64,000 nt of DNA from Guillardia theta CCMP2712 (lineage: Eukaryota; Protista; Cryptophyta). Below, piece by piece: positions 1 through 64,000 of the stretch. The position numbers and the translations under genes were made by a program. Position 1 is the first letter of the stretch; each line of letters starts with the position of its first letter. The notes beneath the pieces are model-generated. The model saw only the letters and a program-made list of their open reading frames with translations, made no database searches and was not told where the DNA came from. The stretch lies in contig NW_005434650.1 of assembly GCF_000315625.1 (NCBI RefSeq), positions 130,736 through 194,735 of the forward strand, written 5' to 3'.

Positions 1-3000
1 AGATTACAAGTCCGACTCGAAGACTCTCGATCGCTCCGAGTTCAGCGCTGTGGTTAAGGCAGCTGGACTTGAGCAGATGGAGGCGTCAGACATCGACATG
101 GTCTTCGATGGGATGGACGCCAACCAAGATGGCACTCTGAGCCTCGAGGAGGTGGTGGAGACTTACCGGCGAGTGCATGCCGAAGTAGTCCTTGACGGAG
201 ACTTGAAGGTCGATGAGGAGGAGATGAAGGTCGCTCCAGACAACCTTGACCGTATCGATCTACGGCCTGCAGCTCCCGGGGCGGAGGTCAACTCCATCCT
301 CCCCTTCTACGCTGATGGAAGTTCTAGCGCCTCTGCGCTCTCACACCAGTGGAAGCAAGTCTGCGATGCTCTAGCGAAACAGTCCATGTACCTGCCTCCT
401 GACGAGCAGTACCAAGTGCAAGACGCCTTGAGGTTCACAGGTGAGCGTCTGCTGGGCTCGAGGTTGGTAGATAAGAAGTTCGGGGAGGGTCTCGCTATTG
501 GCAGCATTATTGCAGGCTTGCAACTTCCAACGCCTGTACTCGTCAGCGCTGTGCTCCTCCCTTGTGTCCGTGAGCGAAGCGCCAGCATCCAAGAGGTTCG
601 CGATCGCTTCGGGCCGGTCGTGGGCTCAATGGTGGAGGACTCGGTCTGGCTCTCGCAGCTTCCCGACCGGGTCGGCCTGCTCGATGATGATGGCAGCAGA
701 TTCCTGCGGGAGTACATGGTGGCAGCGTCAAGGGACCATCGGGCTGTGATAGTCATGCTGGCGGATCGGCTTAATGCGCTGAGAAAGATCGAAGAAGCTC
801 CCTTGTACGACCAGCATCTGAAGGCGCTGGAGAGCCTTCAAGTCTTCTCGCCACTCGCTCACGCACTTGGAGTGGGAAAGTGGCTGTGGGAGCTGGAAGA
901 CCTCTCGTTCCGTGCCTTGTTCCCGGACTCGTACACGTCTGTCGAGCAGTGGCAGCTGGAGCTGTGGGAAGTCTCGAGCAACATGATGGAGCAGGCAAAG
1001 GTGGACGTGCTAAAGGCGCTGAATGAGAACGACTTCTTGCTGGAACATGTCGAACGATACGCCATCACAAGCCGAAGGAAGAGTGTTTTCTCCACCTTCA
1101 AGAAGATGTTCAGGTCGAACAAGAAACTTGAGGTGCTTTTCCTTTCCTACCCCTTCTCCTGCTCCTCCTGACCTGTTGATAGGATGTCAAGGATGTTTTC
1201 GCCATGCGAGTTGTCATTGGTCTCAAGAGTCAGTTCAGGTCAGACGACTCGGTGCAAGTCCGCACATGCACGGAAGCATATGGAGCAGTGAGGAAGGCGC
1301 TAGTCGGCTGGGAAGAGCCGCGGGGGAGGTTTAAAGACTACGTGACACACCCAAAGCCCAATGGCTACCAGGTAGAGCAACCGCCTCGTCTCCTGCACCC
1401 TCTGCTTCTCCTGCTGCCACTCGCTTCCTGTCCTCTTTGTCTGATCGCAAACTTTCTCAGTCGATCCACACGACGCTCGACAGCCCGTTGAAGCTTCCGC
1501 TTGAAGTTCAGATCCGCACGGAGGAAATGCATGCGGCTGCAGAGTTCGGAGACGCATCACACAACTTGTACAAAGGGGGGATCAAGAGGTGAAAGCATAT
1601 GACTAGCCTCTCTGTCCTCTCATCTTCCTTCCTTCAGCTTGTCAGCTGTGCAAAACTTTGCCGACATGGTGCGCAAGAGCAACGTTGCAGCGCTTGCCCC
1701 GGCTGATTCCGTGAGCGCTGTCTTCAGATGTCCCATGACGGGTGACCCGATTCATCGACAGGATTTGAGTGAGGAAAACAGTGAAGAGCAGCGAGACCTT
1801 GACGCGCTGGAGTTCAGCAATGAAGCTGCAGGTAAAAAAGAAGGAGGAATGGGAGGAAGGGGAGGAGAAGGGGAGGAGGAGAAGTGCAGGGGATGAGGAG
1901 GAGGAGGGACGGGGTGAGGCAGACTGCTGATGTGAGAGCAGAAGCGTCTTCGTTGGAGTTGAGCCTGGACTCATCGGATGCGATCAAGAGGAAGAACGAG
2001 AGGTCTGTGGAAGGGGAGGGCACAGGGGCCGGCTTCCTAGGTAATGTCCGCCTCTCTCTTGCAAGTCTGACGCCTGTCAGATGAAGACGAGCTGAGGAAC
2101 ATGATCCTGACAGCACCCGGAGTGAACGATGACGTCAGCATGGGCGGCAGCGAGGAGGAGGTAGTTGTTGTCTCTCCTTTTTCCCCGTCATGTGTGTCTC
2201 CTGCAGCATGCCTGGCAGCTCGACTCGCTGGGTCAGGACCTTCTCTTCGTCGTGCCTGCCTTCGAGCGCTCGTCCATTGAAGCTGACCTGCGCCAGAGCT
2301 CAGAGATCGTGAGTGGCACCCGGTCCCTACCTCTTCCTAGGACCTCATACACCGCAGGTCCTTGCTGCCTCACAGGATGCGGCAGCTGCCTATGCTGCTG
2401 GCCAGGAGACGCCGCTGAAGCTTGACCGCGTGCTAGCAGATCTGATGGCAGCTGCAGAGGACGGGAGCGGTGAGAAGGAGGCGCTGAGGGGTGGGACTGA
2501 TGCTTACGTAGCTCGAACAGGGAAGGAGACAGAAGAGTTTGAAGCTCAACGAAGATTTCTGCGGCAGCAGGTGGGGAGACAGCCAGGGGAGGAGAGCGAG
2601 AGTGAGGTCCAGATATGTTCTTGCGTGCAAGCATGCTACATAGATACGTAGAGCAGACTGGAAGGCAGGCAGGCAGGAAGTCAAGAATGAAGAGGAGGGC
2701 GAGGAGCACGATGGTGACGGTTTCGCAGGGCATCGACGTGATCAAGCGACAGGACGTGCTGAGGACGATGTTGGATAGCAACAAGGTTGATCATGGACGG
2801 AGAGAGGCGGGTGAGTGACGGAGCATGCAGGCGAGGCTCTTTGATCCTGATGAGGTCATGGCGAAGCTGCTGGACGAGTGGGATGAGAGACTGTCTGATG
2901 AGAGGAGTCGAGAGCCAAGACAGGACGCAGGAGGGGAGCAGCCTAGAGGGAAGCTGAGGTGCGAGCTACTAGAGGAGCCTGCAGGCATGTTCTCCTCTAT

Positions 3001-3028
3001 GGAATTTGAGCGATCAAGTTCAACCTAG
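1..3028 (+). CDS. RelA/SpoT homologue (RSH) with N-terminal EF-hands, degenerate HD domain and intact (p)ppGpp synthetase; 5' end outside the window; multi-exon
   Basis: EF-hand loop [12 protein letters not shown] is preceded by [17 protein letters not shown] motifs: [51 protein letters not shown], (spliced) [26 protein letters not shown]|[33 protein letters not shown] introns at ~1133-1182, 1372-1460 and 1589-1637. Exons after ~1830 (acidic, low complexity, to TAG at 3028) are less certain. Confidence 0.9.
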
Positions 3029-3852
3029 AAACACTTGTAGTCTAACGCGGGTCATTGAAAGTGAAGTACATGCACCACTAAACTACGGCCATTCAGTTGA
3101 GAGACAGACCTCAGTACTTAGCAGGTACTAAGCCTCAGTCACAGCGTGGCGGCGGGCGCGGCCGGGCCGGGCCGCGGGCCTGAGAGATCGGACCGCCGGC
3201 CGCCGTGCTCGGCGGGCCCGGGGGACTTCAGTGAAGTACAGAATAGGCCCTCAGTCATCATTTTCGTGCAACTTTGAACCTCATCCCCAACTGCTGATTC
3301 TCTTTCGACGTTTTGTCAATACTTCAATGAAAAATTGAAATATCAAAGAATATTTACGAATGGAGATCTCAAAATGTCTATGGTGTACCGGTAGTGACCG
3401 GAGTCGGAACCTTCAATGCAACTCTCTTCAAAGGGGTGGGTATTCTGGTGGGAAAGGGAGGGGTAGAGCGAGCCCAATTGGATGGCTACGACCTCCTTTA
3501 GTACCCCCCCCCCTTTCCACCTCTGATCCTCGTCCTGCCAGTCGCCCAGTTCAAGACAGTCGCTACCCCCCTTGCTCAGAGTCCCCCGCTCCTCCTCGGC
3601 TCCTCCTCCTCCTCGGCTCCTCCTCCTCCTCCTCCTCCTCCTCCTCTCTGTTCCTTTGCCTCTCACCCCAGTGTGAAGGCCACGGATTCAACCGCTGCTG
3701 CTGCAGGGTGAGGGGATAGGGTAAGTGGGAACGCACTGGGGGATACAGGTGAGAGTCATAGAGATCGACTGAGAGACTGAAGAAGGGAAGAGGAGGAAGG
3801 GAAGAGGAGGAAAGTCAGTGCACATGTGGTCCCTGATTGCTGAAAGAAGAGA

Positions 3853-6538
3853 ATGTCCATGAGAGAAGGATATCCCAACAAAGTCTTGGATATGCAACTG
3901 GACATGTCCACCTTGGAATTACGGACTCCTCATCCTCAAACGTATCATATCAGCAATCAGGTTGGTTCAGGAGCGTCGGGGAGAATGCTTCTAGCCAAGG
4001 GCAGTTTGGATCGCAAGCTGTACGTAGCAAAGCAGATCGATTTTCAGGCAGGCAACAACGAAGCCGCGCTGTCGTACGCTCTTCACGAAGCAAGGATCCT
4101 GTTCCTCCTGAGACACCCTAGGATCGTTCACCTGCATGATTTCTACCCGCAGTCGTCCAGCATCTTTCTTGTTCTTGAATATTGCGAGCATGGTGACCTG
4201 GCAAAGCAGATCCAGCAGAGGCTACGAGACGGGGGAATGGCCTTCGACCCAGAGACAGCGATCAAGTGGTGGTACCAGCTACTTGACGGCCTCGACTTCT
4301 GCCATGAGCACGGCGTCCTCCATCGAGATCTCAAGCCCTCCAACCTCCTCCTTGACTCAGAGTTCGACCTGAAGCTCGCTGACTTCGGCGTGTCTTCCCT
4401 TATCCATTCTCCTCCTGCACCTGAGCGCGTCGGAAGTCGGCGGTACATGGCGCCTGAGGTAGTAGAGGAGCTGAAGTACTCAACAAAGAGCGACGTCTGG
4501 TCTGCAGGCATCGTGATGATGGAGGCGTTGACGCTGAAGCAGCATGAGGGGAATGCGATCGATCTTGTGGTGCTGGAGTCTCAAATTGGAAGCAAGTATG
4601 GCAAGTTCACCCTTGAAGGTCTCCAGCGTCAGTTACACTCAAGACCAGAGATCCGGTCTGAAGCCTCCGAGCAGAAGAGATTTCTCCTCACGCACATCCC
4701 TGAAAGTTTACGACACACCGTCGTCAAGGAGATCGGACAAGAGATAGAGGCCAGCACAACCTCGGCTAATGAACGAGTATGGTCCAGCAGTCCCAACGGA
4801 AAGCTCACACATGGGGATGAGGTTGATGTATGGAATGGCATTGGGATCGCGTTGGCTCCTGGGAAGGGCGGGGAGAACGGAACCTGGAAGATAGCTTCCG
4901 TGAACAGCAAACACAGGGAGCTTCTTGACTTCGAGGTGGTGCGAGGCGACTTCCTCTGGGATGTGGATGGTCGCATCGTCTATGGGTTCTCCTTCGAGAC
5001 AGTCACAGGCATGCTCTCTGGGCCTGTAGGTTCTTCTGTGACAATCGGAATCAAGAAGGAGCTTAGCTTTCCTGTCAAACACTTCACGTTGATACGAAAG
5101 CCGTACAACGAGAGCTTGCTTCAAACCGAGCAAGAGCATTATCGCGTGGAGGATCAAAGAGCAGAAGAAGGAACGAATGTGGCGAGCGTCTCAACGTCTT
5201 CCTGCTCATCCGCTGAGCCGCAAGGAATGAGTCAGTTCCGGGAGCCTCTGCATGAGAGTCGTTCAAGCGATGAAGACCTCCCGCCTGCTTCCAACGGGGT
5301 GAGGCAGGAGTACGACCCTACCGATGAGCCCATCTCGAGCACGGACGTTGGCGGCGTTACTGCTCTGAGCGTTGGCTCGGCGTCCATTGCCGGAGGAGGT
5401 CGATACATCGGACAGCTTCGCTATGGGCGTCCCTGGGGACGTGGAACAGCCTCCTGGCCCCAGCAGGGCCACAGCTACGTCGGTGAATGGAAGGACGGCG
5501 TGATGCATGGGCAGGGCTCGGCCACGTACCTCAACGGCGATCGGTATGACGGGGAATGGCTCTGCGGCAAGAGAAGTGGCCTCGGCCGTTACTCTCATGG
5601 GTCGGGCGATGTGTACGAGGGGCTGTGGTCGAGTGAGAAGAAGGAGGGCCTGGGAGTAGACACGTTTGCCGATGGACGCGGATACCGGGGGGAACTGGAG
5701 GAGAATAAGTATGCAGGGATCGGCGCGTACTTCTCCAAGGATGGTCCGATCTACCAGGTGACTTTGAGAATGAGAAGGGAGGTGCTGAAGGGCAGGACAG
5801 GGTGAATGGTCTGAAGGGAAAGCCCATGGTCAAGGAATCTCAATCTCTAGCAGCAAGGGAAAACGATTTGTCAGGTAGCCTCCGAAATTATCATGTGAAG
5901 ATTTAAAGATTGAGGCAGGTATTCGTACGGAACCATCATCTCGAGCGAGCCATTCTACACTGAATCGCATGGGATTGTGGAAGAGAAGATTGAAATCATC
6001 GGCAAGGCCGCCATCGCTGTCGCCTTGCTGTCTCGCAAAGTTGCTTCCATGCTACAGGTGGCACCTCTTGTTGCTGTTTGCCGGTTGTGATTCATACCGT
6101 GCTCAGAGTGAGAAGCTCGAGCCGCCACTGCCGTTCCTAGAGCAGCTAGAGGGGCAGGCGTTGCGGGAGTGCCTGTCGGAGATCAAAGGCACCTCACCAC
6201 TGGGGGAGGCCCTGCACCTCTTGATAGGAGTGCGCTCAGTGGTGCAGGAAGACTCCTCCCTCGTGGTGCAGAGCCACGAGAGCGATGAGGAGACCTTCCA
6301 GCTGAAGCAGGGTGACATCATCCACGAAGTATGCGGGAAGTCGTGCTCGTGGTATCGTGAGCTACCGATCGAGGACGTGCTTCTCCATGTGAGAGAGGTG
6401 AGAAAGCTGCTGACAAGGCTTGAGGTGATAGCTGCTCAGGTCCAGGGCCCTTTCCTCGAGATGGGCATTAAGACTGAAGGGATGCCGCCATGGTCGAAGC
6501 CTCAATTATGCCACGTGAGCTTGCGAGAAGCGGTGTGA
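3853..6538 (+). CDS. NEK-like Ser/Thr kinase with PDZ domain, MORN repeats and a second PDZ-like domain
   Basis: Kinase motifs GSGASG, YVAKQI, HRDLKPSN, DFG, YMAPE, SDVWSAG. PDZ-like segment GIGIAL...VVRGDFLWDVDG...LSGPVGSSVTIGI. MORN repeats YVGEWKDGVMHGQG, YDGEWLCGKRSGLG, YEGLWSSEKKEGLG. Spliced 3' exons end at TGA 6538. Confidence 0.85.
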
Positions 6539-6561
6539 ACAGCTTTAAACACTCAATACAC

Positions 6562-9060
6562 TCAATCTCGTCTCTGCCGTTTCGGAGCAGGCCTCTTTCC
6601 TGATGAGGATGAGGATGACGAGGAGCTGGAGCTGGAGCTGGAGCTGGAGCTGGAATTAAAGCCTAAGTATGTACATCGGATCTGCAACAAGTGTTTACCT
6701 GCTGGACGAACTAGAACTGTCAGAATCCGAGTCGGAAGAACTAGTTCAAATATTCAGTGGCCGTAGGTCTGTAAAACAAGCCTGACCTCGATGAAGACGA
6801 TGTCGATGAAGACGAGGATGATGAGGACGAGCTCTCCTGTTGAATTTTTCACCTCTTTAAGGTTTTGATTGAAGTGAAATTATACCTGCTTCCGTTGCAT
6901 GATCATCTTTGGCAAGTTCTTTAGATGCTCTCTGTAACTCAGGTCATCTTCTGCGTCAGTCAAGGGGGCAGGTCAAAATGTCACCTCAGCCCCTCCGTGA
7001 GTCCACCCAAGCCAATAGATGTGAAGAAGTTGATGGCAAACCTGCACGGGCAAGCAATCAAGATGGGAGGGAGGGGGTTTCGCCTCTACCTCGTGTTCCT
7101 TGGGTTGTCACGGGGAAACAGACCCTCGAAGTACTGTGCCATGAAAGGATCCTCCAGACGCTCCTATCTAACATGTCAGACAACTTGACCAATGACGTCA
7201 CACCGAAGAGCTGCTCCTCACCTTGAGCTTGGGTAGCCCCATGTACTCCGACACCTCTTGGAAGAGGATCTGGTAACATTTAGCAGGAGTTGAACTCACG
7301 GTAACTGAAACACCTTGATGAAGATACGAGATGAGGAGGTAGTCTCCTCCTCATTCAGTCGAATGTACTCAAGGCACGTCCATGGCATCGCATCCTAGTT
7401 GACCTCAACTCAACACAACAACTTGCAATCATAGAAAAAACATACTGTATGGAGCAAGTGACCAAAAATCTTTGCGACGTTGCGGAGCTTGTTGGTTTCA
7501 AGTCGATGCACTGTGGCATAGTACTGAGCAAACAGCTCGTCGTACATCTCTTCCCACTCCTTCTTTAATTTACAAAAGCGCTGCGAAAAAAAAAAAGAAA
7601 AGAAAAGAAAGAATGTCAAAAAAATCATTGCACACAGCGATCAAAATCACCTCTGCGAGAACACCGTAATATTTCATATACGATTTCTCTTGCATGCCGC
7701 ATTCAATGATCATTCGAAGCATCTCTTTCTCCTGTCCCGGTTTGATTTGCAATTTGAGCAACTTATGTGCAGCTTCATCAGACTGCATACTACTCTGGAT
7801 CGTGAGATAAATAGTTCGCCTCAGATTAACCAGATCGGTTTCTGTTTGATCTTGGATCTCCTGTTGTTGAGCAGCTGCTTCCTCCTCATCTTCCTCCTCT
7901 TCCTCTTCCTCCTCTTCCTCCTCATCGTCGCCCTCTTCTCCTCCTTCTTCTTCTCCAAGAAGCTCTTTCTTGAGTGACTTCCAGGCTTCTTCGTGCTCAA
8001 CAAATTCAGGGTCAGGGTGAAAAATATCAAGCGATGGCTCTGGATCCAGCTGATCATCAAGTGACAGTTCATGTGTAATCTGATCATCCGCATCAACAAG
8101 ATCAAGATCAGCGTCCAGGGCAGGGAACTCCGCGAAGTTTGTCTTGCGAACAGCAAAGAGCCCTTCAATCATATACTGAACGCGCTTGTCGATCTCACCC
8201 TCGTGAAGCACCCCTCGAAACCGTTCGAAGATGGCATGCAAGCCCATGGGTGTGAGTTGATGGAGAGCGGATCCTGCTTCCTTGACAAAGCTGACAGCAA
8301 GTTCCACACTGTCGTCTGTCGGCTTCTCAAGGAGGACAGTAAGCAATTGGAGGCCAAGAATCTCATGGGCCACTTGCTGGTTGATGAGGTGAGCGATGAA
8401 CTTCACCATTGCAGTACAAACAGGCTTATCGTTTCTCTTGTATGAACGTCTGAACTGCATAATGACTCTCTTCAACAAGGTTTCTCCATTCTCAGGCAAC
8501 TTTGTGTTGATAACTGCTGTCAATGCTGCGTATACATTGGTGAAATTGGGCGAGGCAAGTTGTGCTTTCATGAGTGAACGACAATAGAGGCCTCGGCCAC
8601 GAACAAGGTTCTCCTGGAAGATTTCCTGCACTATGCTGGTGATGTTCGCTTTGGTGACCTTGTTGATCAGACCATTGATGCTCTTCTTCAGAGCCTCCCA
8701 CGTCATCCTCTGATATTCAACACTCGATTTGTCCTGGATGCCTGCTTGCATCTGCTTCAAGCGGAAGGGCGGGATGTATGCACCACCGGCTCTGCCTGCC
8801 GGGAGCATCTTTGTCCTCTCCATAAGGGATGGTCCCCGACCCTCCGGTTGGTTCTTTCCGTCAGCCTCTGACGAGTTCTTGTTGGCGCTTTCATTCTCTA
8901 CTCTGCTCTCCTCTTCAGGCGCTTTGTTCCCGCCTTCCACATTTTTGCGCTCATCGCGTCTCGGGCTTGAGGAACCTCCGCCCTCACTGTCGCTGCTGCT
9001 GCTGCTGCTGCTCGAGCTGCTGCTCGAGCTGCTGCTGCCTCGCTTCTTGTCTTTTCCCAT
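6562..9060 (-). CDS. CWC22: Pre-mRNA splicing factor CWC22 (MIF4G + MA3)
   Basis: GRAGGAYIPPFRL, EYQRMTWEALKKSINGLINKV, ENLVRGRGL, TDDSVELAV, TDLVNLRRTIYLTIQSS and HRLETNKLRNVAK are hallmark CWC22 segments. Ser-rich termini; several 3' introns. Confidence 0.97.
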
Positions 9061-9118
9061 GGCTGTGTGATTCTTCGATGAGAGATTCAAGTTGCTCTTG
9101 GTATGCTTCTCCCTCTAC

Positions 9119-9119
<1 letters not shown>

Positions 9120-9156
<37 letters not shown>

Positions 9157-9168
9157 CTGTCTGTCTGT
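9120..9168. repeat. (CTGT)n microsatellite upstream of CWC22
   Basis: Direct reading of the sequence. Confidence 0.9.
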
Positions 9169-9980
9169 CGCTCCGTCCTCTTCTACTTCCTTCACTTCCT
9201 CTCCCTCTCCCTCCTTGCTTCGTCCGTTCCTCTTCTCAGCCTTTCTGCCTCCTCCACCCCACCCACCCTCTTACTGTACCCACCCTTACAAATGTTTATC
9301 ATACCCACCCTCCTTCTTAAAGAAAATGAAGACCGCATCTCAAATATCAGGTAAAGCTAGACATTCTCAAATTTCTCTTTTGGGTAAAAACGGGGATCTC
9401 TATACCTTTTCCCTAATTTCTGTACCCCTACCCCCCCCTATCAATTATTCATCACAACGTACCCCTATCTTATTGTACCCCACCATCTCAGTTTCCACCT
9501 TTCCCGCCCTCCCTGCACGCGGAGAATGCGAACCACGGCAGATGGCAGACCAGAATCACGGTTGCGATGATCACTGAGTCGGACTCCGGGATCACCGTCG
9601 GGCCCCGGCCCCACTCAGCCGGCCACTCAGCGGCGGCCCACCACACTGAGATCCGACCGGCCCACCAGTCACTGAGTGATCCCACGGGCAGAACCGTTGA
9701 TGATCGCGCCGAGTCGCAGCAGCAGACTCAGCCTGCGTGACGTCCGTTGCCCTGGCACTGGCAGGTCACTTCACTGAGTCAGTACAGTGCGCGGCCGCCA
9801 CCGACGGACAGGGCCTGACTCTGTGAGAGGGTGAAACTCCGAGGCTCAGCCTTTCAAGGCTTGACGGTTGGTTACTGCTTAATACGCAACTCGGCAGGTC
9901 GCCGTTCCCTTGACTGATTCGGGCCCGTTAGCCGGAGGCTGATGCCGCTCCAATACTCGCTGAACATCCGAAAATTTCAG

Positions 9981-10898
9981 CTAATCACTACGATTTATAT
10001 TCAGTTCATCGTAAACAAGGATGGTCGACGAGATCTTGTCCATGTAGAAACGGTTCTTGTCATCCCAGAAAGCATGTAAGATGTTGAGAACACTGAGAAG
10101 CAACGCAAGCAGGATCGATCCTGCCTTCCCGAAGTAAACCATCTCGGCGATGACACCCTGAGAGCCAGCAGGGGCGGCAATCGCTGAAATCAATCCAAAC
10201 AACCCTCCTGCTAGCCCTCCGGCAAGGAATGGCCCGAAGTGACCCAGGACAAACACGCCAAAGAACATTCTCTTCCATCCGACGTCGCGACCAGTCTGTG
10301 CGTTGATATACTTCAACCCCATAACTGACTGATGGAAAAATCTGCTGGACCGAAAGACCCAAAGGAGCTCGTAGAAAAGAACAACGAACCTGTTGAAGAA
10401 CCACTGCAGTACTGTGCAGCACAGCCTCGTCTGTATCGATGGATAAACAAACTCCTTGTCTTCTAACGTGAATATACGCGCCTCAGGGAACCTCTTTCCT
10501 GCTCGCAAGAGGTAGTTGGGGACTACGGAGAGGGCATGTAAGCAGGTCACAATGAAGGTACCCAAGGGACTGAGAGAGTATCCATTGAGAACCATCCCTG
10601 CGAGCGCAACAGCAGACAAGCCGAACATCACGTTGAGCATGAGAGGAGGAAGAGATTCCTGAAGAGATTCGAACGTGACATCTCCTTGCCTCGAGCCCCC
10701 CATTCTGACTCGTGAGACGCTTCTAGTTTCGGGAAGCTTCAAGGGGCTCCTTGCAACGACAGATCCCTGACATCTGAAGGACATGGTCGCCAACGAATGT
10801 TGCGCTCCGAGAGGAGCATATCTGAATGCCAGCGCTGGGCAATCGTTTGCGACCAGCAAGGCGACCAAGGCGATTGATTTTCGGGCACTGTGAGCCAT
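9981..10898 (-). CDS. RDD-family membrane protein with predicted plastid targeting
   Basis: Signal peptide MAHSARKSIALVALLVANDCPALA-F followed by a Ser/Arg-rich transit peptide. RDD-like segments YPSIQTRL, MGLKYINAQTGRDVGWKRMFFG, WDDKNRFYMDKISSTILV. Intronless. Confidence 0.7.
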   Translation of the reverse strand: MAHSARKSIALVALLVANDCPALAFRYAPLGAQHSLATMSFRCQGSVVARSPLKLPETRSVSRVRMGGSRQGDVTFESLQESLPPLMLNVMFGLSAVALAGMVLNGYSLSPLGTFIVTCLHALSVVPNYLLRAGKRFPEARIFTLEDKEFVYPSIQTRLCCTVLQWFFNRFVVLFYELLWVFRSSRFFHQSVMGLKYINAQTGRDVGWKRMFFGVFVLGHFGPFLAGGLAGGLFGLISAIAAPAGSQGVIAEMVYFGKAGSILLALLLSVLNILHAFWDDKNRFYMDKISSTILVYDELNINRSD

Positions 10899-11970
10899 GG
10901 AGATACTGCAGCACAAGCAGCATGTCATAACGAACATCTTGAGAAAACAACATCTTAAAAATTCTGACATATGGACTAAACCTCACAAAAATTACACATT
11001 CGCAGATTGACACCAGTTGAGTGTCACAAAAAAGAAAGGAGCCCAGAACTGAATAAGCGGAGTCTAAAGGTTCCCTGCTCGTAGATATTTGCAAATTCTA
11101 ATCTTTATGATTTCTGGGTTGATACAGGTGTGGTATTGGTCCCTCGTCTGTTACAAACCTCTCTGATTCAACGCTCAGCGCTTCACTGCATGCGCTAAAC
11201 ACAAAGGGCAATGACGGCCAGGTATCATACCTCTTGTTCTACTTGCGTCTACACACCGGGACTGATCACGCATCGCATTCGAATCTCATCATTGCTATTC
11301 TGGCTGAGCATACCAGCATCTCACTCTCTCTCTCTCCTTGTCTCTTCCCTCCTCCTCTCCTCTCCCCTCGACCTCCTCGCATCAAAACCTTGCCAGAGGA
11401 TTCTTGCTTCCGTTATTTCCGTTATATATAAACTCGGGCGACTCAATCGACTCCGACATAGTCACAGTGACTGAGCGGCGGCTCAGCGGCCCTCGGATAA
11501 CCGGGCCCGGGGGCCGGGCGGCCGCGGACTCGGCGACTCATCCGGGGCCCGCCGGGTGCCGCGCCGGGGCAGATGTGGAGCTGCGGCCGGCCGGGCCTAC
11601 ACATCCGTTGAAGAAAAGGTAAATGGCGAAGACGCGAAGGAGAGCAGAGGCGGCAGCACTGAGTCTGAGATGCGAGCTTTCTCACAGAGTCATCCGATCC
11701 GAGTTCCTTGTCCTCTCGGAGGCACCAGGACAAGGAACTCGGAGGATGAGGAATGAGGCTAGTAGGCTAGTGATCGCAAGTTTATCATCATGCCGACTTG
11801 GGGCCAGAGAGAACTGACGAACTTTGAGCACGGTAAACCTGACGATTGAATGATGGCAGGTCAGACGGGGGCCGTCAGCGAACTTCTGAACGATTACCTT
11901 CAAGGCTTCTGATGACACTGGAGTGAACGTGAGTGACTCTGTGAGTGAGTGTGCTAGACTCGGCGACACG

Positions 11971-13297
11971 ATGGACTGGAATGAAGGGAAACCCCCCGTG
12001 TCTCCTGCCTGGGATGCAGCGAACAACCACTTCATCGAGATGGAGAAGAGAAAACCCAGGAGGCTGCAGCCGAAAGATCCTGTCCCGCCTCGCACGATCG
12101 GGAGGGTGGTAGCAGGCCAAGTGAAGTGCTTCAACCAAACGCTTCTTGACGAGGTCACGCGACGAACGCACGAGGAGGAGGTGAGGGAGGAGAATGAGAA
12201 GTCGCAGCTGCGAGCCTCCAGGGCATCGCTCAAGAACAAGACGAGGGAAGACAGAGCTCAGGCGTTGATGGAATGGAGTCGAGCACAGAGAGAGTTGCAG
12301 TTGCAAGAGGAGAACAAACGGCGATTGATGTTTACGCAGAGGCGAGCGATGAAGCAGAAGATCAAGAATGAAGAAAAATTTCAAGAAAATTATCATACCT
12401 TGAAAGAAGAAGCAGAAACCTTCCTCGCCGATTTGGATGAATACCTTCACAACAAGCATATCGCATCACAACAGAAGCGCAAGGCATTGTACACAGAATG
12501 GAAAGAATGCGTTTTCAACAAGATTCAAGATCAGTTGTTGGATAAGATTGACACCATGGGGGAGGAGGAGATTGCTGCCAGGCGCAGAGACTTGTTCCAG
12601 AAATACATAGATGCGGCAAGGTGAGGGAGTTGCATGCGCTCTTATCTTGAAGCTTACGCTGCTGATCAGTGCGAAAGACGGAGGTCTGTTCCTCGATATA
12701 GTCATAGAGAACGAGTACAACCCCTTTGCCTGGAAGAAACACACCTTAAGGTCTCCTCCCCTCCCCTCCTCCCCCTCATTCCTCACTCACTCTCTCTCTT
12801 CAGGTACCGTGCCAAACCTGCTAAGCTCTCCAACGGCCCAGGCTTCACAGATCGCTTCGGCAATCCCGTCCCAGACCCCATCAAGCGCGACCTGGAGAAA
12901 ATGCAGGCAGAAGCCAAGGCAGCGAGATCAGTTGGCGGGGATGTTGTTCTCGAGCTCGAGGAAGAGAAGATCGGGCGCGAGATCCTGCCGCTTGATCGCT
13001 GGTCAAAGATCGAGGTGACTTGAAAGTTTCAGCGCGTTACTGGGTTTGTTCCTGACCGATGCTCAGGCTACTCCCTTCTTCGATCGGGCCGCAAAAGTGC
13101 AGGAGGCTATAGCCTCCGGTCTCCCAATCCCACCTCGAAAGGGAACGAAGTCATCGATCGTGAGTTGTCCCTTGCTCCTCCCCTTGCACACTGGGGTGAC
13201 GAGATGTGCAGGATCTCAATGACTTCCAGTTCCCCACCAGCGGACATGCGGTGACGAGAGAAATGCAGACAATCTACGGGAGGGGAAAGAGATGTAA
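11971..13297 (+). CDS. FAM228-like coiled-coil protein (multi-exon)
   Basis: Charged helical ORF. KRKALYTEWKECVFNKIQ and spliced GLFLDIVIENEYNPF resemble FAM228 family segments. GT-AG introns near 12621, 12751, 13015 and 13160. Confidence 0.6.
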
Positions 13298-13415
13298 CAA
13301 GCCACAGGATCACTCTTAGAAAACTTTCTACGTTTCTCAACTGCTTCTTGTCAAACGTCCCTCCACTCTCCCTCAATCTCATGCAACCATCCCATGACAA
13401 GAATCGGAATATGAT

Positions 13416-15106
13416 TCATTGAAGCATCGTTAAAATCTCGCCCGACGATGTCTCCACACAACGATCTCGCCAAAGCCGTGCGGGCCCGGACAATCCTCTA
13501 CGTTCCGTCGAACACGAGGAGGGCCGGGCACAATTAAGCCTATGACGACTTGACGTCCATCTTGGACATGGATTCTGACACTTCATCTGCGGCCTTCGAC
13601 TTCTCGTCTGTACCATGAGCTCAGTGTGATCAGAAGAATGAATATGACGGTCTCACCCTTGCCAGCCTGCGGTGAAGAGGATGATCCAGCTGATCCTCCG
13701 TCCTTGCCTTCTGGATGTCGATGAGCAGAATCTTTCGCCTCCTTCGCTTTTTGCGCCCGCTGGTGTGCACTGATAACTTCTGGGGCCCATGCAAGGCACG
13801 AGTCTAGCTGGGCATCGGGGGTGTCTCGGATAGAAGTCGCCTTCTGTGCCAGTTCGACTGGATCTTGCACAGGAGGGAGATACCTGGAGGTTTGGGTCAA
13901 ACACTCCTCGACAAGGACCAAGATAAAGGCATACGGAGGTGTCATCTTTCGAATAGAATCCCACTTGACATCTTGTAAGAATTCGCATTTCTTAAGCTCG
14001 CCAGCCTGCACAGAAATTGAGTTCGTTCTTCAAATATGTCGGACACACTCACGCCCTGCTTTGACCCCAGACGCTTCGAGGGTTCTCGTGCCAACAGCGC
14101 TCGAATCATCTTCTTGAAAGCGTTGCTTAGCTGTTCAGAATATCAGGCTGTAAAGCTTTACTCCATTCCGATCAACCTCAGGTTTTTCAGGGATGTTGAT
14201 CCGGTCCGATGAACAGATATTCGAGAATGTCGCGTGCTGAGTGTCGCCCTTGAAAGGAGTGAAGCCATACTGTAGGTATCGTCATACGTGACGTCTCCTT
14301 CACAGTAATCTTACAGCCATCTCGTAGATCAGAATTCCAAAGGTCCACCAGTCAACAGCCGAAGACTGCCCCGAGCCCTTGATAACTTCAGGCGCAATGT
14401 ACTCCTCCGTGCCCACAAAGGAGTTTGTGTCTATCATAATTTGTCCTGCTCCTGGCCTCTTATCTCCTCCAAACAGACCACTCATGAATGACTGCTTGAC
14501 AACTGGAGCTGTCACTGCGGCTTGCTTTGAAAGGTCGAAATCTGTTAACATGATGTGTCCACTTTCATGTAGCAAAATATTCTCGGGCTTCAGATCTCTA
14601 TAGATGAATCCGCAGGTGTGCAAGTATTCTAATTACAAATGAAGGATCAGGATGGGCGAGAGAGGTTTCAACATTTCAGACCTAAGGCAAGGAGCACTTC
14701 TGCGGCATAGAAGCGCACCCAGTCTTCTGGAATTCTGCGCTCAGGCTGACTCTTCAGCATCCTGAAGAATTCTCCGCCCGCACAGTAATCCATGACGAGG
14801 AAGAGGTGATCAGGGCTTTGAAAGCAATAGTAGAGCGTGACAATGAAGGGATAATCCACTGTAGCAAGGATTTCCCTTTCGGTGAGACATCGCTTTAGCT
14901 GCACACAGGAACGAAAACATTGTCAACAATCTATTTCATAGAAGAAAGAAGGGGCCAACCTTATTTCTTGCAATCATTTCCTGCTTCGACAAGACTTTCA
15001 TCGCAAAATAGTTCGTGCTGTTCTTCAGGCGAACCAGATAAACCTTTCCAACATCTCCTTGCCCAATCAGCTTGATCCTCTCGAAGTCCTGCGGGCCTGC
15101 ATGCAT
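13416..15106 (-). CDS. AGC kinase of the Fpk1/Kin82/NRC-2/AGCVIII (phototropin-kinase-like) group, no LOV domains
   Basis: [73 protein letters not shown] (DFD variant typical of this group), [30 protein letters not shown]. Start codon uncertain. Confidence 0.9.
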
Positions 15107-17450
15107 GGGTTATGACAAATGTAGATATGAGTCATGCTGGATAGGTCTAGGCGAGCATTGCCCCAGGAAGGATCGAGGATAGAACGAATTGCATTTCTCG
15201 AAATCTTCAACTATCTAGTTTCCTCTACAGTCGTGAACTCCAATTTTTTTTTTTTGCTATCCTTGACAGGGACTAACAGCGTTCACGAATCCCCTCAAGG
15301 GATTCAAAGACTATCTTGCCGACTCTTGGCGATCAATCCTATTCGTTTTGAAAAGTCTTTTCCTCCCACAGCCGCCACTCTGCCCTTGGAGTTGAAGACA
15401 TCCCTACAACCTTTTCGGCATTTCATCTCCCTTTCCCTACTTTGTCGCGCCTATCTGAGCTCAATGCACCGCAGGAGGTCCATTGAGGCATTATCCCCCC
15501 CTCTCTCCTCTCATCGCTTCTTACCGACTTTCTTGGGCAGCGCTTGACACTCCTTCCCCTCCGACGCCATCCCCTGCCGCTTCGCCCCCCCCTCCCCCCC
15601 ACTGACCCCACCCCCTACCCCTACCCCCTCATGAAACACCTTGTGCTTGGACCCATAGTCCAGGACCTCCCAACCCCCCAGTACCTACCTACCAACATCA
15701 CAACTCGTTCAACAAGAGAAAAGTACCCCATATTTTTACATATCCTAGTGGTACTTCACACCCCTCCCTCTCACATATGACCCCTGTTATGTATCCGTCG
15801 ACATGCCACCACCCCATTCTAATCATTTGTACCCGTGCTATCGTAATAATTCACCCACCCATACCCCTCACTATGCACCCGTGGCTGTTCTACAACCCCT
15901 ACCCACTACTACCATATCTCCTCGTCCTTCAACACACTAGAATTATCAATTACTACCCCCCCTTTCTACCCCTACTACCCACATGTTTTCATGCTCCACG
16001 CCGACTCCTCCTTCTTCCATACCTCTGCACCCCTCGTGGGGTTGTCCACCCCTCCCACTACATCTGTACTCACTAACACCCCACCAAGGTATACCCCATG
16101 CTCTACCATACAAAATTTCATGATACTACCCTACCCCTCTAGCTTCGAGTGTATACCCTACCCCATCAAGTGAAAATTTTCGCTACCCACCCTGTAGGAA
16201 GAAATTGACTACCCCACGAAAATCAACTGACCATGGGCGAACCTCTCAGGACCTCATGGTTTCTACCCCACATGAGTACCCCACCACCCCACCACCCTCT
16301 TTATTTCTATCACCCCTATCCACATATATGGGACCACCTGCAAAAGTACCCACCTCACTAAAGACGAGGTCAATCTCTACCCCTTACCCCCCTTGCTGTA
16401 GTGAGGCTGTTGGGGAGGAAGGGGTGAGGTCCTACCTTCCAACCACCCAGGGTCCTGTTATAGCCACCAAGCAATCCCGGTGGGTGGGTCCTTACCCTAC
16501 CGGTTTACTACTCACTCCCTCCTACGTCTCTTCCTAGAACAGGATATGAAGGTCCTAGGACGCGGTAAAATACTAAGACCAGGCAATAGGGGGTACGTCA
16601 GCTCCCTCTCAAACTACCCCCTCCTTGCTGCTGATGATGTGCAGGGGTTACGAGATGGCACACTCTGTCAGTGTGGACCACCCCTACCTGCATGCGGTTG
16701 TTCCAACCACCCCAACATTGTTCACTGGCCCTGCACCCTGCCCCCTCCTACTGAACCTGCTTAACTCTTCAGGGTGGGTACCCCTACCCCACTTATCTCT
16801 TTAGCTGGCGGCCGCCAACCAAGAAAATTTATAAAAGTTACGTTTTAGTGGTGAATAATAAAAAGCTTATAAATAGGTAAGTACTGTATTGTTTGTACCT
16901 TTCCAGCAGTTTGTTACGACTAAAGTATATCACAAGGTACCTGTTGTGGATTGTACTTCAAGGCCTTTGATGTACCTCATAACAATCTTGTTTTAGGAAA
17001 ATTTGTAAAGGTATGTATAGATATATAAATTCTGACACAGATCAGGTACACCTTAAATTATTTTGTCACATATTGAAGATTTTAGCTCTTTATTACAGCC
17101 CGCCCCCCCCCCTTGTCGAGCGCTGTTCTCTGGCGCCTCCTTTCTCCGTTCATCCTCCACTTGTTCGTCCCTTCTCGCCCTCCCTGTCATCCTTTCATCT
17201 CCTCTTAGAGTTAGCATTTATTTCGGCTGTCTTGCCGAATCTTGTACTGACACTTCAGGTCTCTGAATCCCTTCACATCCGTTTTGCCGGTCACACTTTG
17301 TACAAGTTGACCCTCTGGCATTGAAGGACCATCTTTGACCCTCGCGCAATCGACAGATCGCATAGTGCTTGCAGTCTACCTTGACTGTTGAACGCTGCTA
17401 GGAGAGCCTGTCTTGTTGATTGAAACGATACCGAGTGGAATTGCAAGAGG

Positions 17451-17978
17451 ATGACTTGTACTCTTCTTCAATGGGTGGCAATCTTTGCTTTTGTTGCAAT
17501 GTGCACTGGATTTTCTTTCAACGGAGGGGCTTTGTTGAAGACATCTTGTAGCTTATCAAGGTCATCTCGTATGAGTTCAGATGGATCATGCAGAATTCGG
17601 AATCGGCCAAGGCAACACATCAGGATGGAAGGAGGAGCAGCATCGACTGGTGCTGCAAAGTCCTACTTGAACAAGATCCCGGCACATCTTCAAGGCTTGG
17701 CAATCAGGAACGTGAAGTCTAATCCTGTTAGAGATTGGGTCGTCAAAAAAGATGATGATGAGGTCCACAATATTCAGAAGGAACTGGATGAGGAGGAGGA
17801 AGATCACATTGACTTTGCTATGGAGATTCTAGAAGAGCTTTCTGACGATCTCAAACCTCGCTTGCATGATTACAATATCGATCTAGAAGATGCAGCCGTC
17901 CTGAGAGAGTTACGCCGGAGCATGAATCCAGAGGACTTCCAGAAAATCTTTGGTCGTGGTGTTGGCGACCTTCTTTGA
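17451..17978 (+). CDS. Hypothetical protein with predicted plastid targeting
   Basis: Signal peptide ending CTG-F, then a Ser/Arg-rich transit peptide and an acidic helical mature domain ending PEDFQKIFGRGVGDLL. Intronless. Confidence 0.7.
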   Translation: MTCTLLQWVAIFAFVAMCTGFSFNGGALLKTSCSLSRSSRMSSDGSCRIRNRPRQHIRMEGGAASTGAAKSYLNKIPAHLQGLAIRNVKSNPVRDWVVKKDDDEVHNIQKELDEEEEDHIDFAMEILEELSDDLKPRLHDYNIDLEDAAVLRELRRSMNPEDFQKIFGRGVGDLL

Positions 17979-18277
17979 GGAGCATGGGTGTTGAGGAATT
18001 GTTTGAATTTTTTTCGTTACATCATGAGTAGAGATATGCCATTACGGCTAATGTGCAATAAGTAGTTCTGATTATCGATATTTTTGTTTCTGTGACAATA
18101 CAAGGACGAAAAATATGTTGGGTGATGAATCTTCACATCGCACACAGCAGCAAATAAATCCAACGTTTCGATTATCAACCGAAGAACAGAATCTGTTCAA
18201 TCTTACGACGTTACAACAGGTGCAAAACAGACTACGAGTATTCTTCGTGGTGGACCGAAATATAGCGGAGCACATCT

Positions 18278-18883
18278 TCAATCCAACGTGTCTCCAGTTC
18301 GACTGCGCTTCGCGTCGCTTCCTCCTTCTCCTCGGAGCATCGCCGCCCTTTTCTCAACCTCTTCGTCCTCTTCTGCGTCTGCAGCCCTTTTGGATCCACC
18401 CGCCCTACCTTCGATGTTGCTGTTCCACCAGATAGGAGCTCCTTTGTCGCAGGAAGCGCAACTGATGCACCCCGTTACGACAGATGGAGTGATCTTTCCG
18501 CTGCGCAAACGGAGGGGCACCCTGCAAACGTTTGTGGTGCCAAAGTTTGTGGATCCTTTGTTGATAGCAGCCAGAGAGCAGAGGAATTCGTACCCTGGTT
18601 TCTTCCACTTAGCCATTAGATTTCCATCCACCACCTTCTCTCGGATACAGAAATCAAGGAGCTCTCTCGAGATCTCCTTTTTGGTGTAATAAAGCTCATA
18701 GATGTACCTGCTCTTCTCATAATGAATCCTGTGGATGGGCCATGTCGACTCATGCTTGCGTTTCCCTTCATGCGATTCGTTTACGGCATCTTTCATCCTG
18801 TTCTCAAACATTTCCAAGGTTGGAAGAACCTCGTCCCAACCTTCTGGAGCCTTCTTGGACAATCGCTGGAGGTTTGTCGACAT
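18278..18883 (-). CDS. BUD31: BUD31/G10 family protein (divergent Cys pattern)
   Basis: PEGWDEVLPTL, HEGKRKHESTWPIHRIHYEKSRYIYELYY, ISRELLDFC, DGNLMAKWKKPGYE, NFGT..CRVP. Confidence 0.92.
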   Translation of the reverse strand: MSTNLQRLSKKAPEGWDEVLPTLEMFENRMKDAVNESHEGKRKHESTWPIHRIHYEKSRYIYELYYTKKEISRELLDFCIREKVVDGNLMAKWKKPGYEFLCSLAAINKGSTNFGTTNVCRVPLRLRSGKITPSVVTGCISCASCDKGAPIWWNSNIEGRAGGSKRAADAEEDEEVEKRAAMLRGEGGSDAKRSRTGDTLD

Positions 18884-19331
18884 GCTTGCAACTCAAGCTG
18901 TAGCAATCTGTAGCGGCTAGAACGAAAGGACAAGCGCGGGGGGGCAGGGGAGGGTCAACAACCAAGCAGCAGGGAGAGCGGAAAGGCGAGGGGGAGGTTG
19001 TGAAGGGCGTGGAAAGCGTGAAGACAAGGGGGTGGGTGGAGAATGCTTGGGTGATGCTGGTCTGCATGGGGGGTGATACAGCCTCCTTGCAAGGGTAGTA
19101 CTTCTAGAAGAGGGTGGGTAGTCAATTGGTCCTAGGAAGCTCTGGAGGTCTTACATCTGCTAGTGTCCCAAGATACCCAGGTAGGACAACCGTTACACGA
19201 GTCCAGCTCCGTTATGTGTTTACTATTACTCCATGAGGCGGACCCGACGGAGGTGAAAATTGCACCCCATCCCCTCTCATACCCCTCATCGATTCCCCTG
19301 GACTTGTTCTGGATTTCCGGAGGCTAGCACA

Positions 19332-20551
19332 ATGAGCGAGTCGCTCTTCTCCATGCTCATGCGCGTCCGGCCGGGCAACTTTCCCGAGCAGGTGAGGATG
19401 GAAGGAGGGAGAGAGGAGGGAGAGAGGAGGGAGAGAGGAGGGAGAGAGGAGGGAGAGGAGGGAGAGAGGAGGGAGAGAGGAGGGAGAGCGGAGGGAGAGC
19501 GGAGGGAGAGAGGAGGGAGAAGGGAGGGAGAGAGGAGGGAGAGAGGAGGGAGAGAGGAGGGAGAGAGGAGGGAGAGAGGAGGGAGAGAGGAGGGAGAGAG
19601 GAGGGAGAGAGGAGGTGTGAAGTCATCGAGAGGATGGTATCAGCCAGTAGGATGGTGCCAAGTTGATGCTGACGTCACTTCCTAATCTGACCATGTTGCC
19701 AAGATTGTGTACGAGGACGAGAAGGTCATGGCGTTCTTGGACAAGTTCCCTCAGGTGGTTACACGAGAATGATAGGAGCTACTCACTTGCATGGCTGACA
19801 AGAGGCTCAGGTTGACGGGCACACCTTAGTGGTTCCAAAGGAGCAGGTGGAAAAGGTTCACGAGATGAGTGGGGAGACAGCAGCCGCTGTTGGCGCTGCC
19901 TTGTCCAAGGTTGCGGCGAAAGTAGTAGCTGTAAGTTGTTTTCCTCCTCTTCTCAGAATTATGCCTGTCCTCCCGCCCCCACTGCGTCCTTTTTCTGCAC
20001 TTCGAACTCTTCGCTACCTCCTCTAGTGGTGGAGATTGTTGTTGGTGGTCAGGATGAAAGCGTCAAAGATGAGGAATCGATGATGCAAAAGATTTGTATG
20101 TTTGTAAGGATTATGTAGAGGTAGTGGTATACATGGGAAAGAAAGGACTGAGGCAAAACTGAGCAAGTTGTTGTTGATATTGCTGCACTGAGAGTTGCCG
20201 AGCAGGCAACTGGGTGTGCAGATTACAATGTTATCTGCAACAACGGCAAGATCTCAGGTCAAGAGGTTCCTCACGTGCACTTTCACATCATCCCGAGAAG
20301 GGAAGGAGACTACACCAGCAGCTGGGCAAAGGCAAGCACCCTCTCTTACCGTTTCCTGAGACGTTGATGTCCGCAAGCAGAGCATCGAAGAAAACAGAGC
20401 GACGGGCAACCCGCGCCCAGAGAAGCTGCCGGATGAAGGCGAGTATTGTTGCTTGCTGTTGATGATGTTTGGTCTAGTTGATCCTGACTCCATCACTGCA
20501 GGTGCCTTCACGGGCAAACTGGCAACTATGCGCGACGCGATCCGTTCTTGA
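19332..20551 (+). CDS. HIT (histidine triad, HINT-like) nucleotide-binding protein
   Basis: Spliced reading: MSESLFSML...|IVYEDEKVMAFLDKFPQ|VDGHTLVVPKE...|YNVICNNGKISGQEVPHVHFHIIPRR, containing the HxHxH triad. Confidence 0.92.
19400..19615. repeat. Purine-rich (GGAGAGAGGAG-type) tandem repeat in HIT intron 1
   Basis: Direct reading of the sequence. Confidence 0.9.
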
Positions 20552-21830
20552 AGTTCTATTCCCCTGACATGGCGATTGAGCGCAAGGAGAAAGACGATCG
20601 GATCAGCAAGTACTTGTTGTTGTCACTCTGATACGCTTCATAAAGCTGTGAACTAGAGCTCCGTGTCGGATGACTTGAGAAATACCTGACGGTCAGCGTG
20701 TAGTAAGCCGCCGACGGTCCCTGAGGGACCGTACATTCAATCTACCTGCCGGCCCATCCGGTTTGAGCGGTGAATTCACGATGGGTCACCATGCCGCAGC
20801 TACAGTCAAATGGAGAGGACAGACTCTCAGAAAGGAGAATGGACGAAAGGATAACAGTAATGCGCCGTGCGTCCGTCATTACCTGCGGCGGAATGTGTTG
20901 TCACTGGCCACTGAGACACTGTCAAGCCTCAGGGAGCCTCACTGTATCATGTCGCCCTGATGCCGTTGAAGCAGCCGTGACCCTCTGCGCCTGACCATGG
21001 GCTGACAGCCGACGGTGTCCAGTACTGATGTCTGCTGCCGGATCGATTCCACGGTCAGCGCACTGCGGCAGCAACTTCGAAGGATCGGATCAGTGTCACT
21101 GCCGAATGCTTCTTGACGATTTCAAATGATCCTTTCAAATTACACATGTAACATTTGTAATTTTGATACAAAAATTTCAAAACAATCCCGGAGTGGAGGC
21201 TCATCTGTAATGCCAGCCTGCAAATGCGTCAGCCTCGTTCAGCAGCGATCTCCATGGCTGTCTCGACTCCTTGCTCCTCCCTGTCCTACTGGATGACGCA
21301 TGGCTCTCACTGAACTTCTCCTTTGTCTCCCTTCTTGTCATGATGAATTCGTTTCATGAAAAGTTTGATGATGACCTAGAAATGTTTGTTCCAGCTGTGG
21401 ACATGTTAGTTCGCTCCAGGGTGCCTCTGTTCAGGGTGAGCAAGCTGTCAAAAAAATTTGAGTTTTCGTACGACTCGACATGATAAGAGCAAGCAGAATC
21501 AGAGTGGTGTTGAAGATCGTGTGCTTTCAGCTCCAATCTATGTCCTTATCCTCATCCTGAGATGGATTGAAGGTGATGTTTCGTAAGCTTCTAACCCTTC
21601 CTTGTGAGCTCATACATCATATCTAATATAATGCGAAATCCAAATTCACAACTATACATGATCATCTTTTTCGTACCGGCTATCATACGGAGTACTGATG
21701 GAGTACTGAACTCGTGGAAGTCTAGTCTATGGGTTGCATCAGCTTGAACACATACAGAAAACAGATGGCTTCTTCTTAGCAATGGGGATTTTGTTTCGTT
21801 TGAATCGTATGTGCCAGAATTGTTGGATCT

Positions 21831-22125
21831 ATGTCCAGTACCAACCCTGTTGACGACGAAGAGGATGTAACCGTTCGCGTTGTTGGTGAAGCTGTCCAAG
21901 TAACCCGAATGCAGGTCATTGACGGTGTAATCCGGAGGACAGGATGTGAAGAAGAGTACAAGGCGATGGAAAATTGTTTGAGCTTCGACACTAATCGTGA
22001 CTTCCGTGCGTGTGCTCAAGTACGTTATTGAGTGAAGCTCATCACAACTGATGCTAACAGTTATGCGGCAGGTAATGAAGCAGTTTCAAGATTGTTTGAA
22101 TGCAAAGCAGAAAGACAAGCGATGA
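21831..22125 (+). CDS. COA4: Twin CX9C mitochondrial intermembrane-space protein, COA4/CMC3-like
   Basis: IRRTGCEEEYKAMENCLSFDTNRDFRACAQ|VMKQFQDCLNAKQ; intron 22020-22071. Confidence 0.8.
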
Positions 22126-22282
22126 ATCAATAAACATAAACCGCAAATCACTTGAAATATTCGTATTATCCTTATCATCCTTCGACATGTTCGAAACAAA
22201 GATCAAATTCATTGGCTTTAATGTCATTCTGACCCAGAATTTCGAGCATCGGACGACGCATTCTCGAAGTAGAGCATGCAAT

Positions 22283-23051
22283 TTATCCACCAAATCCGAA
22301 GAGACCACCCTTCTTCTTGTCCTGCAGATTCAAACATCACACCACATTCACTGAGAAAACATGAAGAGCCGCTTACGTTGCTCTTGGCGTCAGCCTTCTT
22401 GTCAGCCTTCTTGGAGAACAAGCCCTGATCATGTTTGAGCGATGCAAGAAGATTAGTGAAAAGGTTCTATTCTATACCCCCTTGTCCTCGGACGCCGCTG
22501 GGGCACTGCCAACAGCATCGCTGAAACAAATGCATATGAGCGAGCGAGTTAGGTCATATACATTTCTGCTGACCTCCTCACAACTCCCCTGAAGTCACCA
22601 TCAATCCCCTTGGCCCTGTAAGAGATGAACTCTTGGAGGGCAGCAGCAGCCTCGGTCTCGCTGACAGTGATCTTGCTGAGAGCAACCTTCACGCAGCGGT
22701 TGTCGTCCTCGTCGCCGGAAGCGGGTCCGACGTACTCCTTGGGGGCACGATCGCAGAACCTGTTCCCATAGCCATCAACCATGGGCCAAAACGACTACCG
22801 GGCAACAAAAGAGATGGATGAAGAAGTCATAGTGCAGTAACTCACTGGTGATCGAAGGTGGTGATGACGGGAGCAAGGGAGTCCTTGGGGTAATATGCAC
22901 CAGCCGGCTTGGCCTTCAGGAATGGAGCAACGGCGGCGGCGGCAGCTCCAGTCTGAACGACCTCTCTACGTCCCATGTCCATGGACATGGAGGGGGAAAA
23001 GGCGGCGGCAGAGCCGAGCATGGCGGTGGCGAGCACTGCGCGGGAGAGCAT
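22283..23051 (-). CDS. cpeA: Cryptophyte phycoerythrin alpha subunit with C-terminal extension (5 exons)
   Basis: Signal peptide ...SAAA-F, short transit peptide, twin-Arg lumenal signal RREVVQTGAAAAAVAPF...PAGA. Mature protein DSLAPVITTFDH|QFCDRAPKEYVGPASGDEDDNRCVKV...AAAALQEFISYRAKGIDGDF. Intron 22760-22845 plus three short 3' introns. Confidence 0.95.
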
Positions 23052-24301
23052 TGTGCGGATTCAGGAAGGGTGGGGTAGGGTGGAGTATACCACCCCTTCG
23101 GAGAAGGGTGTACTCAATAGGAAGAGACCGGTACTTCTTCTCGATGGGCAGTGGTGGTATGACAGGGTCCAATGGAACTGTACTGAATTCTAATTGTTTT
23201 CAAAACTTTGGATAACAATACGAAATATTTCAATGATGGCCTATTTTAGAGGGGTGTATGGCCCTCTGTTCCTAATTCATTTTCAAACTGGAAGCGATTG
23301 GTTTGCAATAGACCCCTCCTCAGAAATGTTTCTCGACATAAACTTGTCACCGACTTGCGCCCGCGTATCGACACAGAATAACGGAAAATAACGACCTTCT
23401 TCCGGATTTGCGTCCGTCGGGCCGCCGGGTTCCCGGCCCCGGGCTCGGGCTAGCTGGCTAAGTACCCCACCCTACAAATGCCAGAGAATCTTGAGACATG
23501 GTGGTGGTGGGGTACAGTGAAATTTCGTTTCGGGGTAGGGTGAAACAAATGATTTTCTATTCAAGGGGGTGGGTACTGAAATGAAATCGAATTAGACCGG
23601 GTAGTAGAACACCGTTCACGGCACCATGAGGGGAGGGTACTTCGGCAAAAAAGAGGTAAGCTCCAAGGTGGTGTAGTAACTTCTTCAGGTGGGGTAGGGT
23701 AGGGTGTTTGTAGGGAACAAAACTCAATTTTTCAAGGGGTGAGGGTACTATGTCACCCCCTTCTTTATCTCGATTTAATTATGAAAATAAGGGGTACTAA
23801 TGGAAACAAAAGGGGTGATTTTCCTGAGCTAAACCACCCCTTAACGCCCCCTGCCGTAGTCCTTCTACAAGTGGGGTGAAGGTATACAAGTTGGGTAGTA
23901 TGAAGGTCAAAAGGGTGGGTTATGCATTGGATAATATGGGGTCATCGCTAGAGGGGAGGGGTCGAGATAAAAGGGGGTTGGTTGGTAGTCCCCCATCTGA
24001 TGGGGGAGGAGACCGACAATGTTGGTCGGGACTGGGTAACAGCAGAGGATGGGGAGGGAGGAGGAGGAGGAGGAGGAGGAGTATGAGGTATTCATACTGA
24101 GGAAGAGACAGAAGGAAGATGTTGGTCCGACCTTGTGAAAACGAAAAGAAAAATTCAGCCAGGCCGTCGGAGGAATCGAGAGAATTTTCGTGAACATGCT
24201 TTAGCTTCCTGTCCGAAGGATCTCAAGCTGTACAGCATCCATTGGCTGTTTCACGACCATTGGGCTTACACGACAGTACAACATACACGTGTCGTCTTGA
24301 G

Positions 24302-26713
<2,412 letters not shown>

Positions 26714-27141
26714 CCAGACCGCCATGTGTAACTAGTAACCAGCGGTGATGACCTCGACTCTCCTCGACTCTCTTGCCTTTACAACTCATCGCAGTCTTCA
26801 GTCTTTCAGTCAATTTTTGTGCATTACAACTTGATGTGTTTTTTCGATGGCATCTGCAACTCACCCACTGTACTACTGCCAGGCCCAAGCCCGGGGCCGG
26901 GCGAGAGGTCTCTCTGGCACCCCCGGTGCTGACTTCGGAGGCTTCGTGGCCGCCAGTGCCGCGTGCGTACGGTACGGACGGTACTACGGTAGGGTCACCG
27001 GTCACTGAGCCGGCGGGCCGCACCGGCGCCGGGCACTGCCGTGCGGCCGCGGCCCCGGGCCGGGCCGCCGCGTGCCACTCCGAGGCGAGCCCAGTGTGAG
27101 GCCTTGATTCCGGGAGCGGGGACGGGGGCGACCTGCGAGAG

Positions 27142-29102
27142 ATGCGGGGGATGGTCGCAATGGCGGTGATGTTGGGATCTGCTGGGGTGATGGCGGGAGG
27201 AGGAGGAGAGCGAGCGACATGTTGGCCAGTGCAGAGGAACAAAGAGACTCTTGCCGGAGCCAGCTGGCGATCAAGAGATCGAGCCCTGCTCCTGTTCCTC
27301 ATCCCGTCCTCGGACGAAGAAGCATGGGCGACCGGATGGAGGCAAGACTCAGACGAGCCCGATGAGGTGAAGGAGAAGGTGAGAGGTGCCGCTGCTCCTT
27401 GCTTGTCTGCTTGTCTGCTTGTCTGCTTGTCTGCTTGTCTGCTTGTCTGCTTGTCTGCTTGTCTGCTTGTCTGCTTGTCTGCTTGTCTGCTTGTCTGTCT
27501 TTTGCCCATCATGAATTGAACGTTCTGACAGTATGAGAAAGCGATGGAGAAAGTAGAGAGCATAGAGAAGTCTGGCAACAATGACCTCATGTTCGAGACG
27601 ACTGTGAGTGCTGAGTCTTCTCACATTCTTCTCGTGATCAAGTGCCTGACAGTCCCGCATGATGGCCTGCTTCGCGGAAGAAGGTTTCTGCAACAAGAAT
27701 CCGTTGGAGTACCCGGACCGTAGCGTCAGAACTCGATTGTCTCAACGTCTGTGCGACGTGATCGATCGAATGCACCACAAGTTCGAGGGGAGGGTCTGGG
27801 AGCAGACGAAGCCTGTGGATGTGCCGCAGATTGACTTGTCAGAAGACACGGAAGACAATGAGACTCTCTCCTTCGTCCCTCCGAGACTTGACGCTAGACT
27901 TTGCAATCCCCCGTGTTCTGCTCGTGCCCTGTCGCTCTGCCTCTCAGCTCCTCCTCCTGTTCCTCGTCGTGTCACACTTAGGCGGACACCGCTGCAGCTC
28001 AGGGGAGGAGCCGACATGGACTTGAACTCGTACCTCCAGAACGTGAAGGCGCAGCTGCTGTCTCAGAACATGACAAACATCGTCGGCAAGGGGCCGACTG
28101 TGGATGACGGGAAGCACTTACGATATCCGATGCCCAAGGAGCTGCAAGCTCTCTACGAGCATCCTGCCTTCCAAGACATGAATCCCTCAAGGGAGTTGTG
28201 GCAGACGAGGAGAAACTCCAACGAGACGGCCGAGCGCTTGGGGCTCAAGCTCTTCCGCATATGCGACCAAGTTTCCTTCGACATCGACCCAATCACCGAG
28301 AAGGGCCCCTTCAAGGTCTTCCTCTCCCAGCTCCTCTCCCAGCTCCTCTCCCAGCTCCTCCTCTCCCTCCTCCTCCTCTCCCTTCTCTCCACTCCTTACA
28401 GGCTGACCTGCTTGCAGATGGATGTAGCCGCAGCTCGAGAATGCATCAGGCAGGGTGCAGATGTGAACGTGCAGGGCGAGTATGCGCTGACGGCTCTGCA
28501 CGTGCTGAGCGCGGTGGACGGGTACGAGGAGCTGATCGAAGAGCTGATCAAGGCTGGAGGCGACGTGAACGCGAGGGACTCCGTGGGACAGACGCCACTG
28601 CATGACGCGGTGAGGGGAGGAGGGCCAAGGTGGAGGGTGACGGGACAGCAGGTCAGATTCCGGTCGGCCAACGACACGCGATCGGTGAAGACTGTGAAGC
28701 TGCTGTTGAAGGCGGGGGCAGATGTTAACGCCACGTCCTCCTTCAATGATTCGGTCGTCGACTACGCCGAGGACGCTCTCCGCAAGCATGAGGTGGGAAG
28801 TGGCTCCTTGAGCAGAGAGGCAGCTGTCGCCCGTGAGATCGGTGAGGCGTGAGAGCTCGTGCACGTGCGCTGATCTTCTCGCTCAGTGTCGTTGGTGGGA
28901 GGAAACGTCTGGGCGGGTCTGGAGTTCGCCATGCGTCACAAGGAGCAGGTAAGCGGAGAAGATTTGATAGCAAGCTTGATGAGAATCCGCACAGGTTGAG
29001 AAGAGGCGAGCACGAAAGCAACGCAAGCTGATTCGAAACCCTCCTCCGCCCAGCTACTCTGCAGCTCCTCCATCCGTCTACGACTCGGACGACTTTAAAT
29101 GA
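27142..29102 (+). CDS. Ankyrin-repeat protein (multi-exon; 5' structure uncertain)
   Basis: GADVNVQGEYALTALHV, LIKAGGDVNARDSVGQTPLHDAV, LLLKAGADVNATSSFNDS; internal QLRGG motif. Confidence 0.75.
27398..27499. repeat. (CTTGTCTG)n 8-bp tandem repeat, intronic
   Basis: Direct reading, about 12 copies. Confidence 0.92.
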
Positions 29103-29267
29103 GATAGTAAAGGGAAAAATAAGATTTTCATTTCAATTCCAACGAGAGAGCCGAGAAGATCAGAAGAGGCAAAAGCGTGACTACGTTAACACAACAAGAG
29201 AACCGAAATTTACATCAATGAGCATCCGCATTCGCTGAAACCCCCCGACCGCGTCCTGCTTCTCCTT

Positions 29268-32200
29268 CTACTCCTTCTTCAGCTTCTGTAAAATCGCGTG
29301 GACTGCTCCTTCCTTGACCTGCTTCTTCGTCAGACTCTGCATGTCATGCACATATCACACGCTCTTCTCCTCACCCGCATTCGCCTTAAAATGTCATCGA
29401 GTTTCTCACAAGCGAGCGCCTGCAGTGCTGCAAGCGTCCACTGCTCGTGGTAGAGTTGAGCTGCCACTCGGTCTGCGTACTCCTTGGTGTTCAAGGCTTC
29501 TCGCATGAACTCCAGCAGCTGCTCGTCCTCGCAGTCTACGTCACTCGTACGGTAAAGAGCTTCTTGGCTCCACTGAGAAACGAAGATCAGTTCAAGTCCA
29601 CATGCACAACAAGCAAAGTGATCAGGTACACGTGAAATGAGGGACACACGCGTTTCAAGGTGTTGAGATTGAAGATGGACAAGGAATGAGATCACAATTG
29701 TCTTGACAGCCGCAAGAAAGAGCAGGTCTCACCGTCCCTTGTCCCTGGGGCTCATTGCAGGCAGCCACACGGAAGAAGTAATCGGTAGATGCCAGGAGAT
29801 TTTCTACTTTGCACGAAGTGATGCCGCATCGAACTTCCTTCCAGTCCCGCACTTCGCTCTCCCCTTCCTTGATGCTGAACTGCACAACATACTCGATGAC
29901 AGGATAGCCCGAGGGCTCGGGAGGGTCCCACGAAAGGACGATGTTGTCATATGACACTGAAGACCGAAGTGGCCGGCCTGGAGCCCTAGGAGGAAACGAA
30001 AGAGCCGCTCGCAGCTTCTCACGATGCTTCGGTAAAATCTGCAGCTTTTCCATGACCTCACGAAGTTCATCTTGTGGAAGTCGAGAAAGTGTCTCCGCAT
30101 CATACAGGGAACGAGCGAATCTGTCAAAGTATTCTTCACATCCACATGACTTGCAAAGTTCCCTCAGTCTCTGTTCTTCCTCCTCTGTCAGCTGCCTTGC
30201 CCATTTCTCATCCTCAGTCTGCACGACGATAACGTCGCTGAAAGCCTGCCCTCCGGAATTCTTCGCCCCGACCCGGAACTTGTATTCCGTTTGCCCCACC
30301 AGATTCTCCCGAGTGAAGGCGAGGATTGGCCTTTTCCTCACTCGCTCTGCCTCCTCACATCCAGAGATGTGACGGCGATCCCGCTTCATCCGACGCAGTT
30401 GCTCCCCAACAGCGCTCTCAGAATCTACAACTGCCACCCACGTGTCGCCTTTCAGCTGCTGCACCTCATAACCACTGACGGATGCCTGCGAAAGCGATCA
30501 GCACAGAACATCAGGTAAGCTCCAGGTACCTGACTATGAGGCCAGTTAATGGTTACTGAGTTGTGGGTCATGATGGCTGATACAGCCAGGGGAGGCTGAG
30601 GGGGGGGAGGAGGGAGGGTTTCGAACATGTTCGAGTCACTCCACTCACTCCAGCCCAGAGCATTCTTGGCTCTTATTCGGAAATGATACACCATGCGAGG
30701 CTCCGGGCAGCTCACTTCAACTGACAAGTTGGTTATTTCCTCAGAGACGGTCTGCCATTCTTCTTCTCCATCTTTGCGCATTTGAAGCGCGTACGCCGTG
30801 ACCTCTGAACCATGGTTCCTCATGGGCGGTTTCCATTGCAAGATGATGGCATCAGACAACTGCTCAGAGGATTCTGGTTGCGAGGGAGGTGGAGGTACAT
30901 CGCACTTGACGGTAACTTTCAGAGGTTCGGTCGGTTCACCAGGGCCAACCTGATTCAAAGCTCGAATCTGGAATGCATATTCTTGACCGGGGACTAGGTC
31001 TTCCACTATGTAGCACAGACGTCCCTCTCCAACTTCTACCGCAGTGATAGTCTGCCACAAAGTGTCTGGATCCTGATCAACTTCAGCACCGGAGCTTGTG
31101 CATCGAACTTGATACGCTGTCACTGGGAACGCGTCATCCAATGGCTGATCCCATGAAAGGGTCGTCGATGTCGAGCTGGTGTCACACGAGTAGAATGTAG
31201 AAGGTTGTTGTGGCGGTGGGACGGTAGTTTTCTGCAGCACTGCAGGTGACCATGGCCCATCGCCTCCACCATTTTTTCCTCGCACTTGAACAGCGTACAA
31301 CGTGTCTGGCATGAGCCCGATGATGCTGCACGAGTAGTCGCCACCAATGTCTTCCCCACACGGAATCTCCTTGGAGCTCCAGGCGTCTCTGTCCTCCTGC
31401 TCCATGTTTCTTGCTAGTTTTGCTGTGCCACCAGTACAAGCATCCAGCTCCTCTTGCGTCACTTCTCTCCAGCTGACCTCGCAGACCGCCGTTACATTCA
31501 TTTCAGCCTCATCTCTCATGCTCCACTGAAAATGCAAGGCGTTGGGCTCAATCCGCTCCACTGCTACAGAAGTTGGCAGCGGAGGTGGCAAGGGCTGAGT
31601 TACGACATCGCACTGAGCACTTGGATCACTCAACCCCGCCTCACTCCTTGCACGAACAAAAAACTTATATGAACAGTTCGGCTGCAGCTGTTGCGCATGA
31701 TAATACACAAGTTTGCTCAAGGGCGAGGTAGCACGTCCATCTTCAGCAGACCCTGAGTTTGAGTACACGGCAGGTACGACAGCCTCTTTCATGTCAGATT
31801 CATCGTCGGTCTTGTATTGGAAGACGTGATAGTGCTGGATTTCATACCCATGGTCTTCTGGTTGGTTCCAAACTAAGCTTGCAGAAAGCGACTTCACAGA
31901 ATCCACTCGAACCTCTGCAGCTGCAGGAGGCGGCAAAATGGTGGCAATTTCGCTCCATTCACCTACGCCCAGGCTATTGCTGGCCCGAACTCTGAAGTGG
32001 TAAGTCTTGTCAGCGTACAAAGGAACTCGTTTCTTTTCCAAGGAAGGGATAACATCTGAAAATTTGGGGTGTGTGCAAGAACATGTCACTTCAGGCACGG
32101 ATTTCCAATCATCTTCACGACTATCATCATCTGGCAATAAGCCCTCCAGGCGTTGCAAGAGATAACTTTCGGCACATAAATACTCGTCTCCCTTTTTACA

Positions 32201-33410
32201 CGGAGCAGCCAAGATCGTCACTTCAGCCATCGTACTTGAAACTCTATGAACGACCGGGCGAGGAGCAGGCACAGGAATATCTGACACATTGAGGGTGGGG
32301 AAGACTGCTGTAGTCCAAGGGGACGTTAAGACTGGCGGTCCCGAAGATGTACTGCGCAGCTCCAATCTCAAACGGATCTTGTACACGGTATTTGGTAGAA
32401 GCCCTGTGACCGGCGCATTGACAATTTTCAACATGAAGATGCATTCCCCCAGGACTTCGGTGTCGTCAGCTTTGCAGAATTCAACATTCCAGAAAACATT
32501 GGGTGCAATGGTAGTTCCCTCCAAGCTTGGGGCAGGATTCCACTTGATATGCAAGCTTGTCGTTGTGCTATCTTCTAGCGCCAGTCCAGTTGGTTCTGGA
32601 AGACTCGTCAGTGCGGAAAAGTCATTAGTAGCCAGTGCTTGAGAGCCCGTGACCATTCCGTTTGAGCCTGGCACTAAAAAGTCCAAACTTTAATAATTGG
32701 CAGGTTTCGGTGTTTCAACACTCACCAGAAGTTGCAGGTTGAGTCGAATCCAAAGATGGTAAGAAACAGCTTGTTGTTGCAAGAACTGCCTTCGCTGCTT
32801 GAATTGCGGTCGGTAGAGCAGGCGATGGGAGTTGGAGTGAGGTGCAAGGGGGCAACGAAGCGATTCCTGTTGCAGCTGGAGAGCTGGCAAATGCTGCTGG
32901 ATCCCTATGCGCACTGATAGTCGGAATGGCCATCGTAGCTCCCACATTTGCTGCGTGAGCTCCCAATACACTCGCTGCCCCCACACTGGCAGCATGAGTT
33001 GCCAGCACCGAGGTGGTGAGAGGGTTGGTTGGGATGAAAGGCAGAGGCAATGTAGAAGTTGTAATCGGCGTGATAGGTTGCAGTGCTGGAATAGTTTGCC
33101 TCACATCATTGGTCAATGCACCCAAGTCCAAGGAGCTACTGACGATGACTCGATCCATCCTGTTGCTGATAAACTCTGACATGTAAGTAGAAACCTCTGG
33201 AGTTGGCAACGCCCGCTGACCATCGGCCAAGGACGTTGCTCCAGCGATCAGACTATGCTGCAAGGACTCTTGGCTTTCTGAGGTCTGAAGACCAAAAGAT
33301 GTTGAAAAAACAGCTTTTGTTGGCTGAGGGAAGGAAAGGGGGTGAGCGGTGATAACGAGTCCGGACGAGGTAGTGAGATCCGTCGGAACCGGTTGGCTAA
33401 CAGCCACGTT
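29268..33410 (-). CDS. Fibronectin type III repeat protein with two SAM-like domains; 5' end unresolved
   Basis: About 8 FN3 repeats (e.g. TSLHIKWNP, YHFRVRASNSLGVGEWS, LQPNCSYKFFVRARSEAGLSDPS, LVPGQEYAFQIRALNQVGPGEP, YFFRVAACN). SAM-like segments LCKSCGCEEYFDRFARSLYDAETLSRLPQDELREVMEKLQILPKHREKL and the C-terminal QWTLAALQALACEKLDDILRRMR|VKEGAVHAILQKL. Ser/Thr/Pro-rich upstream exon. Confidence 0.85.
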
Positions 33411-35397
33411 TGCTGAAAAAAACGTTGTTTGAAAGCGCTACTCTTGTTCAACAGTACTGGCCTGTAAAGAATCGGTAAGCCAACTCCAAAACGAAAGAAA
33501 GTTCAAAAGTGTTGCGAAAGGTCTATAGGGAATTCGGAATTGCTCTACAAATGGACTAGTAACCGCCAAACATGTCTGAACAATAGGAGGGTTCCAAAAC
33601 AAACATAGCTTCAACTAACTAACTGCAAGTACATAAGGTTTATCACAGTCACTTTGCCGCGATATCAACCAGAAACCCTTTGCTCTTTTGAAATCAAGCT
33701 GCCCCTAATGAAAAATCCTGAGCGAGTCAAACAACGCATCAAGATTCAAGGCATCCTTCTTCAGAGGAAGCCTAAAATGTCATCATCTGCTCCACTGAGA
33801 CTATCAACTCGAGCGATCTTCTCCTCTTAGCCGCTTGCTCATCCTCCTTCTCTCCATTCCCCTTCCCCAACTTTCGCCATGGCGCCAGGAGGAGCGGAGA
33901 AGACCCACCCCACCCCGTGAAATATGAAAAATGACCCCACCCTGTTAGTCCTCAAGTACCCTACCGTTCCGTCCCCACCTCCCGTTTCCCCAAGACCAAC
34001 GACCCCTTTCTCCTAGCTACCTCATCTGACCACCCCTGTTGCAACATGATTCTACCCCCCATGTTCATATCCGGACACACCCCTTTCACTACTCCCTTGG
34101 TAATCAGACCCTACCCCTTTGATGTTCAAGACTACCCACCCATCATGCCATGTTACCCCACACAGTATGCAAATCAGTCTTTTCCACCCATCAGTTCTCC
34201 AAAAACTACCCCCTCAGACTAGCACCCCATCTTATCTCCACCCCTGCTAGTAGGGTGATACCCCTGCCACTCCATTTTGATATACATATTTATAAATTGT
34301 ACCTTTGGCCATCAACGCTGTACACATTATAATATTTGTTGATTAAATAAATATTTTACAGAATGGTGGTACTTTCGTTGTACGATTTTTGGTATCTAAA
34401 ACGTTTTAAACAATACCAATATTATCATCACGGGTAGCCATAGTGTTGCCCTTGTGGAAGGGGGTCCATTGAGGGGGGGTGTAATAATAGAGGTTGAACG
34501 GCTAATTGCCAAGGGTGGGTGGTAGTACCCACCATCAATCGTAGACTCTTTCCTGGGTGGGGTTGATATGTTAGATTTCTCAACTAGTCCTTACCCCACA
34601 CTACCCTACCCTACCCTGGAGGCATTATTTGGGGTACATACACCCTCCCCAGTCATCAGAAGACCCACCCCCAGAAGATTTTGACCTTCAAGCCCGTAGA
34701 TTCCCTAGAAGGAAAACCCACCCCTAGTCTCCCTCTGCGGCCATGCCCCCATAGGTGGACCCCTACCTCCCAATTCCGTTTCAAGTACCCCCTCTTTCCC
34801 TATGTACTCCTGACCTACTGCCTCTTCCTCTACTCGGGGATAGAAATTCCCCCGGTCTCGGAATGTTCAAAGTAAAGCTGTCTAACCACCCCACCCTATC
34901 TGCTCCCTCCCTAATTGCACTCCTTGTTTCAACCACCCCTCATCAAGACTTATCATGGACCGGTAGTCCACGATAACCAAATCAAATCAACTGTCACCCA
35001 GTCGTTCACCGGGTGTACTTCGACTACCCCGGTCTTTGTCTGGAAATTAGACGTGAGGGTGGGTACTCTATTCCTCATCTCGCTTTTTTCTTCCCCAACT
35101 CTGAAGGACCCCTCATCTCCTCGTTCCCTCATCCCCACTCCTACGTTTCGCTGACTCGAATTTGTTTATGTTGGGCGCTATGAGCTCAATCCTTTTGTAG
35201 TAATGCAGTCGAGTCACTGCATTACTACAAACAAATTCAGTGACGTCCGGTCATCGGACAAAAACAGTCGGTCGCCAGCCCGGCCGGGCTCTTGTCGCAT
35301 CATCGCCCTCAAACACCTTCAGCAGGTCCGTCCGGCCAGCCGTCCGGCAACATCCTGTACTGGGCAAGGACGGCAACGCGCGTCTGGTGAACTAGAG

Positions 35398-37486
35398 ATG
35401 GCGGGGAGGCTGCGGAGGATATGGCAGGAGGCGATGGAGGAGGAGCTGCAGTACGAGGGGGAGGACGAGGAGTCTGTTAGAGTCGGCAAGTGGGTGAGGG
35501 ATGTCTGCATGTAAGTTATAGTTGCGCAGCAATGCTCCGTCAGTGATCACCGTTCATTCACCAGGTTCTGCCTCTATCTCCTTGTCTGCACTCTCGCAGT
35601 GCTTTTGGGGAACGAGAAGAACATGGCAAGGAGTGTGAACAAGTTCTGGGTGAACTTCTTCTCGAACCGGAGCTCGACAGTCAGGTGAGCTTGCTCGAAA
35701 GCCATGGCTAGTTTCAAAGTTTGTTGTTCCTTACGAGGTCCTCAGAGACCTGGATGGGCTGCAGCTGTTCATGAACGAGGTGATTGCTGGCGAGCTGATG
35801 AAGACTTCATTCCTGTACAACCGCTACGGACAACAGAACAGCTCTTACGGAGTTCTTTTCGGCAATTCGTTGATTGGGAATGCAAGGTGATTTGTGGGCT
35901 GTGACAGCCATCAGGCTAACGGCGTTGCAGCTTGCGGCAGGTGAGGGTCAAGAGCGACGCGTGCGGCTCAGTCCATGGCGCCCTTGACAACGATGGCATC
36001 CTAGCTGGCACCGAGTGCTACCCGTCATGGACCTTGGGAACGGAAGACGCCGTCTACTCCAAGAGCAAGGCTCAGAAGCCCCTACAGCCCAAGAGCTTCC
36101 ACGCCTTCACCTCCGCAGCTTCGACCGGCTCTCCCAGCTACGTCGGGAGCTTCGGCACGTACCCGGGAGGAGGCTTCGTCGCTTCGTTCGCTGTGCAAGA
36201 CACGAGCAGGATATTGCAAGAAGTTGCAGGCGCCCAATGGGTGGACCCGAAGACTCGCGCGCTCTTCTTTGAGATGTTCATGTACAGCGCCAATGACGAT
36301 CTGTTTCTTTTCTCTCAAGTCTGCTTCGAGTTCCCAGCTGGAGGCTTCGTTTTACCGTCTAGCACGGTGTACACCTACGATATCAACCGCTACAAGGCGA
36401 GCAGCATGAAGAGCAACCTCGAGTACTTCTTCTTCTTCTTATCCTTGTTGTACATCTTGAAGGAGTTCGCGGCCTTCCGTCGACAGAACATCTGGAGATA
36501 TCTTCACTTCGACTGGCCAACCCTCGAGTTGACGCTGGTGCTGCTGGTTATCATCAGCGCCGGGCTGAGAGTGTACCACTCGTACATGCTCTCAAAGATT
36601 ACTTCATCCTCGGCCATGACTGTTCTATCTGTGCAGCAGGCTGTAAGAGGAGCTGCAGTCGCGTCGGCAAATCTCGATGCTGCCTTCGGGGTCATCGCGT
36701 TTCTTCTCTGGACCAAAAGTCTGAGATACATCATGCTCACCAGGTCAACTCGTCGCTTAATGACAGCGATCTACTTCAACGTCCGCAAGATGCTGTCGTT
36801 CGCCATGATCGCTACTTTGCTCATCTACGCCTGCTCACTCACTGCTTTCATGCTGTTCGGGGCCAACCTTGACCAGTTCCAGTCGATCAACAGAAGCGGC
36901 TCCACCATCATCCAGTCGATCTTCGGCAACAAGATCTTCGCTGTCCTGGTCCATGAGACCGGCAGCGGAGGTTTCCTCTACTACTTCGGAACCATCGCGG
37001 CGATCCGCGTCTTCGTCTACAGCATCCTTGTGGCCATCGGCATCGACAGCTACAGGAAGGCGGTGCAAGGCGAGCAGACGGCGAAGAAGCCTCTGCTAGA
37101 GCTGATCCGCGGGGAGCTTGCGCGGAGACATCGGGAGTACATGACGTGAGATTGTTCTTCGCTCTTAACTTCTCTGAGGGTGTTGGATGTAGGAGGGGAT
37201 TCAAGGAGGAGGAGGAGGCGTCGGGCCTGGTGAGCCCCGTTTGTTCATTCATATGGACTGACAGCCTGGCAGAGGACGATCAACCGACGAGCTTCTTCGA
37301 ACGCGCAGCGCAAGGAGTCAGGAGCTCCCCGCGAAGCAAGATGGAAACCCTGGGGGTTGGATGACAAGGACGGCAGTAACGAGCATCTGTGATGGGCCCT
37401 TCACTTCGCCCAGCCGATCGCCTGCAGCCAGTAGTTCTCCGCATCGCGGATGGAGCCGGCGACGAAACTTTCTTTCTGCTTGCTGA
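35398..37486 (+). CDS. Polycystin-2 (PKD2/TRPP)-like cation channel
   Basis: TOP-domain motifs (S|LRQVRVKSDAC, FGTYPGGGF, WVDPKTRALFFEMFMYSANDDLF, FEFPAGG) and six-TM core (FLLWTKSLRYI, AFMLFGANLDQFQSI, ILVAIGIDSY). 3' end approximate. Confidence 0.88.
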
Positions 37487-37495
37487 TCCTTGAGG

Positions 37496-40400
37496 TCAGT
37501 GCGAGCGGTTGACTGAGGCAGCAACAACCTGAGGATCGCCGACTTCTCTTCCTCTCTTGGCAGCGGATCTGCGACACGCGTCAGTCTTGTTGTGCTCGTG
37601 ACGAGCATGGCAACCCGGGTTGATGCTCCTGCTGCTGCTGCTGTCGGCCGGCTCCGGCGGTCTCCCTTGCTCGGGCATCTTGTCGCCAGGATAGTCTCTG
37701 AACCACGTCTCTGGAGAAATCTGAGCAGCTGTCAGCTGTGCGGCCCGATGCTGCCTCTCACCTGCGCTCGGAGGTTGGAAGCCAGTCGGTTACTGTGATC
37801 GAGACGGTCTTGGAGGACAGCAACCTGCGGCAGAGGTCAGCTCGACCCTCATCGCACTGCCTTCACGTGGCATCTGTGCTTCTCCTTCTCTGCCAGCAGC
37901 TCGTGTGCGAGGCTGCGGCTTGTGTCTTCCAGCTGGAAACATCTCTTCTCCGTGCCTGAGGCCAGGGTGACATTCTGGGAGGGGAGGGAGGACTCACTTG
38001 TCAGGTTCTCCTTGGCGGCGGTCAAGGCCTTCTGAAGGGCGGAGATGCGGGCTCGAAGCGCTCTGATCAAGACAGCGTTGCCCTCCCACTTGCTCTCCTC
38101 CACGTCCATGGCGAGAGGCTGTTGATCTCTGGGGAACAGGTCAGTGAGGAGAAGCGCTGCGAGGAAAGGATACCTCGGGTCCTTGTCGTGCCCATCCTCG
38201 CTGTGTGGTGCGGAGTCATTGAAGGGAAGGAAAGCTCGAGGGCTCCAGGGCTGCGGGGGGGGGAAGTCTTCAACAGGCTGCCGGATGAGTCTATTGCTCC
38301 TCCTCTGCTGGGGCACTCTCGGCCCCTCCTGCGCCTCCGAACTCAAGGCCTCCAGGGTCTCAGGGACCTGCGGGTTGATGGAGCCCGAGACAATCTCTGC
38401 AGGCACAAGGTGAGAACGAGCTGAGGTCCGGCCTCCTCCTTCACAGCACCTGCGAGTGAGCTCTGGAGCTTGATGCGCATCCCTTCCATATCGTGAGACT
38501 CAATTTCTTCCTGCCTCTGGTTCGTCAACTCCTCCACTTCCTCCTCTTCCTTCTCCTCCTCCTCGGCAAACTTGACGCACCTTGAGGGTCTTTCTGGCCT
38601 GATGCTGCGACTTCTCCCACGTCTCTTTCTCAGCCATCAGCTCCTGCAGCTTTGCCTGCCAGAGATTCAGACCAGAGGAAAGCAGAGGAGGAGCTGCAGG
38701 GAGAGAAGGAGGAGGGGAAGGAGGAGGAGCTGCACGAAAGGATGGAGGACCTCGGTCGAGGACGAGCGGCTGGTGACGGCTGCGAGCTCCTCCTCGAGTT
38801 TCTCCTTGTCAACTTTCTGCCAGCGATTTCAACTCGTTGCGAGATGACAAGCCACTCACGAGCTGGCGGTACAGCTGGGAAAACTCCTCGACGTCGCTCG
38901 TTAGCTTCTCGTTGGCCTTGACCAACTCGTCCAGCTCTGCCGCTTGACTGTGAGGAGAAGGAGCAGGGAAAGAGAAAGAGCGGGGGGAGGAGAGCGGGGG
39001 AGAAGGGAGGTACCGAACTCTCGTTGGAGGGCGAGCTCATGCAGGGTGAGCTCTTCCTTCCACTGCTGCACCATGCTCTCGTAGCTGCTGGTGACATGTT
39101 GGAGCTGAAGATGGCTATGAGAAGGAGCAATGAAAGGGACGCGAAAGAGAGGGAGGAAAGAAGGGAGAGGAGCAGGGTGAACCTGGTCACTTAAAAGAGC
39201 TTCAGCTCGTTTCAGGTCGGCGACTTCTTTTCTCATCTCATGCTTCAGACCTCGAATGATCAACTTGCTGCTCGTCATCTTGGAGGGAAGTCATTTTGAA
39301 GGAAAGAGACGACAAGAAAATCACGACAAGACAGCGTCAAGGCGACGACCTGAGAATCAAGAGTCGTCGTCGATTCTAGAACTTTCTCTTTCATCTCCGA
39401 TAGCAGCACATCGAAATTCTCGACGAATCTGTTGTCTTCCACCCGTTGATGTTCGATGAAGTTGAGACAGAAGGAGAGCCTGTCTTCAAACTCTTGTATC
39501 TTCCTCGCTATATCCTCTTCGTCCATGGGCTGGCCCCTCGGTGCTACCTCTCCTCCTCCTCTCCTCTTCTCTCCCTCCCCACCCAGCAGTTGGACTGACG
39601 TATCTTCCTCACTTGAAATGTCTTCACGCTTCGGGTTTGCGTCCATTTCCGACGAGGGAGAGGAGGAGTATCGAGCAGAGAAGCACAGGCTGGTGCTCTT
39701 TCCATTGCCTCCCGTAACTACCGTCCCGTCCAAGTCGCGCACGACGTGCCAAGTCTGCGCGGGGGTGAGCCGAGCAGGGGCAGGCCGAGGTGACCTGGTC
39801 GAGCTGAGCCCCAGGAGCGAGACTGATGAGCACTTGACCTACGCAGCCGAACTCGCTGTTGATGACGGAGAGGAGGAGAGTGACCTGAGAGTCAAGGTGA
39901 GAGAGGAGTAGGGAGGGGAACTTGGGGAGGTAGGAGAGAGAGCCAGGAAAAGAGAAGGAGGATAGAGAAGATAACGGGTTATGAGGAGGAAGGAAAAGGT
40001 GGATAAGGAAGGGGAGAACAGGGGAGGGGGCATGGCAGTACCTCTCTACCGTCAAGCGGGAAGGGTTTCTCAAACGGCTCATTGCAAACGTCGGTGACGG
40101 TCAGGGTCTCGTTGAATTCAACGTGATCGAGAGATGACCGAACCTGCAAAGGGAAACGTAAGAAGATGACGGGAGAATGTAGAGGCTACCGAGAGACTAT
40201 AGGGACATAAAGATATAGAGGCTATAGAGATATAGAGGCTATAGAGATATAGAGGCTATAGATAGAGGCTATAGATAGAGGCTATAGAGACTGTAGATAC
40301 TACGTTCGTTTGATCAGTCAATCCAGATAGAGACGTTCAGGGCGTGACAAACACAGATACATACATACAACGCGATCAATCTTCATCAAGAGCGGGGGAT

Positions 40401-41805
40401 GAAGGTATCACAGACCTTCTTGGTAGTCAGCTGAGGGCGAACGTCGTAGATGACTTGCTCAGACTCGAGAGAGACCCCGTGAGGAGAAGATCGACCTGCC
40501 ATGTTGTGGTCATCACTCTGAGGGGGGAGCAGGCGACTCAAAAACCTCTGGAGGGCAGCGTATGTCTTAGCGAGACGTCACGGGAATGGCGGATGGTGTG
40601 AGAGGACAGGACGCTGACGGCACAACAAACTTCTCCCTAGGAGGCATCAAGTGAGCTCATGGCATCAGCTTCACTCCCTTGCACTCACTGGCTTCACAAG
40701 CTTGCAGGGTCGGTTGCGAACTCCGACGATGGACAAGGAGATGGCCCAAGGGACGACAGCCGGAGGGACCGACGCCTGCAGCCACATGAGCCCTCACACC
40801 ATCAACGAGCCGCAGGATCACCGGAGGATGACTAGTCGCTCGCTGACCTGCTTGCGCTCCTTCAGCCTCCATGCCATGAGAGTCTCTCCTGGTCTCTCTG
40901 CCGCACCAAGTTCAACCTCACACGCGACCCTCTCACACCCTCCCCTCCGACCTCAGCACATCGCCGAAGGACTCCAGGCGATCCCTGAGAGAGTCTAGCT
41001 GCTCGAACATGACGAGAATCTGCTAAGGATGAGGGCAAATAAAGAGGCGTCGCTGCCCGTGACCTGCTTCTTGTCTCGAGCACAGGACCTGGTTGTGCGG
41101 CTGACTTGGCCCAAAGTCTCTTCAATAACCTGACAAAGAGCGAGGGTGAGTAGTGAAGGAGCAAGAGAAGCTCACCTGCTCTGACGACGAGATCCGAGTC
41201 TCAACATCAGCGAAGAAGGACAGCTGTACATCATCTCTCAACTCTCTCCCTCCTCGTTATGCCACACCATCACCTTCGTCTCCAAGAACTCGACTTGCCT
41301 CGCAAGCTCTTGGTTCTTCTCCTCCGCTACTCTCAGCTGCATCAGACCGTAAGTCTCAATGACTGTCTCCTCATGTCATCACCGAAGCTGCGAGCGAGTC
41401 AAGCTCCTCCCGATCATCGTTGACGAGAGCTGCGTACTCACAAACGTTCCCCTCTTTCACCTTGAGCAAACATTGAGACATGTCGGATGCCAGCACATCT
41501 AGCCCTTGCTCAAGACTCGCCATGCCCAGAGCTAGCTGCACCTCTTCCTCTTCGTTCCTTGCGGCATGTCGCAGCTTTGACTCGAGCATGGCCAGCCCCT
41601 TGGCTGTCCTTCGAATGAGTGCATGGCCATTGGGGTCTTCGGCATCGAGGTAGTCAAGAACGAACTCGAGATGATCGATCGGATCTGCGGGGGTTCCATG
41701 CTCTGGCAGCTGATGGCACATGAGGAGACGACGAGACGCTCTCGCTGCCAGCGCTTCCAGTTGCTGCCATGAGCGCCCCCGCCCACCTGCCGCCGCCCCC
41801 GACAT
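37496..41805 (-). CDS. Multi-exon hypothetical coiled-coil protein(s); may be one or two genes
   Basis: Charged heptad-rich exon fragments (EDIARKIQEFEDRLSF, KHEMRKEVADLKRAE, ALRARISALQKALTAAKEN, ELLAEKEKHR) flanked by GT-AG sites. No family recognised. Confidence 0.45.
40190..40290. repeat. AGAGGCTAT(AG)AGAT-type imperfect tandem repeat
   Basis: Direct reading of the sequence. Confidence 0.85.
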
Positions 41806-42372
41806 GGATTGACAACACTCGCATATAAGTAATATATAATTGTACCAATAATTAGTTTACTGTTGTTTTTCGAAACTATAAACAGTAATAATATAAAAAT
41901 ATATTTAGTACCAAGTAGTAGTGGAAAAAGTTTTATTCTCAAAGGGTTTTGATGGCGTTCATGCCGCGAGACGTAGTGGAGCAAGGGAATGGAAAGCCAT
42001 GGCAGGGAAGGGGAATCGAAGAAATGGAAGGAAAGGAAGGAAAGGGCAGGATAAGAAGACAATGTAGCGAGAGGAGGGAGCAAGGAATGAGGGAGGGAAC
42101 GAGAGAGGGAAGAGAGGAGCCCTGGAGCACGGCAACTTGGGATAGAAATGGATTGCGAGGAGCTTGTTTGGGAGCCATGCAAGAAGGATTGTCAAGATGA
42201 GTATGCGTTAGAGACAGCCATGCAATCCATGGGGTGTAGCTTAACAGGCCATGTCAATGAGTTTGAAATTGACCTAGGAGAAGTTGTCTTTGCAGAACTT
42301 TGTGATTTGTTCATGTCAACTCTTTCCACGATGAAGAACTGATGATCCACGTCTGATCTTGCAGATCTTCGG

Positions 42373-43216
42373 AATGTTCATCACGGCAAACATAGAGGTG
42401 CAGCGTCGACAACTCGCGTTACTAGCCGGAGCGTTCTTCGGGGTGGGTTGGTTGGTATTCATCGATTCCCTGCTTCAGTTCAACCGCTGCTGGGATCAGC
42501 TGGACTACGGGGACCCCTGCAGCTGGGGACCTGCTCCTCTCAACGCGACTTCCAAGTATGTGCACACGCCTGACTCGCCCCCGCCCTCCTTCAACCCGTT
42601 TCCCCCCTGGCCAGGAGGCGGAGGGCAACCCACCACTACCCCGGAGCCCGTCACGCACAAGGGCTGGTCGGGGCTGGACGGCAAGTACAAGCTCGTCTAC
42701 ATCCCCGGGGTAGCCTGCTGCCTTGCTCTACCGCCATCCTCACGCCCCGCAGATCATCGCCCTCGTCTCCCTCTTCTTCGTCAACACCGTCAACGTGCGG
42801 GACCTCAGTGAAGACACGACGGAGGTAGCTGAAGGCGCTTCCCCCGTCGCCCTCAAGGTCCGTCCCTGTCAGCTCGACCTGCTCTCACACTCTCTCCCTC
42901 CTCCGCAGGTGTGGCTCTTCACCGGGATGATCATCGGCTTCACCTCCATCGCCCTCTCCATCTGGGTATACGCCGACCTCTTCTCTCGCAGCCCCAACAT
43001 CCAAGACGACCCGGTCTGACTCTCCTCTCCTCCCTCGCGACTCCTCCTGACAGCCGCAGGCCCTTGCTGCCATGATCCAGACCATCTTCATCGCCATCGC
43101 CTCCTACGTCTTCTTCATCGCTCGTTCCATCGGTAACTCGTCATGCTCTGCTTCTAGCCTCACACTGGCTTGACACAGGCGGGCACGAGCTCTGGGGAAC
43201 AGACCCCCTGCTGTAA
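42373..43216 (+). CDS. Vps68/TMEM50 (UPF0220) family membrane protein
   Basis: LAGAFFGVGWLVFIDS, YIPG|IIALVSLFFVNTVNVRDL, K|VWLFTGMIIGFTSIALSIWV, ALAAMIQTIFIAIASYVFF. An upstream exon is possible. Confidence 0.8.
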
Positions 43217-43287
43217 GGCTACCAGGAGAGCGAGCGGGAGCAGGAGGAACTAACTTACTGTACAATAGAGACAAACAAAAGCGTCTG

Positions 43288-45925
43288 CTATCCTCTCTTC
43301 CTGCTCCACTTGTCTTCCATTGGCGGGATCTCCAACTTCACCCCGAGCGCCTGTCGCATGCTCATCGCAAGAAGCAGCAGCAGAGGGTTGCGACCTTGAG
43401 AGCAATCGACTTGTTCGCCCATCGCTCCATGTACCTGCTCCTCCTGTTACACCAGCAGCCACACGCTCCTGCAACCTCTTCCAGATGAGCCGCTTGCACT
43501 CCCAGTCCTTCCCCGCACCGTCAGCAGCTAGCAGGGCAAGAGAAGCAGCGTCACCTTGGCGAGCTTCAGCGCTGTCATGCCGGTCATGTCCTTGACGGTG
43601 AAGTCAGCTTCGAACGTGACCCCAAGGTTGGGGTCGCGACATCGCGTGTAGAGAAGCGTCTGCTGGCTGCATCAGCTCGAGAGGCTTGCGGACAAGATGA
43701 TTTCCTCCAGCGCGCTGCTCGCCCCCACCATGGCAGCGATGTGAACGGGAGTGCGAAAGTAACTATCCTTGAAGTTGGAGTCTGCGAAGCTGGGGAGATG
43801 AGGGAGAGGAGAAGGAGAGGAGAGGGAAAGGAGAGGGAGAGGAGAGGAGAGGGGGAGGAGAGGAGAGGGAGAGGAGAGGAGAGGGAGAGGAGAGGAGAGG
43901 GAGAGGAGAGGAGAGGGAGAGGAGAGGAGAGGAGAGGGAGAGGAATCAATTGAGTCGAGTTCAGCAGAAAAGATACTTTTCGATCAGGAGCTTGCAGCAG
44001 GGAGCTGAGCCAGCCTTCGCAGCGTAGTGGAGAGGAGTCTGATCTCCATCCACCTGATTTCGGTTGAGAAGCGTGCGAGGATAAGTCAAGGGTGAGGAAA
44101 CGGAGCTATCTAGCTTCACCTCTCCATATGCAGCGATTTTCTTGTTCACCACTAGCTGATTCCTGTCAGGCAGGGAGGGAGGGCTCTGTCAGACTCAGGC
44201 AAATCCGAACAAGGATGAAAGGTGGATCAAAGAAGGATGAAAGAAGGATCAAAGAAGGATCAAAGAAGGATCAAAGAAGGATCAAAGAAGGATCAAAGAA
44301 GGATGAAAGAAGGATGAAAGAAGGATCAAAGAAGGATCAAAGAAGGATCAAAGAAGGATGAAAGAAGGATGAAAGAAGGATGAAAGAAGGATCAAAGAAG
44401 GATCAAAGAAGGATCAAAGAAGGATCAAAGAAGGATCAAAGAAGGATCAAAGAAGGATCGCTGCAAGTACTTTGAGTCCATTGAGATGTCCTGACTCGGC
44501 GTGCTGAAGTTGGGGTTCGCTCCAGCCTTGAGCAGTACCAACACGCCCTGCTCGATCCCCGCCAGAGCCGCGCAGTGCAGAGCTGTCTCTCCTGCCCGCG
44601 ACATTCTTTGCACGTCAGCGCTGTACATAAGGAGGGATTCGATGATGTCGCTGTGGCCAGCCTTGGCCGCGAGGAGGAGTGCGCTGTTCCCTGACCCAGT
44701 CTTCATCTCCACGTCCGCCGGCTCTTCGTCGTTGGTCCCGCTCAGGAGGACGCGCAGGAGCTTGAGGTTTCCGTCCATGCAGCAGAACAGCAGTGGCTCC
44801 GTATCCCACGTGCACACACAGTCGTCGCCAGTGGTGTAGAGAGTCTTGTCGTGAAGCTGCAAGCACGTGATCACGCTCGAGTGGCCCCCCAGCACTCGCT
44901 CCCTCTGCCCGGTCTTGACGTTGAATTGCACCGACACCATGCCCGTCCCCGCGTACACCCGTCCGTCCTCCCCCCACAGCGCCTTCACAGCTCCAGTATG
45001 GCACGTGAAAGAGCGAATGCCCTCCCCACTCTCCGAGTCGCAATGCAGGATTGTTGATCCTGCCCCCACAAACAGTTGCCCGTCGGTCTGCACGAACATG
45101 GCGTAGAGCGGCTGTGTGTCGAAGCGGAGGACGCGCTTGCAGGAGCCTGTCTGAGGCTCCCAGACCCTCACGGTCTTGTCGGCAGAGCAGGTGAACAACT
45201 CGGCAGGAAGCTCGACGAGCTCGTGGATGGAAGCTTTCTCAGACTTCTTTCTGAGCTGCATGCCTGTGATGTTGTCCTTGTGGTCGTGCGAGTCCCATGC
45301 CATCTCGCCATCTTTGATTCGCCATGCTCTCAGCACCTTGTCTGACGTGACCGTGAAGAACAGATGCTCGCATACCTCCACCAGCAGCACTATCCCTGCC
45401 CGAAACCTCGGGTTCTCATCGCCATACTCCAGCTCGTACTCTTTCACACACTGCCCCGTCGCCACGTCCCATCGCCGGACTGTCCCATCGTAAGATCCCG
45501 TGTACATGAACCATCGGCTGTGTCCCTTGATCCCCTTGGCCTCCTCGGCCTCCTCCGTCTCAACCGCTACCCTGAGGGAGAACACGAATGACCTGTGCCC
45601 TCGATATACAAACAGACACTCTCCCGTTTCAGCATTGAAGCATCGAGCCGTGTGATCGTATCCTCCTGTGAAGATGTATGTAGTCTTGAGGTTCTCTCCC
45701 TATCACCATCCATGCCTATCACAACAGGATCCCGCACAAGCTGCCATCTTACCGCATCAGTGGCGTCGTCAATCACTTGCATACAGTTGATGCTGTTGAC
45801 ATGCCCGCGGTACCGTGCGACCTGTACTCGACTACAGTAAGCCAACATGCTCCCCTCCTCCCTCCCCTCCCACCTCCTCTCCCCTCCATCCATCTTCTTA
45901 CGTTGCTTTCGCTCGGTCCCGACAT
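43288..45925 (-). CDS. WD40-repeat plus ankyrin-repeat protein
   Basis: WD40 segments YRGHVNSINCM, YTGSYDGTVRRWD, FTCSADKTVRVWE, GGHSSVITCL. Ankyrin segments GNSALLLAAKAGHSDII, GETALHCAALAG, DQTPLHYAAKAGS. 3' end approximate. Confidence 0.85.
43795..43945. repeat. (GGAGA)n purine-rich repeat, intronic
   Basis: Direct reading of the sequence. Confidence 0.85.
44212..44459. repeat. 11-bp tandem repeat (AAAGAAGGATC/G)n, intronic
   Basis: About 22 head-to-tail copies with C/G variation at the last base; no spacers. Confidence 0.93.
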
Positions 45926-46222
45926 GGTCTCATCTCAGCATCTCAACTACCCACCCGTGAATCACCCACCTTTTGGGTATACTACACTACCCCCATGTTT
46001 CCCATGTAGTACCCCTGGTCTTCAAGTAGTAAACTTTCACTACCCGTCCTCGCCCGCTACGCCTCCCCACCCACCCCAACCCCACAAAAACTTGCCTGCT
46101 CCTCGTTGTTCCCCTTCCTCCGAGCTTCGCACTCCTCCTCCCCCCTTCCCCCTCCCTCCCCCCTCGCTCGCTCATCCTCTTCCTACTCTTCCCATCTCCC
46201 GCGACTCCGACGACAGCTGACC

Positions 46223-49182
46223 ATGGCACTCCGTCATCCAGCTCCCGCCTCCTCCCTCGACGCCTCCTTCCTCAGCCGGATCGCTTCCCTCAAGTTGCAT
46301 GACCTCCGTCTGTCGCTCCGTCCGCTCCCCTTCACTGCCTCCTTCTGCCTCCCTCATCGAGTCCCTCAAGGATCTTCTTCCTCTCCGTCCCAGCCGTCAC
46401 AAGAGCGACTGGTCGTGGCTGCCGACGCGCTCGACTTGGACGCGTCAGCAATCAAGAGGGCAGTTCTGACGACAGGCGAGGTAACTATCTTCAACACGAT
46501 CGAGAGTTTCAAGGAGTTGGACAAGAAGCAGTTCTTGCACAACATCGCAACGGAGATGTGCAGGCAGATCGACTCAGGTGACTTGCCTGAAGAGACCTTG
46601 TGAGCTGTCGCCATGACTGAAGTTTGTGCTCAGGGGAAGTCGAGGAGAACCCCTCGCTCCTGGTTCGCTGCGACGTCATTGTCTTCTCGGACCTGAAGGA
46701 CTACAAGCACTACTACTGGTTCGCCTTCCCTGCCCTCTGCTTCCCGGACCCTCCCACCTTGTCGGACAGCATTCTGAGCATGGAGGACGTCATGAGTTCG
46801 GACATGATCCACCAGCTGCATATCGGCTACAATGGGTTGCTGGAAAGCAGCGGGAATGGTATCCCCCCGTTCTTCATCGTCGTTGAAGACAAGGACGCAA
46901 ACACTGTGTCGGTGAAGCCTCTCAGCCATTATCCCGCTTGCGCTCAGAGCGGCAAACAAGTCCTCTTCGGCTTTGTCGATCACTCGCCACTACAGTCGAA
47001 CCCTGGCTGGCCTCTACGTAACTCTGCGATGCCACGGTTCCTCGCCCTTGACTCATAGGCGCGTGCAGGAAACCTCCTTTACTTCCTCAACCGCCGCTGG
47101 AGTCTGAGCGATGTGACTGTCCTGTGCTATCGCGACTTCTCCGAGAACATGCAGAGGGAGGTGGAACATGTGCACTCTTGCTGGTCGGGCCCTTGACGCA
47201 CTGGCAGGCGTGCTCCAGCATTGTGTTGAGAGTCAAGCTGAGTGGCATTCTCGACAAGGCCGGAGAGCCGATAGTGACAGGGTGAAAGAGACTCTCTCGT
47301 CGTTGAAGCGATGTGAAGTGACAGTGACTGGCCGGCTGCTCAATCAGGTGGGAGCTCAACCAGAAAGGCAAACTCGGGCCACGGTGTGCAGATTTAGCTC
47401 CTTTCATGGATCCGAAGCGAAGGTAGGATATGGTTCCTTTGGCTCCTCTTTGAGAGGTCCGTCCAGGGCAATCGAGTCAGCAGACCTGAACCTGAAGCTG
47501 ATGCGATGGCGGTTCTTGCCAAATCTCGACACTGAGAGCTTGAGTCATGTAATAATGATAATGAGGAAGAGAGGAGGGAGGAGAGGAGAGGGAGGAGGCG
47601 GAGATTTCAAGGGAGGCAGGCTAGAAGGAGAGGGTGGTTGTTCCATCTGGTGAGACACTTTCAGAAACGCTGCCTCCTCCTCGGCGCAGGCACGCTTGGT
47701 TGTAACGTGGCACGATCTTTGACATCTTGGGGTTTCCGAAAGATCACATTCGTTGACTATGGGAAGGTGAGAGGAGAGGCTGAAGGAACAGGTTTCACAA
47801 TACTTTTCTTCAGGTGTCCTACAGCAATCCAACTCGTCAGTGGCTCTTCGAATTTGAGGACTGTGTAGATCCCGATAACCGCAATGAGGGACGACCCAAA
47901 GCAAAGGTTCCTCCTCCCTCAGTCTCCTCCTCTCCTGCTTGCCCAGCCTCTCCTAGCGCCTCCCTGTGTCTTGTGTCTCGCTGACGTGAGCTCTCACTCT
48001 CTCGCTCTGACGTGAGCTTGCAGGCTGCGGCTGATCGCCTGTCAAGGATCGTACCGAACATGGAGGTTTTCGGTCTGGTGGAGGAGCAGTGAGTCACGAA
48101 AAGTCTGCAGGCTGAAGGATTCGAGCTCAGCATCCCCATGCCTGGACACCCAGTCGCCGAGGAACTGCAGGGCAAGGTGCTCGCAGATGTCGCAAAGCTC
48201 GCCGATCTCATCCAGCACGCTGATCTGATCTTCCTCCTCACCGACACTCGCGAGAGCCGCTGGCTCCCCACGCTCCTCTGCGCATGCAAATCGAAGGTGA
48301 GCGCTGCTGGGCCTCTGGTGGGACGTGCCCCCTCTCATTCTTGTGCTCGCAGCCCTGCATCAACGTCGCTCTTGGCTTCGACACGTTTGTCGTAATGCGA
48401 CATGGAGTTCCTGACCCTGCAAACGCCACCGACCCCCAGCAGATCCCATCCTGTAACCTCGGGTGAAACTCGAACTTGTCTCCCTGCTGCGTCTTCCTCC
48501 TCTTGTTCTCTCTACCCTCCTTCTCTCTTACAGCAACCCAGCTGCTACTTCTGCAACGACGTCGTCGCTCCTATGAACTCGACTCGCAACCGCACATTGG
48601 ACCAGCAGGTGGGATTTTTCTTCGTTTTCTTCGTCGTTCTCATTGTTCTCTAGTGCACCGCGACACGTCCTGGTCTTTCCCCGATCGCCTCGTCTATTGC
48701 CGTTGAGATCGCCGTCTCCCTCCTCCATCATCCCAAAGGCTGCCTGGCTCAAGCAGACACGGAGGTAGAGGAAGCAGCGCTGGCCGGGTTAACAAGTCAT
48801 GGCAGGAGGAGCAAGAGGGGACAGACTTGGGCATCCTCCCGCATCAAATCAGAGGCTTCCTCTCCTCCTTCTCCAACGTCGTCGTGCAAGGCAGGCCCTT
48901 CAAACATTGCACTGCATGCTCAGCTGTGGTGGGAGGAGGGAGGAGGGATGTGTGGGAGTGCGTGACGGCCGGGCAGATTTTGAATCAGTACGCTACGAGA
49001 GGAAACGAGTTTCTGCTCAGGGCTTTCAACGAGCCCAACTTCCTCGAGGTGAGGAGCGTTGGCGCCTTGTGCTCATCTCATGGAGAGAACAGGAGGCGTC
49101 GGGGCTCACGGACATGCTGCGGGAGGGTGAGGCGCTCATGGAGGACTGGGAAGATGACGAGGTAGAAGAGTTAGAGCCGTGA
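46223..49182 (+). CDS. ATG7: Autophagy E1-like enzyme ATG7
   Basis: [116 protein letters not shown]|CTATRPG (catalytic Cys), LPHQIRGFL. Confidence 0.97.
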
Positions 49183-49216
49183 AGTCATCAGCACTAGATG
49201 GTTGTATTGTACTCCT

Positions 49217-50053
49217 TCACTCCCACCAGATTGCCAACCCCAACCCATCATCTTTGATCGACGCCATGACCTGAAACGCTGGCTCGTCCTCCTGCTCCTG
49301 CTCCTGTCCAGTACGAGCAGGGGTATTCTTTCGATCCACAAATCGCTTTCCTGCCTGCTGAACCAGCGTCGGATCGGCGTTGGCGGCTGGAGGGGCCTTG
49401 GACGGCCTCTTGACAGGACGAAAGATTGTGTTGGTCACCCGGAAGCGGACGGGGCTGCCAAAGGCTGGATCCAACATGGCGTCGCCGTGCTCGCTCTTCC
49501 ATACCCACAGCTGGTGCTCTTCATCCCACTCCGAGCCATCCTGGCACCTGACGTGAGGAAACTGGGAAAGCAGACGAGGGAAAGGAGGAAAACATGCAGA
49601 ATCAGGAGGAGGAGCAGCACACACAGAGGAGCACGAGCAGCAGGAAGATGTGGAAAGACACCTGCATGAAGTGCGGCGGCACGAAGATGTCCTGGAAGAA
49701 ACCAAGGCTGATCCACAAGCCTTCTGGGGTGCTCCTGTGAATGCTGCCCGTGATCACTTCGCCGATGAAAGGGCGAAACACAACCAGCCTGTGCACAAGT
49801 CAGGCCGACAGGTCAGGATCCCTAGGAGCCCTCACGAGAAGGTGACGCGGACGTGGACAGCGGAGTCAGAGGGATAGATCAAGCCCTCCCCGAGCTCTTC
49901 GATCTCATACAAGCACACGCACAACCCTGTACCCAAGAGAACCCGGTTGCTGTACTTCTTTTCTATCTGATTGCTCACTGCCAGTGACCGCGGCTTGCTC
50001 AACTCGGATGCCGGGATAGGAACAGCGTCCTTCATCTTGACGAGAACGAACAT
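49217..50053 (-). CDS. POLR3H: RNA polymerase III subunit RPC8/RPC25
   Basis: MFVLVKMKDAVPIPA, KYSNRVLLGTGLCVCLYEI, RLVVFRPFIGEVITG, GLWISLGFFQDIFVP, SIKDDGLGLAIWW. Confidence 0.95.
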
Positions 50054-50716
50054 CTTCTAGTCGATGCTGTCTCGACTCACTCTCTCCGTCTTCTCTTCCT
50101 GTATCAAATTTTCCTTCACTTCATCCCAATCAGCCCCTGCACGTTCTTCAGTGCTCTCCCTCACCCCACACCGCCCTGATCGCTCTCTCCCTCTAGTCCC
50201 TGTTCTCCCCCCCCAACTTTCCCTCAGCTGACCCTCTCTCCCTCCTCCCCCCTCCTCTCTCCCGCCCCCTCCCTCGCCTCCTCCCTTACCTTCATTCCTT
50301 GCGCATGTGCTGTTCTGTACAAGGAACATTCAAAAATCCCTTCCACCACCCGAAAATGCGAAGTTCCTGACACGGAACAAATTGAATTCGAAGATGGAGA
50401 AGCGATTGACGGGGGGGAGGAGGTGATAGAAGGAGAGGGAGAGGAGGGGAGGAGAAGAGATACAGAGTATCGGGAACAACGAGATGAGACAAGACGAGAT
50501 GAGGAGGGGAAAGGTAGCTATGAAGCGGCAACGATATCACATAGAAGCTTTCAAGGAACGGCGGTAGCAGCATTTCTAGGACTGCCAGTAGGTTGAGAGG
50601 GTAAGTAGAGCAGAAGTTTTCAGGCGGATCAGATTCGGGGTAACTAAAGGAAGGATACGTTGGAAGGGATTATTGAAATGACTGCAGGATTGATTCAGTG
50701 GGGCCTCAGTCTCACC

Positions 50717-52630
50717 ATGTCGACATCTTCATCCAGACGATCGCAATCCTCACTGCATCGCAAGGGCAGAAGGAGAATAAAACCCGGTGAAACCTGACGG
50801 TCATGAGGAACCTTTCAATCTGAAACTCGATGGCCAGCAGGAACTAGAATGTCACAACTAAGATTCGAAGACGTCTCGGAGCGCCAGCGCAAACCGATCC
50901 ACGAGTACCATGACGATTTGTCCGATGAAAGCAGCGGCGAGACACGTCACCCGCATCTCGTGGCCACTGCGCTGGAGATCTCGAGCTCGAGCTCGAGCTC
51001 TAACAGCAGAGAGTGCTGGGACGAAGAGACAGAGGAGTATGCGAGAGTCTCTTACTCCAGCTTCCTCTTGCTGCAACAAGAACTCTCGACGATCAAAGAC
51101 AATCACAACGGATTGCGACAGTCAGCAGAAAAGTGGAAAAGAGAGGCAGAAAGGCTGCTAAACATAGGAGAAGATATGAAGAGTGTGATCATGAGCAAGG
51201 AGCACGAATTGGAACATGTTCAATCCAACATGCAGCGATCTTTGTTGGAAGAGAAGAGTCTGAAAAGACAAGTGAAAGCACTAAAGATCAAGAATCTGAA
51301 CCTCAGAAATTCCATCGAGAACCTGGAGACTCAAATGAAGAGATTGAAAAATGTCGGTGAACATCCTGCAGCTTGCTTTTCCTGACTTCCCTTAGGAATG
51401 CCAAACATCGGAAGAGAAGTCGTCCTATCTCGAAGAATATATCAAGCGGTTGAAAGAGGTAACATTGAGATTGCTGTAAACTTCTTGTTGATGCTAAATC
51501 TGTCATCATTCGTTGATTTGATTGAAGGAATCAAGAAAAGTGCTGGAGAAGAACGAGTCGTTGCATTTCAAGTTGAAAGAGTGCAAAGTGCAACTGCTGG
51601 CAGAGCGAGAGGTTTGAAATCGCACGACGAATGTTGAGAAGTGAAATCTTGTAAGGTGATCAAGCAGCTTCATTCCGACAAGATGAATTCAGAAAGGTCA
51701 AGATGTCATGAGCTCGATGTCATTTCCTCAGACAGAGTCAACGCTCAGCCAATCCTTGTGCCTAGTTTGATGAAAGACGCTGCCTGTCAGTCGGATCAGA
51801 CATGTCAGAACTGCACAAGCGCGTGAGCCTGGTATCTTCTCCGTTCGTCTCTTCTCACAGATGGTCAGGCATGCTGCATCGCTTGCTCAACGACAACTCA
51901 CGTGGGAGCTTGAAGAGTCAGTGAGGCAGGCTCTCAAGATGCAGCTGATGGACATTGCGAGTATCCAACAAGACCTTAAGGTCCGCATGCTCAATGCAGC
52001 AGCTGTTGAATCATTTCCTGTTTGCAGAAATTTCCTATCAAGACTGTCAAGTTCGAGCCGAGCGTGAGCCAAAGCCGGCATGACGAGCCTTATCTTGTTC
52101 AGGTGGACGACACGAGCAGACGAGTCGCAAACCTCGAGCGGCAGCTCGCCACCGCCAAGGAAGCTCTTCGCTTGTGCCAGCACGAGCTCGAAGCGACCCA
52201 AGACGAGCTGGCTGCATCGCAGAAGCTCATCAAAGAGGCGGAGGACAAGCTGGGAAGTTCGCAAGCAAGCGCAAGCGTGAGATCGCTGGAGCTGAGCCGG
52301 CAGCTCATGGCAGAGCTTGTGGACAAGGAGCGGAAGATGGTTGAGCTGGAGGAGCAATGCTTGCAGCTCAAGGGCGAGCTGTCCGTAAGAGATCGCCTAC
52401 CCGACGTGCAGGCGAACAAGAAGCTCACGGGGTCAGAGCAGACAATTGAGTTGCTCACTGCGATCATAACAGGTGTAGAAGAGACAAAACGTGACCTGGA
52501 GTATGCAAGGCGAGAAAACATTCTCTTCGGAGCTCTGTTCGACACAGAGTTATCAAGTTACCATGACAAAGCATCGTTTCAAAATAGCAAATTCGTTGGT
52601 CCTTGCAATTGTATTAAAAATGTCATTTAA
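50717..52630 (+). CDS. Hypothetical coiled-coil protein (multi-exon)
   Basis: Long heptad-rich exons at 50849-51355 and ~52100-52630; no family recognised. Confidence 0.6.
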
Positions 52631-52675
52631 CTCTGCTGTGGCAAGTTGCTTTCTGGTTGATCGAAGGGTTGGTCC

Positions 52676-54675
52676 TCAACATGTAACTGCCTGCATATCA
52701 TCATCCTGAGAATCCATCAGAATCTCTTCGTCTTGGATCATCAAACGCTTCATCTCGTGAATTGGTTCTTGATCTATGCGGTGTGAAATCAAATCATCCG
52801 GCATCCCAGGTTCTGGGTGAATAGCGAAATCAGATTTTGACACGTGATCTGTTATCTGTTGTTCCATCTCCTTGTCGCAAGCTTCTTTTGCGTTCTCGGC
52901 ATTGTTCCTTCTATTTACTGCTATCGTACTGCTCGCACTGATCAGATCGTCGCTCGTCTCATCTGGCTGTCTCTCTCGACAGCTTTCCTCCAGCTCGTCT
53001 GCAGTTGAAAGTCGTCAGAGACTCGCTCAATCTCTTCAGCCATCACCATCATCAAACGTGCTTGTCTGCTCGGATGGGACGGTCACAGTCTCCGGACCAT
53101 CTTCCTTTCCTTGCCTTTCAAGGTTCGCCAGCTGGTCCAATAGGGTCAACTTGGATCATCAATGCAAAATCAACATACATGTCCAACATCGTTGGTGACT
53201 TTGAGAGAAAATTGAGCTTGTGATGGGTGATAACATTTTGAGACAGCGAGAACAAAGATGGAACAATTCTTGGCACTGTTTGTGACACCCCCCACTGCTG
53301 AACTCAGGAACTCGCTGATGAAACCTCCATGAGTTACGATTAGAATTCGTTTCACTCTGTCATCGCTCACAGCCACCAAACGTTCAGAATTCGTGAAGTT
53401 TTGTTCGAATGAGCTTCTTGGACTGGAGGCATATCCCCGATGAATCATCGGCCCATAGTTACTGAAACTGGGCAAAGCATACTTGTGCAAAAGTTCCTTC
53501 ATGAAGGATCTTGCTCGAAATCGTACATCTTCCCAATTTTCTCCTCCTGGAGGTCTAAATTTTCTGTGAGGCATTCCCGAGATTCTTGTCATGTGCTCAA
53601 TGTAACCAATCTGATATCCTTCATACTGCCCTGCAGCCTTTTCTCGCAACCTGCTATCGGTGAAGGCAGGAATTCCGGGGGGCAAGGCTCGTAAAATGAA
53701 ATCGGCTGTTTGCTTTGTTCTGTTTAAATCGCTCAGATACACAGCGGTAAATTCGATTTCTTTCAATCGTTCAGCAACAAGTTGTGCTTGTTTACAACCG
53801 TTGGGTGTAAGCCCAGAAGAGTTCTGACCTGCGATGGTTCTGCTCTTGTTCTCAGGGGTCTCTCCATGTCTGACCAGGTACAACTCGAGCGAAGCACCTG
53901 GTGGGTACATGCTCGGCACAGCTTCCGGTGAGGGCATCGATCCTTGCATTGGAGAGGCTCTTGACGAGCGTACGCCGAACTCTTTGGCTGAAATCACTGG
54001 AGAGCTCGTGGGGCTTGCTGTGTTGTGCTTTGGGCTTTTAGTTGGACTGAACTTGGCAGGAATACTGAGGTCAAGAGCTTTCTTCACAAACGATTCGTGG
54101 CTCGTGTCCACAGGAGCCTTCTTTGGGAATTGAACACTCGTGAAAGTTTGTCTCGATGCGTACATGTCTCGATAGTCTTGCGAATGCTGCTGAGAATAGA
54201 GTTGCCACTGCATTGGTCGGACTTGAGGAGCTTGCGAGATCGAAGCGTGTAGATTCGTTGGCTGCATCAGATTCTTCCCCGAAGCAAGAACCGAAGGTCC
54301 GATTCCGAAGCTGTAACTCCATGCCTGCTGTTGTTGAGCCAGATGCTGACCTGTGCTTCCCATTGAACTGTACATCCCTTCACGCACCTGTCCTCCGACA
54401 TCCCTTGGCAACTCTCGGACCACTGTACCTCTTCCATTCCCACCTACTGCTACTCCTCCTCTTCCTCCCACTCCTGCACCTACTGCCACGACTCTTCCTC
54501 CCACCCCTGCCGTTCCTCCCCTTCCCCCTACTCCTGCAACTCCTACTCCACCTCCTATTCCACCCCCTATTCCTCCCAAAACTATACCTCCCATTCCTCC
54601 TCCTCCTCCTCCTCCTCCTCCTCCCATTCCCCCTCCTCTTTCCCCGCTCCCTACCCGTGCATGGCTCGCATGCAT
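52676..54675 (-). CDS. Histidine phosphatase (phosphoglycerate mutase/TIGAR-like) with a long low-complexity N-terminus
   Basis: LYLVRHGETPEN, SDLNRTKQTA, RLREK, GGENW, ILIVTHGGFI. Gly-rich then Gln/Ser/Pro-rich N-terminus. Start uncertain. Confidence 0.88.
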
Positions 54676-55068
54676 GACAGCTGAACGGTGAAAGAGGAAC
54701 TTGAACTTTTAGTTGAATAACTAAAAAATATTAATATGCAATATGAGTACAACTGCCACTACCGTTAAACATCGGTGTACCAAAATAGATAATCCCAAAT
54801 ATATTGTAAATGAAGTTACTCATAGCTCATGTTAAAATAAGTTTTAAAGCTGTGCCATTGCTTCAATTCGAAGGGTCGTCATGTTGTACCAGGACGAGGG
54901 GGTGGGGTGGGGGTGGCTTGGGGGTGGGGGGGTAGATTACTGATAGAAGAAAAGAGGCGTGAGGTATCGAGCAGGGGTAGGAGGAAGGACAGACCAGGGG
55001 TGGGTTCAGGGAAGCAGCAGGGGTACCTTAGTAGGGGTACGGGAGGAGTTGCGAAGAGACGCGAGGCA

Positions 55069-57338
55069 ATGGGGAGGGTATCGGAGCCGCTGATGGGGCA
55101 AGACAAGGAGAATGAAAGGAAGGCCAAGAAGCAGGTGAGAAACACGAAGAAACAGTACTCCTCGCACTCGTCTATCTCTTCTCTCACTCGTCTTTTGCGC
55201 ATCTCCCCAGATGTTGAGCCCATGTTTCATTCACGCCTGGTCTTGACACCTTCGCAGACTCTGCCATTCATTTTTCTAGTGACGTCGCTTTTCCTTGTCG
55301 GGATTGCCTGTGCCTTCATGATCAGTTGGGACCGATCATGGTCGGATAGAAGTATTGAAGTTTTACAGTCGTTCGATCCAGACAATCTCTACAAGGTAAC
55401 CAGAATGCAATCTGGAAGCTTCCTGTGTTGATTTGTTACAGTACAACAAGATTGAAGATTATGATCATCCAAATCGCATCGACAAATACAACTGCTTGTT
55501 TTCTGGGTGTGATGAAAGCGAGGACAAAGGACTTGTAAGCAAAGGTAGAACCATATAGATTGCTTGAAATGTACTCGAACGACTTGATCAAGCTGAAGTG
55601 TTTTACAGTACAAAAGCTTTCCAAGGCGCTCACAAAGCTGATGAAGATGCAAGACAAGTTCAAGCAGCAGCTTGACAAGCCGACGAAGTCGATGATAGAA
55701 GTGGCGCAAGGAGAACCAGGACGACGTGGTCCTCGTGGATATCGCGGTGCTGTGGGTCCACAAGGATATCCGGGCGACACCGGGCCACAAGGGAGAGCAG
55801 GCGTGATGGGCAACCCTGGACTTCCTGGAGGAATGGGCCCGAGAGGCCCCCGAGGTTTTCCCGGGGAAGCTGGAAGGCCTGGCAGGCAGGGAGTGCCGGG
55901 GATCGAGGGCCCTCCAGGCCCTAGAGGACGGCAAGGCAGGGAGGGACCCGGCGGAAAGACAGGGCCCCCAGGCTATCAAGGAGAGAACGGCCCTGCTGGT
56001 CAGCCAGGCCTGCGAGGGGCTCCAGGTGAGCAGCTTTGAGCCTGCTGGGCGATGAAGTGATGAATGCAAATGGCAGGTAGCAATGGCGTCTCCTTGCAAG
56101 GACCACCGGGACCCCGGGGAATCCGTGGAGTGCGAGGGCCGACGGGTCAGGTTGGTCCTATCGGCAAGCGAGGTCAGCAAGGGCCTCCAGGTAGTCTTGG
56201 TGGTACTGGCAGCCAAGGCAATATCGGAGTTCAAGGTCTGGCTGGAAAAGATGCCAAGCAAGCACCAACCCCGCAGTGCACAGGGTTGCAAACCAATGAC
56301 GGAGAATCGATTTGCTGTGGCCTGTCCCGCACATCATGGAGTTCGTATTATGATTCCTCTACAATGAGAATCGACACTTCAAGTTGCAAATTTACAGGAA
56401 ATGTGAGATACTTCACTACACTTCAGGGTTCAAGTTATACAGAGAGACTCTTTGGCATTTCGAACATTTACGATCCAACTGCGACAGGATTTAGACTTTA
56501 CTTGTACACTCAAACTGGTCACATCAGTCTCTGGGGTTGGTATGCAAACGCTTGGCGATATAAAGTACGTTGGTGTGGCGTGGGGAAGAGTAACGGTCCT
56601 CGAGTTCCAACGGGATGCTGCGGGACAGACTCAGCATATTGGTATAATGGATGGACTTGGGATAAGACACTAAACGCAAAGGCTTGCGACATCAGAGGTA
56701 GTAAAACCACCTGGATCACAGCGGTTGAAGGGTTCAGACAGTCTGGCATCCAAAAGCTAACTGGAATGAGCGCTGGAACAGTGAATGGTGCTAGTAGCTA
56801 CTACGTCGCCATCTCACTGGCATATTCTTCCAATTCGTATTGGGGCCAGCCTTGGAATGTGTACGGATGGAGCAATTGGCGACTGCGGAAAGGTCAATCT
56901 GACGCGCTTGAACCTCGTTTCTGCCTCTTTGGAGACTCATTCCCCACTGGGGACATGCGACTGCTTCAGCATGAGATCAGACAGGACGAGTTTCCATGTC
57001 AGGGAATGAGGTTGATAGAGGAGAATGTCGTCAAGACAAACAAGGCTCAGATCTGCTGTGGGACTTCCGACAGCACATGGAAGGTGATGAATGGCTACCT
57101 GATGAAGGACGTGGATACTACCTCTTGCAACTTCGATGATTCCAATGCCAAAGTCATCTACATGACCAGTCTTGGAGGGGACAACAACATTGAATTGGTA
57201 ACAGGAGCAGCAGCTTATTCCAAGAGCAATAAGAATGGTTTTACTGTCCACCTTGCTTCTCTTTACAGTAATCAGCAAAATTATGCAAAGCGGTATAATT
57301 GGAAGATTGAGTGGTGTGGTATTGGTGAGAGACGTTGA
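55069..57338 (+). CDS. Type II membrane collagen-repeat protein with three C-terminal Cys/Trp-rich repeats
   Basis: Basic N-terminus, single TM helix (LPFIFLVTSLFLVGIACAFMISW), short coiled coil, 37+17 Gly-X-Y triplets, three repeats each starting CCG. Introns at ~55135-55257, 55396-55441, 55545-55608 and 56026-56076. Confidence 0.9.
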
Positions 57339-57477
57339 GAGCGTATGACATTGGAGGAAGAGAGGTAATACTTGGCAACGTACATGGTAGCTGGGTGTAT
57401 AACTTTTCACGATACTATAGTAAAAGCAATGTGAAACCAGTCAGCGTAATCCCATCAAATGATGCAGATATTTTCAC

Positions 57478-60400
57478 CTAGCGTCTCGGCTTGCCCCTGA
57501 CCTTCTTCCTGCTCTGATCCTTTGGGGTGCCGCGTACCTGCAGGTCAAAGTGAAGGTGCTGCTCATGCTGTCAGGAGCACCTCGATGCCCTCATGCGCGA
57601 GCGTCTCAAAGGCCTCGAGCTGCAGGGGGTTACGGTCAAGAGCGCAACAAGAAGCATCAAGCAGACCTGTGCGTCGCCGAGAGACTGAGCAAACCTGCAT
57701 CCAACACGCGTCACGAGACTCAAGACTCGCGCCGACAAGTCGGACGAGCTAAGATTACCTCTTACCCATCCGCCTGCCTTTCAACAAGTTACTTAGCGTG
57801 GGGCCGCTCTGTTCCTGCAGTCGCCTGCTCAGAGGCGTAAAGGAAAGACTTTTGAGACCATTCTCCTTTGCACGTGCTCGGAGTGCCTTAAGCTCGCGTT
57901 CAACTGCGACGCATCGGTGAGGAGCAAGGAATGGTTTGATCCGAGACCCCCAAAAGATTCGAGATACCTGCTGAGCAAGTTCGTGGCGGACATCCTCGTA
58001 AGTCTTGACAAAGTCCCTTCGCACCCAATCAATTCCATTTTGCACACCACTCTTCGCATACTCCGTTGCTTTGCTCTCCTGAGGTTTTGGAAAGAGACTT
58101 CGAACATACTCTGTGACATCGACCCCTGATGTGATGGAATCAAGAATCTGAGTCAAGAATGTAACAAATCTCTTAAGGCCTCGATGTCATCTTCAGGACC
58201 TTCTTCGCTTCTTCGCTTGATTTTGCAGCTTTGCGGAACCACAAGACAGCAGAGCTTCGATTTTCAGTTACCCCGATTCCGCTCCAATATCTGATTCCGA
58301 TCTGCAGTTGCGAGTGGACACAACCGCTCTTGGCTGCCTGGAATAAACTACCAAGTTATGCAAGGAGGAAGCGGGAGAGGACCAGGGAGAAGGAAGAGGA
58401 GGGATGAAGATCTCCGGGACCTGCAAGAACCAGTATGCTGCTTTCTTGTTGTGTCGCCGTACGCCTAATCCGATAGAGTACAATAATGCCAGATTATACT
58501 GTGACTCGAGAAGACCTTGTCTGTGTAATTATCAATGCAGCAAACAAGCCAAAGCAAACAAACTTCGCTGCGATCTTGAACCACTTGCAGGCCAAAACAA
58601 TGTCTCGTTTGCAGCCTTGACCCTGCAAAGGGAAACTGAGGAGGAACACATTGCAGACGAGTGTACCTCTTGATAACAGACAGCGAGATTGTGTTTCGCT
58701 TCCAATATTCCCTCAGGGAACTTCACATTACCATTGGCAGCCAACTTGTACCAAGCAAAGGCCTAACTAATCTGTAAGAGGCGATAGGAGTGCAGGGAGA
58801 TTCAGTGCAGACAAACAGACATAGCGGAAGGAGCAGATAGTGCAGTAAGACACGTTTGTGTAAGAATCACCATCTTATCATTTCTTGGCAGACCCACTCC
58901 AAGTTCATAATATCGAGCAATCGCCGTTTGACACTCGCAATCGCCGCTTGCCGCAGCCTTCATAAGAAAGCGACAACCATCTACAACGTCTTGGTGAGTC
59001 CGGTTTCCATTGATCAGCCTTTGTCCTAGTTCTCTGCATGCCACAGAGCTACCGAATTTCAGCCCAGAAATGAATAAGATGGCTGCTACCTTCCCGATTC
59101 AGCCAAGTTCTCCAACCTCTTCATTCCCCTTTCCATTCTCTGTAAGTACTCTTCACGGCCCAGTTTTCCTGATTGATGTCAGTGAATCTTTCAGTCCATC
59201 GCCCCTCCCACTTCGTTGTATCACCTTTCTTGTACATGGCGTCAGCAGTCCTTGTGGACCTGATCAGCTTTGATTCCATCTCGTGCTCTGGTTCACCTGA
59301 GTCTGATTTACTGTCCGAACTGTCTGAGCGATCACATCAAGTCAGCTCTGCAGCGAGAGATAGACGGTCTGGGAACCAAGAGGAGGAGGAGACGGAGAAG
59401 GGACTCTTGTCAAGACCGTCTTATGCTTATCTACAAAGATCAAGCGGAATCCCCTGGGCAATGATGATGCCAACTTCACTTGATATTTCTTGGGCCCAAC
59501 AATGTAAACCTGGGAAATCAAATGAGGATCAGGATGAAACAAGATCTAGCCTAGTACATCCGGACACTCATGAAATCTTTCTAGAATGTTGGCGTCTGAT
59601 TCGTTGCAGTCAATAATTTGAACTTCAAGCGGCATGTCCCCAATCAATCTGTGGAGCAGGTTCGACGAGAAACATCTCCTGATGAATTCACTTCACCATC
59701 TGTCGGGTTAATCGCTTGCTCGCTCACCTTCCTGCTTCATATGAGAGAAGGTCCGAGTCCTCCTTTGATGGGCCCCAGTGCTCGTCTAAGACTACTTGAT
59801 ATGGCAGCCCCTCCTTCAGTTGGCTGGCACTGCACAGCTCCTCTACCATCTGGATATTTGAGATCGATGATACGACCTCGTTGTCTGTTTCATTAACAAG
59901 GAGGTAATCGCCATCCTTCTCGTACATATCGCTGTCCCTCAACAGGTCCTCATCATCAAAACTTTCGTCTTCTGCCTCGCTGTTCTCTTTCAGATCTAAA
60001 GCCTCCGCTAGTGGGTGGTTGGGCTTAACACTCGTGACCCTCTTTCTCAACATCTGCAGCTCTTTCTCGCTTTGCGAGATGCTCTCTTCAAGAGATGCTA
60101 AGTGTTCATATTTGTCCACCTTGTTGCTCCTCCTTGATGAAGACTTGTTCTTCAGGCCATGCAGAGCAAACTCTTCCTGTCCTCCAACCAACATGCCCCA
60201 TCCTCCAACCTCTTGGGCAGCCTTGTCATTGTCTGAGATGTGGGATGGCATGGATTCTAAGTTGAAGAGAGCTGATTCGTTGTATGATGAAGAGGATTGG
60301 TGCCCCACATCTTGAGATACGTACGCATGATGACGCGATTTGGTCTCTTGCTCGTCCTGCATTGTCTGTCGATCCTTCTTTTGTTGCCATCGTTTCTTCG

Positions 60401-60566
60401 CTTCCTCTAGTCCTGCTCTTGTCGCCTTCATTTTGTCCTGTTGGCCACCCCGGAGATACAGAAGGGGAGGAGGGCGCAAGCATGTCACCCTTGTGGTAGC
60501 CTCATCCCTTTGTATCGACAAGTTGACAGCGATGGTCACGAGGAGAAGAAGCGCAAGTCCTCGCAT
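57478..60566 (-). CDS. Sel1-repeat protein with signal-peptide-like leader and LRGG motif (multi-exon)
   Basis: ACRELGQRLING, CQTAIARYYELGVGLPRNDKM|AFAWYKLAA, AKHNLAVCYQE, QYNLALLYSIGLGVRRHNKKAAYWF, QLQIGIRYWSGIGV..AVLWFRKAA. Leader MRGLALLLLVTIAV...LYLRGG. Confidence 0.8.
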
Positions 60567-60860
60567 AGTCCAAGCATGCAGATCAGGGCAAGGTATCTTA
60601 CTTCGTACCTCCCACGTCGCTTCCTCCCTATTCGCCTCCATATCTTTCCTCCCCCTCCTCCTCTACCTTCTGCCTCGTACCACCGATGCGTCCCAGCATG
60701 GCGACAGGACAAAACAAGCTCCCCTCAGCGAAGAACCAGTGTAAGACAAGAGGCAGCGAATTTCTCCTATGATATTCAATAGCGTGCCTTGTGGGACAGC
60801 AGAAAGAGGAAGGGGGGGTGAAACCCTGAAAGCGGGGGGGTACAGGGGGGTACAAGGAGT

Positions 60861-61388
60861 ATGGCAGACGTGAAGCGATGGCTGCGAGGGAGGACGACTG
60901 TGAGAGAGGACGAGCAATCAGGAAGGATAGGATGGTACTCGTACAGAGAATCCATCAACCTCTACTTAGGACAAGCGTCCCAAGACCTGTCTGGTAAGAC
61001 TGAGAAACTCTTCATGATCGGACTCAACTTGATCACTGTTCCAGAGTTACCGCTGCGATCTTTGTTGCTGCATCACTACACATGGATCTTCTCTTTCAAT
61101 GCGATCTGCATCCTCCTGTTGCTGATCATGCTGCTGTACGTGAGGTTCCGAAGATACAAGTTTCGCAGCTGCTATTCAACTCTTGGCCCTCCAACATTCA
61201 AACATTACAATCCTGGGCCACCAATGAGCAGTATAAAGAGTTTTGGAGGGAAAAACTGTGAGACAGATGAATATTCGTTGATGCATGGCAAGGGGTTGAA
61301 AGGAGCGAGTGCAGCGGGAAAGGACAAGAAGACGCAAAAGCTGCTGTACAGTAAACCTGGGATAACTGGAAGCATGAAAAGAAAATAA
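60861..61388 (+). CDS. Small single-pass membrane protein, unknown function
   Basis: TM segment IFSFNAICILLLLIMLLYV followed by the basic stretch RFRRYK; a probable in-frame intron near 60993-61044. Confidence 0.55.
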   Translation: MADVKRWLRGRTTVREDEQSGRIGWYSYRESINLYLGQASQDLSGKTEKLFMIGLNLITVPELPLRSLLLHHYTWIFSFNAICILLLLIMLLYVRFRRYKFRSCYSTLGPPTFKHYNPGPPMSSIKSFGGKNCETDEYSLMHGKGLKGASAAGKDKKTQKLLYSKPGITGSMKRK

Positions 61389-61397
61389 GCGACGAGG

Positions 61398-61466
61398 GTG
61401 TGAAACCTTCAAGCTTTCGGACGATCAGGCAGTGTGAAAACCTTCAAGCTTTCGGACGATCAGGCA
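61398..61466. repeat. 34/35-bp tandem duplication just after the stop codon
   Basis: gtgtgaaa(a)ccttcaagctttcggacgatcaggca occurs twice head-to-tail. Confidence 0.9.
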
Positions 61467-62324
61467 GACATCATCTCATTAAGAAGTGGCATAACTTTGC
61501 ATCAGCATTGCGAACTGGACTCGACTTCGGCAGGAAGCGTGAGAACAACACTTGGCACTGATTGAACATGTGATTTCATGGTGCATCTTACCAACGGCAG
61601 TTCCTTAAACTCGATGGAGATGCTCTCTGGATAGGAAAAGGCTCACGTTTGCTCGCAGGTAGCATCATCTTTTGTCCTTTTTTTACTTCTTCTTCTTCCA
61701 CTCCCTCTAGACCAGCGTTGTGTAGTCGCCCGAATTGCTTCAATCTTGGTCGAAAATGTAGTTCATGTGATTTCTAGCAAACTTGGAAGTTCCGCAAGGA
61801 ATTGACGGATGACATGAAAGAGGAGACATAAAGATCCGATGCATCGATGAGCAGCTCACATGCATGTCGAGTAGCCTCACGAGACCATGGCCTTGAGTTG
61901 ACGCTTCCACTAGCACCGTCGGGCAACCTACTAGCATCATCTACGGTAGTCCCTGATTAGCGTTCACCGTTACTAGCCGCTCAGCCCAGCATCACCTACT
62001 AGCCCTCAGTGACTAGCATAGCCGCATCACTGACGCCTACCGTAGTAGCACTCACTTCCGTGACTGGGTCGCCAGGGCTCACGGCCGCCGACGGCCGCCC
62101 GGCATACCTGCCGGCCGGTCTAGTACTAGGCCCGGCCGGCAGCTGCCCGGCAGCCCCGGGCGCGGATCGCCACTGCCAGTCACGCAGGCTATAACTCCTT
62201 TCGAAACGGTCTGTAACCGTGTAACCGATAAAGGTCAAAAGTCAGCCACAGTGCGATGCGGGTGAGAGGAAGGAGGAAAGGGAGGCTGCGCAGGGAGGAA
62301 GAGGGCTCGTCCTGTTGTGATGGG

Positions 62325-64000
62325 CATGACGGAAAGTATCACCTCTCATGGTCTTGATCTAGAGCCTCTTCGGTACCGCCAATATCTTCTGCTTGACCTC
62401 GATCTCATCGGTTTGCGTTGCGTCCTCAAAAGAACTGCATACGATGAAAAAATTACAGCATGCACTAGAAGCAGCACGAGCCGAGCATGACAAGTTTGTC
62501 GTGCTATCACCAGTGGATTTACAACGTCAGGCAGAAGGCAGAAGTCAAAAGGAGAAGGACAAGTTCTTTCAAGACCTTGAATTCGAATGTGTGCACCTTA
62601 ACGATAGGTTGGAGATTTCTTGTCTGCCGTCGCAACGCAGGCATCTCTTTCTGCTCTCCTCTTGCTTGTCTCACTTGCTTTCAATCAGCAGCGATGAGGC
62701 TGGCCGCCAGTCGAGGGAGAACTCGACGGAGATGGAGGATGACACTGTTGAGAGTGATGAGGAAGGACACGAGGTTGACATGGAGCATGACGCTGACAGC
62801 GGTTTCGATGGCTGCAGATACACGCACGATGAACCTCTCTTCGGCAATGAGCAGCTCAACAATCACACGGACTGTCCGAACGCTCCTGAGTATGATGATG
62901 AGTATGCCATTGACAACCTGAAACGATTTCTACAACCTCGCCCGTTACATGACTTCACCAACGACGACATGGGGACCAGAATGCCCAAGACTGGCACTTA
63001 TCGCACGCTGATTCATGCTCCTGCCATCCCTCTGGGCCATCCTGAGCTCGAGCCGACCGTGATGAACGAACCCTGTGAGGACACAGGTGGTGGGGCCGGC
63101 AGACTGTGCAAGGCCTTTGAACAGCCTGTGACTGTCTATGATGCTAATGCAAGAGAGCCAAACTGGAGCAAATGGCGCGAAAGATTCTTGATCGGGATTG
63201 ACGAGACTGTCCTCAGCAGTGACAGCCGTTACGCGCTCCCTTCAAACTTGTTTGCTCCCACTAACAGCGGATGGACTCTTGGGCCGAACAAAGGGGAGAA
63301 GCAATTGTACAAAGATGGAGATCCGGGGAATGATCAGGGAAATTGTGGGCAAGATTTCGATAATCAAGAAGGGTTCTCTAGCAGCTTAAATTTTGAGTCC
63401 AGGTTTGAAAGTGGAAATCTGCTAAGTGCTATCCGAGTTGAGGAAAATACCTATGACCTTGTCTTGCGGCCTGATTTCTACACCTCAGGTCATACTCAAT
63501 GGTATTATTTCGCGGTAGAACGACCGGAAAGGGAGAAAGATCATGAAGCAAAGCTCTTTACCTTCCGAATCATCAACATGAACAAAGCAGAGTCGCTCTA
63601 CAAACACGGCCTGCTACCCCTGGTCAACTCCTCGCTCCGTCAAAAGGGATGGGAACGACGGGGAACGAACGTTCGGTACTATGAAAACAACAAACGGCAA
63701 GGGAAGAAACGCGGCCACACGTTGAGCTTCTCACTCGAAATACAAGCTGGCGAAATCTGGTGAGTCGAGAGGGATGTAGGGATTACTTAACTGATGATTT
63801 GAACCGCAGTTACATCGCTCACTGTTACCCCTACACGTACAGTGACCTGCTCAAAGACCTTGACAGTTGGGAAGCTGACGCTTCAAGGCAAAAATTCTTG
63901 AGGAGAAGAAATCTTTGCGAGACGATTGCAGGAAACCCTTGCGAGATCCTCTCAATCTCAGACACCAGCAATCCTGCAACTAACATGAACCGTCCAATAG
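62325..64000 (+). CDS. Cytosolic carboxypeptidase (M14D; CCP/Nna1/AGBL tubulin deglutamylase family); 3' end outside the window
   Basis: LNFESRFESGNL, YDLVLRPD, GHTQWYYF, FRIINMNK..SLY..G..P, spliced YIAHCYPYTYSDL, LCETIAGNPCEILSI. Confidence 0.92.

What the first reader, a model, noticed from the sequence alone, without database searches (positions are those of the whole stretch)
55069..57338. Membrane-anchored collagen with triple lectin-like head: a collectin/scavenger-receptor-like architecture in an alga
Seen: basic cytosolic N-terminus, one TM helix, a short Cys pair and coiled coil (QKLSKALTKLMKMQDKFKQQL), an almost uninterrupted Arg-rich collagen of 37+17 Gly-X-Y triplets, then three repeats. 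The repeats start at ~56311, ~56615 and ~57051; the consensus of repeats 1 and 3 is CCG-x5-W...(I/V)DT(S/T)SC.F...Y.T(T/S)L.G...G...Y....GF.(L/V).L...(Y/W)K(V/I).WCG.G, and repeat 2 is longer and more divergent. Established: TM + coiled coil + collagen + C-terminal recognition domain is the layout of animal class A scavenger receptors and CL-P1. Inference: the T-x-GF-x strand and terminal W recall the trimeric H-type lectin (discoidin/HPA) fold. Collagen trimerisation would then display nine sugar-binding modules on a stalk, giving a convergently evolved surface receptor for bacteria or viruses, or a periplast/flagellar surface fibre.
Basis: partly seen in the sequence, partly recalled or inferred. 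Interest (0 to 1): 0.8.

Follow-up and report, generated by a model that had tools for sequence, protein, structure and literature searches.

The report
Cryptophyte membrane collagen with lectin-like head
The alga Guillardia theta expresses a membrane-anchored collagen whose stalk has a fixed length and whose tip is three snail-lectin-like domains, predicted to pack as a three-fold unit, from a large and so far unnamed domain family; what it binds is untested.

Summary
Transcript contigs from three studies join five exons (55069-55134, 55258-55395, 55442-55544, 55609-56025, 56077-57338) into a 661-codon reading frame: a basic N-terminus, one TM helix, a Cys pair, a short coiled coil, 37+17 Gly-X-Y triplets and three ~92-107-aa repeats.

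The three repeats are predicted to pack as one pseudo-trimer within a chain. A collagen trimer would then carry three such heads, not nine free modules.

The repeat is not alga-specific. A profile finds 1159 protein clusters in bacteria and eukaryotes, nearly always with repeats in threes, fused to proteases, TSP1, EGF or collagen. No Pfam, NCBIfam or PHROG model covers it.

The collagen-linked, Cys-rich form is one cryptophyte clade with a stalk of 53-55 triplets. Sugar binding and cellular role are untested. Earlier notes of this scan describe a probable paralog and other collagen-stalked lectin genes in this genome.

The parts
55069..55134 (+). Exon 1: start codon and a 22-residue basic cytosolic N-terminus (6 K/R, 4 D/E)
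   Evidence: Sequence and translation. The exon end is set by the splice joint 55134/55258 in transcript contigs of 3 studies.
55135..55257 (+).
   Evidence: Joint 'skips 123' in X1, X3 and X8.
55258..55323 (+). Single transmembrane helix (22 hydrophobic residues): the signal anchor
   Evidence: Translation. Kyte-Doolittle mean is 2.66 over 19 residues in the public model P0002. Net positive charge on the N-terminal side and net negative after the helix give a type II orientation; this is inferred.
55324..55395 (+). Rest of exon 2: juxtamembrane segment with the FDP..LY motif
   Evidence: The motif is conserved in paralogs and in other cryptophytes.
55442..55544 (+). Exon 3: HPNRID.Y motif and the Cys pair C-x-F-S-x-C
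   Evidence: The motif is conserved in P0112, P0123, P0154 and P0197.
55609..55709 (+). Start of exon 4: short coiled coil of about 3 heptads, then a V.I.V strand directly before the collagen
   Evidence: Hydrophobic positions at a 3-4-3-4 spacing are conserved in 9 homologs. No coiled-coil predictor was run.
55710..56025 (+). Collagen block 1, exon 4 part: 35 Gly-X-Y triplets plus the first base of the next Gly codon
   Evidence: PF01391 E 3e-17. Triplet count.
56026..56076 (+). Intron 4 (GT..AG, 51 nt), phase 1, inside a Gly codon
   Evidence: Joint in X1, X3 and X8.
56077..56093 (+). End of collagen block 1: triplets 36 and 37
56094..56099 (+). Two-residue break (LQ) in the triple helix. 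A break of 2 to 7 residues lies at the same place, after triplet 36 or 37, in all full-length relatives
56100..56252 (+). Collagen block 2: 17 triplets
   Evidence: PF01391 E 2e-08. Triplet count.
56253..56309 (+). Neck between collagen and head, with the first head Cys
56310..56585 (+). Head repeat 1 (92 aa, CCG...WCG)
   Evidence: pLDDT mostly above 90.
56613..56933 (+). Head repeat 2 (107 aa). It is divergent, with an inserted loop of low model confidence
   Evidence: pLDDT is 51-55 for model residues 181-200.
56934..57050 (+). 39-residue linker with one Cys, specific to the cryptophyte form
   Evidence: Other family members have linkers of about 10 residues.
57051..57326 (+). Head repeat 3 (92 aa)
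   Evidence: The single-repeat model has pLDDT 93.4.
57336..57439 (+). Stop codon and 3' UTR up to the poly(A) site
   Evidence: Loose poly(A) ends behind 57439 in 3'-end RNA reads of X21.

Best explanation
This is an expressed nuclear gene of Guillardia theta for a type II membrane collagen of 661 codons.

Proposed anatomy, from the membrane outward:
- A short basic tail stays in the cytosol and one helix anchors the chain.
- A conserved juxtamembrane segment and a three-heptad coiled coil bring three chains together. They start a collagen triple helix that zips away from the membrane.
- The stalk has 54 triplets with one conserved break. It would be about 46 nm long if straight.
- Each chain ends in a disulfide-rich head of about 350 residues (14 Cys). 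Its three repeats each fold as an H-type-lectin-like beta-sandwich and pack on each other as a pseudo-trimer within one chain.
- The trimeric molecule would therefore hold three such heads at a fixed distance from the cell surface.

Proposed function: the heads most likely bind a glycan or another surface polymer. This rests on analogy with every solved protein of this fold class, and on the way bacteria attach the same module to secreted proteases. The role would be surface recognition or tethering, for example holding the surface periplast layer or capturing particles.

Shown: the transcript structure, the collagen, the repeat family and its distribution, and the fixed stalk length.
Predicted: the fold and the pseudo-trimer.
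Inferred: trimerisation, orientation in the membrane, ligand and cellular role.
For: - Gene structure: five exons are joined by GT..AG introns in transcript contigs of three studies, and 3'-end RNA reads show a poly(A) site.
- Collagen: PF01391 matches in both collagen exons. The count is 37+17 triplets, with Arg or Pro in 24 of 52 directly counted Y positions.
- Anchor: a hydrophobic segment and flanking charges. A heptad pattern is conserved in 9 homologs.
- Paralogs: five paralogous loci in the genome have collagen upstream of the same head; four of them also show a hydrophobic N-terminal segment in the fetched DNA.
- Fold models: head pLDDT 87.4 with pTM 0.88; single repeat pLDDT 93.4.
- Foldseek probabilities: SLL-2 0.99, HPA 0.91.
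- ESM Atlas: TM 0.63-0.65 to clusters carrying PF09458 H_lectin or PF21882 Gp53-like_C.
- Whole head: it matches single-chain pseudo-trimers, namely EBV dUTPase, the PCSK9 C-terminal domain and single-chain TNF or adiponectin.
- Module family: 116 of 151 listed proteins have exactly 3 repeats and 12 have 6. Fusion partners are trypsin, matrixin, papain, TSP1 and EGF, as expected for a binding module.
- Stalk length: 53-55 triplets, with the break after triplet 36 or 37, in Guillardia, Hanusia, Hemiselmis, Rhodomonas and metagenomic relatives.
Against: - No ligand, localisation or oligomer state has been measured.
- The Pfam H_lectin model does not match. A profile-profile comparison with three G. 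theta H_lectin domains is in register but not significant (P 0.036).
- The HW motif conserved in the wider family is absent from the window's repeats, and repeat 2 is degenerate. A binding site could be lost or changed.
- The pseudo-trimer rests on one monomer prediction; no multimer model could be run.
- Collagen heads usually are trimerisation domains. An arrangement in which repeats from different chains mix is not excluded.
- The joined full-length protein was never searched or folded, because the work was done exon by exon.
Confidence: 0.6

Rival explanations
1. Same molecule, but its main role is structural. It would act as a fixed-length tether or spacer that links the plasma membrane to the extracellular surface periplast layer or glycocalyx, and not as a receptor for foreign particles.
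For: The stalk length (53-55 triplets) and the position of the break are conserved across four genera and two N-terminal subtypes, as expected for a ruler. The gene is covered in all three culture transcriptome assemblies examined. The genome holds at least 106 collagen matches at many loci, which suggests a large surface-matrix repertoire. [quoted passage not shown] 1997, cited in PMC6212826).
Against: Orthologs of animal scavenger receptors and collectins also keep their stalk length, so a fixed length does not separate the two roles. No localisation data exist. No known periplast protein was compared.
Confidence: 0.3
2. The head binds a protein or itself, not a sugar, and mediates cell-cell or gamete adhesion. 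The three-fold beta-sandwich head would work like a C1q/TNF-type head.
Against: At the level of a single repeat, the best matches are lectins and polysaccharide-binding fibre knobs, not C1q or TNF domains. The whole-head similarity reflects only the three-fold arrangement.
Confidence: 0.12
3. The anchor is cleaved or the ectodomain is shed, so the functional form is a soluble collectin-like molecule released into the medium.
For: Animal membrane collagens are commonly shed (established knowledge). The conserved juxtamembrane motif could be a processing site.
Against: No dibasic or furin-type site is evident between the helix and the coiled coil in the translation. The hydrophobic segment is 22 residues long and preceded by a charged tail, which is typical of a stable signal anchor.
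Confidence: 0.1
4. The gene is a captured viral fibre gene, from a polinton-like virus, virophage or giant virus, and not a host surface protein.
For: Collagen repeats fused to H_lectin or phage-fibre domains occur in polinton-like virus fibre proteins of protists, including cryptophytes (PMC12220804). The fold class is shared with phage fibre knobs.
Against: The gene has four spliceosomal introns and a membrane anchor, is transcribed in ordinary cultures and has paralogs at several loci. The context of a metagenomic relative looks like ordinary nuclear genes. No viral contig carries a close relative. No PHROG family matches, and the BFVD search gives nothing convincing.
Confidence: 0.03

Closest known systems
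Animal class A scavenger receptors and membrane collectin (MSR1/SR-A, MARCO, COLEC12/CL-P1)
   Same: Type II single-pass anchor, coiled coil, collagen stalk, and C-terminal globular recognition domains carried one per chain on a trimer.
   Different: The heads are SRCR or C-type lectin domains, neither of which is found here. The coiled coil here has only about 3 heptads and lies before the collagen. The organism is a unicellular alga. There is no sequence relationship outside the Gly-X-Y repeats, so the layout is convergent.
H-type lectins (Helix pomatia agglutinin, discoidin I/II, coral SLL-2; Pfam PF09458)
   Different: The PF09458 model does not match. Here three copies are fused in one chain, not three chains. 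There are two extra disulfides per repeat. Sugar-binding residues were not compared.
Trimeric receptor-binding knobs of phage and pyocin fibres (R1/R2 pyocin fibre foot, AP22 gp53 / PF21882, phi297 gp61, LKA1 gp49)
   Different: Those are homotrimers of one domain on a beta-helical or coiled fibre. There is no sequence match.
Membrane collagens of animals (collagens XIII, XXIII, XXV, XVII; ectodysplasin; gliomedin)
   Same: Type II orientation, with an N-terminal coiled coil next to the membrane that nucleates a triple helix growing towards the C-terminus (established knowledge).
   Different: Those have several interrupted collagen domains and no lectin-like head. Here there is one stalk of fixed length with one break.
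Single-chain pseudo-trimers (PCSK9 C-terminal domain, monomeric herpesvirus dUTPase)
   Different: The repeat folds and families differ. The similarity is in the arrangement only.
Other collagen-stalked lectin genes of Guillardia theta noted earlier by this scan
   Same: According to those notes, the same anchor, coiled coil and collagen chassis carries C-type lectin, SRCR, PA14, VWD/LamG or true H_lectin heads. I confirmed that true H_lectin matches lie about 2 kb downstream of collagen matches on contig C175.
   Different: The head families differ. Those notes were not otherwise checked here.

Membership tests
Collagen triple-helix repeat proteins (PF01391) | Uninterrupted Gly-X-Y repeats that match the Pfam model above its cut-off | tested here: met
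   62.5 and 34.2 bits against a cut-off of 27.2. The count is 37+17 triplets.
Collagen triple-helix repeat proteins (PF01391) | Formation of a trimeric triple helix | not testable with these tools
   Only monomer prediction was available. The Y positions are rich in Arg and Pro, and the genome has at least 15 P4H-type 2OG oxygenase matches. Both are permissive, not proof.
H-type lectin (PF09458 H_lectin) | Match to the family's sequence model | tested here: not met
   No hit at E<=1 for the head, nor for 99 family members. The same model finds three other places in this genome at 34-63 bits. hhalign against those three gives P 0.036, which is not significant.
H-type lectin (PF09458 H_lectin) | Six-stranded beta-sandwich fold of HPA, discoidin or SLL-2 | tested here: met
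H-type lectin (PF09458 H_lectin) | Three-fold assembly of the domains | tested here: inconclusive
   The head model has pTM 0.88 and matches single-chain trimers. Model coordinates could not be inspected, and no experiment exists.
H-type lectin (PF09458 H_lectin) | GalNAc or Gal binding at the interface between protomers | not tested
   No binding-site comparison or assay was possible.
Class A scavenger receptor / collectin layout | Type II anchor, coiled coil and collagen, in that order | tested here: met
   Exon order in the transcripts, translations and heptad conservation. Orientation is inferred from the flanking charges.
Class A scavenger receptor / collectin layout | SRCR or C-type lectin head | tested here: not met
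   No Pfam match other than Collagen. It works like these receptors but is not a member.
Unnamed three-repeat module family (this report) | Three consecutive repeats of about 90 aa that match the profile built here | tested here: met
   Repeats lie at head positions 83-174, 184-290 and 330-421 of P0001. The family has 1159 clusters. The cryptophyte Cys-rich heads form one clade with SH-aLRT 98.

The most novel reading that the evidence does not exclude
The head is a previously unrecognised, ancient and widespread single-chain-trimer form of the H-type-lectin / fibre-knob fold. Bacteria and many eukaryotes would use it as a portable surface-glycan binding unit. Cryptophytes mount it, alongside other lectin heads, on a family of type II membrane collagens with a fixed stalk of about 46 nm. 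Together these would form a collectin- or scavenger-receptor-like surface recognition or tethering system that evolved independently of animals.
Probability: 0.3. Interest if true: 0.8.

Novelty: new variant of a known kind. Interest (0 to 1): 0.6.

Why it matters
Membrane collagens with lectin heads are regarded as an animal invention for innate immunity and matrix contact. This is a transcribed algal gene with the same design. It is conserved across cryptophyte genera with a fixed stalk length, and its head belongs to a domain family of over a thousand protein clusters that no domain database names.

If the head binds glycans, it would define a new lectin family. That family would be a single-chain version of the H-type lectin trimer, with possible use as a glycan probe. 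It would also give a first molecular handle on how cryptophytes build or sense their cell surface, which matters for grazing, virus attachment, mating and capture by the ciliates that steal their plastids.

The work also corrects the public gene model GUITHDRAFT_137156, which reads the collagen out of frame.

Tried and rejected
1. Word-based homolog search with the head found only the gene itself and the public model. The exhaustive profile search was needed.
2. Profile searches of PDB sequences gave nothing, apart from a chance cerato-platanin hit at E 1.2.
3. Pfam scans of 99 family members, and NCBIfam and PHROG scans, found no consistent family.
4. I tried to build a deeper H_lectin profile for a profile-profile test. 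The word search with three G. theta H_lectin domains found nothing, and so did the viral contig scan. Sequence-level homology to H_lectin therefore stays undecided.
5. I followed the lead that the two ~300-aa Cys-rich repeats of Toxoplasma MIC14/MIC15 (RDF2/RDF1) might be this module. Reading the published alignment by eye shows classical H_lectin segments but not this module's motifs, so the lead is rejected.
7. I tested whether repeats 1, 2 and 3 each correspond to the same position in other proteins. Positional HMMs do not discriminate, so the result is uninformative.
8. The juxtamembrane exon has no other copy detectable in the genome by a six-frame search, although the motif is visible in paralog ORFs.
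9. The joined five-exon protein was not assembled, searched or folded. All searches were made exon by exon, by reference.
Full report
**Where and what.** The window is contig C24:130736-194735 of an 87-Mb, 669-contig assembly. The public protein model that covers the locus is GUITHDRAFT_137156 of Guillardia theta CCMP2712.

**Gene structure.**
- Runs that held about three quarters of the sampled words of the stretch looked like spliced RNA. I laid three of them, from three studies, plus one 2026 raw RNA run.
- One contig in each of X1, X3 and X8 skips exactly the same four GT..AG intervals. This gives exons 55069-55134, 55258-55395, 55442-55544, 55609-56025 and 56077-57338.
- The exon lengths (66, 138, 103, 417, 1262 nt) sum to 1986 nt, which is 661 codons plus the stop.
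- The 3'-end reads of X21 pile up over 57054-57481 on the + strand and carry loose poly(A) after 57439.
There is an intron at 55135-55257. The exon 3/4 boundary is 55544/55609, not an acceptor at 55598.
- The public model agrees with the first three introns. It then reads much of the collagen in another frame and runs on past the true stop.
- The contigs continue into CT..AC junctions that belong to a convergent gene on the minus strand.
- One contig has 34 unmatched letters before 55063, so the 5' end is not fully fixed.
The joined protein was never assembled, searched or folded.

**N-terminal half.**
- Exon 1 encodes 22 residues with six Lys/Arg.
- Exon 2 opens with 22 hydrophobic residues. 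A net negative stretch follows. This is the charge pattern of a type II signal anchor; the orientation is inferred.
- The next 60 residues hold an FDP..LY and HPNRID.Y motif and a C-x-F-S-x-C pair. Both recur in paralogs and in other cryptophytes.
- Then comes a segment whose hydrophobic positions follow a 3-4-3-4 spacing, conserved in nine homologs. It ends in a V.I.V strand directly before the first Gly-X-Y. I read it as a short trimerising coiled coil. No predictor was available.

**Collagen.**
- Pfam Collagen matches both exons.
- There are 35 triplets in exon 4 and two more across the phase-1 intron. A two-residue break (LQ) follows, then 17 triplets.
- Of the 52 Y positions counted directly, Pro fills 13 and Arg 11, and none is Lys.
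- The genome has at least 15 matches to the P4H-type oxygenase domain. Hydroxylation is therefore possible but not shown.

**The stalk is a constant.** All relatives whose collagen region is complete have 53-55 triplets, with one break after triplet 36 or 37. These include proteins from Hanusia phi, Hemiselmis andersenii and Rhodomonas sp. and several metagenomic proteins. They fall into two different N-terminal subtypes. At 0.286 nm per residue this is about 46 nm.

**The head is a family.**
- The three repeats (56310-56585, 56613-56933, 57051-57326) align with each other and with repeats from five paralogous loci of the same genome. All five have collagen upstream, and four show a hydrophobic N-terminal segment in the fetched DNA.
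- The four conserved Cys per repeat, plus two in the connecting segments, give 14 Cys in the head.
- The word-based search found only the gene itself. I therefore ran the exhaustive profile search with the 13-repeat alignment.
- That search found 1159 protein clusters at E<=1e-3, 377 at <=1e-10 and 104 at <=1e-30.
- Mapping the profile back onto the 151 listed proteins shows 116 with exactly three repeats, 12 with six and one with nine. The repeats are contiguous, with linkers of about 10 residues. The unit of evolution is thus a three-repeat module of about 300 aa.

**Partners of the module.**
- Pfam finds it attached to trypsin-like, matrixin and papain proteases, and to TSP1 repeats, EGF repeats, a C25 propeptide and collagen.
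- Many N-termini look like bacterial lipoprotein signals.
- One member is annotated as a matrixin of Sorangium. Another is annotated as an RHS-associated protein.
- No Pfam, NCBIfam or PHROG model covers the module itself. PDB sequences give nothing.

**Consensus and the cryptophyte form.**
- The wider consensus per repeat is C.G.T...W...Y.DVDTS.CGF..TP.Y.TSL.G...HW...G...IY..T.TGFRVY...W..NW.A.
- The CCG...WCG form adds a second disulfide and lacks the HW motif.
- In a maximum-likelihood tree of 99 modules, the 15 Cys-rich heads are one side of a branch with SH-aLRT 98. I left out no rows. The tree is unrooted and used LG+G4 with a quick search.
- Named members of that clade are all cryptophytes, apart from one fragment labelled Collodictyon.
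- A 48-kb metagenomic contig carrying one member has ordinary eukaryotic neighbours.

**Fold of a single repeat.**
- The model of repeat 3, built with 140 aligned repeats, has pLDDT 93.4.
  - The rest are further phage tailspike and receptor-binding domains and the R2 pyocin fibre. Rank 50 scores 3.9.
- Foldseek ranks SLL-2 (probability 0.99), HPA (0.91) and the pyocin fibre (0.98) first, but with weak E-values.
- In the ESM Atlas the repeat matches unnamed bacterial clusters of 93-134 residues at TM 0.77-0.85. It matches clusters carrying DUF7452, Gp53-like_C or H_lectin at TM 0.63-0.65. A language-model feature search pointed to the same families.

**Limits of the fold assignment.**
- The Pfam H_lectin model does not match the head or any of 99 relatives, although it finds three other places in this genome.
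- A profile-profile comparison with those three domains aligns the expected motifs in register but is not significant (P 0.036).

**Arrangement of the three repeats.**
- The whole head, modelled with 99 aligned modules, has pLDDT 87.4 and pTM 0.88. That is high for three domains unless their packing is confidently predicted.
- Together with the strict rule of three in the family, this suggests that the module is a single-chain copy of the homotrimer formed by H-type lectins and fibre knobs.
- A collagen trimer would then carry three pseudo-trimeric heads.
- I could not inspect coordinates or run a multimer model.

**Mechanism.** I commit to a homotrimeric type II surface protein. Its coiled coil nucleates a triple helix about 46 nm long with one hinge, and it presents three lectin-like heads.
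- Ligand binding is inferred from two things. Proteins of this fold class with a known ligand bind surface saccharides. The same module is appended to secreted bacterial proteases and to eukaryotic adhesion repeats.
- I cannot decide whether the protein tethers the alga's own surface layer or captures foreign particles. The constant stalk length fits a spacer but does not exclude a receptor.

**Context in the genome.**
- The genome has at least 106 Collagen matches on some 50 contigs.
- True H_lectin matches on C175 lie about 2 kb downstream of collagen matches.
- Earlier notes of this scan describe other G. theta collagen-stalked genes with C-type lectin, SRCR, PA14, VWD/LamG and H_lectin heads. 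One note reads like a paralog of this gene. Apart from the C175 adjacency and my own paralog search, I did not check those notes.

**Literature.** Searches found no paper on this gene, on cryptophyte collagens of this kind or on the module. Polinton-like viruses of cryptophytes do carry collagen and H_lectin fibre proteins (PMC12220804). Against a viral origin stand this gene's introns, anchor, expression and paralogs, and the absence of viral relatives.

**Verdict.** Novelty: a new variant of known kinds, namely a membrane collagen and the H-lectin-like fold, resting on an unnamed and widespread three-repeat module. Interest: 0.6.

Noticed in passing
window 55069-57338 (public model P0002): The public model GUITHDRAFT_137156 (630 aa) reads much of the collagen in the wrong frame, skips part of repeat 1 and runs past the true stop into sequence of the neighbouring antisense gene. 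The transcript contigs support a 661-codon frame instead.
   Followed up: yes
window 57414-57900: The transcript contigs run on from this gene's 3' end into CT..AC junctions (57415-57477, 57536-57578, 57620-57666, 57693-57756, 57814-57857). A convergent minus-strand gene therefore overlaps this gene's 3' UTR, and the poly(A) site at about 57439 lies inside that gene's last intron.
   Followed up: partly
G000 C23:259797-267411 (L002, L003): Two nearly identical paralogs (collagen plus triple head) lie head to head about 2.5 kb apart on opposite strands. This looks like a recent inverted duplication. A similar tandem pair lies at C24:467-474 kb (L005, L006).
   Followed up: partly
G000 C175:3490-6297 (L013, L015): Pfam Collagen matches lie about 2 kb upstream of two true H_lectin (PF09458) matches on the same strand. 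The genome thus also carries a collagen with classical H-type lectin domains.
   Followed up: partly
whole genome G000: There are at least 106 matches to Pfam Collagen above the cut-off on about 50 contigs. Only 150 of 395 candidates were scored, so this is a lower bound. This is a very large collagen repertoire for a unicellular alga.
   Followed up: no
window 55063 (run X3): One transcript contig has 34 letters before 55063 that match nothing in 54700-57900, and no AG precedes the point. It could be an upstream 5' exon, a chimeric assembly or an adaptor.
   Followed up: no
proteins P0003-P0013: Some eukaryote-like proteins carry two or three triple modules interleaved with TSP1 repeats (P0006, P0011). 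P0003 has six near-identical repeats after a C25-type propeptide on a 2.2-Mb contig.
   Followed up: no
window 53170-54675 (-): The upstream neighbour is a 501-aa open frame with a Gly-rich N-terminus. By eye it has a histidine-phosphatase / phosphoglycerate-mutase-like C-terminal half. It appears unrelated to the finding.
   Followed up: no
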